From positions 7,627 to 54,441 of the forward strand of contig CAZCOL010000009.1 in the NCBI GenBank assembly GCA_964500545.1: a DNA stretch of 46,815 nt. Reading direction: 5' to 3'. This document shows, piece by piece, positions 1 through 46,815 of this stretch; the first letter of the stretch is position 1, and each line of letters begins with the position of its first letter. This DNA is from an uncultured Ferruginibacter sp. GTDB taxonomy: Bacteria > Bacteroidota > Bacteroidia > Chitinophagales > Chitinophagaceae. The notes beneath the pieces are model-generated. The model had not been told where the DNA came from and ran no database searches. It saw only the letters and a program-made list of their open reading frames with translations. The position numbers and the translations under genes are program-made.

Positions 1-2
1 AA

Positions 3-551
3 AGTGTAATTGTTAAAGCGATTGCAGTTGATAAAAAAGGTAATAAAAGTTTTGTAACCACTGCTGCATTTAAAAAAATGAAAAATGATTGGGATATAAA
101 ACTGAATTCGTCTTATGAACAGCAATACGATGGAGGTGGATCTATGAGTTTAATTGATGGAGTATATGGAACAGTGAACTGGAGGATGGGTAACTGGCAA
201 GGATATCAATCCAATAATGTGGATGTGGTGATTGATTTGAAAAAAAATAGAGAACTATCCAAGCTAACCGCAAATTTTCTACAGGACACACGTTCCTGGA
301 TTGTGATGCCTAAATCTATGGTTGTTGAATTGTCCTTTGACGGCAAACAATTTTCAGAAGTATATCGTGGGAATGATTTTTTGCCGATTGAAGATCTAAA
401 CCCTCAAATAAAAACAATCAATGCCGAATTTAAAAAACAAAGAGCAAGGTATGTTAGAATAAAGGCTGAGCAATATGGTAAACTTCCATCCTGGCATGAA
501 GGCTCCGGCGGAGATACGCATATTTTTATTGATGAAGTGGAGGTGGAGTAA
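3..551 (+). CDS. 3' part of a glycoside hydrolase (probably GH92 alpha-mannosidase or GH20-type) with Fn3/chitobiase-like and C-terminal F5/8 type C (discoidin) domains; 5'-truncated by the window edge
   Basis: Frame is open from position 3 (SVIVKAIAVDKKGNKS...) into the listed ORF. LIDG..G..NWR.G.WQGY, VVIDL, FLQD..SWI..P, ARYVRIKA and WH.G.G...HIFIDEV are typical of C-terminal discoidin domains on Bacteroidota GH92/GH20 enzymes. The catalytic domain is not visible. Confidence 0.7.
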   Translation, partial: SVIVKAIAVDKKGNKSFVTTAAFKKMKNDWDIKLNSSYEQQYDGGGSMSLIDGVYGTVNWRMGNWQGYQSNNVDVVIDLKKNRELSKLTANFLQDTRSWIVMPKSMVVELSFDGKQFSEVYRGNDFLPIEDLNPQIKTINAEFKKQRARYVRIKAEQYGKLPSWHEGSGGDTHIFIDEVEVE

Positions 552-582
552 TTAATAAAACAGATTGTTTTTATTAATTACT
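547..582. terminator. AT-rich 14-bp inverted repeat at the end of the first CDS, possible terminator
   Basis: AGTAATTAATAAAA (547-560) / TTTTATTAATTACT (569-582) with an 8-nt loop, between convergent genes. Confidence 0.4.
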
Positions 583-651
583 GTTCAATAGTTCAATAGT
601 TCAATGGTTCAATAGTTCAATAGTTCAATAGTTCAATAGTTTAAGGTTTAA
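583..651. repeat. Tandem octamer repeat (GTTCAATA)x7 followed by GTTTAAGGTTTAA
   Basis: Seven 8-bp units at 583-638, one of them the variant GTTCAATG, then heptamer-like GTTTAAG units. Confidence 0.95.
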
Positions 652-679
652 TCCACTGAGTTGGTTTAATGTTTGTTTT

Positions 680-1756
680 TTATTTGTAAGTGTTGTCTGT
701 TAACTTAAGTAAATAATTCGCTATTGATTCAGTTTCCCTTTTTGAAAGAACAGGGCTAAAATATTCAATATACTTTCTTAGTTCTCTTAGTGATAATATT
801 TTCACAAATTGAAATTCTTCTTTTGGTTTTTGATTTACCATTACAATAAGATTTTTTATTGTGATTTTTCTTTCTCCCCAATGATGTTGATTAAATGAGT
901 TTGTAATTTGGTCGTTTAATATTTTATAAAAAGCGAAGTTTGTTCTTTTTATTTGTTGAACGGGAGAATGTAGACTTAAATTATTGAGTGATTGTTCACT
1001 CCAGTTTTTTGTTTCAATAAGAAAAATTCCTGCAGGAGATATTAAAATATGATCAATTTGAATAGACTTAATATAGTCATTTTCTTTTCTGTTATATATT
1101 GCTTTATAAAATGAGTAATTAAAATCATTTATTAAAATATAGTCATCAGATAAATTTTCTAATTCTTTTGATACTTTATTTTCTCCAATTGCCCCGTAAA
1201 TAGATGGAATTATTTGATCAATAGCTTTTTTTCTTATTTCAAGTTCCTTTATTTCTGGAAGTTGACTTTGATGAACAGCGTCAAGAAAATGAGACAAAAT
1301 AAAATTATAGCGATTGATTTTTGTATTGAGTGTGTTAGTTGAAATCCTTAATGAATTAATAATTATACTGTCAAATTGATGATTTATATTTTTAATTTTT
1401 TTCTGTAGGCCAATTATTTTGAAGTGATTGATAAAAGTCTTAAAGATGTTTGAGGTATTTAGGTGAAGATAGTTTAGTTGCTTTTCTAATTGTTCAATTT
1501 CTAAATTTAATTTTAATGTTGCATCTTTTTTACTTGATTCAATGAATTGCTCCAATAAAGAAATATCTATTTTAAGTTCATTTTTTTCATCTTCTATTAA
1601 GTTTGTATGTTTTGATGTGATTTCCTTAATGTAATTTGTATAGTTTTTTTGAAATGCGATGATGTCATTTAGAGAATTGATATCATTTATATTATGCGTT
1701 CGTAAATGGGTTTTGATAGTTGTTAGAGAACCAATTTGATTATAAACCTTACACAT
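680..1756 (-). CDS. NERD (nuclease-related domain) protein with N-terminal coiled coil
   Basis: GAIGENKV...L..L...Y.LIND...QIDHILISPAGIFLIETKNW and SPVQQ are NERD PD-(D/E)xK-like motifs. The N-terminal half is rich in K/E/L/I/N heptads. The gene is visibly more AT-rich than its neighbours. Confidence 0.85.
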   Translation of the reverse strand: MCKVYNQIGSLTTIKTHLRTHNINDINSLNDIIAFQKNYTNYIKEITSKHTNLIEDEKNELKIDISLLEQFIESSKKDATLKLNLEIEQLEKQLNYLHLNTSNIFKTFINHFKIIGLQKKIKNINHQFDSIIINSLRISTNTLNTKINRYNFILSHFLDAVHQSQLPEIKELEIRKKAIDQIIPSIYGAIGENKVSKELENLSDDYILINDFNYSFYKAIYNRKENDYIKSIQIDHILISPAGIFLIETKNWSEQSLNNLSLHSPVQQIKRTNFAFYKILNDQITNSFNQHHWGERKITIKNLIVMVNQKPKEEFQFVKILSLRELRKYIEYFSPVLSKRETESIANYLLKLTDNTYK

Positions 1757-1840
1757 TTTCGTTTACAAATTAATTGTATTGAAGCTACATAGCCTTTTTG
1801 GTTCTTAATTTTTGATTGTATTTCAGTGCTATATAAAAGT

Positions 1841-2025
1841 CACTTCGCTGGTTTAACGATATGCTTGTTCAAAGGTTCAACGCTGTGCTTCGCTTCGCGT
1901 GTTCAATAGTTCTACAGTCTAATGCGCTTCGCTGGTTTAAAGGTTTAAGGTTGATTTTGATGGATGCTTTAGGTTTAACTTTAAACCTTAAACTTTTGAA
2001 CCATTGAACCTTGAACCCCCAAACT
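1841..2025. repeat. Degenerate short-repeat array (GTTCAA/GTTTAA units interspersed with CTTCGC motifs) followed by an inverted array (TTAAACC/TTGAACC units)
   Basis: CTTCGCTGGTTTAA occurs at 1843-1856 and 1927-1940. GTTCAATAGT at 1901-1910 is identical to the left array. 1981-2009 is the reverse complement of 623-651 (27/29). Confidence 0.85.
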
Positions 2026-2028
2026 TCC

Positions 2029-3510
2029 CTAATCCTTCAACTTACTGTTGTTCTTACTGTATCCAAAATAAAAAATAAAGCCAACAGCCAGCCATCCAAA
2101 TAACCTTAGCCAATTGGTCCATCCCAAGCCATAGATCATTGCGGCACAAACGATGATTCCAAGTATCGGAACAACAGGGACCAAAGGAGTTTTAAATTGT
2201 CTTGGTAAGTCCGGATTTGTTTTTCTTAAAATAATTACTGCAGCACAAACAAGAATAAATGCAAACAAAGTTCCTATGCTTGTCATATCACCAACGATAT
2301 CACCCGGAACAAATGCAGCAAAAGCACCTACTAATATCAATATGATCAAGTTGGCTTTGTAGGGAGTTTTAAATGTTGGGTGAAGTGTACTCAATGATGT
2401 TGGTAGTAATCCGTCTTTACTCATGGAATAAAAAACACGGCTTTGACCAAGTAACATCACAAGAATTACGGAAGAGAATCCTGCCAGAATGGCTACTGTA
2501 ACCAATTTTCCCAACCAATGATAACCAGGCATAAATTTATTGATAGCCGCCACTACAGATGCTTCTTTGCCATCTGTTCTAAAAAATTCTACAGGCGCTA
2601 TTCCGGTAAGTACATGGGCAAATAAAATATATAAAACAGTACATACGGCCAAGGATCCCAATATTCCAATAGGCATAGCTGTTTTTGGATTTTTTGTTTC
2701 CTGCGCAGCGGTGCTTACGGCATCAAAACCAATGAATGCAAAAAATACTACACCGGCTGCACCTAAAATTCCAATTATTCCGCCGTAATGATGATTGATA
2801 CCCTGATGATCGGTATATATGGAAGGTTCAGGAATATAAGGGGTATGATTACCGCTGTTTACAAACCCCCAACCTAAAATAATAATTAAAATTACGATTG
2901 AAACTTTTGTAATGACAATTAATCCATTTACAAACGCTGATTCCTGAGTACCTTTTATTAATAATAAACTAAGAGCTGTTACAATACCTAAAGCCGGAAG
3001 ATTGATGATTCCTGTATGTATCATACCGGCTGAATCCGGTATTGAATGTTCAAAGGGCGAATGGCACCATTCATATGCAATAGGTTTCCAATGAAGTACT
3101 TCAACTAACAGGTTGTTTAAATATTCACTCCATGCAATTCCTACCGTAGCGGCTCCTACTGCATATTCAAGTATGAGATCCCAACCAATGATCCAGGCGA
3201 GTAATTCACCCATAGTAGCATAAGTGTATGTATAGGCGCTTCCAGAAATGGGTATGGAAGAGGAAAGTTCAGCATAACAAAGACCTGCCAATGCACAGCC
3301 GATTGCTGCTATCACAAATCCAAGGGTCACAGAGGGACCTGCATTCTGTGCGGCAGCTGCAGCCGTTCTTACAAACAATCCGGCACCAATGATAGCTCCT
3401 ATACCGAGGGCTACAAGTGATCCGGCACTTAATGTTCTTTTCATACCCTTTTCATCATCCGATGCTTCGCTCAACAATAGATTCAATGGTTTTTTGGTAA
3501 ATAAGCCCAT
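2029..3510 (-). CDS. Amino acid permease (APC superfamily, cationic amino acid transporter-like)
   Basis: GIGAIIGAGLF TM1 motif, CYAEL, SGSAYTY, FFAFIGFDAVST.AQE; about 12 TM segments. Confidence 0.93.
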   Translation of the reverse strand: MGLFTKKPLNLLLSEASDDEKGMKRTLSAGSLVALGIGAIIGAGLFVRTAAAAAQNAGPSVTLGFVIAAIGCALAGLCYAELSSSIPISGSAYTYTYATMGELLAWIIGWDLILEYAVGAATVGIAWSEYLNNLLVEVLHWKPIAYEWCHSPFEHSIPDSAGMIHTGIINLPALGIVTALSLLLIKGTQESAFVNGLIVITKVSIVILIIILGWGFVNSGNHTPYIPEPSIYTDHQGINHHYGGIIGILGAAGVVFFAFIGFDAVSTAAQETKNPKTAMPIGILGSLAVCTVLYILFAHVLTGIAPVEFFRTDGKEASVVAAINKFMPGYHWLGKLVTVAILAGFSSVILVMLLGQSRVFYSMSKDGLLPTSLSTLHPTFKTPYKANLIILILVGAFAAFVPGDIVGDMTSIGTLFAFILVCAAVIILRKTNPDLPRQFKTPLVPVVPILGIIVCAAMIYGLGWTNWLRLFGWLAVGFIFYFGYSKNNSKLKD

Positions 3511-3665
3511 AGCTAATATTTAGGTTAAATGATTTATGCTGAAAAATAAGGAATTATTGATTACAATAACAAAAGATTTATCAACGAATGATGATAATAC
3601 TAATTTTTATTGCTTCAAATCCCTATTCAGTTTAAAATATTATATTGCAAAACCAAAAATAGAAT

Positions 3666-4949
3666 ATGCAAGGCACCACTCATTCGAAACCCACATCAAG
3701 CAAGCTTACCTTATACATAATAATTGCAATGTTGACAGGTATCTTTGCAGGTTATTTAATCCATGAGAACACTTCGCCTCAATTCATAAAAGACTTTTCT
3801 CCTAAAATTAAATTACTTGCCACCATTTTTTTAAGAATGGTTCAAATGATCATAGCTCCATTGGTTTTTTCGACATTGGTAGTTGGGATTGCAAAGTTAG
3901 GGGACTTAAAATCTGTTGGCAGGGTGGGAGGCAAAGCAATGGTCTGGTTTATTTCCGCTTCGCTGATCAGTTTGACTCTGGGATTGATTTTAGTAACAAT
4001 AACCAAGCCTGGAATCGGAGTAAATATTTCTAATGCTGATGCGGAAGGGGCAAAGGAATTGATTGGGAAAACCAAAGAATTTTCTATTGAAAAATTTATT
4101 GAACATGTTTTTCCAAGGAGCATAATGGAAGCTATGGCAAACAATGAAATTCTTCAATTGGTCGTATTCTCAATTTTCTTTGGAGTGGCACTCACAGCTA
4201 TCGGAAAAAAAGGAGAAAATATAATCAATGCATTGGATTCATTGACTCATGTTGTACTAAAGATGGTTACATACGTAATGAATCTTGCCCCAATCGGCGT
4301 TTTTGGTGCCATGACAGGCGTTATTGCGTTGAAAGGGTTAGGGATATTAACCACCTACGCTTATTATATCGGTTCATTCTATCTAGGTCTTGCCGTTTTG
4401 TGGATCTTACTATTGCTTATAGGATACCTCATCCTTCGCCACCGATTATTCGCTTTGCTCAAAAGATTATCTAATCCTATGGCCATTGCATTCAACACTG
4501 CCAGCAGTGAAGCTGTATTTCCCAAGCTTGTTGAAGAAATGGAACGTTTTGGATGTAACAATAAAATAGTTTCTTTTACATTGCCATTGGGCTACTCGTT
4601 TAATTTGGATGGAAGTATGATGTATATGACATTTGCCAGTATGTTCATCGCTCAGGCATACAATATCACTTCTATTACCGATCATTTTGGAACTCAGGTG
4701 GCAATGTTGTTGGTTTTTATGTTGACCAGCAAAGGAATTGCAGGTGTTCCAAGAGCTTCGCTTGTAGTGGTTCTTGCAACTGGCGGAATGTTTGGTATTC
4801 CTCCCGAAGGAATCGGTCTGGTATTGGCCATTGATACATTCTGCGATATGGGAAGAAGCATGACCAATGTGCTGGGAAATGCTCTGGCAACTGCTGCAGT
4901 GAGTAAATGGGAAGGAGCTCTTAACCATGAATTAGAAAGGAGCAATTAA
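3666..4949 (+). CDS. Dicarboxylate/amino acid:cation symporter (DAACS, GltP-like)
   Basis: FNTASSEA serine motif, PLGYSFNLDG, SKGIAGVPRAS, DMGRSMTNVLGN. Confidence 0.93.
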   Translation: MQGTTHSKPTSSKLTLYIIIAMLTGIFAGYLIHENTSPQFIKDFSPKIKLLATIFLRMVQMIIAPLVFSTLVVGIAKLGDLKSVGRVGGKAMVWFISASLISLTLGLILVTITKPGIGVNISNADAEGAKELIGKTKEFSIEKFIEHVFPRSIMEAMANNEILQLVVFSIFFGVALTAIGKKGENIINALDSLTHVVLKMVTYVMNLAPIGVFGAMTGVIALKGLGILTTYAYYIGSFYLGLAVLWILLLLIGYLILRHRLFALLKRLSNPMAIAFNTASSEAVFPKLVEEMERFGCNNKIVSFTLPLGYSFNLDGSMMYMTFASMFIAQAYNITSITDHFGTQVAMLLVFMLTSKGIAGVPRASLVVVLATGGMFGIPPEGIGLVLAIDTFCDMGRSMTNVLGNALATAAVSKWEGALNHELERSN

Positions 4950-5004
4950 ATCCTAAGAATTAAAAATAAATAAAACCATCAAATAATATCATAAATTTCA
5001 AATC

Positions 5005-5697
5005 ATGTTTCTTTCAATTTTATTGGATTTTCAATGGGTCAATTTGTTGCAGCCTCAATGGTATATTGAAAATGGCGGACTCTGGTTTATCCTATTGGTG
5101 GTATTCGCAGAAACGGGTTTGTTTGCAGGTTTTTTTCTTCCGGGTGATTCATTGCTGTTTGTTACTGGAATATACAGTGATGACCTGATCTCATCAGCAC
5201 TTGGATTTTCGACTCAAAGCTCTGTAATAGATTTGCTGTTGCTGGGAGTTATGATTTCATTTGCAGGAATTATTGGAAATTCGGTTGGGTACTGGTTTGG
5301 CAGAAAAAGCGGACCATTTCTCTTTGAAAGAAAAGATACCTTTTTGTTCAAAAAGAAATATCTGTATCAGGCCAAGGAATTTTACGACAAGCATGGTGGC
5401 GGAGCAATCATTATGGCAAGGTTTCTTCCCATTGTAAGAACTTTTGCGCCCATCGTTGCAGGGATTGTTCAAATGGACAGAAAAAAATTTTCCTTCTTTA
5501 ATATAGTTGGGAGTATCGCATGGGTCTTTACAATGATTGTTGCCGGTCATTATCTTCAGCGGATCATTTACAATTCATTTGGTTTCGATTTGAAAAAACA
5601 TCTGGAAGTGATAGTTATTGGGATAGTGCTTGTTACAACATTGCCTGTTATTTTTAAAATGCTTTCAGGAAAAAGGAAACAGGGGGAAAGTGAATAA
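5005..5697 (+). CDS. DedA family (VTT/SNARE-associated) membrane protein
   Basis: FAETGLFAGFFLPGDSLLF and ARFLPIVRTFAPIVAG DedA motifs. Confidence 0.93.
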   Translation: MFLSILLDFQWVNLLQPQWYIENGGLWFILLVVFAETGLFAGFFLPGDSLLFVTGIYSDDLISSALGFSTQSSVIDLLLLGVMISFAGIIGNSVGYWFGRKSGPFLFERKDTFLFKKKYLYQAKEFYDKHGGGAIIMARFLPIVRTFAPIVAGIVQMDRKKFSFFNIVGSIAWVFTMIVAGHYLQRIIYNSFGFDLKKHLEVIVIGIVLVTTLPVIFKMLSGKRKQGESE

Positions 5698-5704
5698 TTT
5701 TCTT

Positions 5705-6931
5705 ATGACTACCAACAATAAATCAATTTTTAACATCGCAGTAATAGTAGCTGCTCTGGGTTATTTTGTAGATATATACGATCTGTTGTTATTCAGTATC
5801 ATAAGAATGCCAAGTTTAGAATCAATAGGCCTAGATGCTGATCAGGTGAAGATTGTTGGGGAAGAAATATTGATGTGGCAAATGTCCGGATTATTGATTG
5901 GCGGAATCATTTGGGGAGTTATGGGAGATAAAAAGGGACGATTGAGTGTTTTATTTGGCTCGATATTGTTGTATTCTCTTGCAAATATTGCAAATGGGTT
6001 AATACAAACTGCAGAGGAATATAAATGGGTTAGATTTATTGCAGGTATTGGACTGGCAGGTGAGTTGGGTGCAGGAATAACCCTGGTGTCGGAGTTGGTA
6101 GCCAAAGAAAGAAGAGGCATTGCAACCTCTTTGGTAGCGGGTATTGGCCTTACAGGTGCAATTGCTGCTTTTATCATCAAAGAGAATTTCGACTGGCGGA
6201 TTTGTTATTTTATCGGAGGTGGAATGGGCCTGCTGTTGTTGTTGTTGCGTGTTTCAGTATTTGAATCCGGAATGTACCAACAAGTCAAGGAATCCAATAT
6301 TCAAAAAGGGAAATTCTTAATGCTGTTCAATAATAAAGACAGATTAAAAAGATATTTTTTAAATATAATGATTGGTTTGCCTACATGGTTGGTTATTGGT
6401 TTGCTGATAACGTTTTCTAACGATTTTGGTAAACAAATGGGTATAAAAGATAAAATAGATCCCGGGAAGTCAATCATGTTTGCGTATGTTTTGATTTCAA
6501 TAGGGGATATTTTAATTGGATTCATCAGTCAGTGGCTGAAAAGCAGAAAACTTGCTTTATATATTTTTTACGCAATTACAGTTTTTTTTATCGTATTGTT
6601 TTTTACCGCTCAATGGAATGGCAGTGCTTCAGGCATGTATTGGATATGCGCAGGACTTGGATTGGGAACAGGTTTCTGGGCAATATTTGTAACCATGGCT
6701 GCAGAGCAATTTGGGACAAATTTGAGGGCCACTGCCACCACTACTGTTCCCAATATGGTAAGAGGAATGCTTGCAGTAGTGATTTTGCCATTATTTAAAT
6801 TTCTCAGGGGTTACACTTCTTATTATCATGCCGGCTGGATAACGGCCCTCATCATTATGCTCCTGTCAATTTTCGCTGTAATTAACATTAAAGAGACATT
6901 CGGTAAAGACCTTGATTTTATAGAAGAATAA
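5705..6931 (+). CDS. MFS transporter
   Basis: Motif A G.MGDKKGR, RFIAGIGLAGELG, AEQFGTNLRATA, 12 TM. Start placed at ATG 5705 just after the dedA stop; GTG 5690 is an alternative. Confidence 0.9.
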   Translation: MTTNNKSIFNIAVIVAALGYFVDIYDLLLFSIIRMPSLESIGLDADQVKIVGEEILMWQMSGLLIGGIIWGVMGDKKGRLSVLFGSILLYSLANIANGLIQTAEEYKWVRFIAGIGLAGELGAGITLVSELVAKERRGIATSLVAGIGLTGAIAAFIIKENFDWRICYFIGGGMGLLLLLLRVSVFESGMYQQVKESNIQKGKFLMLFNNKDRLKRYFLNIMIGLPTWLVIGLLITFSNDFGKQMGIKDKIDPGKSIMFAYVLISIGDILIGFISQWLKSRKLALYIFYAITVFFIVLFFTAQWNGSASGMYWICAGLGLGTGFWAIFVTMAAEQFGTNLRATATTTVPNMVRGMLAVVILPLFKFLRGYTSYYHAGWITALIIMLLSIFAVINIKETFGKDLDFIEE

Positions 6932-6948
6932 TAGGAAGTATGTCAATT

Positions 6949-7974
6949 TTATGTCGATTGGTTAACAGCCTCAATTATTGAAGTTATTTTTATTTGATTC
7001 ATACATGCATAAGGTTGCTGTTTATTAATACAGGGTTTGTTTCCAAACACACTACAAGGTCGGCAGGAGAGAGGAGTTTCAGCGTATATCCATTGAGAAG
7101 AAGTTGTGCCGATACCACTAAACCCAAAATAAGGATGCGTTGCTCCCCAAATACTGATCACAGGAATTCCTTGAATCGCTGCAAGGTGCATATTGGCACT
7201 ATCCATACTGATGACCACTTTTACATGCGACATCAAGGCAATTTGTTGAACCAAATTTAAATGAATGGTGGAATGAGTATTTGGAATTGATTTTTCCCAA
7301 ACATTGAACTGAATACTGTTTTCAGTGCCTCCTAGCAGAAAAACAGTGTAATTTTCCGATAAAGCTCTGATAAGTTCCTCTGATTTATTTACCGGAAATG
7401 ATTTGGTTGGGTGCTTTGCAAAAGGAGCAAATGCGATATATGGCCCTGGGAAACTATTGATAAATGACTCTGTAATTTTATAGTCTTTATCAGAAATGAA
7501 TATTGATGGAAAATTAAATTCTTTCGATTTTATTTTCAAACCTGCTTGTTTAAAAACATCAAAATATCTGTCAGTTGTATGTGGCAGCGGATACAATTTT
7601 TTTGTCTGTATCATTTTTCTTTTGACGCTTCTTTGTTTGTCGATTTTGTAAACAGGTGTTCCTGAAATTCTGAAAAAGGTATCGAGTATATTGGATCTTA
7701 ATACATTGTGAAGATCAATAATCGCATCAAATTTGTATTTTCTGGATAATTCACTGTGAAGTCTTTTCAATCCAAGTATTCCTTTATAACTTTTTTTTAA
7801 ATCTGCTCCGAAAGGAATCAATCTGTCGTTATTTTCAAATAGGCAAGAGAGTTTTTTTTCTGTAAGCAGAGTGATCTCCAAATCGGGGTTCTCTTTCAAT
7901 ATCAATTTCAATACAGGTAAAGTCATGGCCACATCACCCATTGCTGAAAATCGTATTACCAGGATTCTTTTCAT
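6949..7974 (-). CDS. Glycosyltransferase family 9 (ADP-heptose:LPS heptosyltransferase-like)
   Basis: RFSAMGDV, IDLH, SMDSANMHLA, WGAT, C.PC..FG...C. Confidence 0.9.
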   Translation of the reverse strand: MKRILVIRFSAMGDVAMTLPVLKLILKENPDLEITLLTEKKLSCLFENNDRLIPFGADLKKSYKGILGLKRLHSELSRKYKFDAIIDLHNVLRSNILDTFFRISGTPVYKIDKQRSVKRKMIQTKKLYPLPHTTDRYFDVFKQAGLKIKSKEFNFPSIFISDKDYKITESFINSFPGPYIAFAPFAKHPTKSFPVNKSEELIRALSENYTVFLLGGTENSIQFNVWEKSIPNTHSTIHLNLVQQIALMSHVKVVISMDSANMHLAAIQGIPVISIWGATHPYFGFSGIGTTSSQWIYAETPLSCRPCSVFGNKPCINKQQPYACMNQIKITSIIEAVNQST

Positions 7975-8039
7975 TAGGATGAATTGTTTTATTTTGGAAA
8001 TACTTAGTAAGAAGATGGGCGGTTGGAATGCAGATTTGA

Positions 8040-8405
8040 TTATTGGTAAGATTTTTCTTCTGTCAATCTTGAGCCGGTGATGTTGTTGATTTCTTTTTTA
8101 ACTGCAGCCCTTTCATCATTTGTCATATACACCGATCGGGCTGTTTCAATAAATGAAGTTCCAAAATCATTGTTTTTTTCGAACAATCTGCAATCGTCTT
8201 CAATATCCCATAACTTTTCATTGATTTCATACAGCTTTTTATACAAAGGATGGCCTTTGTCCATGATTTTATTTACAGCATCATTCAGTATTTCCCATTC
8301 TGCTTCAAGATTTTTTCTTTTGGCAGTATCTTCAATTCTTGAAAGTTTGATTTCAATAATGGTCAATTTGTCCACAATTTCACCGTTGGAAACTTCAATC
8401 AGCAT
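8040..8405 (-). CDS. DUF6165-like conserved hypothetical protein
   Basis: VS.GE.VDKLTI.EIK...N..LWDIED..R...F...ARSVY.TND.RA..K..IN...GS...EEKSY matches this family as I recall it. Confidence 0.75.
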   Translation of the reverse strand: MLIEVSNGEIVDKLTIIEIKLSRIEDTAKRKNLEAEWEILNDAVNKIMDKGHPLYKKLYEINEKLWDIEDDCRLFEKNNDFGTSFIETARSVYMTNDERAAVKKEINNITGSRLTEEKSYQ

Positions 8406-8485
8406 GGCGTATATTTTGTCGTAAAGATAAAAAAAATGTGGTATTGATTATAGTTGAAACAATTAAACAGCAATTGTTTTTAAAT

Positions 8486-10405
8486 TTATTTTTTAACTAT
8501 GAAAACAGGAATATTCAATGCATGTCTTACTTTATTGATATTTGAACCATAAAAAAAATCTTTGAATCCTTTGTGCCCATGGGCACCTATAACCAGCAAA
8601 TCAGCTTTTTCTTGTTGTACGATTCGAACAATTTCTTTATCGGTTTCATTAAATCCAAGAATTCCCCTTGCATTATAACCCTTGGATTTTATTTTTTCAA
8701 CAAGCATATTTAGCCTCTCCTGATCTTTTTTCGTTTCATAATCATCTGTCTCTTTACCATGAAGTTTTGAAGCGGCTGTTTCTACAACATGAATAAGTAC
8801 GAATTCTTTGGTAATTCCTGCCTGACCTATTGCAGCAGATATCAGTTTGAGGTCGTTTTTGCTGAAGTCTAGAGCGATTGCAATTTTTTGATAAACAGGA
8901 ACAGCCAACTCCTCATTGTTATTAACCGATGGATGGATTTCAATGGATGAATTGGTCTGCTTTCTGGAAAAAACAGGAAAGAAAATCACATAAAACAACA
9001 ACAGCAGGAATAAAACAGCAAAAACAACTAAGTTCGATTTTATTATAAAATTGTTTGAGTTTATCCAGTATTCATGTATTTCACTGATAATCATTTTAAT
9101 ATTCAGCAGTATAAGTATAGCTGCAAAAAGCCACGATAATAATTTTGTTTTTTGAGTTATTGCAAATTCATGCATTGTTTTTTTGTCGCTAACAAAATGA
9201 ATCAACGGAATGATTGCAAAACCAAGTTGAATACTCAAAATTACCTGGCTGAATATCAATAGACTGTCTATTTTCTCTTCACCGGTATAAGCAATAAAAA
9301 AAATTGCCGGGACGATTGCTACAAGTCTCGTTATCAATCTGCGCATCAGTGGATTTATGCGAATTTTTAAATAGCCCTCCATTACAATTTGTCCGGATAA
9401 AGTACCTGTTATGGTGGAACTTTGTCCTGAGGCAATCAAGGCTATTGCAAACAATGCTGAAGCTACTTTAGTACCAAGTAAAGGTGAAAGAAGTGAATGG
9501 GCCTGTCTGATTTCACCTACATCGGTTCTTCCTGTTTTGTAGAAAACCGTTGCTGCCAGTATTAAAATTGCAGCATTTATGAAAAATGCCAGATTCAGCG
9601 CAATGGTGCTGTCTATGATACTCATTTTTATAGCATGCCTTATTCCTTTTGGGGTTCTGGATATTTTTCTGGTTTGAATTAATGCTGAGTGTAAATACAG
9701 ATTGTGCGGCATCACAGTGGCACCAATCATTCCAATAGCCAGATAAAGCGCAGTTTCAGTGGGGACAATTCCTGCAATTCCTTCTTTTTTGTATAATTGG
9801 TCAGCATCAGGCAAGCTGGGAATGAACCCTTTGATGATATCGTGAATTGAGGGATTGGCAAGGATAATATTTATCAAAAAAGAAACACCAATTATTCCAA
9901 TTAAGATAATAATAAAAGCTTCAATTTTTCTGACACCGAGTCTTTGAAGATAAAGAAGTAAAAAAGTATCCAATACTGTTATGCAAACCCCTGCAAACAA
10001 TGGTAAACCGAAAAGCAATTGAATGCCGATGGCCATACCTAAAACCTCTGCCAAATCTGTTGCGGCGATGGCTATTTCAGCAAGGATCCATAAGGAAAAA
10101 TTAACAGCTTTCGGATAGGCTTCCCTGTTAGCCTGAGCCAGATCTCTTCCTCTTACTATTCCCAATCTTGCACAAAGGCTTTGCAAAAGAATGGCCATCA
10201 TATTGCTAGCAAGCAACACCCAAATCAATGTGAATCCGTATTTGCTTCCTCCTGCAATATCTGTGGCCCAGTTTCCCGGATCCATATAACCTACACTAAC
10301 AAGATAAGCAGGACCGATAAATGAAAAAATTCTTCTCCATCCTTTTTGAAAGGAGGTGGTATCAATGCTTTCATGAATATTTTCCAATGATTTGTCCTGC
10401 CCCAT
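8486..10405 (-). CDS. mntH: Nramp family Mn2+/Fe2+ transporter with C-terminal universal stress protein (USP) domain
   Basis: YMDPGNW and GATVMPHNLYLHS Nramp motifs. The C-terminus IAIALDFS...LIHVVE...ADLLVIGAHGH...GS...V....PV is a USP fold. Confidence 0.92.
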   Translation of the reverse strand: MGQDKSLENIHESIDTTSFQKGWRRIFSFIGPAYLVSVGYMDPGNWATDIAGGSKYGFTLIWVLLASNMMAILLQSLCARLGIVRGRDLAQANREAYPKAVNFSLWILAEIAIAATDLAEVLGMAIGIQLLFGLPLFAGVCITVLDTFLLLYLQRLGVRKIEAFIIILIGIIGVSFLINIILANPSIHDIIKGFIPSLPDADQLYKKEGIAGIVPTETALYLAIGMIGATVMPHNLYLHSALIQTRKISRTPKGIRHAIKMSIIDSTIALNLAFFINAAILILAATVFYKTGRTDVGEIRQAHSLLSPLLGTKVASALFAIALIASGQSSTITGTLSGQIVMEGYLKIRINPLMRRLITRLVAIVPAIFFIAYTGEEKIDSLLIFSQVILSIQLGFAIIPLIHFVSDKKTMHEFAITQKTKLLSWLFAAILILLNIKMIISEIHEYWINSNNFIIKSNLVVFAVLFLLLLFYVIFFPVFSRKQTNSSIEIHPSVNNNEELAVPVYQKIAIALDFSKNDLKLISAAIGQAGITKEFVLIHVVETAASKLHGKETDDYETKKDQERLNMLVEKIKSKGYNARGILGFNETDKEIVRIVQQEKADLLVIGAHGHKGFKDFFYGSNINKVRHALNIPVFIVKK

Positions 10406-10593
10406 GTACTTGCTTGATTATTTTTAGGATCAGTTACAAAAATATAGTTAATAAAATTATGATTTTGGTATAATTTGAAAATAATATTAATCCTGTATGT
10501 GACCCAATGAATGATTTTAATTGCTGAAATGCAACCATATCATTTTAAATAACTGAATATTTTTCTAATATTGTGTCCGACAAAAATCAATAA

Positions 10594-12246
10594 ATGAACT
10601 TTAATCGTTACGAGGTACCCTATTCAGTTAATGAGCCCTACAAAAAAAAAGTGGCATATTTTTCAATGGAGTTTGCAATTCATCAGCCCCTTAAAATATA
10701 CAGTGGTGGTTTGGGTTATTTAAGCGGCAGTCATTTGCGCAGCGCTTATGAATTGAAACAAAATCTGATTGGGATTGGTATATTCTGGAAATATGGTTAT
10801 TACGATCAATCCAGAAACCAGGATCAATCCTTGCAAATACAGTGGAACGAAAAAATCTATAATTTTCTGGAAGATACCGGCATCATGTTTCAGGTGGAAA
10901 TTCATGGACACAATGTATGGGTAAAAGCACTTTACCTCAATCCGGAGACTTTTAAATCCGCTCCGTTTTTTTTACTTACAACTGATATACCTGAGAACGA
11001 TTATGTTTCTCAAACAATTTCTCATCGTTTGTATGATGCAAATATTGCCACTAAAATAGCGCAATTTATTTTGCTTGGTGTAGGTGGAGCAAAGCTGATC
11101 GATTTACTGAATTTCAATCCTGATGTATATCATTTAAACGAGGCTCACGGGATAAGCGCAGCATTTTATCTTGAGAAAAAACTTGGAAACAGAGAGGCCG
11201 TGAGGCAGAAAATTGTATTTACAACTCACACGCCGGAAGAAGCGGGAAATGAAAAACATGATTTGCAGTTGTGCGATAAAATGGGTTATTTCTGTGGCAT
11301 GCCTTTGGATGAAGTCAGGAAAATTTCTGATGAATCAGAAAATCTTTTTAATCATTCATTGGCGGCTTTGCGATATTCAAGAATGGCAAATGCCGTTAGC
11401 ATGTTGCATGGTGCCGTCAGTAAAAAAATGTGGGAATCATATCGAGATATTTGTAAAATAAATTTCATTACAAATGCTCAAAATTGGGAATATTGGGCCG
11501 ATAAACAATTGTATTCTATGATGGAAGCGGGAGATGAAAAGAAATTCATAGCCCAAAAAAAATCTAACAAAAGAAATTCGATGGAAATTGTAGCAGACCA
11601 GACGGGCAAATTGTTTGATCCAGATGTGTTGACTATAGTTTGGGCCAGAAGATTTGCAGGATACAAAAGAGCTAATTTGCTTGCAAGGGACAAGGATCGT
11701 TTCAATGCACTTTTGAACAATAAAAAATATCCGGTACAGATGATTTGGGCAGGTAAGCCATATCCTCTGGATTATCCGGCAATAGGAGAATTCAATTACC
11801 TGGTTAACTTAAGTAAGGAATTTAAAAACGTAGCTGTGTGTATAGGTTATGAATTGACATTGAGCAGGCAATTGAAACAAGTAGCAGATGTATGGCTGAA
11901 CAACCCCAGGGTTCACCGAGAGGCAAGCGGAACCAGTGGTATGTCTGCAGCTATGAATGGTGCAGTAAATTTAAGCACCAATGATGGCTGGATCAGGGAA
12001 TTTATTGATCATGGGCAAAATGGATTTGTTGTTCCATTGGTCAATTATGATGACATGTCTTTGCATGACCAGGATCAATACGACCTTGAGCAATTGTATG
12101 AATTACTGGAAAACGTGATTGTACCAATGTATTATAATAACCCTACTTCATGGGTCAATATCATACAAAAAGGCATGAAGGATGTACGCAATCAATTTGA
12201 CAGCAATAGAATGGCCAAAGAATACTACGAAATTTTATACAAGTGA
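10594..12246 (+). CDS. glgP: Alpha-glucan phosphorylase family (GT35), short 550-aa form; PLP lysine substituted
   Basis: YFSMEF, YSGGLG.L.G, HLNEAH, FTTHT, ANAVS.LHG, ARRFAGYKR, DVWLNNP...EASGTSGMS. Confidence 0.88.
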   Translation: MNFNRYEVPYSVNEPYKKKVAYFSMEFAIHQPLKIYSGGLGYLSGSHLRSAYELKQNLIGIGIFWKYGYYDQSRNQDQSLQIQWNEKIYNFLEDTGIMFQVEIHGHNVWVKALYLNPETFKSAPFFLLTTDIPENDYVSQTISHRLYDANIATKIAQFILLGVGGAKLIDLLNFNPDVYHLNEAHGISAAFYLEKKLGNREAVRQKIVFTTHTPEEAGNEKHDLQLCDKMGYFCGMPLDEVRKISDESENLFNHSLAALRYSRMANAVSMLHGAVSKKMWESYRDICKINFITNAQNWEYWADKQLYSMMEAGDEKKFIAQKKSNKRNSMEIVADQTGKLFDPDVLTIVWARRFAGYKRANLLARDKDRFNALLNNKKYPVQMIWAGKPYPLDYPAIGEFNYLVNLSKEFKNVAVCIGYELTLSRQLKQVADVWLNNPRVHREASGTSGMSAAMNGAVNLSTNDGWIREFIDHGQNGFVVPLVNYDDMSLHDQDQYDLEQLYELLENVIVPMYYNNPTSWVNIIQKGMKDVRNQFDSNRMAKEYYEILYK

Positions 12247-12255
12247 TGTTCGCTA

Positions 12256-13086
12256 TTACTTTGATGAATAAGTAACAGTTGTTTTTCCCTTTGAGCTGAT
12301 TTGCATTTGTTGGCCCATCATATCCATTGAATTGTTCATATCCATGTCGCTAACTGATTCATTGACAAGTCCTGATTGGGTATTAACTTTCATGGTGCCT
12401 TTTACTTTTGTATCCATTGTCATGTTCATAGTCATTCCCTGTACTTCCTGTTCAACGGTTCCAACAGTAGTTCCGGAAATTTCGAGCGTTGCTATTGATT
12501 GTTCAATTGACTTAAGGGTGTATTTCTTTTTTGTTGTCAACCCTTTATTGCTGCTGGTGATTTCCCAGCTGTCTCCGATTTTTTTATCAGCAGGAATTAT
12601 TAAAAAAGCTTCACCAGGTCCCTGACTGTCTTTATCGCCTGCCATAAAACTCAATCCTCCTCCCATAGAGCTTTCACCTTCTCCAGTTTTACTGCTCATT
12701 AATTGACAGCTTCCGGATATTTTATCAAGCACAAATGTATCAGGAACGTTCAGTTTATCACCTACAGTTTTGCCGATTTCAGATTCTCTGTCATCCTTGT
12801 TGTCAGAATCAAAACTCATATTTTGTCCCATTCCCTCCATTTCCATTTTCATTTTGGTAATGGTATTGGTTAGAATATAAGATTGATTATTTTCATCAAT
12901 TACAGTCAAAACCGCTAGAGTGTTGATATCATTTTTCATATTTCCCATTGCCATTTCAGATTCTGTATTGGCAATTGAAGAACAGGTAATGGTCTGCCCT
13001 TTTTTCAGGGATATTTTTTGAGCAAATTGAGCGTTGATACCATTAATAAAAGTTAGCATCAAAACTGCAGAAATTATTTTTTTCAT
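12256..13086 (-). CDS. Secreted beta-rich protein, DUF6263-like
   Basis: Signal peptide MKKIISAVLMLTFINGINA; Met/Gly-rich GQNMSFDS and K.GDSW motifs. Start moved to ATG 13086 because a -7 promoter element overlaps the TTG at 13107. Confidence 0.65.
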   Translation of the reverse strand: MKKIISAVLMLTFINGINAQFAQKISLKKGQTITCSSIANTESEMAMGNMKNDINTLAVLTVIDENNQSYILTNTITKMKMEMEGMGQNMSFDSDNKDDRESEIGKTVGDKLNVPDTFVLDKISGSCQLMSSKTGEGESSMGGGLSFMAGDKDSQGPGEAFLIIPADKKIGDSWEITSSNKGLTTKKKYTLKSIEQSIATLEISGTTVGTVEQEVQGMTMNMTMDTKVKGTMKVNTQSGLVNESVSDMDMNNSMDMMGQQMQISSKGKTTVTYSSK

Positions 13087-13104
13087 TTTATTGATTTTAG
13101 GGGA

Positions 13105-13112
13105 CAAATATA
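13105..13112 (-). promoter_or_regulatory. Bacteroidota sigma-70 -7 element (TATATTTG) for the DUF6263-like gene
   Basis: Matches TAnnTTTG, 18 nt upstream of ATG 13086. Confidence 0.55.
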
Positions 13113-13123
13113 CTATATAAAAG

Positions 13124-13151
13124 AACAGGCCGTCATTTTAGACGGCCTGTT
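13124..13151 (-). terminator. Intrinsic terminator of the cold-shock gene
   Basis: AACAGGCCGTC/GACGGCCTGTT perfect 11-bp stem with a 6-nt loop, followed by CTTTT on the minus strand. Confidence 0.8.
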
Positions 13152-13173
13152 TACTAAAAAAAGTTGAATTAAT

Positions 13174-13377
13174 TTATCCTATAACTGTTACGTTTACAGC
13201 ATTCATTCCTTTTTTACCATTTTGAAGCTCAAACTCAACTTTGTCGCCTTCTTTGATCTCATTGATCAAACCACTTACGTGAACAAATGTTTCTTTGTCT
13301 GAATCATCGTGTCTAATGAAACCGAACCCTTTTTCGGTGTTGAAAAATTTTACGGTTCCTTGATTTTTTGTGTCCAT
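13174..13377 (-). CDS. Cold-shock domain protein
   Basis: GTVKFFN, RNP1 KGFGFI, RNP2 TFVH; 67 aa. Confidence 0.95.
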   Translation of the reverse strand: MDTKNQGTVKFFNTEKGFGFIRHDDSDKETFVHVSGLINEIKEGDKVEFELQNGKKGMNAVNVTVIG

Positions 13378-13483
13378 TTTAATTGTATTGTATTTAATAA
13401 AGGACGAAGGTAGTCATTATTGACCAACATGCTGCAATTTAATTTTTAATATTGCAAAACAATCTATCAATCAGTGATTTATG

Positions 13484-16360
13484 TCATTCAGCATAAGAAC
13501 TCACAGGTTCACAAGTGCAAACCAGGTTTCTGTCGCCATAAGTATTGTTAACTCGGTTTACCGAAGGCCAAAACTTGTTCATTTTAATGTAATCCAGCGG
13601 ATATGCTGCCTGTTGTCTTGTGTATGGATGATGCCATTCCTGTGCTGTAACTTCTAATTGAGTGTGCGGGGCATTTTTTAGAACATTGTCTGTTTTGTCC
13701 GATTTGCCTTCTTCAATTAAATTGATTTCTTTTCTGATCTGAAGCATTGCATCACAAAATCTGTCCAGCTCTGCTTTATCTTCACTTTCAGTCGGTTCAA
13801 TCATTATAGTTCCTGCAACAGGAAAGCTCATGGTTGGAGCATGAAAATTGTAATCCATCAATCTCTTGGCAACATCTTCTGCTTCTATACCTGCGGTTAG
13901 TTTGAAAGGTCTCAGGTCTACAATGAATTCATGGGCGCATGTTCCATTTTTTCCGGTGTACAATATTTTATAATCATTTTCGAGCCTTGCTTTCATATAA
14001 TTTGCATTGAGGATGGCTGTTTCCGTACTTTTTTTCATTCCGTGGGCTCCCAGCATTTTGATATAAGCGTAGCTGATTAAAAGAATGCTCGCACTGCCGA
14101 ATGCCGAGGCGCTAACAGCATTTATTGCGGTTTTGTTATTTTGCAAAGAAATGTGTCCGGGTAAAAATGGAGCCAGTTTTTCATTAACGCAAATAGGTCC
14201 CATTCCCGGTCCACCACCGCCATGAGGAATTGCAAATGTTTTATGCAAATTCAAATGGCAAACGTCCGCACCTATTTGACCGGGACTTGTTAATCCAACC
14301 TGTGCATTCATATTGGCTCCATCCATGTAAACTAGTCCTCCATGCTGATGGATCAAATCACAAATCTCAATGACTGTTTCCTCAAACACACCATGTGTAC
14401 TAGGGTAAGTAATCATCAATCCTGCAAGATTATCTTTATGTTTGTCAGCCTGAGTTTTTAAATCCTCCAAATCAATATTGCCTGCCTCATCACATTTGGT
14501 TACAACTACCTTGAAACCAGCCATAACTGCCGAAGCGGGATTGGTGCCATGAGCCGAAATAGGAATTAAAATGATGTTTCGATGCTGTTCGTTTCTGTTT
14601 TTGTGATAGGCTCTAATGGTAAGCAGTCCCGCATATTCTCCCTGTGCACCGCTGTTTGGCTGAAGTGAAACAGCCGTGAAACCCGTTATTTTACTTAGAT
14701 AATCTTCAAGTTCTGTTATTATTTTCTGATAACCTATCCATTGATCTGAAGGGGATAAGGGATGTATTTTAGAAAATTCAGGCCAGCTGACAGGTATGAG
14801 TTCTGTAGCAGCATTTAATTTCATAGTACAGCTTCCCAGTGAAATCATAGAAGTATTCAAACTGAGATCCTTGTTTTCCAGGTATTTGATATACCTCATC
14901 ATTTGAGTTTCAGTTTGATGAGCATTGAAAACAGGATGTGTAAGAAAATCTGAGTTTCGTGTATGCGTTGCCGGTATATTATTGAGTTGTGTTGAAATAT
15001 TGATTTGTTCAACAGATGATTTTGCGCCTTTAAAAGCTATAAAAACATTTAAAATATCAAGGATGTTTTTTTGACTAGTGGTTTCATCAAGTGAAATGTT
15101 GACTTTATTTTGTTGGTATCCAAAATTGATTTCTCTTGATTCTGCAATTTTTTTGAGTTCCTGATGGTTGTCAATGTTAAGTGTTACTGTATCAAAAAAA
15201 CAGCTGTTTATATTTTTGAATCCGAGTTTATTCAACTCATTGCTGAGTGTTTCGGCAAGAATACTTACTCTTTGTGCAATTTTCTTCAATCCTTTGGCAC
15301 CATGGTAAATGGCATACAAGGCCGACATGTTCGCCAATAAGGCCTGAGCTGTACAGATATTGCTGGTAGCTTTTTCTCTCCTAATGTGTTGTTCTCGGGT
15401 TTGCAATGCCATGCGAAGGCATCTGTTGCCCTTGGCATCAACACTGACACCGATAATTCTTCCGGGAATATTTCTTTTGAATTCTTCTTTGGTGGCAAAG
15501 AATGCTGCATGAGGTCCGCCAAATCCCATTGGGATACCAAAGCGCTGAGAATTTCCAATGGCAATATCAGCACCCAGTTCACCCGGGGGCGTCAGTAAGC
15601 AAAGCGCCAGTAAATCGGTTGCCATCACTACCTGCGCATTACAAGCATGGACAGAATCAATGAATGATCTGTAGTCTTCAATAGAACCGTTTTGATTGGG
15701 ATACTGAATCAGCGCCCCAAAATATTGATCATCAATACTCGCAGTTCTGTAATCTCCAAAAACCAGTTCAATATTTACAGGCATTGACCTTGTAATTAAC
15801 ACATCTTTTGTTTGATCATATACATTTGCATCCACAAAAAACTTCGGTGCAACAATATGATCTGAGTCCTTATTTTTATGATTGAACAACATGGTCATGG
15901 CCTCAGCGGCTGCAGTTCCTTCATCCAGTAAGCTGGCGTTGGCTATTGGTAATGCTGTAAGGTCGCTGATCATGGTTTGGAAATTCAGCAGGCTTTCCAG
16001 TCTTCCCTGAGCAATTTCTGCTTGATAAGGTGTGTACTGGGTGTACCATCCCGGATTTTCAAATACATTTCTAAGAATGACACTGGGGGTTATGGTATTA
16101 TAATATCCCTTGCCTATATAGTTCTGATAAATTTTGTTCAATGACGCAGTTTTTTTTAATTCGACAAGGTATTCGAATTCACTCATGGGGCTGCCGGTTT
16201 CAAAATCACTTTTCAAGCGAATTGAGGAGGGTAGTGTTTTGTCAATCAATTCTTCCAGATTTACACAGCCTATTTCATCAAGCATTTGCTTCACTTCGTT
16301 TTCGTTGGGTCCTATGTGTCTTCCAATGAATTCATGCTGTTGTTCTTCGAAAATATTCAT
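13484..16360 (-). CDS. gcvP: Glycine dehydrogenase (aminomethyl-transferring), glycine cleavage P protein
   Basis: YTQYTPYQAEIAQGRLE, ATSNICTAQALLA, SLGSCTMKLN, PLP motif LNLHKTF, PHGGGGPG. Start at ATG 16360, downstream of a TAATTTTG element. Confidence 0.97.
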   Translation of the reverse strand: MNIFEEQQHEFIGRHIGPNENEVKQMLDEIGCVNLEELIDKTLPSSIRLKSDFETGSPMSEFEYLVELKKTASLNKIYQNYIGKGYYNTITPSVILRNVFENPGWYTQYTPYQAEIAQGRLESLLNFQTMISDLTALPIANASLLDEGTAAAEAMTMLFNHKNKDSDHIVAPKFFVDANVYDQTKDVLITRSMPVNIELVFGDYRTASIDDQYFGALIQYPNQNGSIEDYRSFIDSVHACNAQVVMATDLLALCLLTPPGELGADIAIGNSQRFGIPMGFGGPHAAFFATKEEFKRNIPGRIIGVSVDAKGNRCLRMALQTREQHIRREKATSNICTAQALLANMSALYAIYHGAKGLKKIAQRVSILAETLSNELNKLGFKNINSCFFDTVTLNIDNHQELKKIAESREINFGYQQNKVNISLDETTSQKNILDILNVFIAFKGAKSSVEQINISTQLNNIPATHTRNSDFLTHPVFNAHQTETQMMRYIKYLENKDLSLNTSMISLGSCTMKLNAATELIPVSWPEFSKIHPLSPSDQWIGYQKIITELEDYLSKITGFTAVSLQPNSGAQGEYAGLLTIRAYHKNRNEQHRNIILIPISAHGTNPASAVMAGFKVVVTKCDEAGNIDLEDLKTQADKHKDNLAGLMITYPSTHGVFEETVIEICDLIHQHGGLVYMDGANMNAQVGLTSPGQIGADVCHLNLHKTFAIPHGGGGPGMGPICVNEKLAPFLPGHISLQNNKTAINAVSASAFGSASILLISYAYIKMLGAHGMKKSTETAILNANYMKARLENDYKILYTGKNGTCAHEFIVDLRPFKLTAGIEAEDVAKRLMDYNFHAPTMSFPVAGTIMIEPTESEDKAELDRFCDAMLQIRKEINLIEEGKSDKTDNVLKNAPHTQLEVTAQEWHHPYTRQQAAYPLDYIKMNKFWPSVNRVNNTYGDRNLVCTCEPVSSYAE

Positions 16361-16396
16361 TTTGTAATTATTGAATTTTAATATAGAATGGTGGTG

Positions 16397-16404
16397 CAAA
16401 ATTA
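16397..16404 (-). promoter_or_regulatory. -7 promoter element (TAATTTTG) for gcvP
   Basis: TAnnTTTG consensus 36 nt upstream of ATG 16360. Confidence 0.5.
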
Positions 16405-16492
16405 AACTAACTGAACTAATTTTAATTATAAATTGACATGTTGAAGGTACTTGTGGAAAAATAGGCCGATAATCTTCAGTAATTTTAAAGTA

Positions 16493-16978
16493 ATGAGTAA
16501 AGAGATTCTTAATAATTGGTCAAAAAAGTCGGCAGAACATCAAAAAGAGTACAAACATTTTATTGCAAAGGCATCAAAGAATGAAGTGTTGAAGATTTTG
16601 GACGATGTACACCATGAAGCAGTTCAACAAATCAATTGTCTGGATTGTGCAGCATGTTGTAAAAATTATTCTCCAAGATTCAAAACACCGGATATTAAAA
16701 GGATTTCAAAGTTTTTAAATCTAAAAGACGGGGTTTTTATTGAAACTTACCTTACGATCGATGAGGAGGGAGATTACGTGCTGAAAAAAAAGCCTTGTGC
16801 ATTTTTAGGAAAAGACAATATTTGCTCTATTTATGAGGTTAGGCCTTCTGATTGTGCAAGATTTCCATATACCGATGAAGATATATTGTTAAAAAGACCT
16901 GCCTTGACTTTAAAAAACTCCACATTTTGCCCAATAGTTTATTATGTGTTGGAAAATTTGATGGTACGATTGAAATAA
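16493..16978 (+). CDS. YkgJ family cysteine-cluster protein (CxxCxxCC, putative Fe-S/Zn binding)
   Basis: CLDCAACC, PCAFL, CSIYEVRP.DC..FP; start at ATG 16493. Confidence 0.88.
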   Translation: MSKEILNNWSKKSAEHQKEYKHFIAKASKNEVLKILDDVHHEAVQQINCLDCAACCKNYSPRFKTPDIKRISKFLNLKDGVFIETYLTIDEEGDYVLKKKPCAFLGKDNICSIYEVRPSDCARFPYTDEDILLKRPALTLKNSTFCPIVYYVLENLMVRLK

Positions 16979-17043
16979 ACTGACCTGCTTTTACATCTCG
17001 CAACTCATATAATTTTCTTAAAAAAGAGTAAAAAATATAACAA

Positions 17044-17080
17044 TGTGCAAAATTGATAGTAATACTATTATATTTGCATA
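17044..17080 (+). promoter_or_regulatory. Imperfect palindrome overlapping a -7 element; candidate TetR operator/promoter
   Basis: Core ATAGTA-A-TACTAT (17056-17068) with symmetric outer arms TGCAAA (17046-17051)/TTTGCA (17073-17078). TATATTTG at 17069-17076 lies 14 nt before the tetR ATG. Confidence 0.6.
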
Positions 17081-17090
17081 AAAATATATC

Positions 17091-17786
17091 ATGGAGCAGC
17101 TTCTGTCCAATATTAAGATCACCGTCAACAAAAACCTGTATTTGATCGATCCCACAACCAGTAAGTTGGGAAGTAATATTGTGTCACATTCCGTGAATAT
17201 TATCGATGAGAAAGGATTTGAAAAATTTACATTTAAAAAATTAGGGATTGAAATCGATTCTCCTGAAGCATCCATTTACAGATATTTCAAAAATAAAAAT
17301 CAGTTGTTGTTATACCTCGTATCCTGGTATTGGGGATGGATGGAGTATCAACTGGTTTTCGGAACTGCAAATATTTCTTCTCCTGAATTAAAACTAAACA
17401 AAGCAGTAGAATTGATTACTAACTACAAAAACAGTAAAATTTCCATAGAAGGAATTTCAATCAATAAGTTGATTCGGATAGTTATTTCAGAATCATCCAA
17501 ATCATATCTGAATAAAGAGGTCAGCAAAGCAAACAAACAAGGCGCATTTCAAAGCTATAAAAAGTTTGTATCCAGACTTGCAGAAATCATACATCAAATC
17601 AATCCTGCTTATAAGTTTCCCAATATGCTGATGTCTACAATTATCGAAGGTGCTCATTTGCAGGTGTTTTTTGCAGAACATTTACCCGGATTGACCAATG
17701 TGCAAAAAAACAATGATTACTTATGCAAGTTTTATACCAATCTTGCATTGCAGTCAATAAAGAAAAGTGGTAAATCTAAAAAATAA
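17091..17786 (+). CDS. TetR/AcrR family transcriptional regulator
   Basis: HTH GFEKFTFKKLG.EI.SPEASIYRYFKNK. Confidence 0.9.
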   Translation: MEQLLSNIKITVNKNLYLIDPTTSKLGSNIVSHSVNIIDEKGFEKFTFKKLGIEIDSPEASIYRYFKNKNQLLLYLVSWYWGWMEYQLVFGTANISSPELKLNKAVELITNYKNSKISIEGISINKLIRIVISESSKSYLNKEVSKANKQGAFQSYKKFVSRLAEIIHQINPAYKFPNMLMSTIIEGAHLQVFFAEHLPGLTNVQKNNDYLCKFYTNLALQSIKKSGKSKK

Positions 17787-17843
17787 AATCGTAAAAATAT
17801 AAACTTCATCAAGCAAATTAATTTGGCGCCTAAAAAAATAATT

Positions 17844-19502
17844 ATGAGAAATCCATATCAAAGATTTTGGTTGTTGTTAAAGCCCGACAATAAAGAGATT
17901 TATCAGGTGTATTCATTCGCTGTATTTAAAGGAATAATCGCTCTTTCTCTGCCTTTGGGAATTCAATCAATCATTAATTTGATTCAGGCAGGCAGGGTAT
18001 CTGTTTCATGGGTTGTACTGGTAAGTGTGGTGGTCCTTGGTATTGGAATAGGCGGGTACCTCCAGATCATGCAAATAAGAATTATGGAAAATATTCAGCA
18101 GAATATTTTTACCCGTGCAGCTTTTGATTTTACTTATCGAATTCCAAAAATAAAATTTGAGGAAATCAACAAGCATTTTGCTCCAGAATTGGTCAACAGG
18201 TTCTTTGATATAATTACGCTTCAAAAGAGTGTAGCCAAAATAATCATTGACTTTTCAAGTGGTATCCTTCAAATTGTTTTTGGGTTGATTTTGCTCTCTT
18301 TTTACCATTCTTTTTTTATAGTGTTCAGTATTTTATTGGTGTTTGCTGTTTACAGTATTATCAAATTTACTTCCAAAAAGGGCCTTGTTACAAGTTTGGA
18401 AGAATCGAAATATAAATACAAGGTTGTTTCATGGCTAGAGGAACTTGCCAGATCCAAAGATTCCTTCAAATTGGCAGGTCATACAAATTTACCTGAAGCT
18501 AAAACAGATCAGTGTGTAACAGGTTATTTGAATTCAAGAGAAAATCATTTCAAAGTGTTAAGAACTCAATACTTTCTATTATTGGTATTTAAAATAATTG
18601 TTGCGTTGGTTCTGCTAGTCATAGGAGGTCTGCTGGTTCTGAGGCAGCAAATGAATATTGGGCAGTTTGTTGCTGCAGAAATCATCATACTGTTGATTAT
18701 CGATTCGTCTGAAAAATTGATTTTGAATCTTGAGAATGTTTTTGATACACTCACTTCATTGGAAAAAGTTGGGCAGGTGTTGGATCTGCAACTGGACGAA
18801 AACAATCGCTCTAATTCATTAGATGTTATGAATTTGAATGCTCTGAATGTTGAAGTGAATGCTGTGTCTTTTACATATCCGGGGAGAACAGAATATGTTT
18901 TAAATGATTTTAGTTACATTTTTCAATCCAACAAAAGCTATTGTATTTTAGGGAACAATGGATCGGGTCGTTCTACCTTGATACATTTAATCAGTGGATT
19001 GTATCATCCGGTAAAGGGAAGTATATGTGTAAATGGGTTACCACTTTCCAATTATAATATCACCGATCTGTACAGAATAACCGGAAACGGACTTCAGGAA
19101 GAGACTATTTTTGAAGGAACGTTGGCTGAAAACATTTCATTGGGAAGAAATTTCATAGAAAACAAAGATGTGCTTTGGGCTGCAGAAAATGTTTGCTTAC
19201 TCGATTTTATTAAAACTCTTCCGAAAGGCCTTGATACCGATATTGATATTTCAGGTAAAAAATTATCCAAAAGTGTGATTCAAAAAATAATATTGGCAAG
19301 AAGTATTGCCAATAAGCCCAAACTTTTACTGTTGGAAAATCAATTGGATTTTATTGAAGAAGCGGATAGAAAAAAAATCATTGACTTTTTAACTGATAAG
19401 AAAAACGGTTGGACATTGTTGTGCATTTCTTATGATCAATACCTGAAAGATAAGTGTGATCAGGTAATTCATCTCGAAAACGGTAAGATTGTTAAAAAAT
19501 AA
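17844..19502 (+). CDS. Type I secretion-type ABC transporter (TMD+NBD), no C39 domain, degenerate ATPase motifs
   Basis: N-terminal 6-TM domain with IGQFVAAE. NBD has GNNGSGRST, LQE.TIFEGTLAENI, LP.GLDT, LSKSVIQK and LLLLENQLD. Confidence 0.85.
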   Translation: MRNPYQRFWLLLKPDNKEIYQVYSFAVFKGIIALSLPLGIQSIINLIQAGRVSVSWVVLVSVVVLGIGIGGYLQIMQIRIMENIQQNIFTRAAFDFTYRIPKIKFEEINKHFAPELVNRFFDIITLQKSVAKIIIDFSSGILQIVFGLILLSFYHSFFIVFSILLVFAVYSIIKFTSKKGLVTSLEESKYKYKVVSWLEELARSKDSFKLAGHTNLPEAKTDQCVTGYLNSRENHFKVLRTQYFLLLVFKIIVALVLLVIGGLLVLRQQMNIGQFVAAEIIILLIIDSSEKLILNLENVFDTLTSLEKVGQVLDLQLDENNRSNSLDVMNLNALNVEVNAVSFTYPGRTEYVLNDFSYIFQSNKSYCILGNNGSGRSTLIHLISGLYHPVKGSICVNGLPLSNYNITDLYRITGNGLQEETIFEGTLAENISLGRNFIENKDVLWAAENVCLLDFIKTLPKGLDTDIDISGKKLSKSVIQKIILARSIANKPKLLLLENQLDFIEEADRKKIIDFLTDKKNGWTLLCISYDQYLKDKCDQVIHLENGKIVKK

Positions 19503-19512
19503 AAATAATTGA

Positions 19513-20862
19513 ATGTTAAACATTACAGACAATAAACTGAATGACTTTATCCAAAGTGATAATCTTTCATCCATAAAAATTTTAAATTCAAGGAAAAGAA
19601 GTAAAAGGTTAATTAAATTCCTGTATTTTTCTGGTATATTGTTAATCATCCTACTAATATTGCCTTGGACGCAGAATATTCGTTCGCATGGAAAAGTGAC
19701 CGCATTATTGCCCAATCAAAGACCTCAAACCATACATTCAACCATTTCCGGTAGGATTGAAAAATGGTTCGTGCAGGAAGGGCAAAAAGTAAAGAAAGGG
19801 GATACCATTCTTTTTTTAAGTGAAATAAAAGAAGAATATCTCGACCCCAATCTTGTGTTGAATACAGAAAGCCAATTGAAAGCAAAGGAGTTGACCGTCA
19901 GGTCCTACATGAGTAAAGTGAATGCAGGAGACAATCAGATTGATGCATTAATAAATTCAAGAAAATTAAAGCTCGAACAAGCTGAAAACAAGGTAATTCA
20001 ATCCAATCTGAAAGTACAGAGTGACAGTATAGAATTGACAGCGGCAGAAATTAACTTCAAGATCGCCAAAGAACAATTTGACCGCATGCAACAACTGTAC
20101 AACGATGGACTTAAATCACTTACAGATCTGGAAACCAGAAGGTTGAAAGTTCAGGAAACAAAAGCCAAAGTAATTGCCCAGCAAAACAAATTGATTGGAA
20201 GCAAAAATGAAGTACTCAACGCGAAAATAGAATTGAATGCCATTAATGCCGATTACAACGATAAAATTGCCAAATCCGAATCGGAAAAATACGCATCACT
20301 TTCCAGTATGTATGATGCAGAAGCTGTTGTATCGAAATTACAAAATCAAGTGGTGAATTACAATATCAGGTCTGGTATGTATTATGTGTTGGCTCCTCAG
20401 GATGGTTACATCACTAAAGCAATTCAATCAGGAATCGGTGAGGTTATCAAGGAAGGAACAGAGATTGTAAGTATCATGCCTGCCAATTTTCAACTGGCCG
20501 TTGAAATGTTTGTTGATCCAATTGATATTCCATTGCTTCAAAAAAAACAGCATGTTCAAATTCAGTTTGATGGATGGCCGTCCATTATATTTTCCGGATG
20601 GCCCGGGATTTCTTATGGTACCTATGGTGGTGAAATTGTTGCCATCGATAATTTTATCAGTTCCAACGGAAAATACAGGGTGTTATTGGCTAAAAAAAGC
20701 AATGCTTCTAACTGGCCTGAGCAAATTAAAATAGGGGCAGGCGCCAACACGATTACCTTATTGAAGGAGGTACCGGTTTGGTATGAGCTTTGGAGAAAAG
20801 TAAATGGCTTTCCTCCTGACTACTACATTGAAAAAATTGAAAAAAATGATGCTAAGAAATAG
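19513..20862 (+). CDS. HlyD family membrane fusion protein
   Basis: Single N-terminal TM, LPWTQN, lipoyl half-motifs SGRIEKWFVQEGQKVKKGD and APQDG, long coiled coil. Confidence 0.92.
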   Translation: MLNITDNKLNDFIQSDNLSSIKILNSRKRSKRLIKFLYFSGILLIILLILPWTQNIRSHGKVTALLPNQRPQTIHSTISGRIEKWFVQEGQKVKKGDTILFLSEIKEEYLDPNLVLNTESQLKAKELTVRSYMSKVNAGDNQIDALINSRKLKLEQAENKVIQSNLKVQSDSIELTAAEINFKIAKEQFDRMQQLYNDGLKSLTDLETRRLKVQETKAKVIAQQNKLIGSKNEVLNAKIELNAINADYNDKIAKSESEKYASLSSMYDAEAVVSKLQNQVVNYNIRSGMYYVLAPQDGYITKAIQSGIGEVIKEGTEIVSIMPANFQLAVEMFVDPIDIPLLQKKQHVQIQFDGWPSIIFSGWPGISYGTYGGEIVAIDNFISSNGKYRVLLAKKSNASNWPEQIKIGAGANTITLLKEVPVWYELWRKVNGFPPDYYIEKIEKNDAKK

Positions 20863-22270
20863 ATTTTTATCTTTTATCTGCTTTTTATTAATTGGATCAG
20901 AAGCATTTTCACAAAAAGACAGTTCAATTAGGTTTGATTTTTCTTCTTTCTTGAGAATTGTCAAGCTGCATCATCCAGTTGTAAAACAAGCTCAGTTGCT
21001 GGTTGACAATGCTCTTGCAAACAATATGTTTGCAAGGGGAGAATTTGACCCCAAATTATTTTATGCATTTGAAAATAAATTCTTCAATTCAAAAAATTAT
21101 TATGACATCAGTAATGGGGGAGTTCAGATTCCCACCTGGTATGGTATTGATTTTAAAATGGGTGTTGAAAATAGTTTCGGAGATTTTCTGAATCCTCAGC
21201 AAGCCACACCCATTAACGGTTTAATTTATTCGCAAGTTTCGCTTCCGCTATTGCAAGGATTGGTTATTGATGAAAGAAGAGCCACCTTAAAAAAGGCGAG
21301 AATATTTCAACAGATGTCTGAACTTGAAAAAACAATTGCAGTAAACGAGCTGTTGTTCAATGCAGGTAAATCATATTGGGACTGGCAATTGGCTTTTTCA
21401 AATTTGAGGGTACTTGAAAATGCAAAAATCATAGCTGAGCAAAGATTTATTGCTGTAAAAAAAACTGCAGAATTTGGAGATCGACCCTATATCGATACCG
21501 TAGAATCTTTAATTCAATTGCAAGAAAGAATATTGAGCCTTCAGCAGGCTCAATATGAGTATCAATCCAAGTCAATTCTCTTGTCTAATTTTTTGTGGAC
21601 AGATGATAATATTCCTGTAGAGTTAAAAGAAAATATCACTCCTGAATATTATGTTGATGTTGATTCTGTTCGAAATGTCGCAATGGAGAAAATAATAGTG
21701 GATGTTGACAGTTTTATTGAATCTCATCCTGAGTTGCAAAACTATAGGTATAAACTCAATCAGTCTGAGATAGACCGAAAACTAAAGCAAGATAAATTGA
21801 AACCAAAACTAAATGTCAATTACAGTCCTTTGTATAGAAATTTCAACGGATTGTACGGAAGTTTCAATGACTATAAATGGGGATTGTCTGCTGCTTTTCC
21901 CTTATTTTTAAGAAAAGAGAGAGCAGACCTCAAATCTGCAAAATTGAAAATTACAAATCTTCAGCTCGAAACCTTTCAGAAAAGAGTTGGATTGATCAAT
22001 AAAATCAAAAGAAAACAAATTGAGTACGGCAACTATCTGAATCAATTTGATTTATACTCTAATACAGTTTACAACTACAGGAATTTATGGACTTCTGAAA
22101 AAAAACTATTTGATTCCGGGGAGAGTTCCCTGTTTATGATTAACTCCCGTGAAATGAGTTATCTGAATGCTCAATTGAAACTTAATGAAATATTGACAAA
22201 AACAAAATATGCTATGTTGGAATTGGTTTATTCCCTTTGTCAAATGGAAAGGAATTTTATCGAAAATTAA
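20846..22270 (+). CDS. TolC family outer membrane efflux protein
   Basis: Signal peptide, ARGEFDP, SLPLLQG, FPLFLRKER, GESSLF.IN.RE; start overlaps the end of hlyD. Confidence 0.88.
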   Translation: MMLRNRFLSFICFLLIGSEAFSQKDSSIRFDFSSFLRIVKLHHPVVKQAQLLVDNALANNMFARGEFDPKLFYAFENKFFNSKNYYDISNGGVQIPTWYGIDFKMGVENSFGDFLNPQQATPINGLIYSQVSLPLLQGLVIDERRATLKKARIFQQMSELEKTIAVNELLFNAGKSYWDWQLAFSNLRVLENAKIIAEQRFIAVKKTAEFGDRPYIDTVESLIQLQERILSLQQAQYEYQSKSILLSNFLWTDDNIPVELKENITPEYYVDVDSVRNVAMEKIIVDVDSFIESHPELQNYRYKLNQSEIDRKLKQDKLKPKLNVNYSPLYRNFNGLYGSFNDYKWGLSAAFPLFLRKERADLKSAKLKITNLQLETFQKRVGLINKIKRKQIEYGNYLNQFDLYSNTVYNYRNLWTSEKKLFDSGESSLFMINSREMSYLNAQLKLNEILTKTKYAMLELVYSLCQMERNFIEN

Positions 22271-22299
22271 TTTGCAGCTTCAAGATAAATTCATCTGGG

Positions 22300-23544
22300 T
22301 TAATATTCCATTTTTCTTAGAGAGGGCGCTTTGAACCAGGTAGTAATCACTACTGCCACAGTCATACATCCCCCAAATATCACAGATGGTATAATTCCCA
22401 ATATTTTGGCAGCGACTCCGCTTTCAAATTGCCCCAGTTCATTGGAAGAATTGATAAACATACTGTTTACCGACATTACTCTTCCCCGAAGATTGTCAGG
22501 TGATTTCAACTGAAGTATTGTCCCTCTTACTATCATGCTAATTCCATCCAGTGCACCGCTCAAAAGTAAAGCAATAAATGAAAGCCAGAAAACTTTTGAA
22601 AGGGCAAAAACTATGATAAAGCAACCAAAACCTGCAACAGCATACAATAATATTTTACCTTGTTTTTTTCTCAAAGGGAGTATAGTTAATATCGTAACAC
22701 TGATGATAGAGCCAATGTCAGTTGCTGAATTCAGCCAACCAAATCCTACAGGGCCTGTTTTTAAAATATCTCTTGCAAATACCGGAATCAATGCTACAGC
22801 TCCTCCAAATAAAACTGCAAACAAGTCAAGGGTCAGTGCTCCCAGAATTTCTTTGGTTTTATACACATATTGAATACCTTCTTTTACACTTTGCCAGGTT
22901 GAAGTATTGTTATTGATTTCCGAAACTTCTTTAGATGATAAATTATACAGAAATACAAATCCAATGATTAATATTACCAGTATTACTAAAAATGTATAAT
23001 GTATATCGAGTAAAGCAATTAAAAACCCACCCAATGCGTGCCCAAATATAGATGCAATCAACCAGGAGGCAGAACTGATTGAAGCGGCTGAGGGCAATAT
23101 ATCCTTAGGAACAATTTTTGCAATCATGGATGAAAAAGTGGGTCCGGAAAAAGCTCGAATAGCACCCGTTATTGCAATGATGATGAAAACAATCACAGCA
23201 ATGGTCCATGGGTCTAAAGAAGTGGTATTTTTCGTATCGGATAATATCACAAATAATAAGGTGCAACCTATGTACATTAATACACATTGGAGCAACAGGC
23301 GTCTGTTTTCGTTTCTGTCGATGTAATGTCCCGCATACAATGCCAATGACAATGCCGGAATTACTTCAGATAGTCCAACTAGCCCCAATGCAAGTGCACT
23401 GTTTGTTAGGTTGTACAACCACCATCCCACAACAGTTCCTGACATTCGAAGTCCCATGATAAAAATGAAGCGGCCAAGTATAAAAAACCTGAACTCTTTG
23501 ATATTAAACGCTCTGTAAGGATTGTTATGGGATGTATTGTTCAA
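22300..23544 (-). CDS. MFS transporter (DHA3/MFS_3-like)
   Basis: LALGLVGL, AGHYIDRNENR, LDLFAVLFGGAVALIP, RGRV.SVN, SSNELGQFESG; TTG start. Confidence 0.88.
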   Translation of the reverse strand: MNNTSHNNPYRAFNIKEFRFFILGRFIFIMGLRMSGTVVGWWLYNLTNSALALGLVGLSEVIPALSLALYAGHYIDRNENRRLLLQCVLMYIGCTLLFVILSDTKNTTSLDPWTIAVIVFIIIAITGAIRAFSGPTFSSMIAKIVPKDILPSAASISSASWLIASIFGHALGGFLIALLDIHYTFLVILVILIIGFVFLYNLSSKEVSEINNNTSTWQSVKEGIQYVYKTKEILGALTLDLFAVLFGGAVALIPVFARDILKTGPVGFGWLNSATDIGSIISVTILTILPLRKKQGKILLYAVAGFGCFIIVFALSKVFWLSFIALLLSGALDGISMIVRGTILQLKSPDNLRGRVMSVNSMFINSSNELGQFESGVAAKILGIIPSVIFGGCMTVAVVITTWFKAPSLRKMEY

Positions 23545-23558
23545 AAAATAGAATTAGA

Positions 23559-24191
23559 TTATGTCAAAATGATATGATGTTGCCCTTGAGGATATTCTTT
23601 ATTCAGGGCATTTATTATGATATCAACGTGTTTTTCATTATTGATGAAATCCGCATTGGATGCATCTACAAAGAGGGTTTTGATATCATGCTGTTTGATG
23701 TATTGAGTATATGTTTCCTGCAATGTTTGAAGATAATCGTCAGGAATGGATTGTTCGTAAGGTCTGTTTCTCTTTTTTATGTTATCCTGTAATTTTTCGA
23801 CAGGACTGTGTAAATAAATCAGAATTTCAGGTTGAAGAATCTGGGGATTGATGATTTCAAATAATTTTTGGTAAAGTTTGTATTCTTCTTCCGGTAAAGT
23901 TACTTTGGCAAACAACAAACATTTGGTAAACAAATAGTCTGATACGGTTGCTGTTTGAAACAAGTCCTTTGTTTGAAGCATTTCTTTCAGTTGTTTGTAC
24001 CGTTCGGCCATAAAAAACAACTCCAAGGGAAAAGCATATTGCTCAGGTTTTTCATAAAATTTTGGCAGAAAAGGGTTGTCAGCAAACTCCTCAAGAATCA
24101 GTTTGGCGTTTAGTTTTTTACTTAAAATATTTGCAAGGGTAGTTTTACCTGCACCTATGTTCCCTTCTATCGTAACAAAACTATATTTCAT
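23559..24191 (-). CDS. Deoxynucleoside kinase
   Basis: P-loop IEGNIGAGKTT, NPFLPKFY, lid I.KRNR.YE. Confidence 0.92.
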   Translation of the reverse strand: MKYSFVTIEGNIGAGKTTLANILSKKLNAKLILEEFADNPFLPKFYEKPEQYAFPLELFFMAERYKQLKEMLQTKDLFQTATVSDYLFTKCLLFAKVTLPEEEYKLYQKLFEIINPQILQPEILIYLHSPVEKLQDNIKKRNRPYEQSIPDDYLQTLQETYTQYIKQHDIKTLFVDASNADFINNEKHVDIIINALNKEYPQGQHHIILT

Positions 24192-24228
24192 TGAGGATGC
24201 AAATTAAGTGTATAGCATTTAACTAAAG

Positions 24229-24708
24229 TCAAATTTTATTCACAGTGAGTTTGTCCTGGCATGAAACAAGGATTTGATGAATGTTTTTCTTTAAAACGGG
24301 GTGGATAAAATTAGGAGACAGCTCATTGAGCGGAATCAGAACAAATTTTCTTTCCTGCAGCAATGGATGCGGAATAGTCAAATCTTTGCTTTGAATGATT
24401 TCCTTATTAAAAAATAATATATCTATATCTATTAGCCTTGGGGCATTTTTAACAGTTCTTATTCTTCCCATTTTTTCCTCTATTTTCAGAATCTGCTTCA
24501 TGGTTTCTACAGAAGTCAGTTTTGTTTCAACAATCAACACCTGATTCAAAAAATCTGGTTGTTCCAAATTTCCCCATGCTTTGGTTGAGTAAATAGAGGA
24601 TGTTCTTAATGGTTCTCCAATTTCCTTTTTTATTATTTTTTTTGCCAGATTTAAATTTTGTTTTGTATTTCCAATATTGCTTCCTAGAAGCAGGTATACT
24701 TTGTTCAT
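24229..24708 (-). CDS. folK: 2-amino-4-hydroxy-6-hydroxymethyldihydropteridine diphosphokinase
   Basis: LLLGSNIG, QPDFLN, IE..MGR, PRLIDIDIL, L.IPHP...ERKFVL.PL; start ATG 24708. Confidence 0.95.
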   Translation of the reverse strand: MNKVYLLLGSNIGNTKQNLNLAKKIIKKEIGEPLRTSSIYSTKAWGNLEQPDFLNQVLIVETKLTSVETMKQILKIEEKMGRIRTVKNAPRLIDIDILFFNKEIIQSKDLTIPHPLLQERKFVLIPLNELSPNFIHPVLKKNIHQILVSCQDKLTVNKI

Positions 24709-24906
24709 TTTTAAAAATCTTAAAAGTGGGTGTAATTTATTGATTTGCAAAATACAACTTCAATGAACTTTTGCTGAATGTATTTTAAAATATTTCTAGT
24801 AGTTTTACAAAAAGCCGGTCAATGTTCAGGCTGTATATTAATAAGCAACCACTTGTTAAATCTAATCTGAAAAGATTGTATAAATACAAATAAAAAATTT
24901 CTTCTA

Positions 24907-26016
24907 ATGAGCTATAGCCAGGTAAAAGCAATGTTTTCGATCACGAGAGGAAGTCTTCGTTCAATAACGAGAAGTCCATCTGCTATGATATTCAGCTTTA
25001 TATTTCCTTTTGTATTCATTCTGGTTTTTGGGTTTATTGGTAACGGAGGGACTAAGCAACGATTTAAAGTTGCCATGGGGAAAGATACTGACACTTCGAA
25101 TATGCTATACAGAACGCTGATTTCTTTAGATGCCTTGAAGTTTGTTGATTATGATGATGAAGTTCAAATGAAAGGAGATCTTGATCAAGGAAATCTAGCA
25201 GGTGTAATTTTGATCGAAAAAAATGGAGAGGGTCTCGCTCCTTATAGTTTAAAGCTGAAAAGTACCACTGCCAGTAACGACAAATGGCCTCAGTTAAAAA
25301 CTTTGTTGGACAATGTCAGCAATGAGGTCAGCAATCGTGTTTATAAGGAAAGATTGAGTTATGCAGATTTTCAATTTGACCCCTCAGCAGACATAGAAAA
25401 AGTTAGGGAATATAAAACAATCGACTTTATTTTGCCCGGTCAGCTGGGTTTTTCATTGTTGAGTGCCGGGGTATTTGGTGTTGCTTTCATGTTTTTCAAT
25501 CTGAGAAATACCTTGGTTTTAAAAAGATTTTTCGCAACTCCTATCAATCGAACGTTTATAATATTAGGAGAAGGGTTGAGCAGAGTTATTTTTCAATTGA
25601 TTACTGCTGTTGTAATTATTTTGGCAGGATACTTATTTTTTGGGTTTACACTTGTTCATCAATTCAGTACATTTTTAGACATGATGATATTGAGTTTTAT
25701 TGGATTGGTAGTATTCATGGGATTTGGATTCATTGTCAGTGGGATTGCCAAAACAGACAGTACCATTCCTCCATTTGCAAACCTCATCACACTGCCTCAG
25801 TTTCTGCTTGGAGGAACTTTTTTTTCTGTAGACGCCTTCCCAAAATGGCTTCAGCCTGTTTCAAAAGCACTGCCGCTTACTCATTTAAATACTGCACTAA
25901 GAAATGTAGCCTTTGAGGGTCAGTCTTTGTGGCAAGTCAAATTTGAGATAGGTATTTTGTTGTTGTGGGGATTTTTTGCCTATGCTCTGGCAGTAAAGTT
26001 TTTTAAGTGGGAGTAA
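24907..26016 (+). CDS. ABC-2 type transporter permease
   Basis: N-terminal TM, periplasmic domain, DFILPG, LKRF.ATP, LGGTFFS...FP.WLQ...LPLTH. Confidence 0.88.
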   Translation: MSYSQVKAMFSITRGSLRSITRSPSAMIFSFIFPFVFILVFGFIGNGGTKQRFKVAMGKDTDTSNMLYRTLISLDALKFVDYDDEVQMKGDLDQGNLAGVILIEKNGEGLAPYSLKLKSTTASNDKWPQLKTLLDNVSNEVSNRVYKERLSYADFQFDPSADIEKVREYKTIDFILPGQLGFSLLSAGVFGVAFMFFNLRNTLVLKRFFATPINRTFIILGEGLSRVIFQLITAVVIILAGYLFFGFTLVHQFSTFLDMMILSFIGLVVFMGFGFIVSGIAKTDSTIPPFANLITLPQFLLGGTFFSVDAFPKWLQPVSKALPLTHLNTALRNVAFEGQSLWQVKFEIGILLLWGFFAYALAVKFFKWE

Positions 26017-26040
26017 TTTAAATACTTAGTTTATTTTTTT

Positions 26041-27237
26041 TCAATCAGGAAAACTAATTTTTCCGAAACTTTTATTGGGCATGAACTTGTTCCCATTTTG
26101 AAAACTCTCTTTTGTTCCCGCTATCAATTCATTTGCCAATACAGAAAATAAAGCTGCTTCTTTTGCATCAGGATTAAAATAAAAATGTTCAAAATTTTTC
26201 ACCCGATTTTCTCCAAAATGTGACCTTAAGGCGGACAGTAATAATGGATTATGCAATCCGCCACCGCTGATCAGAATTTCATAACTTTTACTTTCTTTTA
26301 TTAAACTGTCAATCAAGTTGCATATACTCATGGACGTTAGTTTGTTTAGAGTTGCTGCAATATCCTCAAATGGAATTTCAGTTGTTTTGCTTTTTTTTAA
26401 GGCATCTTGAACAAAGTTCATGTTGAAAAGCTCCAGCCCGGTAGTTTTTGGAATTGGCATACTGAAAAATGGATGACAATATAATTCGGCAATAAGTTGA
26501 TCGTTTGTATTGCCCGTTAGGGCTATAGCTGCATTATTGTCGTATAGCAATTCAGGATATTTTTGCCTTATCAGCTGATCAATCAGAGTATTTCCCGGCC
26601 CTGTATCACTGGAAATGACCTTGTCAAATGGAGCATCTGCGGGTATGAAAGTAAAATTTGCAATTCCTCCAATATTGAGCAGAATTCGGTCAGAGTGTTT
26701 GTTGGAAAATAAAAGGTAATCTCCGTAAGTAACTAATGGAGCTCCTTCACCACCGCCAGCAATATGCTTTTGCCGGAAGTCGCTTATCGTGATAATGCCG
26801 GTTTTAACGGCTATGTGATCAGCGTCACCTATCTGCAGAGTACTGTTTAATTTATGATTGAATTTACTGCTTGGTGCATGAAATATTGTTTGTCCATGGC
26901 TGGCAATAAGGTCAATTTCATTTTTAGAAATTTTCCATTTTTTCAGTACTTCATTGATCATTTCGCCGTAAGTAATTCCGATAGATGCATTTAGTTTACA
27001 GAGTAAAGCCAAATCAACATTTTTTTTGGATATAATGGATGCCAGCTCTTTTCTGAATTCATTGGTAAATGGACATGTAGTAAAATTCAACAAATTAAGT
27101 TGAGTATTTTGTCCATTTCCACTTATATCACATAATGCAATATCCAATCCATCAAAAGAAGTACCGCTCATAAGGCCGATAATCTTTCTGTTTTGCTTCA
27201 TGCTTATTTGATGAAGCTTATTAATGGATTCAATCAT
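26041..27237 (-). CDS. anmK: Anhydro-N-acetylmuramic acid kinase
   Basis: GLMSGTS.DGLD, SHGQT, DFR..H.A.GG.GAPL, NIGGIAN, DTGPGN, KEA..F; start overlaps the queG stop. Confidence 0.93.
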   Translation of the reverse strand: MIESINKLHQISMKQNRKIIGLMSGTSFDGLDIALCDISGNGQNTQLNLLNFTTCPFTNEFRKELASIISKKNVDLALLCKLNASIGITYGEMINEVLKKWKISKNEIDLIASHGQTIFHAPSSKFNHKLNSTLQIGDADHIAVKTGIITISDFRQKHIAGGGEGAPLVTYGDYLLFSNKHSDRILLNIGGIANFTFIPADAPFDKVISSDTGPGNTLIDQLIRQKYPELLYDNNAAIALTGNTNDQLIAELYCHPFFSMPIPKTTGLELFNMNFVQDALKKSKTTEIPFEDIAATLNKLTSMSICNLIDSLIKESKSYEILISGGGLHNPLLLSALRSHFGENRVKNFEHFYFNPDAKEAALFSVLANELIAGTKESFQNGNKFMPNKSFGKISFPD

Positions 27238-28168
27238 GATTGCTTTGATTTATAAAATGTAGATTTCTTTTGATGCCTGTGTATTTGGCTCTTTTGATTG
27301 GAGAGTTTTTGAATATATTTTTAAATTGAACCTCTGATATTTCTTCCCAATCTTTTCTGCTAAAATGTAAAACTTCATGCAAAGGCTTAAATCGTTCCTC
27401 GCTGTTTTGTTTTGAAAATCGATTCCATGGACAAACATCCTGACAAATATCACAACCAAAAAAATGATTTTCAAACTTTCCTTTCATATTTTCAGGTATG
27501 AGGGCTTCTTTCAATTCGATGGTAAAATAAGAAATGCATTTACTCCCATCAATTACCTTTTCAGGCAGAATGGCTTCGGTAGGACAGTGGTCAATACATT
27601 TGGTGCAAGTGCCACAATAATCCTTTAAAATGGGGTTGTCGTATTCAAATTCAACATCGACAATTAAAGTGGCAATAAAAAAAAAGGAACCTTTATTTTT
27701 ATTGATTAAATTTCCGTTTTTTCCGATCCAGCCCAGCCCTGATTTATTGGCCCAGGATCTTTCTAATACAGGGGCGCTGTCTACAAAGCCTCTTCCATTG
27801 ATTTCACCAATTTGTTCTTTTAGCAAAAAGAAAAAATGATGCAATCTTTCTCTGATAACATCATGATAGTCTTCACCAAAAGCATATTTGGAAATTACGG
27901 GAGCATTTACATTTTGTTTTTCACTGGTAAAATAATTTTGTAAAACCGTAATAACAGATTTAGCACCCGGAAAAAGTTTTGTTGGGTCAGTTCTGAGGTC
28001 AAAATGATTTTGCATGTAGTCCATTGAGCCATGCATATTGTTATTGAGCCAATTTTCCAGACGAACCGCATCTTCGTGCAATGGCTCGGCTTTCGCGATT
28101 CCGCAAAAATCAAATCCAAGACTCGTTGCAGTTGATTTTACAAATTTGCTTATTTCGGATTTGTTCAT
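27230..28168 (-). CDS. queG: tRNA epoxyqueuosine(34) reductase
   Basis: YA.G.DYH, VDSAPVLER, GLGWIGKN, CGTCTKCIDHCPT, CISY.TIE, GCDICQDVCPWN. Confidence 0.95.
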   Translation of the reverse strand: MNKSEISKFVKSTATSLGFDFCGIAKAEPLHEDAVRLENWLNNNMHGSMDYMQNHFDLRTDPTKLFPGAKSVITVLQNYFTSEKQNVNAPVISKYAFGEDYHDVIRERLHHFFFLLKEQIGEINGRGFVDSAPVLERSWANKSGLGWIGKNGNLINKNKGSFFFIATLIVDVEFEYDNPILKDYCGTCTKCIDHCPTEAILPEKVIDGSKCISYFTIELKEALIPENMKGKFENHFFGCDICQDVCPWNRFSKQNSEERFKPLHEVLHFSRKDWEEISEVQFKNIFKNSPIKRAKYTGIKRNLHFINQSNHD

Positions 28169-28187
28169 TGATTGAGTTGGAAAAATT

Positions 28188-28547
28188 TTAATCTCCTTTA
28201 TTCTCCAGATGCAATTTATGAAAGAAACGATGTAAAACGGGTGCTATCAAAATTCCGAAAGTTGTAAGAAAGGTAATGCCGCTGAATAATGCGTAAAAGG
28301 ATGCAAAGATTTTTGCAGCATTTGTAAGAGTAATTTTCGTATCAATAATTGGCCCCATACCACTTAAAATCATGGAAGCGTTTAATAAACTGTCATACCA
28401 GTCAAATTCCGGAACGGTAAGTTTGTAACCTAATACGCCTATAAAAAGACTGATAGCTAAAACCACAAAGGCAATCAAAGCACTGAATGTTTTTCTTTTT
28501 CTGTAAATGGCTCTTGGAGCTAATTTTTCCTTTTTGTTCTCGTACAT
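28188..28547 (-). CDS. Small 2-TM membrane protein with ion-channel-like (TM-pore helix-TM) layout
   Basis: TM1, then W.DSLLNASMILSGMGP, then T.AAKIFASFYALFSG TM2. Resembles KcsA-type topology without TVGYG. Start ATG 28547. Confidence 0.65.
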   Translation of the reverse strand: MYENKKEKLAPRAIYRKRKTFSALIAFVVLAISLFIGVLGYKLTVPEFDWYDSLLNASMILSGMGPIIDTKITLTNAAKIFASFYALFSGITFLTTFGILIAPVLHRFFHKLHLENKGD

Positions 28548-28733
28548 GTATACGAATTTAAATAAAGTCAAAGTATTTATTGAAAAAACTTAATTGCTTT
28601 CCTTAATGTGTAATAATTGCATAAAAAAATAAAATCTTCTGCAATAAAGTCAGTTTGGTTTTATAAAAAATGACATTATCGCATTTTAATTGAATTGGAT
28701 TCTATTTTGATGCTCATTTGTAAAATCAATTTT

Positions 28734-31346
28734 ATGAATTTCAATAATTTCACTATTAAAGCTACGGAAGCGGTACAGAAGGCACAACAGCTTGCCTTTA
28801 ATCAAAAGAATCCGAATATTGAAAGTGAACACATACTTAAGGCTCTTCTGGAAACAGAAGAATCACCGGTAGAATATTTGCTGAAGAAAAACAACGTATC
28901 CTTCAATTTACTGGAGTCAAAGTTAAATGACTTGCTTCTAAAATTTCCTCAAACAAGCTCGGAGCCTGCTCAGACTTTGGGAAGAGAAACCAATGCAATG
29001 CTATTAAGGGCAGGTTCTGTGTTAAAACAATTTCAGGATGAATTTATTACTCCCGAACATTTATTGCTGGCCATGGTTATGGGAAAAGATAATGTATCGG
29101 GAATTTTAAAGGATGCGGGATTGACTGAAAGAGGATTGATTGCTGCAATCAAAGAATTGAGAAAAGGAACTGCTGTCACCTCTCAAACACAGGAAAATAC
29201 ATTCAATGCATTGAACAAGTATGCAAAGAATTTGATTGAAATGGCCAGAAACGGAAAACTGGATCCTGTGATCGGAAGGGATGAAGAAATCAGAAGGACA
29301 TTGCACATACTCAGCAGAAGAACAAAAAACAATCCTATTTTGGTAGGTGAACCAGGAGTGGGTAAAACTGCCATTGCTGAGGGGCTTGCTATGAGAATTG
29401 TAAATGGGGATGTACCGGAAAACCTAAAATCAAAAATAATTTACGCTCTCGATATGGGGCAGTTGATTGCAGGTGCAAAATACAAAGGTGAATTCGAAGA
29501 GCGTCTCAAATCAGTGGTGAAGGAAGTTGCAGGAAGTGAGGGAGAAATAATTTTATTCATTGATGAAATCCACACCTTGGTTGGTGCGGGAGGAGGAGAT
29601 GGTGCAATGGATGCAGCCAATATTCTCAAGCCTGCGCTTGCAAGAGGAGAATTGAGGGCAGTCGGTGCTACTACACTTAATGAGTATCAAAAATATTTTG
29701 AAAAAGATAAGGCACTGGAACGTAGATTTCAGAAAGTGATGATTGACGAACCGACTGTTGAAGATGCTATATCCATATTAAGAGGAATAAAAGACAAATA
29801 CGAAACCTATCACCATGTAAGGATAAAAGATGAAGCAATCATAGCTGCCGTTGAATTGTCTCATCGATACATCACAGATCGTTTTTTACCTGATAAAGCA
29901 ATTGATTTGATTGATGAGAGCGCAGCAAAACTTCGTTTGGAAATGAACTCAATGCCCGAAGAACTGGACAAACTCGAAAGACAAATCCGTCAGCTTGAAA
30001 TTGAAAGAGAAGCAATCAAAAGGGAACAAGATGAGGTCAAACTTAAAGAACTGAATACTGAAATTGCAAATTTTGCTGTTGAAAGAGACACTTATATGGC
30101 AAAGTGGAAACAGGAAAAAGAAATTGTAGAGAAAATACAATCAGGAAAAGCGGCAATTGAACATTTGAAACACGAAGCTGAACAGGCTGAAAGAAATGGT
30201 GATTATGGAAAAGTTGCTGAAATCAGGTATGGTAAAATTAAAGAGCAGGAAGAAATGATACTTTCCAACACTGATAAACTGGAAGAGCTTTCTGAAAGGA
30301 GATTGTTAAAAGAAGAGGTAGATGGAGAGGATATTGCAGAAAGTGTTGCCAAAGCTACCGGAATTCCTGTTTCTAAAATGATGCAAAGTGATCGTGAAAA
30401 ATTGTTGCAATTGGAGGATGAGCTACATAAAAGAGTAGTTGGTCAGCTTGATGCCATTGAAGCTGTTTCCGATGCTATCAGAAGAAGCAGGGCAGGATTG
30501 CAGGATGCCAAAAAACCAATTGGATCCTTTATATTTTTGGGAACTACCGGTGTTGGTAAAACTGAATTGGCTAAAGCTTTGGCTGACTATCTTTTTGATG
30601 ATGACAGCATGATGACTAGAATAGACATGAGTGAATATCAGGAAAAACATTCTGTAAGCAGACTTGTGGGGGCTCCCCCGGGATATATAGGATATGATGA
30701 AGGAGGACAACTTACTGAAGCAGTTAGAAGAAAGCCTTACTCTGTTGTTTTGCTGGACGAGATTGAAAAAGCCCATCCTGATGTGTTTAATATTTTACTG
30801 CAGGTATTGGACGATGGTAGATTAACAGATAATAAAGGTCGTGTGGTGAATTTTAAAAATACGATCATCATAATGACCAGCAACATGGGAAGTGAAATAA
30901 TTCAAGAAAATTTTGAAAAAGTTACAGAGAAAAATAAGCAATCTGTTGTTGAAAAAACCCAGGATCAATTGATTGGAATTCTTAAACAAAATGTAAGACC
31001 CGAATTCATTAACAGAATAGATGAAATCATCATGTTTCATCCGTTGATGAGAAATGATATAAAAAACATCATAAGTATTCAACTGAATGAATTAAAAAAA
31101 TTAGTCGCTAAAAGTGGAATTAACTTACAGTTCAGTGATTATGTGTTGGAATATCTTGGGGAAAATGGTTTTGATACGCAATTTGGCGCAAGACCATTGA
31201 AAAGATTGATTCAAAAACAAATAATCAACCAACTCAGCAAACGTATCCTTGCCGGCGATATTGAAAAATCCCTGCCTGTTACAGTAGATGTTTTTGATGG
31301 GGTGGTAGTATTTAGAAATGAAAATCCAGTACTTAAAAATGCATAA
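28734..31346 (+). CDS. clpB: ATP-dependent chaperone ClpB
   Basis: Two AAA+ modules ([15 protein letters not shown] and [15 protein letters not shown]), middle coiled coil, [16 protein letters not shown]; start ATG 28734. Confidence 0.97.
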
Positions 31347-31539
31347 TAACAAAATTTTAATTTAGTTAATCATCAGATAAATAATGATTTATAAATAATA
31401 ATTAGTGTTATATATAAAATCATTTTCTATTAAGGTTAAAATCCCTTATCTTCATTTGAATCCATATTTTTTTTGGATTAATATAAACAATTAATGTGTT
31501 TTGTTGTTTATATAGTTGATATCATAAAATAATAAAAAA

Positions 31540-32262
31540 ATGGCATTTAAAAAAGAAGTTGCAGAAATTATTGAACCTCGGGATGTTTTTGTAGGTAATC
31601 CGAAAGCGGAAGTAACTTTGGAGGAATTTGGAGAATATGAAAGCGAGGTATGCGCTAAGGCAAATGAAGTAGTTAAACAATTATTGCAGGATTACGATGG
31701 TAAAATCAGATTCAATTTCAGACATTTTCCTTTGACTAAAATACACCAACGCAGTTTGAAGGCAGGTGAAGCTGCTGTAGCAACTGCTCAGGAAGGTAAA
31801 TTCTGGGAAATGCATAATATACTGTTTGCCAATAGAAGGAATCTTGGAACAACCAGTTTAAAGCTGCATTCAAAGGAGGCAGGAGTCAAGAACAAGAGAT
31901 TTCTGGATGACCTTGTAAATGCAACTTATGGCTGGCAAGTTCAGGGTGATTTGAAGGAAGGAATTGACAGAGGAGTAAAAGATGTACCCACCTTTTTTGT
32001 AAACGGAAGTTTGGTATCAAAACCTACTTACGAAGAAATAAAAAAAGCCATAGATGCGGCTTTGAAAAAAACGGGCAAAAAAAATCCGGTAAAAACAGCG
32101 CCCAAAAAAATAGCCATTAAAAAAACGCCTGACGTAAAAGTGTCTGTTAAAGTGATTGATAAGAAAAAAGCAACTAAAACAACTGGAAAAACATCTGTAA
32201 AAGTAGTGCCCAAAAAAAATGTAAAATCCAAAGTGCCTTCAAAAGCAAAGGCTAGGGCATAA
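31540..32262 (+). CDS. DsbA/thioredoxin-fold protein (SxxC) with Lys-rich C-terminal tail
   Basis: G.P.A.VTL.EFGEYESEVC, FRHFPL, GKFWEMH..LF, GV..VPTFFVNG; last ~65 aa are K/V/T/P/A-rich. Confidence 0.85.
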   Translation: MAFKKEVAEIIEPRDVFVGNPKAEVTLEEFGEYESEVCAKANEVVKQLLQDYDGKIRFNFRHFPLTKIHQRSLKAGEAAVATAQEGKFWEMHNILFANRRNLGTTSLKLHSKEAGVKNKRFLDDLVNATYGWQVQGDLKEGIDRGVKDVPTFFVNGSLVSKPTYEEIKKAIDAALKKTGKKNPVKTAPKKIAIKKTPDVKVSVKVIDKKKATKTTGKTSVKVVPKKNVKSKVPSKAKARA

Positions 32263-32278
32263 ATAATTATTTATATCG

Positions 32279-32315
32279 CATAAAAAAAACGTTCTTTTAG
32301 AACGTTTTTTTTATG
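32279..32315. terminator. Bidirectional intrinsic terminator
   Basis: Perfect 17-bp inverted repeat CATAAAAAAAACGTTCT/AGAACGTTTTTTTTATG with A8/T8 tracts, between convergent genes. Confidence 0.85.
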
Positions 32316-32339
32316 AATTATTCTGAAAAAGCCAATGAT

Positions 32340-32495
32340 TTACATCAAATCCATAGCCATGGCAAAGAAAGTTACATTGAAAGGAAGAACCATTGAGCAA
32401 TAGCCGCCACCAACTGCATAAACTCCATAAAAGGCAGCGATTGAGGCAAAAAACAATACCCAATATAATCCGGTTAATTTTTTCTTTTTTTCCAT
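32340..32495 (-). CDS. Small (51 aa) membrane protein
   Basis: MEKKKK followed by two hydrophobic segments. A TATATTTG element at 32512-32519 upstream and the terminator downstream define a transcription unit. Confidence 0.7.
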   Translation of the reverse strand: MEKKKKLTGLYWVLFFASIAAFYGVYAVGGGYCSMVLPFNVTFFAMAMDLM

Positions 32496-32602
32496 TGTAG
32501 ATTTATTTCTGCAAATATAAGGCAGAAAATAAACAGTCAAATATTAATTCAAAGTTTTTTTATCTATAGATTTGATGTTTTTTGCAAAAAATAAATTGTC
32601 TC

Positions 32603-33616
32603 ATGAAATTTTCCTATAAAATTTATAACCTCCCTTTTAAGCATCCATTTGTAATCTCCAAGGCCTCCAAGACTCATCAATCCACTTTTGTAGTTGAACT
32701 TGATTATTTTGGAATAAAGGGTTACGGAGAAGCTCCAGCCATCAGTTATTACAATTTACCTGCTGAAAAAATGGCTGCAGATCTGGAAAGCAAACGAGCA
32801 CTTGTGGAGAAATTTTCTTTTATGGATCCTGAAAGATATTGGCATTACTTACATCATCTTTTTCCTGAAAATCCGTTTTTAGTGTGCGCACTAGATATGG
32901 CAGGCTGGGATATTTATGGGAAAATGAAAAAAATGCAATTGCATCAGCTTTGGAAATTAGATCTTTCTGCTGCTCCTCTTACAGATTTTACACTAGGAAT
33001 TGCTTCACCTGAGTTGATGGTTCAAAAAATGATTGAGCAGCCCTGGCCTGTTTACAAAATTAAAGTTGGTTTCGAAAATGACATTGATACAATTGCTTTA
33101 CTTAGAAAAGAAACCGATGCTGTTTTCAGGGTGGATGCAAATGAAGCCTGGGATATTGAAACTGCTATGAACAAAATACCTGTTTTGAAAGAACTGGGTG
33201 TGGAGCTGGTGGAACAGCCCTTGGCCAAAGATAATTGGGAAGGTATGAAAACACTGTTTGAAAAATCGCCGCTTCCAATTTTCGCAGATGAGTCTTGCAT
33301 AAAAGAATCGGATGTTGAAAAATGTCATCATCATTTTCATGGAATAAATATCAAATTGACCAAATGCAGTGGAATTACCCCTGCAAGAAGAATGATCCAT
33401 CATGCAAAATCTCTGGGTCTGAAAGTGATGATAGGTTGTATGAATGAAACTTCTATTGGGACTTCTGCTATCGCCCAACTGGCTCCAATGTCTGATTACA
33501 CTGATATGGATGGACCTTTATTGTTGAGTGAAGATATTGCAGAAGGAGTGAAATTTAATTTCGGTAAAATTATTTACAATGAACTGCCGGGTTTGGGGAT
33601 CAAATACAATGTTTAA
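32603..33616 (+). CDS. Dipeptide epimerase (L-Ala-D/L-Glu epimerase family, enolase superfamily)
   Basis: GYGEA, KIKVG, RVDANE, EQP, DES, NIKLTK, DMDG; start ATG 32603. Confidence 0.92.
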   Translation: MKFSYKIYNLPFKHPFVISKASKTHQSTFVVELDYFGIKGYGEAPAISYYNLPAEKMAADLESKRALVEKFSFMDPERYWHYLHHLFPENPFLVCALDMAGWDIYGKMKKMQLHQLWKLDLSAAPLTDFTLGIASPELMVQKMIEQPWPVYKIKVGFENDIDTIALLRKETDAVFRVDANEAWDIETAMNKIPVLKELGVELVEQPLAKDNWEGMKTLFEKSPLPIFADESCIKESDVEKCHHHFHGINIKLTKCSGITPARRMIHHAKSLGLKVMIGCMNETSIGTSAIAQLAPMSDYTDMDGPLLLSEDIAEGVKFNFGKIIYNELPGLGIKYNV

Positions 33617-33653
33617 AAAGGGCACGATCATTACACAGCTTTTTTATTTTCTT

Positions 33654-35684
33654 TTACCATATTCTTACTCTTATATTTTCATCTCTGTACATTGGTGATC
33701 CTTTTTTGATGTTGAAAGTGGAATAAAAATCATCCACGTCGGCAAAAGGACCGTTTACCCTGTATTTGGCAGGTGAGTGGACATCTGTCATCAGCCTATT
33801 TTTCAATTGTTCCTCTCGGGTATGACCGAGCCATCCCAAAGCATAACCTAGATAATATCTTTGCATTGGAGTTAGTCCGGCAACTTTTTTTCCTTCCTTG
33901 TATTGAGCAGTTTTTTTAAATGCCTCTATTCCTAATAATATTCCTCCAAGGTCAGCTATATTTTCTCCAAGGGTTGCTTTCCCATTTATATGGTATCCTT
34001 TTACAGGTTCAAATTCATTGAACTGTTCAACCATTACTTTTGCTCTTTTGTTGAATTCTGTTTCATCATTTTTTGTCCACCAGCTTACTAAATTTCCTTT
34101 ATCATCAAACTGACGTCCTTCATCATCAAAACCATGTGTTATTTCATGGCCAATGGTACTTGCACCGCCATATCCATAAACAACAGCATCATCCAGTTCT
34201 TCATCTCTGTATCCGGGAACAGTGAATATTCCGGCAGGCAAAACGATTTCATTGTTGCTCGGGTTGTAGTAAGCATTATATGTCTGTGGATACATATCCC
34301 ATTCATCCCTGTTTACAGGTTTGCCTAATTTATTATACTCATATTCGTGCCACCACAATCTTGCATTCATGAAATTTTTTGCAAGGCTTTCTGTTCCAAT
34401 GTTCATGGAAGAAAAGTCTTTCCACTTGTCCGGATATCCTACTTTGCTTTTAATGGAAGATAATTTTACATAGGCTTTTTTCTTGGTGCTGTCGCTCATC
34501 CAGCTAAGCTTGCTTATTCTGTCTTTAAGGGCTTCTTTGATGGCCTCTACCATTACAGTATATCTTTTTTTTGCCGTTTCATTGAAAAATTCTTTCACAT
34601 ACAATTGTCCAAGCATTTCACCCATCGCATCCTCCTCCAACTGAATCATTCTTTTCCATCTGGGTTTTCTGATTTTTGCACCGGTAAAAAGTTTGTTGAA
34701 ATTAAAGGACTCCTTTCCGTATTCATCTGGCAATACAGCGGACATATCACTGATCAGATTGAATTTTACATAATTTTTCCAATCGGTAATAGGAGTGGTG
34801 ATTAAAATTTTGTTCAAGGATGTGAAAAATTCAGGTTGACCTACAATGACTGAATCTGCTTTTTTTACACCTATTTCAATTAAATAGGAACTCCAATTGA
34901 TGTTGCCCGTCATTTTGCCAAAATCACTGACCGCTATTTTATTATAGTTTTTATAGGGGTCTCTTAAATCTTCAATTTTGCGGGATGCAGTTGCCAACTT
35001 TGTTTCCAATTGTAAAATGTTATTAGCCCCAAGTGCAGCCTTGGAGGCATCTTCGCCGGACATAGTCAGTATGCGTGTGATGTATTCAAGATATTTATTT
35101 CGGATATTTATTGTTGTAGAATCTTTCTTAAAATAATATTCTCTTTCAGGAAGGCCAAGGCCACCTTGATTCAACTGGTATGACATCACTTCACTGTTCT
35201 TTGCATCTTGTCCCACATAGTCACTGAACATGGTGGAAGATCCGATTTTTTTTAATGAGGCAACAGTTGTGATGAGTTCATTGATATTTTCAATCGCATT
35301 TATCTTGTCCAATAAATGCTGAATCGGTTTTAATCCTTCTTTTTCAATTTTATTGCTATCCATTGCGGTTTTCCAGAAATCGCCTATCTTTTGATCATTG
35401 CTTCCATTAGAAGCACCCGCAGATGCTGCTTTTTCGCTGATTTCCCTCAATCTTTTTTGATTTTCCTCCATGACCAAATTGCCAATGCCCCAACTGGACT
35501 GCTCAGCAGGGATTGGATTTTTTTTAATCCAACCACCATTGGCATAATCAAAAAAATCCTGAGAAGGATCTATTGAAGTATCAATGTTCATGGCAACAAC
35601 ATCCGGTTTTCCCTGTTCTTTTTGATGGTTATTGCAGGCATTCAACAAAATAATTCCAATTAGGTATAGGAGGGTTTTCTTCAT
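33654..35684 (-). CDS. M13 family (neprilysin/PepO-like) metallopeptidase, lipoprotein
   Basis: Lipobox LLNAC, DFF.YANGGW, NAYY, HEITH, GENIADLGG, D.HSP..YRVNG; start ATG 35684. Confidence 0.93.
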   Translation of the reverse strand: MKKTLLYLIGIILLNACNNHQKEQGKPDVVAMNIDTSIDPSQDFFDYANGGWIKKNPIPAEQSSWGIGNLVMEENQKRLREISEKAASAGASNGSNDQKIGDFWKTAMDSNKIEKEGLKPIQHLLDKINAIENINELITTVASLKKIGSSTMFSDYVGQDAKNSEVMSYQLNQGGLGLPEREYYFKKDSTTINIRNKYLEYITRILTMSGEDASKAALGANNILQLETKLATASRKIEDLRDPYKNYNKIAVSDFGKMTGNINWSSYLIEIGVKKADSVIVGQPEFFTSLNKILITTPITDWKNYVKFNLISDMSAVLPDEYGKESFNFNKLFTGAKIRKPRWKRMIQLEEDAMGEMLGQLYVKEFFNETAKKRYTVMVEAIKEALKDRISKLSWMSDSTKKKAYVKLSSIKSKVGYPDKWKDFSSMNIGTESLAKNFMNARLWWHEYEYNKLGKPVNRDEWDMYPQTYNAYYNPSNNEIVLPAGIFTVPGYRDEELDDAVVYGYGGASTIGHEITHGFDDEGRQFDDKGNLVSWWTKNDETEFNKRAKVMVEQFNEFEPVKGYHINGKATLGENIADLGGILLGIEAFKKTAQYKEGKKVAGLTPMQRYYLGYALGWLGHTREEQLKNRLMTDVHSPAKYRVNGPFADVDDFYSTFNIKKGSPMYRDENIRVRIW

Positions 35685-35782
35685 ATTATGTATGTTTCGA
35701 TAAAAGTAATAAATGATTGGGGGATGTAAAAAATATTTTATCAAACAATGTTAATAGATGCAATTGTCCGATTTTCGCATTT

Positions 35783-36373
35783 ATGACACCCGAACGCACA
35801 CAAAGATTAAATGATGTTTTAAGTAAAAGACAACTGAATCTGACAGTTGTTCTTGAAAATGTTGCTGATCCGCACAATATCTCAGCAGTCATGAGAACCT
35901 GCGATGCTGTTGGTATTCAGGAGATTTACATTTTAAATACTGTTATCCCCCGACATAAAAAATGGGGAGCCAAAAGCAGTTCAAGCGCATCAAAATGGCT
36001 AACCATTCATCAGTTTGCCGAAGTTGCAACTTGCTTTGAGGCTTTAAGAAAAAAATACAATAAAATTTATACCACTCATCTTAGTCATGATGCTGTAAAT
36101 TTATATGAACTGAATCTTACAGAAAATGTGGCGTTGATTTTTGGCAATGAACATAGTGGAGTCAGCAATGAATTAATCGGATTGGCAGATGGTAATTTCA
36201 TTATCCCGCAGGTGGGCATTATTAAGTCGCTGAATATTTCCGTTGCCTGTGCTGTAAGTCTATACGAAGCGCATCGTCAAAAAAGTATTGCAGGACACTA
36301 CGATCAGCCCCAAATTAAAGGCAATGATTTGGCAGAATTAAGGCAACAATGGGGATTTCTGGAAGAAGATTAA
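35783..36373 (+). CDS. trmH: TrmH/SpoU family RNA 2'-O-methyltransferase (tRNA G18-like)
   Basis: LENV.DPHN.SAV.RTCDA.G, FGNEHSG, IPQVG...SLNISVA; start ATG 35783. Confidence 0.85.
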   Translation: MTPERTQRLNDVLSKRQLNLTVVLENVADPHNISAVMRTCDAVGIQEIYILNTVIPRHKKWGAKSSSSASKWLTIHQFAEVATCFEALRKKYNKIYTTHLSHDAVNLYELNLTENVALIFGNEHSGVSNELIGLADGNFIIPQVGIIKSLNISVACAVSLYEAHRQKSIAGHYDQPQIKGNDLAELRQQWGFLEED

Positions 36374-36382
36374 TGTTATCAG

Positions 36383-37030
36383 ATGTATTTATTGGATAAG
36401 CGACTTTATTTTCCTCCTGTTTGCGATGCAGATGAATCAGGACTTTTAGCCATTGGCGGTGACCTTACAACCGAAAGGCTGCTGCTTGCCTATCAAAACG
36501 GAATTTTTCCATGGTATAATGAGGAAGACCCTATTTTATGGTGGTGCCCATCACCCCGCTGTGTTTTGTTTCCGGAAAAATTAAATATCAGTAAGAGTAT
36601 GCATCGGATTATTAAAAGAAATGAATTCACGTTTTCAGTTAATCAATCTTTTGAAAATGTAATTCAGCAATGTAAATCCATTGATCGTAAAGGTGAAAAC
36701 GGAACCTGGATCAATCAAGATATCGTTGACGCGTATACGAAATTGCATCTAATGGGTTATGCCCTCAGTGCGGAAGCCTGGTTGGGAGATGAACTCGCAG
36801 GAGGGTTGTATGGTGTTAAAATTGGGAATGTTTTCTTTGGGGAAAGTATGTTTTCTAGGAAATCCAATGCCAGCAAATTTGCATTTGTAAAAATGGTACA
36901 ATATCTGCAAATGGAAGGATTGAAAATGATTGATTGTCAGATGAAAACGGATCATCTGATCAGTTTAGGTGCCGAAATGATTGACGGAACACATTTTCAG
37001 CAAATCCTAAAAGTAAATTGTAAAATATAA
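36383..37030 (+). CDS. aat: Leucyl/phenylalanyl-tRNA--protein transferase
   Basis: GLLAIGGDL...RLL.AY..GIFPW, WW.P.PR, TWI, GGLYG, GESMFS, NASK, IDCQ. Confidence 0.95.
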   Translation: MYLLDKRLYFPPVCDADESGLLAIGGDLTTERLLLAYQNGIFPWYNEEDPILWWCPSPRCVLFPEKLNISKSMHRIIKRNEFTFSVNQSFENVIQQCKSIDRKGENGTWINQDIVDAYTKLHLMGYALSAEAWLGDELAGGLYGVKIGNVFFGESMFSRKSNASKFAFVKMVQYLQMEGLKMIDCQMKTDHLISLGAEMIDGTHFQQILKVNCKI

Positions 37031-37049
37031 TGCGGAGATTACAAAAATA

Positions 37050-37595
37050 CTAAGCTATCGCTTTTCTGTTTGCATATTTCAAAGCAAATACATAGCCTGA
37101 AAAAATCACTACATTGAAACATAAATCAGTGAGGAGGCTGTTTTTTAAGAAGGGTATTCCTGCTACCAAACAATTAACCCATCCGGAAAACCCAGTTCCG
37201 TATGTATTGTAAAAATCAAAAAAGAAGCAATTGGTGTTGCTTAGAACAAAAAATAAAATCGAGGAAATTACTGAATAACAACCGATCCTGATGAGATTTG
37301 TATTCTTCATGCTAAAGCCAAGTACTGTTACCATCAATAAGGAAGCATAATTACCAATTTGTCCCATACCATAGAAACCGGGTGCTATATTAAATAGCTC
37401 CAGCATAACATCAGAAATAAACATGGCAATCAAAGGCATGGCAAAGGCAAATTTTCTGTCTTTAATGATCGCTCCGCTGAAAAGCGAAATTGCGATAATA
37501 GGATTTACACTGTGAGGAAAGGTTGTAATTTTTAAAATTGCTGCTGATACGATCAATATTCCTGCAGTTATTATATTTATTTTGTTCTGATTCAT
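37050..37595 (-). CDS. DUF6580-like putative transport membrane protein
   Basis: P.SVNPI.AI.LFSGA, PL.AMFISD, FF..SN, AGIPF..N pattern; about 5 TM. Confidence 0.7.
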   Translation of the reverse strand: MNQNKINIITAGILIVSAAILKITTFPHSVNPIIAISLFSGAIIKDRKFAFAMPLIAMFISDVMLELFNIAPGFYGMGQIGNYASLLMVTVLGFSMKNTNLIRIGCYSVISSILFFVLSNTNCFFFDFYNTYGTGFSGWVNCLVAGIPFLKNSLLTDLCFNVVIFSGYVFALKYANRKAIA

Positions 37596-37703
37596 CAATA
37601 ATTTATTTATCGCAAAAATAGGTAAATAACGATATGTTTTTTAAATACTTTTTAAAGCTTTTTTCCTCATGGTGTTAATATTTCCCTTTTGTAAAATTGA
37701 ATC

Positions 37704-38054
37704 ATGGCAAAACATTTGAAAACGGGCATTGCAGGGGAGCAGCTTGCTGTTGATTATTTTGAGCAGAATCATTATGAAATTATCCACAGAAACTGGCGAA
37801 TAGGTCATTTGGAAGTGGATATCATCGCTGTAAAAGATGGGATACTTCATTTTATAGAGGTTAAAACCAAAACTACCAACTATTATGGATTTCCGGAGGA
37901 AGCTGTTACCAAAAGCAAGTTTAAATATCTGGTGTCTGCTGCAAATCTGTATCTGATTAAAAATCCGCAGTGGGAGAGGATACAATTCGATGTTTTGGCA
38001 ATTACAATGAAACCCGAAATCTGTTATTTTTTGATTGAGGATATTTATATGTAG
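37704..38054 (+). CDS. YraN family (UPF0102) putative endonuclease
   Basis: G..GEQLA, NWR, EVDIIA, FIEVK, EAVT..K, FDV. Confidence 0.92.
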   Translation: MAKHLKTGIAGEQLAVDYFEQNHYEIIHRNWRIGHLEVDIIAVKDGILHFIEVKTKTTNYYGFPEEAVTKSKFKYLVSAANLYLIKNPQWERIQFDVLAITMKPEICYFLIEDIYM

Positions 38055-38074
38055 GTATAAAATTTACAGATCAC

Positions 38075-38755
38075 TTAATTTCTTTTACCAAACAATAAAC
38101 TGCCAATTCTGACCATATTGCTGCCGCATTTGATTGCTAACGAGTAATCACTGCTCATACCCATACTCAAAACGGAAGGTTTGAAATTATCTGTGAAATT
38201 TAATTGAATACTGTCGAAAATTGCTTTCAAATGTATAAATTCTGATGTTAGGGTGTTAGTATTATCAGTAAATGTGGCCATTCCCATCAAGCCTGCAATT
38301 GTGATAAAATCCAAATTGATATTTGAGGAAGCTGAAAAATACTTTTCAATCAATGTAAAAAGTTCCGATTCATTGAAGCCAAATTTTGTTTCTTCTTTAG
38401 CGATATGAACCTGAAGCAGACAATTAATTTGTCTGCCTGTTTTTTGGCCTTGTTTATTTATTTCCAATAATAATTTTTCGCTGTCAACTCCATGTATCAA
38501 ATGAACAAAGGGGGCGATGTATTTTACTTTGTTTGTCTGTAAATGTCCAATAAAATGCCAATGTATATCTTTGGGCAAGGCATTCTGCTTTTCAATTAAT
38601 TCCTGTACATAGTTTTCTCCAAAATCTCTAACCCCAACATTGTAGGCTTCCATTATATCCTCAACAGGCTTGGTTTTGGAAACTGCTATTAACTGAGTTT
38701 GCGATGAACTTAACTCTTGCTTTATTTTGAAATATTGTTCAGTTAAAAATGACAT
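38075..38755 (-). CDS. yggS: YggS family PLP homeostasis protein
   Basis: AVSKTK, FGENYVQE, WHFIGHLQTNKVK, GLMGM, LSMGMSSDY, VRIGS.LFG. Confidence 0.95.
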   Translation of the reverse strand: MSFLTEQYFKIKQELSSSQTQLIAVSKTKPVEDIMEAYNVGVRDFGENYVQELIEKQNALPKDIHWHFIGHLQTNKVKYIAPFVHLIHGVDSEKLLLEINKQGQKTGRQINCLLQVHIAKEETKFGFNESELFTLIEKYFSASSNINLDFITIAGLMGMATFTDNTNTLTSEFIHLKAIFDSIQLNFTDNFKPSVLSMGMSSDYSLAIKCGSNMVRIGSLLFGKRN

Positions 38756-38769
38756 TGCACGAAATTAAA

Positions 38770-38804
38770 TAAAAAGCCCATGATGTTTTTAGAATCATGG
38801 ACTT
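38770..38804 (-). terminator. Probable intrinsic terminator after acyl-CoA dehydrogenase
   Basis: AAGcCCATGAT/ATCATGGaCTT imperfect stem followed by a T-tract on the minus strand. Confidence 0.5.
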
Positions 38805-38826
38805 GAAAAGAAATAAACTGTAAAAA

Positions 38827-39981
38827 TTATTTCAAGATACTTCTGCTGATTACAATTCTCTGGACTTCACTGGTGCCTTCATAAATTTGAGTAATTTTAG
38901 CATCCCGCATCAGTCGTTCAACATGGTATTCTTTCACAAAGCCGTAACCGCCATGAATTTGAACTGCTTCAGTTGTAGTCCACATGGCTGTTTCACTGCT
39001 GAATACTTTGGCCATGGAACTGCTGAGCGTGTAGTCCAGGTGTTGATCTTTCTCCCATGCCGATTTCAGGCAAAGCAATCTTGCTGATTCAATTTTTGTA
39101 GCCATATCGGCAAGCTTGAACTGTATGATCTGGTGGTTCATAATTTCGGTGCCAAAAGCTTTTCTTTGTTTGCTGTATGCCAGAGCCAGCTCATAAGCTC
39201 CGCTGGCTATTCCCAATGCCTGTGAAGCAATGCCGATTCTTCCGCCTGCTAATGTTTTCATTGCGAATTTAAATCCGAAACCATCTTCACCAATTCTGTT
39301 TTCTTTGGGAACTTTTACATCATTGAATAAGATGGTGTGAGTATCACTTCCTCTTATACCCAGTTTGTTTTCCTTGGCACCTACGACTACACCTGGCCAA
39401 TTTTTTTCAACAATAAAAGCGTTGATACCTTTACTTCCCTTGCTGACATCTGTTTGTGCAATTACCAGATAAACACTTGCACTGTTTCCGTTTGTAATCC
39501 AGTTTTTTGTACCATTGAGCAAATAGTAATCACCTTTATCTTCAGCAGTGGTGCGCTGTGAAGTTGCGTCACTGCCGGCTTCAGGCTCACTCAATAAAAA
39601 TGCGCCAATGTATAGTTCGCCATTCTTTTTTCCCTGAGCCAAAGGGGTCAGGTATTTTTGTTTTTGTTCCTCGTTGCAATACTCCTGCAGTCCATAGCAT
39701 ACCAAACTGTTGTTAACACTCATGCAAACACTCACACTGGCATCCACTTTGCTGATTTCTTCCATGGCAAGTACGTAGCTGATGGTATCCATTCCACCTC
39801 CTCCGTATTCCGGTTTTACCATCATTCCCATAAAGCCAAGGTCAGCTAGTTTTTCAATTTGTTCTTTTGGGAATATTTGTTTTTCATCCCGATCTATTAC
39901 ACCAGGCAAACATTCGTTTTTTGCAAAATCACGTGCCGCATTTTGAATCATTAGGTGTTCTTCGGAAAGTTGAAAATTCAT
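38827..39981 (-). CDS. Acyl-CoA dehydrogenase (short-chain type)
   Basis: LSEPEAGSD, NGTKNWITN, KLGIRGS, GRIGIA, QIHGGYG, IYEGTSEVQR. Confidence 0.95.
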   Translation of the reverse strand: MNFQLSEEHLMIQNAARDFAKNECLPGVIDRDEKQIFPKEQIEKLADLGFMGMMVKPEYGGGGMDTISYVLAMEEISKVDASVSVCMSVNNSLVCYGLQEYCNEEQKQKYLTPLAQGKKNGELYIGAFLLSEPEAGSDATSQRTTAEDKGDYYLLNGTKNWITNGNSASVYLVIAQTDVSKGSKGINAFIVEKNWPGVVVGAKENKLGIRGSDTHTILFNDVKVPKENRIGEDGFGFKFAMKTLAGGRIGIASQALGIASGAYELALAYSKQRKAFGTEIMNHQIIQFKLADMATKIESARLLCLKSAWEKDQHLDYTLSSSMAKVFSSETAMWTTTEAVQIHGGYGFVKEYHVERLMRDAKITQIYEGTSEVQRIVISRSILK

Positions 39982-40003
39982 GGGTTGTCTTTTTTTATTT
40001 TTG

Positions 40004-40011
40004 CAAAATTA
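40004..40011 (-). promoter_or_regulatory. -7 promoter element (TAATTTTG) for acyl-CoA dehydrogenase
   Basis: TAnnTTTG consensus 22 nt upstream of the ATG. Confidence 0.5.
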
Positions 40012-40143
40012 ATGTTTGTTCAACTTGTTTGCCAATATATTAATTAAAAATCAATTTGTGATTTCTGTTTTCATAGTTATCTTTACTATTATCTGATAAA
40101 ACCCTGCTTTCGATTATTTTATTAAACAATTCAGTAAATAATT

Positions 40144-41136
40144 TTGAATACTGCACGTCAAAATTTTAAAATTCAAAAAAATATCGCAATTATATCTGTT
40201 GCTTTATTTCTAATAAAATTGGTTGCCTGGTTTTTAACCCATTCTGTGGCCATACTTACAGATGCATTGGAGAGTATAGTAAACGTGATTGCAGGTTTTA
40301 TTGGGTTATACAGTTTACATGTCTCGGGTAAACCCAAAGATTCTGATCATCCTTACGGTCATGGAAAAGTTGAATTTATATCTGCGGCGATTGAAGGGGT
40401 ATTAATTGCATTAGCAGGATTATTAATCATAAGAGAGTCAATAATTAATCTTTCGCATCCTCATGAAATTCATCGATTGGATTATGGAATTTTATTGATA
40501 GTATTTACTGCATTAATCAACTTATTGGCGGGAAGGTATTGTGTAAAAACCGGCAAAAAAAACAATTCTCTCGCATTAATAGCTGGAGGGAAGCATCTGA
40601 TAGCAGATACTTTAACGACGTTTGGAATAGGCGTAGGTTTAATAATGATTTACTTTACCCAAATTATTTGGTTGGACAGTATTGTTGCGATTGTATTTGC
40701 TTTGTTTATTTTATACACTGCTTACAAAATTGTAAGAAGTTCCATTGCAGGCATCATGGATGAAGCAGATATGGAATTGCTGGAGAAAATTGTTGACACA
40801 TTAAACAAAAACAGAACTGAGAATTGGGTTGATCTTCACAATCTTAGAATTATTAAATACGGCTCAATGCTTCACTTGGATTGTCACCTTACTGTTCCAT
40901 GGTACTTCAATGTACATGAAGCACATGATGAAATTGATCAATTGTCCGGATTGGTAAGAGAGCATTTTGGAGATTCAGTTGAATTGTTTGTTCATTCAGA
41001 CGGATGTCTTGATTTTTCTTGTTCAATTTGCGATAAGCAAAATTGTAAAGAAAGAAAATCTCCCTTTCAACAAAGGTTAAAATGGACAATGCAAAATATT
41101 TCCGGCAATAAAAAGCACCAAATGACCAATGACTGA
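40144..41136 (+). CDS. Cation diffusion facilitator (FieF-like) with Cys-rich C-terminal extension
   Basis: S.A.L.DALES..N, KP.D..HPYGHGK.E, HL..D; C-terminal HSDGC...SC.IC....C; TTG start. Confidence 0.9.
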   Translation: MNTARQNFKIQKNIAIISVALFLIKLVAWFLTHSVAILTDALESIVNVIAGFIGLYSLHVSGKPKDSDHPYGHGKVEFISAAIEGVLIALAGLLIIRESIINLSHPHEIHRLDYGILLIVFTALINLLAGRYCVKTGKKNNSLALIAGGKHLIADTLTTFGIGVGLIMIYFTQIIWLDSIVAIVFALFILYTAYKIVRSSIAGIMDEADMELLEKIVDTLNKNRTENWVDLHNLRIIKYGSMLHLDCHLTVPWYFNVHEAHDEIDQLSGLVREHFGDSVELFVHSDGCLDFSCSICDKQNCKERKSPFQQRLKWTMQNISGNKKHQMTND

Positions 41137-41158
41137 TCTTTGTCAATCAGTTTAAAAT

Positions 41159-41866
41159 TTAGTGTTCAAAAATTTTCGCTACTCCAAAAGCGGCGGCTGC
41201 AGCCAATGCGCCTATGAGCATAACTCTAAGTGCTCCAAACCATGGATTGATGCCGGTAATTTTGCTTTTGAAATAACCGAAAGTAAACAAACAAGCCAAT
41301 GTGGCTATCACTGAGTATTTTAATGCTTCAGTTGAATCGCTTATAAAAAAATAGGGGCTCAAAGGAATGATCCCGCCTGCAATGTATGATAAACCAATAT
41401 TTAAAGCACTTTTTGCAGCTCTTTTAGGGTCAGGTTTTTCCAATCCCAATTCATATTTCATCATGAATTCAACCCATTTGTCTTTGTCTTTTGAAATTTC
41501 TTCAGTAGCACTTTTTTGCAATGCTTCACTTAAGCCTAATCCTGCAAAGAATTCTTTTGTTTCTTCAATTTCTTTATGCCTCAGGTTTTCCACTTCATCA
41601 TACTCCCTTTTGACTTCACTGTCGTAATGATCCTGCTCAGTTTTCCCTGCAAGATAACCCCCAAGACCCATGGCTATACTGCCTGCTGCAATTTCAGCAA
41701 TGCCTGCAATGACAACTATGCTGCTGCTGTCAACGGCACCGCTTAAACCGGCAGCTAAGGCAAAAGGAACGGTTAGCCCGTCACTCATACCGATGACAAC
41801 ATCCCTTAAAAGATCTGAGCTTTTTAAATGAATTTCCTGATGGTCGTGGTGAAGATGCGTGTCCAT
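41159..41866 (-). CDS. VIT1/CCC1 family iron/manganese transporter
   Basis: RDVVIGMSDGL, AEI.AG.I.MGLGGYL, Glu-rich cytosolic domain, MM.YELG. Confidence 0.92.
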   Translation of the reverse strand: MDTHLHHDHQEIHLKSSDLLRDVVIGMSDGLTVPFALAAGLSGAVDSSSIVVIAGIAEIAAGSIAMGLGGYLAGKTEQDHYDSEVKREYDEVENLRHKEIEETKEFFAGLGLSEALQKSATEEISKDKDKWVEFMMKYELGLEKPDPKRAAKSALNIGLSYIAGGIIPLSPYFFISDSTEALKYSVIATLACLFTFGYFKSKITGINPWFGALRVMLIGALAAAAAFGVAKIFEH

Positions 41867-41870
41867 ATAG

Positions 41871-43109
41871 TTATGATTGTAAAATAGAAAGTGATTGTTT
41901 GATGATTGAAATGCTGTCCAAAATTTGATCTCTATTAATAATTAATGGGGGTGCGAATCTTATCTTATCTCCATGAGTAGGTTTTGCAAGCAAACCCTGT
42001 TCTTTTAATTCGATACAAAGATCCCATGCAGCTTCCGGGTTTTTGTGTTCTATCACAATAGCATTCAAAAGACCACGGCCACGGGTACACGAAATAAATG
42101 AAGAATTTATTTTTTGCAATTCATTTCTGAATAACAAGCCCATTTCAGCTGCATTTTCTGCCATTTTTTCATCTTTTAAAACCTGTAAAGCAGTCATTGC
42201 CACTTTGCATGCCAATGGATTCCCACCATAGGTGCTTCCGTGCTCTCCGGGTTTTATGGTCAACATGATTTCATCATTACACAATACTGCACTAATTGGC
42301 AGAGTACCTCCACTTAAGGCTTTGCCCAATATCAATATATCCGGCTTAATATTTTCATGGTCGCAGGCCAGCATCTTGCCTGTTCTGGCAAGCCCCGTCT
42401 GTATTTCATCTGCAATCATCAATACATTGTATTCACTGCAAAGTTTTCGGACTCCGGCTATATAGCCATCATCAGGAACAACCACACCCGCCTCGCCTTG
42501 AATGGGCTCAAACATAAAAGCAGCAACATTTTTGTCCTGCATTGATTTTTCCAAAGTCATCAAATCATTATAGGGGACGATTTCAAATCCTGGCATAAAA
42601 GGTCCAAAATTATTGTAGCTGCTAGGGTCTGTCGATGAGGAGATTGCCGCCATTGTTCTTCCCCAGAAATTTCCTTCTGCAAAAAGAATTTTCGCCTTAT
42701 TTTTTTCGATGCCTTTGACTTGGTAGCCCCATCTTCTTGCGAGTTTGATGGCTGTTTCACCCCCCTCAACACCCGTGTTCATTGGAAGAACCTTGTCATA
42801 TCCAAAATAAGAAGTAATGTACTGCTCATATTCACCCAACAAGTTATTGTGAAATGCCCTGGATGTTAATGTTAGAATTTCCGATTGGGATTTCAATGCA
42901 TCAATTATTTTGGGGTGGCAGTGTCCTTGATTGACTGCAGAATATCCGCTTAAAAAATCGTAGTATCTTTTATCATCTACATCCCATAGGTGAACGCCCA
43001 ATCCCTTTTTTAGTACAACGGGCAATGGATGATAATTGTGAGCACCATATTTATCTTCCAGTTCTAAATAATAGCTAGTTTTTTCAGACAAAAAATTGAC
43101 AGTGTGCAT
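41871..43109 (-). CDS. rocD: Ornithine--oxo-acid transaminase
   Basis: [64 protein letters not shown]. Confidence 0.96.
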
Positions 43110-43260
43110 ATTGAAAAATTAAATGATCAGTAAAAAGGATGAGATATTGGTATAGGAAACATTTCCCTCATTTAAATGAGGGCTAAAAAAACTATCCTCG
43201 ATGATTTAGTAAATCAAGGTTATTCAACAGAAAGTATATGATTGAATTGCTCATTTGTAT
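43110..43260 (-). promoter_or_regulatory. Structured ~150-nt 5' leader of rocD; candidate attenuator
   Basis: Hairpins at 43222-43247 and 43196-43219, U7 tract at 43185-43191, perfect 18-nt palindrome at 43165-43182, C/U-rich stretch at about 43131-43160. Confidence 0.55.
43192..43254 (-). CDS. Putative leader peptide MSNSIIYFLLNNLDLLNHRG upstream of rocD
   Basis: ATG at 43254, 20 sense codons, TAG at 43194-43192; starts 9 nt after a consensus -7 element; below the ORF-track length cutoff. Confidence 0.5.
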   Translation of the reverse strand: MSNSIIYFLLNNLDLLNHRG

Positions 43261-43263
43261 TTT

Positions 43264-43271
43264 CAAATATA
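43264..43271 (-). promoter_or_regulatory. -7 promoter element (TATATTTG) for the leader-rocD transcript
   Basis: Exact TAnnTTTG match just after the ispE stop codon. Confidence 0.6.
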
Positions 43272-43276
43272 GGCAC

Positions 43277-44092
43277 TTAAACCCATTTCATAAAGTAAGA
43301 ATTTGGGAAATTTAATTCAGGTACAATGTTTTTTTCAAAGATGCCATAGACTGTACTGCCGGTACCGCTCATGGAAGCGAAAGTTGCCCCTGAATGATAC
43401 AAGGCATCTTTAATGTTTTTGATTGCAGGAAATGCAGCAAATACCGGTATTTCAAAATCATTTAGTATGTATTTTTTCCATTCTTCCACCGGAATGTTTG
43501 CAATGTCTTTGAGGGAATCTGATTTTTTATGAATGTTCAAATTTGAAAAAGCCCATCCGGTATTTATATGAATACCCGGATTGATCAATACAATTTTATA
43601 ATCTTTCATTTTTAAAGAAACAGGCTCGAGCAATTCTCCTCTTCCTGTTGCAAAAGACGTTTCATTGTTAATAAAAAAAGGGCAATCGCTTCCCAGTTTT
43701 AAAGCGTATTCTATCAAATCGCTATTACTAAGCCCAATACCAAATAGTTTGTTCAATAATTTAAGTGTAAATGCTCCATCTGCTGAACCTCCACCCAAAC
43801 CTGCACCCGATGGAATGTTTTTATGCAAATGAATTTTTACGGCATGAAGTTCAGGGTAATCTTTTTTTAATAATTCAAACGCTTTGATAATTAAGTTATC
43901 AGATTCCTTTCCCGGAATAATATTTCCTGTTTGATTGAATTGAATAGTTTCTCCTGTATCGGCTTGTAAGACTTCCAAAGCATCTTTTATATCAATGGGA
44001 TGAAATATTGTTTGAAGATTGTGAAAACCGTCCGGTCTTTTGCCGGTAATATTCAACCCTATGTTAATCTTGGCATTTGGAAAACAAACCAT
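43277..44092 (-). CDS. ispE: 4-(cytidine 5'-diphospho)-2-C-methyl-D-erythritol kinase
   Basis: AKINIGL, R.DGFH.L.T, K.IP.GAGLGGGSAD, LGSDCPFF, MSGTGS. Confidence 0.96.
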   Translation of the reverse strand: MVCFPNAKINIGLNITGKRPDGFHNLQTIFHPIDIKDALEVLQADTGETIQFNQTGNIIPGKESDNLIIKAFELLKKDYPELHAVKIHLHKNIPSGAGLGGGSADGAFTLKLLNKLFGIGLSNSDLIEYALKLGSDCPFFINNETSFATGRGELLEPVSLKMKDYKIVLINPGIHINTGWAFSNLNIHKKSDSLKDIANIPVEEWKKYILNDFEIPVFAAFPAIKNIKDALYHSGATFASMSGTGSTVYGIFEKNIVPELNFPNSYFMKWV

Positions 44093-44131
44093 GTAGCGGG
44101 TTTAGGAGTAATCAAACTTTTAAAGAATAGG

Positions 44132-44725
44132 CTATGAATTATTTGAACCTCTTTTTTTTAATTCGTCCCTTATTGAGATTGCTTTTATGTAATCTTCCTG
44201 TTCCAGTACTTCCTCCAGCATCTCTTTAAGTTCTTCTGTTTTCATTGAACTTAAATCATCTTTTCCTTTTCCGGTTTCACTTGTAATAGGGGCTGATTTA
44301 TTCTCCTTATTTTGTTTATCAGGAGATACTCCTGCATTGGAGAGGATCTCTTCATATGTATAAATAGGACAACCGAATCTTACAGCCATGGCAAGTGCAT
44401 CCGATGTTCTGGAATCAATTTCTATGGTATCATTGGCAGAGCTGCAAACCAGTTTTGAATAAAAAACTCCTTCCTGGTAATCGTTGATGACGATTTCATT
44501 TAATTCAATATTGAATGCCAGCATGAAGTTTCTCATAAGGTCATGAGTCAAAGGTCGACTGGGTAACATTCTCTCTAAAGCGACAGCTATTGCCTGTGCT
44601 TCAAATCCACCAATGACAATTGGTAAACGTCTGAGTCCATTCATTTCACCCAATACAACTGCATAAGAATGCGTTTGGGTTATACTGTGTGAAAGGGCAA
44701 TTATTTCCAACTCTATCTTTCTCAT
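44132..44725 (-). CDS. Bifunctional nuclease family (DUF151) protein with C-terminal UVR domain
   Basis: LPIVIG.FEAQAI, RPLTHDL, IDSR.SDA.A.A; C-terminal LEEVLEQEDY.KA..IRDEL. Confidence 0.9.
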   Translation of the reverse strand: MRKIELEIIALSHSITQTHSYAVVLGEMNGLRRLPIVIGGFEAQAIAVALERMLPSRPLTHDLMRNFMLAFNIELNEIVINDYQEGVFYSKLVCSSANDTIEIDSRTSDALAMAVRFGCPIYTYEEILSNAGVSPDKQNKENKSAPITSETGKGKDDLSSMKTEELKEMLEEVLEQEDYIKAISIRDELKKRGSNNS

Positions 44726-44752
44726 CAAACACGTAAAATTATTAATTGACTA

Positions 44753-44760
44753 CAAATATA
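44753..44760 (-). promoter_or_regulatory. -7 promoter element (TATATTTG) for the DUF151 gene
   Basis: TAnnTTTG consensus 27 nt upstream of ATG 44725. Confidence 0.5.
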
Positions 44761-44818
44761 AAAAAATAAGCCTTCCAATTTTGACTGAAAGGCCTTCATT
44801 TTTAAAGGTTTGTTGTCA

Positions 44819-45784
44819 TTATGACGAAGATTTCATTTTTTTTATTGAATCTATGATTTTGGGCACTACTTCAAATGCATCTCCCACTATTCCATAGTCT
44901 GCAGCCTTGAAAAAAGGAGCTTCGGGATCTTTATTGATTACAACAATTGTTTTACTTCTGTTTACTCCCGCCAAATGCTGGATGGCACCTGATATGCCGA
45001 TGGCAATATACAGATTTGGTGCAATTGCTAAACCTGTTTGTCCAACATGTTCGTGATGAGGGCGCCAGTGAATGTCAGCAACGGGTCGGCTACATGCGGT
45101 GGCAGCGTTTAGCAACGATGCCAATTCAGTTACCAGGCCCCAGTTTTCAGGCCCTTTCAATCCTCTTCCGCCACTTACTACAATGTCGGCTTCACCTAAA
45201 GGCACTTCACCGGTGATTTTATTTACAGCGGTTGTTTCTATAGTTGAAGTAGGAATGGATGTGCTGAAAGGAACAATTTCCGCCAAACCCTCAACTTTGG
45301 CAATATTGAAAGAATTTGGATTTACTGAAATTATTTTTATGGCTGTGTTGATGGAAATATTTGCAAATGCTTTTCCGCTGAACACACTTTTTTTAACTAT
45401 GAAACCATTGGATAAATCAGGAAGTGCTACTGCTCCGGAAACAAGGCCTGCTTTTAGTTTTACGCTTAATCTGGGTGCAATCGCTTTGCCTGAAATGTTG
45501 TTGGAAAAGACAATGGTATCAGCTCCAGTTGAAACTGCTAAATCGTTGATAAGTTTGGCATATACTTGAGCATCAAATTTATTCAACTGGCTATCTTCAA
45601 TTGTATGCACTTTTTTGAGTCCGTAGTTTCCCAATGCGGAAAGATTGTCTTCTGTTTTTCCGAGTAAGATTCCTTCTGCATGTGTTCCGAGTAAAGAAGC
45701 AGTTTGTGCTCCATAAGATGCTGCTTCAAAAGATGATTTTTTTATTTTTCCATCCGCTTGGTCAATGAAAACTAATACGCTCAT
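44819..45784 (-). CDS. etfA: Electron transfer flavoprotein subunit alpha
   Basis: [39 protein letters not shown]. Confidence 0.96.
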
Positions 45785-45828
45785 AAAAAATAGATGTTTA
45801 AAATTTCTTAAAGAAATAAATAAAATAA

Positions 45829-46572
45829 TTAAATGACTTTAGCTTCTTCGCGCAAAAGTCTTACCAATTCTTCAGGTGTTTCAGGAGAAACCAATTTTAC
45901 TCCGGCTTTTGCGGGGGGCAAATCAAATGTTGCAACAGACGTGAACTCTTCTGCTGCAGCAGGTTCTACTACTTTTAAAGGTTTGGTTCTTGCTCCCATG
46001 ATTCCTTTCATGTTTGGAATTCTCTGTTCTGCCATTCCTTTCTGACAACTTATCACTAATGGAAATGCGACTTTACAGGTTTCTTCACCTCCTTCAATTT
46101 CTCTTACTACCATTGCCATGCCAGATTCAATATTGAATTTTGTGGCATGAGAAATGAAAGGCAGGTCAAGTAATTCAGCCACCATTGCTCCAACGGATGA
46201 TCCATTGTAATCAATGGTTTCTTTTCCTGTTAATACCAGGTTATAATTGCCTTCTTTAGCTATGTGAGCAATTTGGGATGCAATGTAAAAGCTATCGTTT
46301 ATATCGGTATTAACTCTGATGGCTTCATCTCCTCCCAATGCCAGGGCTTTTCTGATAATGGGCTCATTGTCTGTACCGCCGATATTGATGAGGTGAATGT
46401 TTACAGTAGAATCTGCTTCTTTCAATTCAATAGCCCTTACTAGGGAATACCATTCATCGTATGGGTTGATGATCCATTGAACTCCTTCGGCACTAAATTT
46501 CGTATTGTTATCTGCGAAAGCTATTTTTGCCGTAGTGTCGGGGGTTTTACTGATACAAACCAATATCTTCAT
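45829..46572 (-). CDS. etfB: Electron transfer flavoprotein subunit beta
   Basis: MKILVC...PD, INPYDE, RKALALG.DEA, GKETID, R.P.MKGIM.A; adjacent to etfA. Confidence 0.96.
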   Translation of the reverse strand: MKILVCISKTPDTTAKIAFADNNTKFSAEGVQWIINPYDEWYSLVRAIELKEADSTVNIHLINIGGTDNEPIIRKALALGGDEAIRVNTDINDSFYIASQIAHIAKEGNYNLVLTGKETIDYNGSSVGAMVAELLDLPFISHATKFNIESGMAMVVREIEGGEETCKVAFPLVISCQKGMAEQRIPNMKGIMGARTKPLKVVEPAAAEEFTSVATFDLPPAKAGVKLVSPETPEELVRLLREEAKVI

Positions 46573-46630
46573 AACTTGAGTGTTGATATTTGAAAAAATA
46601 ATATTGTCTGAACAAAAAAGTTTCAGGGTG

Positions 46631-46638
46631 CAAATATA
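46631..46638 (-). promoter_or_regulatory. -7 promoter element (TATATTTG) for etfBA
   Basis: TAnnTTTG consensus in the divergent intergenic region. Confidence 0.5.
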
Positions 46639-46668
46639 CTTTGGTTGGTCGTTTTAAAAAAGAAAGAA

Positions 46669-46815
46669 ATGAGCCGAATTCAAAAAATACTTGAAATGAT
46701 GGAGACGTCAGGAAAAGATAGTTTTTTGCAGCATGCTTTGTCATTGGAATACATTAAAATGGGGCTTTATGAGGACGCGCTCGTTAATTTCATTGATTTG
46801 CTGGAAAGGGAACCA
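46669..46815 (+). CDS. N-terminus of a TPR protein; 3'-truncated by the window edge
   Basis: Hand translation MSRIQKILEMMETSGKDSFLQHALSLEYIKMGLYEDALVNFIDLLEREP is open to the window end; DSFL.HAL.LEY.K.G...A...F..LL...P is TPR-like; not in the ORF track. Confidence 0.75.
   Translation, partial: MSRIQKILEMMETSGKDSFLQHALSLEYIKMGLYEDALVNFIDLLEREP

What the first reader, a model, noticed from the sequence alone, without database searches (positions are those of the whole stretch)
43192..43254. Unannotated leader peptide upstream of ornithine aminotransferase: candidate ornithine/arginine-sensing ribosome-arrest system
Seen: on the minus strand a consensus promoter element (TATATTTG, 43271-43264) is followed 9 nt later by a 20-codon ORF, MSNSIIYFLLNNLDLLNHRG-TAG. 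It ends 82 nt before the rocD ATG, and its only Arg is a penultimate CGA codon. Most other promoter-to-ATG distances here are about 15-60 nt, so a ~150-nt leader needs explaining. Established: in gammaproteobacteria the arrest peptide SpeFL (starts MENNS, ends ...FFNAR-stop) senses ornithine in the ribosome exit tunnel and induces ornithine decarboxylase speF by blocking Rho termination; TnaC works similarly for tryptophan. Inference: this ORF (MSNS...LLNHRG-stop) precedes a different ornithine-catabolic gene and could be a Bacteroidota counterpart. I know of no description of one. Caveats: short ORFs arise by chance, the likeness to SpeFL is only a few residues, and the mRNA would be nearly leaderless.
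Basis: partly seen in the sequence, partly recalled or inferred. Interest (0 to 1): 0.82.

Follow-up and report, generated by a model that had tools for sequence, protein, structure and literature searches.

The report
Conserved leader peptide before ornithine aminotransferase
A tiny unannotated gene in front of the ornithine-degrading gene rocD is conserved as a peptide across most sampled members of one large bacterial family, often with a likely AUC start instead of AUG, and is likely an undescribed ribosome-stalling sensor that switches the enzyme on.

Summary
The 20-codon ORF is real and conserved as protein. In rocD-anchored sets it occurs in 92 of 129 same-family (Chitinophagaceae) loci from 84 of 112 genera, in 19 of 19 same-genus loci and in 0 of 39 other-family loci. 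The core is F-L-x-x-N-L-D-[FL]-L-[ND]-H. Changes are mostly synonymous, three Leu columns never become Phe, and a stop follows within six codons in 109 of 112. About half the copies lack AUG. These have ATC/ATT/ATA at one fixed column, where the open frame begins, so initiation at AUC is likely. Where the uORF is missing, 31 of 37 rocD genes start right behind a promoter motif, so the leader behaves as a unit. The likeness to SpeFL fails: MSNS occurs in 1 of 112, the HIRRXXH sensor is absent, and 53 of 112 have no Arg. Best reading: a new TnaC/SpeFL-like arrest peptide that likely senses ornithine and blocks Rho termination. Translation, stalling, ligand and output are untested, and proline feedback is a real rival. 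No Pfam, NCBIfam, Rfam, PDB or literature match was found.

The parts
43277..44092 (-). ispE, upstream neighbour; its stop is 5 nt before the promoter element
   Evidence: (TIGR00154 202.9 bits, cut-off 138.7)
43264..43271 (-). Bacteroidota -7 promoter element TATATTTG; predicted transcription start about 43259-43258
   Evidence: 4-5 nt spacing to the start site in Flavobacterium johnsoniae (PMC6847099, passages); a matching motif was found in 197 of 215 copies (loose score)
43258..43260 (-). in-frame ATA at the family's start column (-13 relative to the first Asn of NLD); possible alternative start
43192..43254 (-). leader ORF (proposed name rocDL), 20 codons, MSNSIIYFLLNNLDLLNHRG-TAG
43237..43239 (-). 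conserved ATA (Ile) codon preceded by C, at -6/-7; role unexplained
43201..43233 (-). conserved peptide core F-L-x-x-N-L-D-[FL]-L-[ND]-H (codons 8-18)
43192..43200 (-). tail CGA-GGA-TAG; in the family the codon after His is mostly rare CGA, a Pro codon or a stop
   Evidence: CGA is 8% of Arg codons in this genome
43165..43182 (-). hairpin CCCTCATTTAAATGAGGG without a U tract; possible polymerase pause; not conserved in sequence or position
43115..43159 (-). pyrimidine-rich, G-poor tract (C 22%, G 2%, T 51%); only 1.3% of 752 gene upstream windows of this genome are as pyrimidine-rich; candidate Rho loading or termination zone
41871..43109 (-). rocD, ornithine--oxo-acid transaminase, the predicted regulated gene
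41159..41866 (-). VIT1-family transporter gene 4 nt behind rocD, probably on the same transcript
   Evidence: PF01988, 236.8 bits

Best explanation
This is a leader peptide conserved at the amino-acid level in front of rocD across Chitinophagaceae, which likely stalls its own ribosome when ornithine is plentiful and would thereby let transcription run into rocD by keeping Rho off the leader. Shown by sequence comparison: coding constraint on FLxxNLD[FL]L[ND]H, a stop just behind it, one copy per matching genome always before rocD, and loss together with the whole leader. Inferred steps: (1) transcription starts 4-5 nt behind the -7 element; (2) ribosomes start 0-15 nt from the 5' end, at AUG or, in about half the copies, weakly at AUC/AUU/AUA; (3) with little ligand the peptide is released and the C>G leader is open to Rho, which terminates before or early in rocD; (4) with ligand the core in the exit tunnel arrests the ribosome at or just after the His, helped by a slow next step (stop, rare CGA or Pro), and masks the leader. 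My odds: translated cis-regulatory uORF about 0.9; acts by nascent-peptide arrest about 0.7; given arrest, ligand ornithine 0.5, proline 0.2, arginine or citrulline 0.2, other 0.1; output through Rho about 0.6.
For: Coding constraint in 112 rocD-anchored copies: mean entropy 0.54, 0.09 and 1.32 bits at codon positions 1, 2 and 3; 379 synonymous against 107 non-synonymous departures from the modal codon; Leu, Leu, Asp, Leu, His invariant in 112 of 112; 72 TTN codons in the three Leu columns, none TTY. Stop within 6 codons of His in 109 of 112 against 20 and 20 in the other frames; no stop in the 6 codons before the core in 112 of 112, against stops in 48 and 37 in the other frames. Gene link: 111 of 120 loci from a GTDB-wide pattern scan lie directly before rocD; each of the 17 same-family genomes that matched in the phylum scan had one match, at rocD. 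Start: in 110 copies with no AUG the codon six upstream of the ATA is ATC 78, ATT 24, ATA 5, TTG 1, GTG 1, GTC 1; 0 of 110 have in-frame stops below that column and 12 of 110 in the five codons above it; A peaks 12-10 nt upstream as it does before this genome's gene starts. Module: 31 of 37 uORF-less rocD genes have a promoter motif 3-7 nt before the ATG, against 3 of 92. Conservation is confined to the last 11 residues before a slow step, as in arrest peptides (established knowledge). Rho is present in 5 of 5 genomes tested, this one included; the uORF is C 26%, G 10%, and rut sites are C>G, weakly structured and 60-90 nt (PMC12360218, passages). All 40 uORF-bearing genomes tested have an arginine-to-ornithine route. 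This genome has an arginase-like gene and P5C dehydrogenase but no proA or proC was found, so its RocD looks catabolic.
Against: No ribosome, reporter or transcript-end data exist here; the only RNA evidence is one 195-nt contig at depth 2.7 over the spacer and the rocD start, which does not cover the uORF. Nothing in the sequence names the ligand. The arginine-to-ornithine route is also present in 18 of 20 uORF-less genomes. proC is present in 38 of 40 uORF-bearing against 9 of 20 uORF-less genomes and proA in only 11 of 40, which fits proline synthesis as well. The most G-poor tract lies 30-60 nt behind the stop, beyond a stalled ribosome's footprint, and the short copies (13-18 codons) offer little RNA for Rho. 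About 25 non-AUG copies have ATC 3-5 nt behind the promoter motif, that is at the 5' end, where initiation normally needs AUG (recalled). The AAA upstream of ATC may be the transcription start rather than a translation signal. The genomes are related, so counts are not independent.
Confidence: 0.4

Rival explanations
1. Same translated arrest peptide, but it reports proline (or P5C) status: RocD plus ProC make proline from arginine, and the leader turns rocD down when proline is high or up when Pro-tRNA is short.
For: proC in 38 of 40 uORF-bearing against 9 of 20 uORF-less genomes; proA found in only 11 of 40; the codon after His is Pro in 32 of 112.
Against: This genome carries the uORF but no proC was found (97% complete). 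80 of 112 copies have no Pro after His, and proA is no rarer in Pro-tail genomes (4 of 20) than in others (7 of 20) in any clear way. Many uORF-less genomes are small and may have lost both independently.
Confidence: 0.17
2. Arrest peptide sensing arginine or citrulline, or sensing ornithine but acting without Rho (through translation initiation or mRNA stability of rocD).
For: The uORF goes with the ctlX-type gene (32 of 40 against 2 of 20). A stalled ribosome lowers the computed opening energy of the rocD start by more than 2 kcal/mol in 34 of 213 copies.
Against: The median opening energy barely moves (3.9 to 3.4 kcal/mol; 2.5 to 3.0 in this window), so there is no general sequestration switch. 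This genome has no ctlX-type hit.
Confidence: 0.23
3. Classical attenuator: ribosomes pause at hungry Arg or Pro codons and decide between a terminator and an antiterminator; the peptide sequence itself does not matter.
For: Rare CGA in 38 and Pro in 32 of 112 after His; terminator-like stems in 35 of 215 spacers against 6-14 in three block shuffles.
Against: No run of control codons; 27 of 112 copies have neither Arg nor Pro from codon -6 to the stop; 180 of 215 spacers have no terminator-like site, this window included; the invariant residues would be unexplained.
Confidence: 0.07
4. The small peptide is released and works in trans, for example on RocD or the membrane.
For: Amino-acid conservation alone does not prove action in cis; the core is amphipathic by inspection.
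Against: Variable N-terminus and length (13-26 codons), weak start codons, fixed place in the rocD leader, and loss together with the leader while rocD stays.
Confidence: 0.07
5. Not translated: a conserved RNA hairpin or a palindromic protein-binding site that only looks like codons.
For: This window can form a 7-bp stem over the core; half the copies lack AUG.
Against: Only 17 of 112 copies form all 7 pairs, with A-C mismatches in 39 and 28 at two positions and no compensation; no pairing covariation among 94 aligned copies; whole-leader fold z = -1.6; no Rfam match near a gathering score; strict codon pattern and frame.
Confidence: 0.04

Closest known systems
SpeFL (orf34), ornithine-sensing arrest peptide of speF-potE in gammaproteobacteria (bioRxiv 10.1101/604074; parts 1-2 of 5 read)
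   Same: Short uORF before an ornithine-consuming enzyme; rare codons inside; C>G-rich ORF followed by a hairpin; Asn and basic residues near the stop; predicted Rho-linked induction.
   Different: No sequence relationship found: 13-26 codons against 34, no HIRRXXH sensor, no RR, no Phe-rich effector run; different gene (rocD) and phylum; near-leaderless and often non-AUG start; tail after the core varies.
TnaC, tryptophan-sensing arrest peptide of tnaCAB (PMC8429421, PMC10941005; passages read)
   Same: About 20-codon leader before an amino-acid catabolic enzyme; essential-looking Asp a few codons before the stop; functional part confined to the last dozen residues.
   Different: No Trp four residues before the Asp (0 of 112) and no Pro before the stop (0 of 112); the G-poor tract does not start right after the stop.
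rbfL of Staphylococcus aureus (PMC13009471; passages read) and classical amino-acid attenuators (recalled)
   Same: A rare Arg codon in a short uORF; the same paper documents AUA and AUU starts used for regulation.
   Different: rbfL overlaps the downstream ribosome-binding site and depends on codons; here the stop lies about 80 nt from rocD, Arg is dispensable and the amino acids are constrained.

Membership tests
SpeFL | HIRRXXH sensor motif with invariant Arg12-Arg13 | tested here: not met
   HIRR 0 of 112, RR 0 of 112; motif
SpeFL | Phe-rich effector core (F20, F26, F28, F30, F31) in a 34-residue peptide | tested here: not met
   core is FLxxNLD[FL]L[ND]H, length 13-26
SpeFL | upstream of speF in gammaproteobacteria | tested here: not met
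   upstream of rocD in Chitinophagaceae
SpeFL | ornithine-dependent ribosome arrest | not testable with these tools
   needs toeprinting
TnaC | W12, D16, I19, P24 spacing | tested here: not met
   W four before D 0 of 112; P before stop 0 of 112
TnaC / SpeFL / any curated leader-peptide model | match to a Pfam or NCBIfam profile | tested here: not met
   13 of the 140 copies of 20 or more codons (window included) scanned: no Pfam hit; one irrelevant NCBIfam hit at 13.3 bits, cut-off 25; such short queries are insensitive
metabolite-sensing arrest peptides (as a kind) | short uORF before a metabolic gene with amino-acid constraint on its C-terminal part | tested here: met
metabolite-sensing arrest peptides (as a kind) | Rho and a rut-like leader | tested here: inconclusive
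   rho present; C>G composition; no termination site mapped
metabolite-sensing arrest peptides (as a kind) | translation and ligand-dependent stalling | not testable with these tools
   no Ribo-seq or in vitro data
classical attenuators | run of control codons plus conserved terminator/antiterminator | tested here: not met
Rfam cis-regulatory RNAs | match at gathering score; compensatory pairing | tested here: not met
   best of 7 weak matches 18.6 bits against a gathering score of 95

The most novel reading that the evidence does not exclude
A metabolite-sensing ribosome-arrest peptide from Bacteroidota, unrelated to SpeFL: an 11-residue core that is a second, independently evolved ornithine sensor, arrests regardless of whether the next codon is a stop, Arg or Pro, and is translated from an AUC codon at or near the very 5' end of the mRNA, with the start toggling between AUG and AUC many times to set basal expression. 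It would be one of several unrelated leader peptides with which Chitinophagaceae control arginine catabolism.
Probability: 0.25. Interest if true: 0.87.

Novelty: new variant of a known kind. Interest (0 to 1): 0.7.

Why it matters
Only a few bacterial nascent peptides are known to sense a metabolite directly, and those I could find described come from Proteobacteria. A family with over 200 natural variants and an invariant 11-residue core gives a ready-made mutational map for asking how the ribosome tunnel recognises an amino acid, and whether ornithine sensing evolved twice. The AUC/AUU start column, often at the mRNA's 5' end, bears on how Bacteroidota ribosomes, which use no Shine-Dalgarno pairing, choose start codons; annotation pipelines miss such ORFs. 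Cultured carriers exist (records named Niastella yeongjuensis, Lacibacter cauensis, Pseudoflavitalea rhizosphaerae, Longitalea arenae, Flavihumibacter sp., Terrimonas sp.), so it is directly testable.

Tried and rejected
Rfam scan: 7 weak matches, none near a gathering score. The sigma-70 promoter scan does not cover this phylum's promoters; its terminator scan found none. RNA hairpin over the core, ATC-to-GAT pairing and any long-range covariation: rejected. Conserved intrinsic terminator: 70 of 215 spacers have a hairpin of -8 kcal/mol or better, with scattered positions; 35 of 215 are terminator-like. Start-site sequestration switch: not general. ATA at -7/-6 as the start: less likely than the column six codons upstream, because the frame between them is never interrupted and the ATA is kept in 17 of 41 long-AUG copies; not excluded. 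Phylum-wide spread: a looser pattern matched 61 of 401 genomes, 17 in the family; the 47 matches outside it (all fetched or given as loci) are not before rocD and are about as frequent as the reversed-pattern control. PDB sequence search: 0. Exact look-up of 8 peptides among about 15 billion proteins: 0 of 8. RNA runs: 4 riverine metatranscriptomes with small shares (0.05-0.19), contigs only; one exact 195-nt contig covers 42998-43192; the uORF itself is not covered, which proves nothing. Literature: 10 searches found no description; the motif strings gave 0 papers; subscription journals and preprint supplements were not searched and could list this uORF. Earlier scan findings: none on this element. 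No structure or complex prediction was run, as the peptide is under the size limits.

Full report
1. Observation. The minus strand reads ispE stop (43277), 5 nt, TATATTTG (43271-43264), 9 nt, ATG (43254), 20 codons, TAG (43194-43192), 82 nt, rocD ATG (43109). The flanking genes are rocD (TIGR01885, 662 bits, cut-off 378) and ispE; a VIT1-family gene follows rocD after 4 nt. The leader length alone is modest evidence: 62 of 445 genes of this genome with an intergenic promoter motif lie more than 120 nt from it (crude gene calls).

2. Conservation, anchored on rocD and not on the peptide. Of 24 same-genus genomes, 19 have rocD and all 19 carry the element. Of 160 same-family genomes, 154 have rocD; I examined 129 of them (29 given as loci, 100 fetched from the top, bottom and part of the middle of the ranking; 25 not examined) and 92 carry it, in 84 of 112 genera. 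The split is clean: peptide scores are 31 or more against 19 or less, and a nucleotide profile scores members 23 or more (members were in the profile) and non-members -5 or less, so no frame-broken look-alikes were discarded. In 39 rocD loci of other families, the best profile score is 1.6 bits against a member minimum of 26.8. A GTDB-wide scan with a stricter pattern stopped at 120 loci; 111 lie directly before rocD, one is cut by its contig end, and 8 lack rocD and look like chance. The 80 record titles shown are mostly Chitinophagaceae. The family name comes from those titles; the nearest RocD among them (83%) is labelled Ferruginibacter sp. (L050).

3. It is constrained as protein. In the 112 rocD-anchored copies (window included) the core is [FIV]-L-x-x-N-L-D-[FLYW]-L-[NDF]-H, with L, L, D, L and H invariant. 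Entropy is 0.54, 0.09 and 1.32 bits at the three codon positions, and departures from the modal codon are 379 synonymous to 107 non-synonymous. The Leu columns use all six codons and none of 72 TTN codons is TTY. A stop follows His within six codons in 109 of 112 (20 and 20 in the other frames) and none of 112 has a stop in the six codons before the core (48 and 37 in the other frames). The hairpin this window can form over the core is complete in only 17 of 112 and shows no compensation. The profile is unique in this genome.

4. The start. Among 215 distinct copies, 52 have an ATG at -10 to -5, 41 at -16 to -11 (this window), 110 have no ATG but an ATA at -7/-6, and 12 fit none of these. In the rocD-anchored subset the split is 60 ATG, 45 non-AUG and 7 other. 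In the 110, the codon six upstream of the ATA is one letter from ATG in 109 (ATC 78, ATT 24, ATA 5, TTG 1, GTG 1). The frame is never interrupted below it (0 of 110, against 25 and 17 in the other frames) but is just above it (12 of 110). A is enriched 12-10 nt upstream (0.74, 0.86, 0.71), where this genome's genes also peak; A-12 and A-13 stimulate initiation in F. johnsoniae (PMC6847099, passages). The promoter-to-start gap is bimodal, about 3-10 or 13-23 nt, for AUG and non-AUG copies alike. [quoted passage not shown] On a FastTree of 115 RocD proteins (only loci holding at least 330 residues; support values not evaluated), AUG and non-AUG states change 17 times among 107 labelled tips (35 when shuffled), so the switch is recurrent. 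The C-ATA at -7/-6 stays unexplained: ATA is 25% of Ile codons here, so not very rare.

5. A module. Of 37 family loci without the uORF, 31 have a promoter motif 3-7 nt before the rocD ATG, against 3 of 92 with it. The uORF and its spacer (median 86 nt from His to ATG, no frame preference) are therefore present or absent together, as expected of a cis-regulatory leader replaced by a constitutive promoter (inference).

6. Output. There is no conserved terminator (35 of 215 terminator-like, 6-14 in shuffles; none here) and no general occlusion of the rocD start. The uORF is C 26% and G 10%, and the last 40 nt before rocD are G 6% and T 50%; this window's tract is among the top 1.3% of 752 upstream windows for pyrimidines. 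Rho is present, and rut sites are C>G, weakly structured regions (PMC12360218, passages). Rho-dependent attenuation is thus the best guess by elimination and analogy. Its weakness is geometric: the most G-poor tract lies beyond a stalled ribosome's footprint, so the uORF itself would have to be the masked site, as in speFL.

7. Ligand. After His comes Arg in 40 (CGA in 38), Pro in 32, stop in 29 and another residue in 11, which suggests a slow step after an invariant core rather than a control codon; 27 of 112 have neither Arg nor Pro. This genome has an arginase-like gene (213 bits, just under the 227.6 cut-off), P5C dehydrogenase and proline dehydrogenase, and no proA, proC or ctlX-type gene was found (97% complete), so RocD here would feed ornithine to glutamate. 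In 60 genomes I chose by uORF state (20 Pro-tail, 20 Arg/stop-tail, 20 without), an arginine-to-ornithine route is present in 40 of 40 against 18 of 20, the ctlX type in 32 of 40 against 2 of 20, proC in 38 of 40 against 9 of 20 and proA in 11 of 40 against 4 of 20. CtlX as a citrulline-to-ornithine enzyme is itself putative (PMC9007349, passages). These genomes are related and differ in size, so the associations are leads only. Substrate induction by ornithine is the most likely reading and proline feedback the main rival.

8. Comparison. SpeFL needs HIRRXXH and a Phe core (bioRxiv 10.1101/604074, parts 1-2 of 5 read); TnaC needs W12, D16, I19 and P24 (PMC10941005 and PMC8429421, passages). 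Both tests fail, so this is not a member of either family, though it likely works like them. No Pfam, NCBIfam, Rfam, PDB or protein-collection entry was found, and ten paper searches found no description (listings only, apart from the papers cited). Other agents of this scan report unrelated conserved uORFs before polyamine and amino-acid genes (unchecked), so the class is becoming less rare, but none is this element.

9. Verdict. A real, apparently undescribed leader-peptide family of Chitinophagaceae; function inferred, not shown. New variant of a known kind; interest 0.7.

Noticed in passing
L384, L387, L388, L389, L393 (variant L386); leaders of the arginine-deiminase-like + ctlX operon: A second, unrelated candidate leader peptide ending L-P-[VA]-N-[FY]-Y-I-P-[DG]-stop, 43-77 nt before the operon, in 5 of 27 loci examined plus one variant. 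Not in this window's genome.
   Followed up: partly
L394, L398, L383/L397: A third candidate leader ORF before the same operon, ending H-F-A-W-M-Y-R-G-L-N-P-M-P-D-H-stop in 3 of 27; two copies have Met, five codons, then I-S-F-L, with an ATA for the Ile in the copy read as DNA, like the first half of the rocD uORF.
   Followed up: partly
L404, L407, L408, L409: A fourth candidate leader ORF before a divergent arginine-deiminase-like gene, M-F-x-x-K-H ... Y-F-L-N-L-I ... P-D-Y-stop, in 4 of 27. All three types end in P-[DG] plus zero or one residue.
   Followed up: partly
window 41159-41866 (-): VIT1-family iron/manganese-type transporter gene 4 nt behind rocD; a homolog lies in the same locus in 15 of 20 genus-level loci, so the leader may control it too.
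   Followed up: partly
L180-L277, uORF-less family members: 31 of 37 rocD genes without the uORF look leaderless, with the ATG mostly 4 nt behind the -7 element; 66 of 445 genes of this genome have a promoter motif within 10 nt of the ATG, more than reported for other Bacteroidota.
   Followed up: no
60 family genomes: Arginase and the arginine-deiminase + ctlX pair are almost mutually exclusive in Chitinophagaceae; proA is missing in 45 of 60.
   Followed up: no
window 43277-43271: No terminator separates ispE from the leader, so ispE-operon transcripts could also run through the uORF.
   Followed up: no
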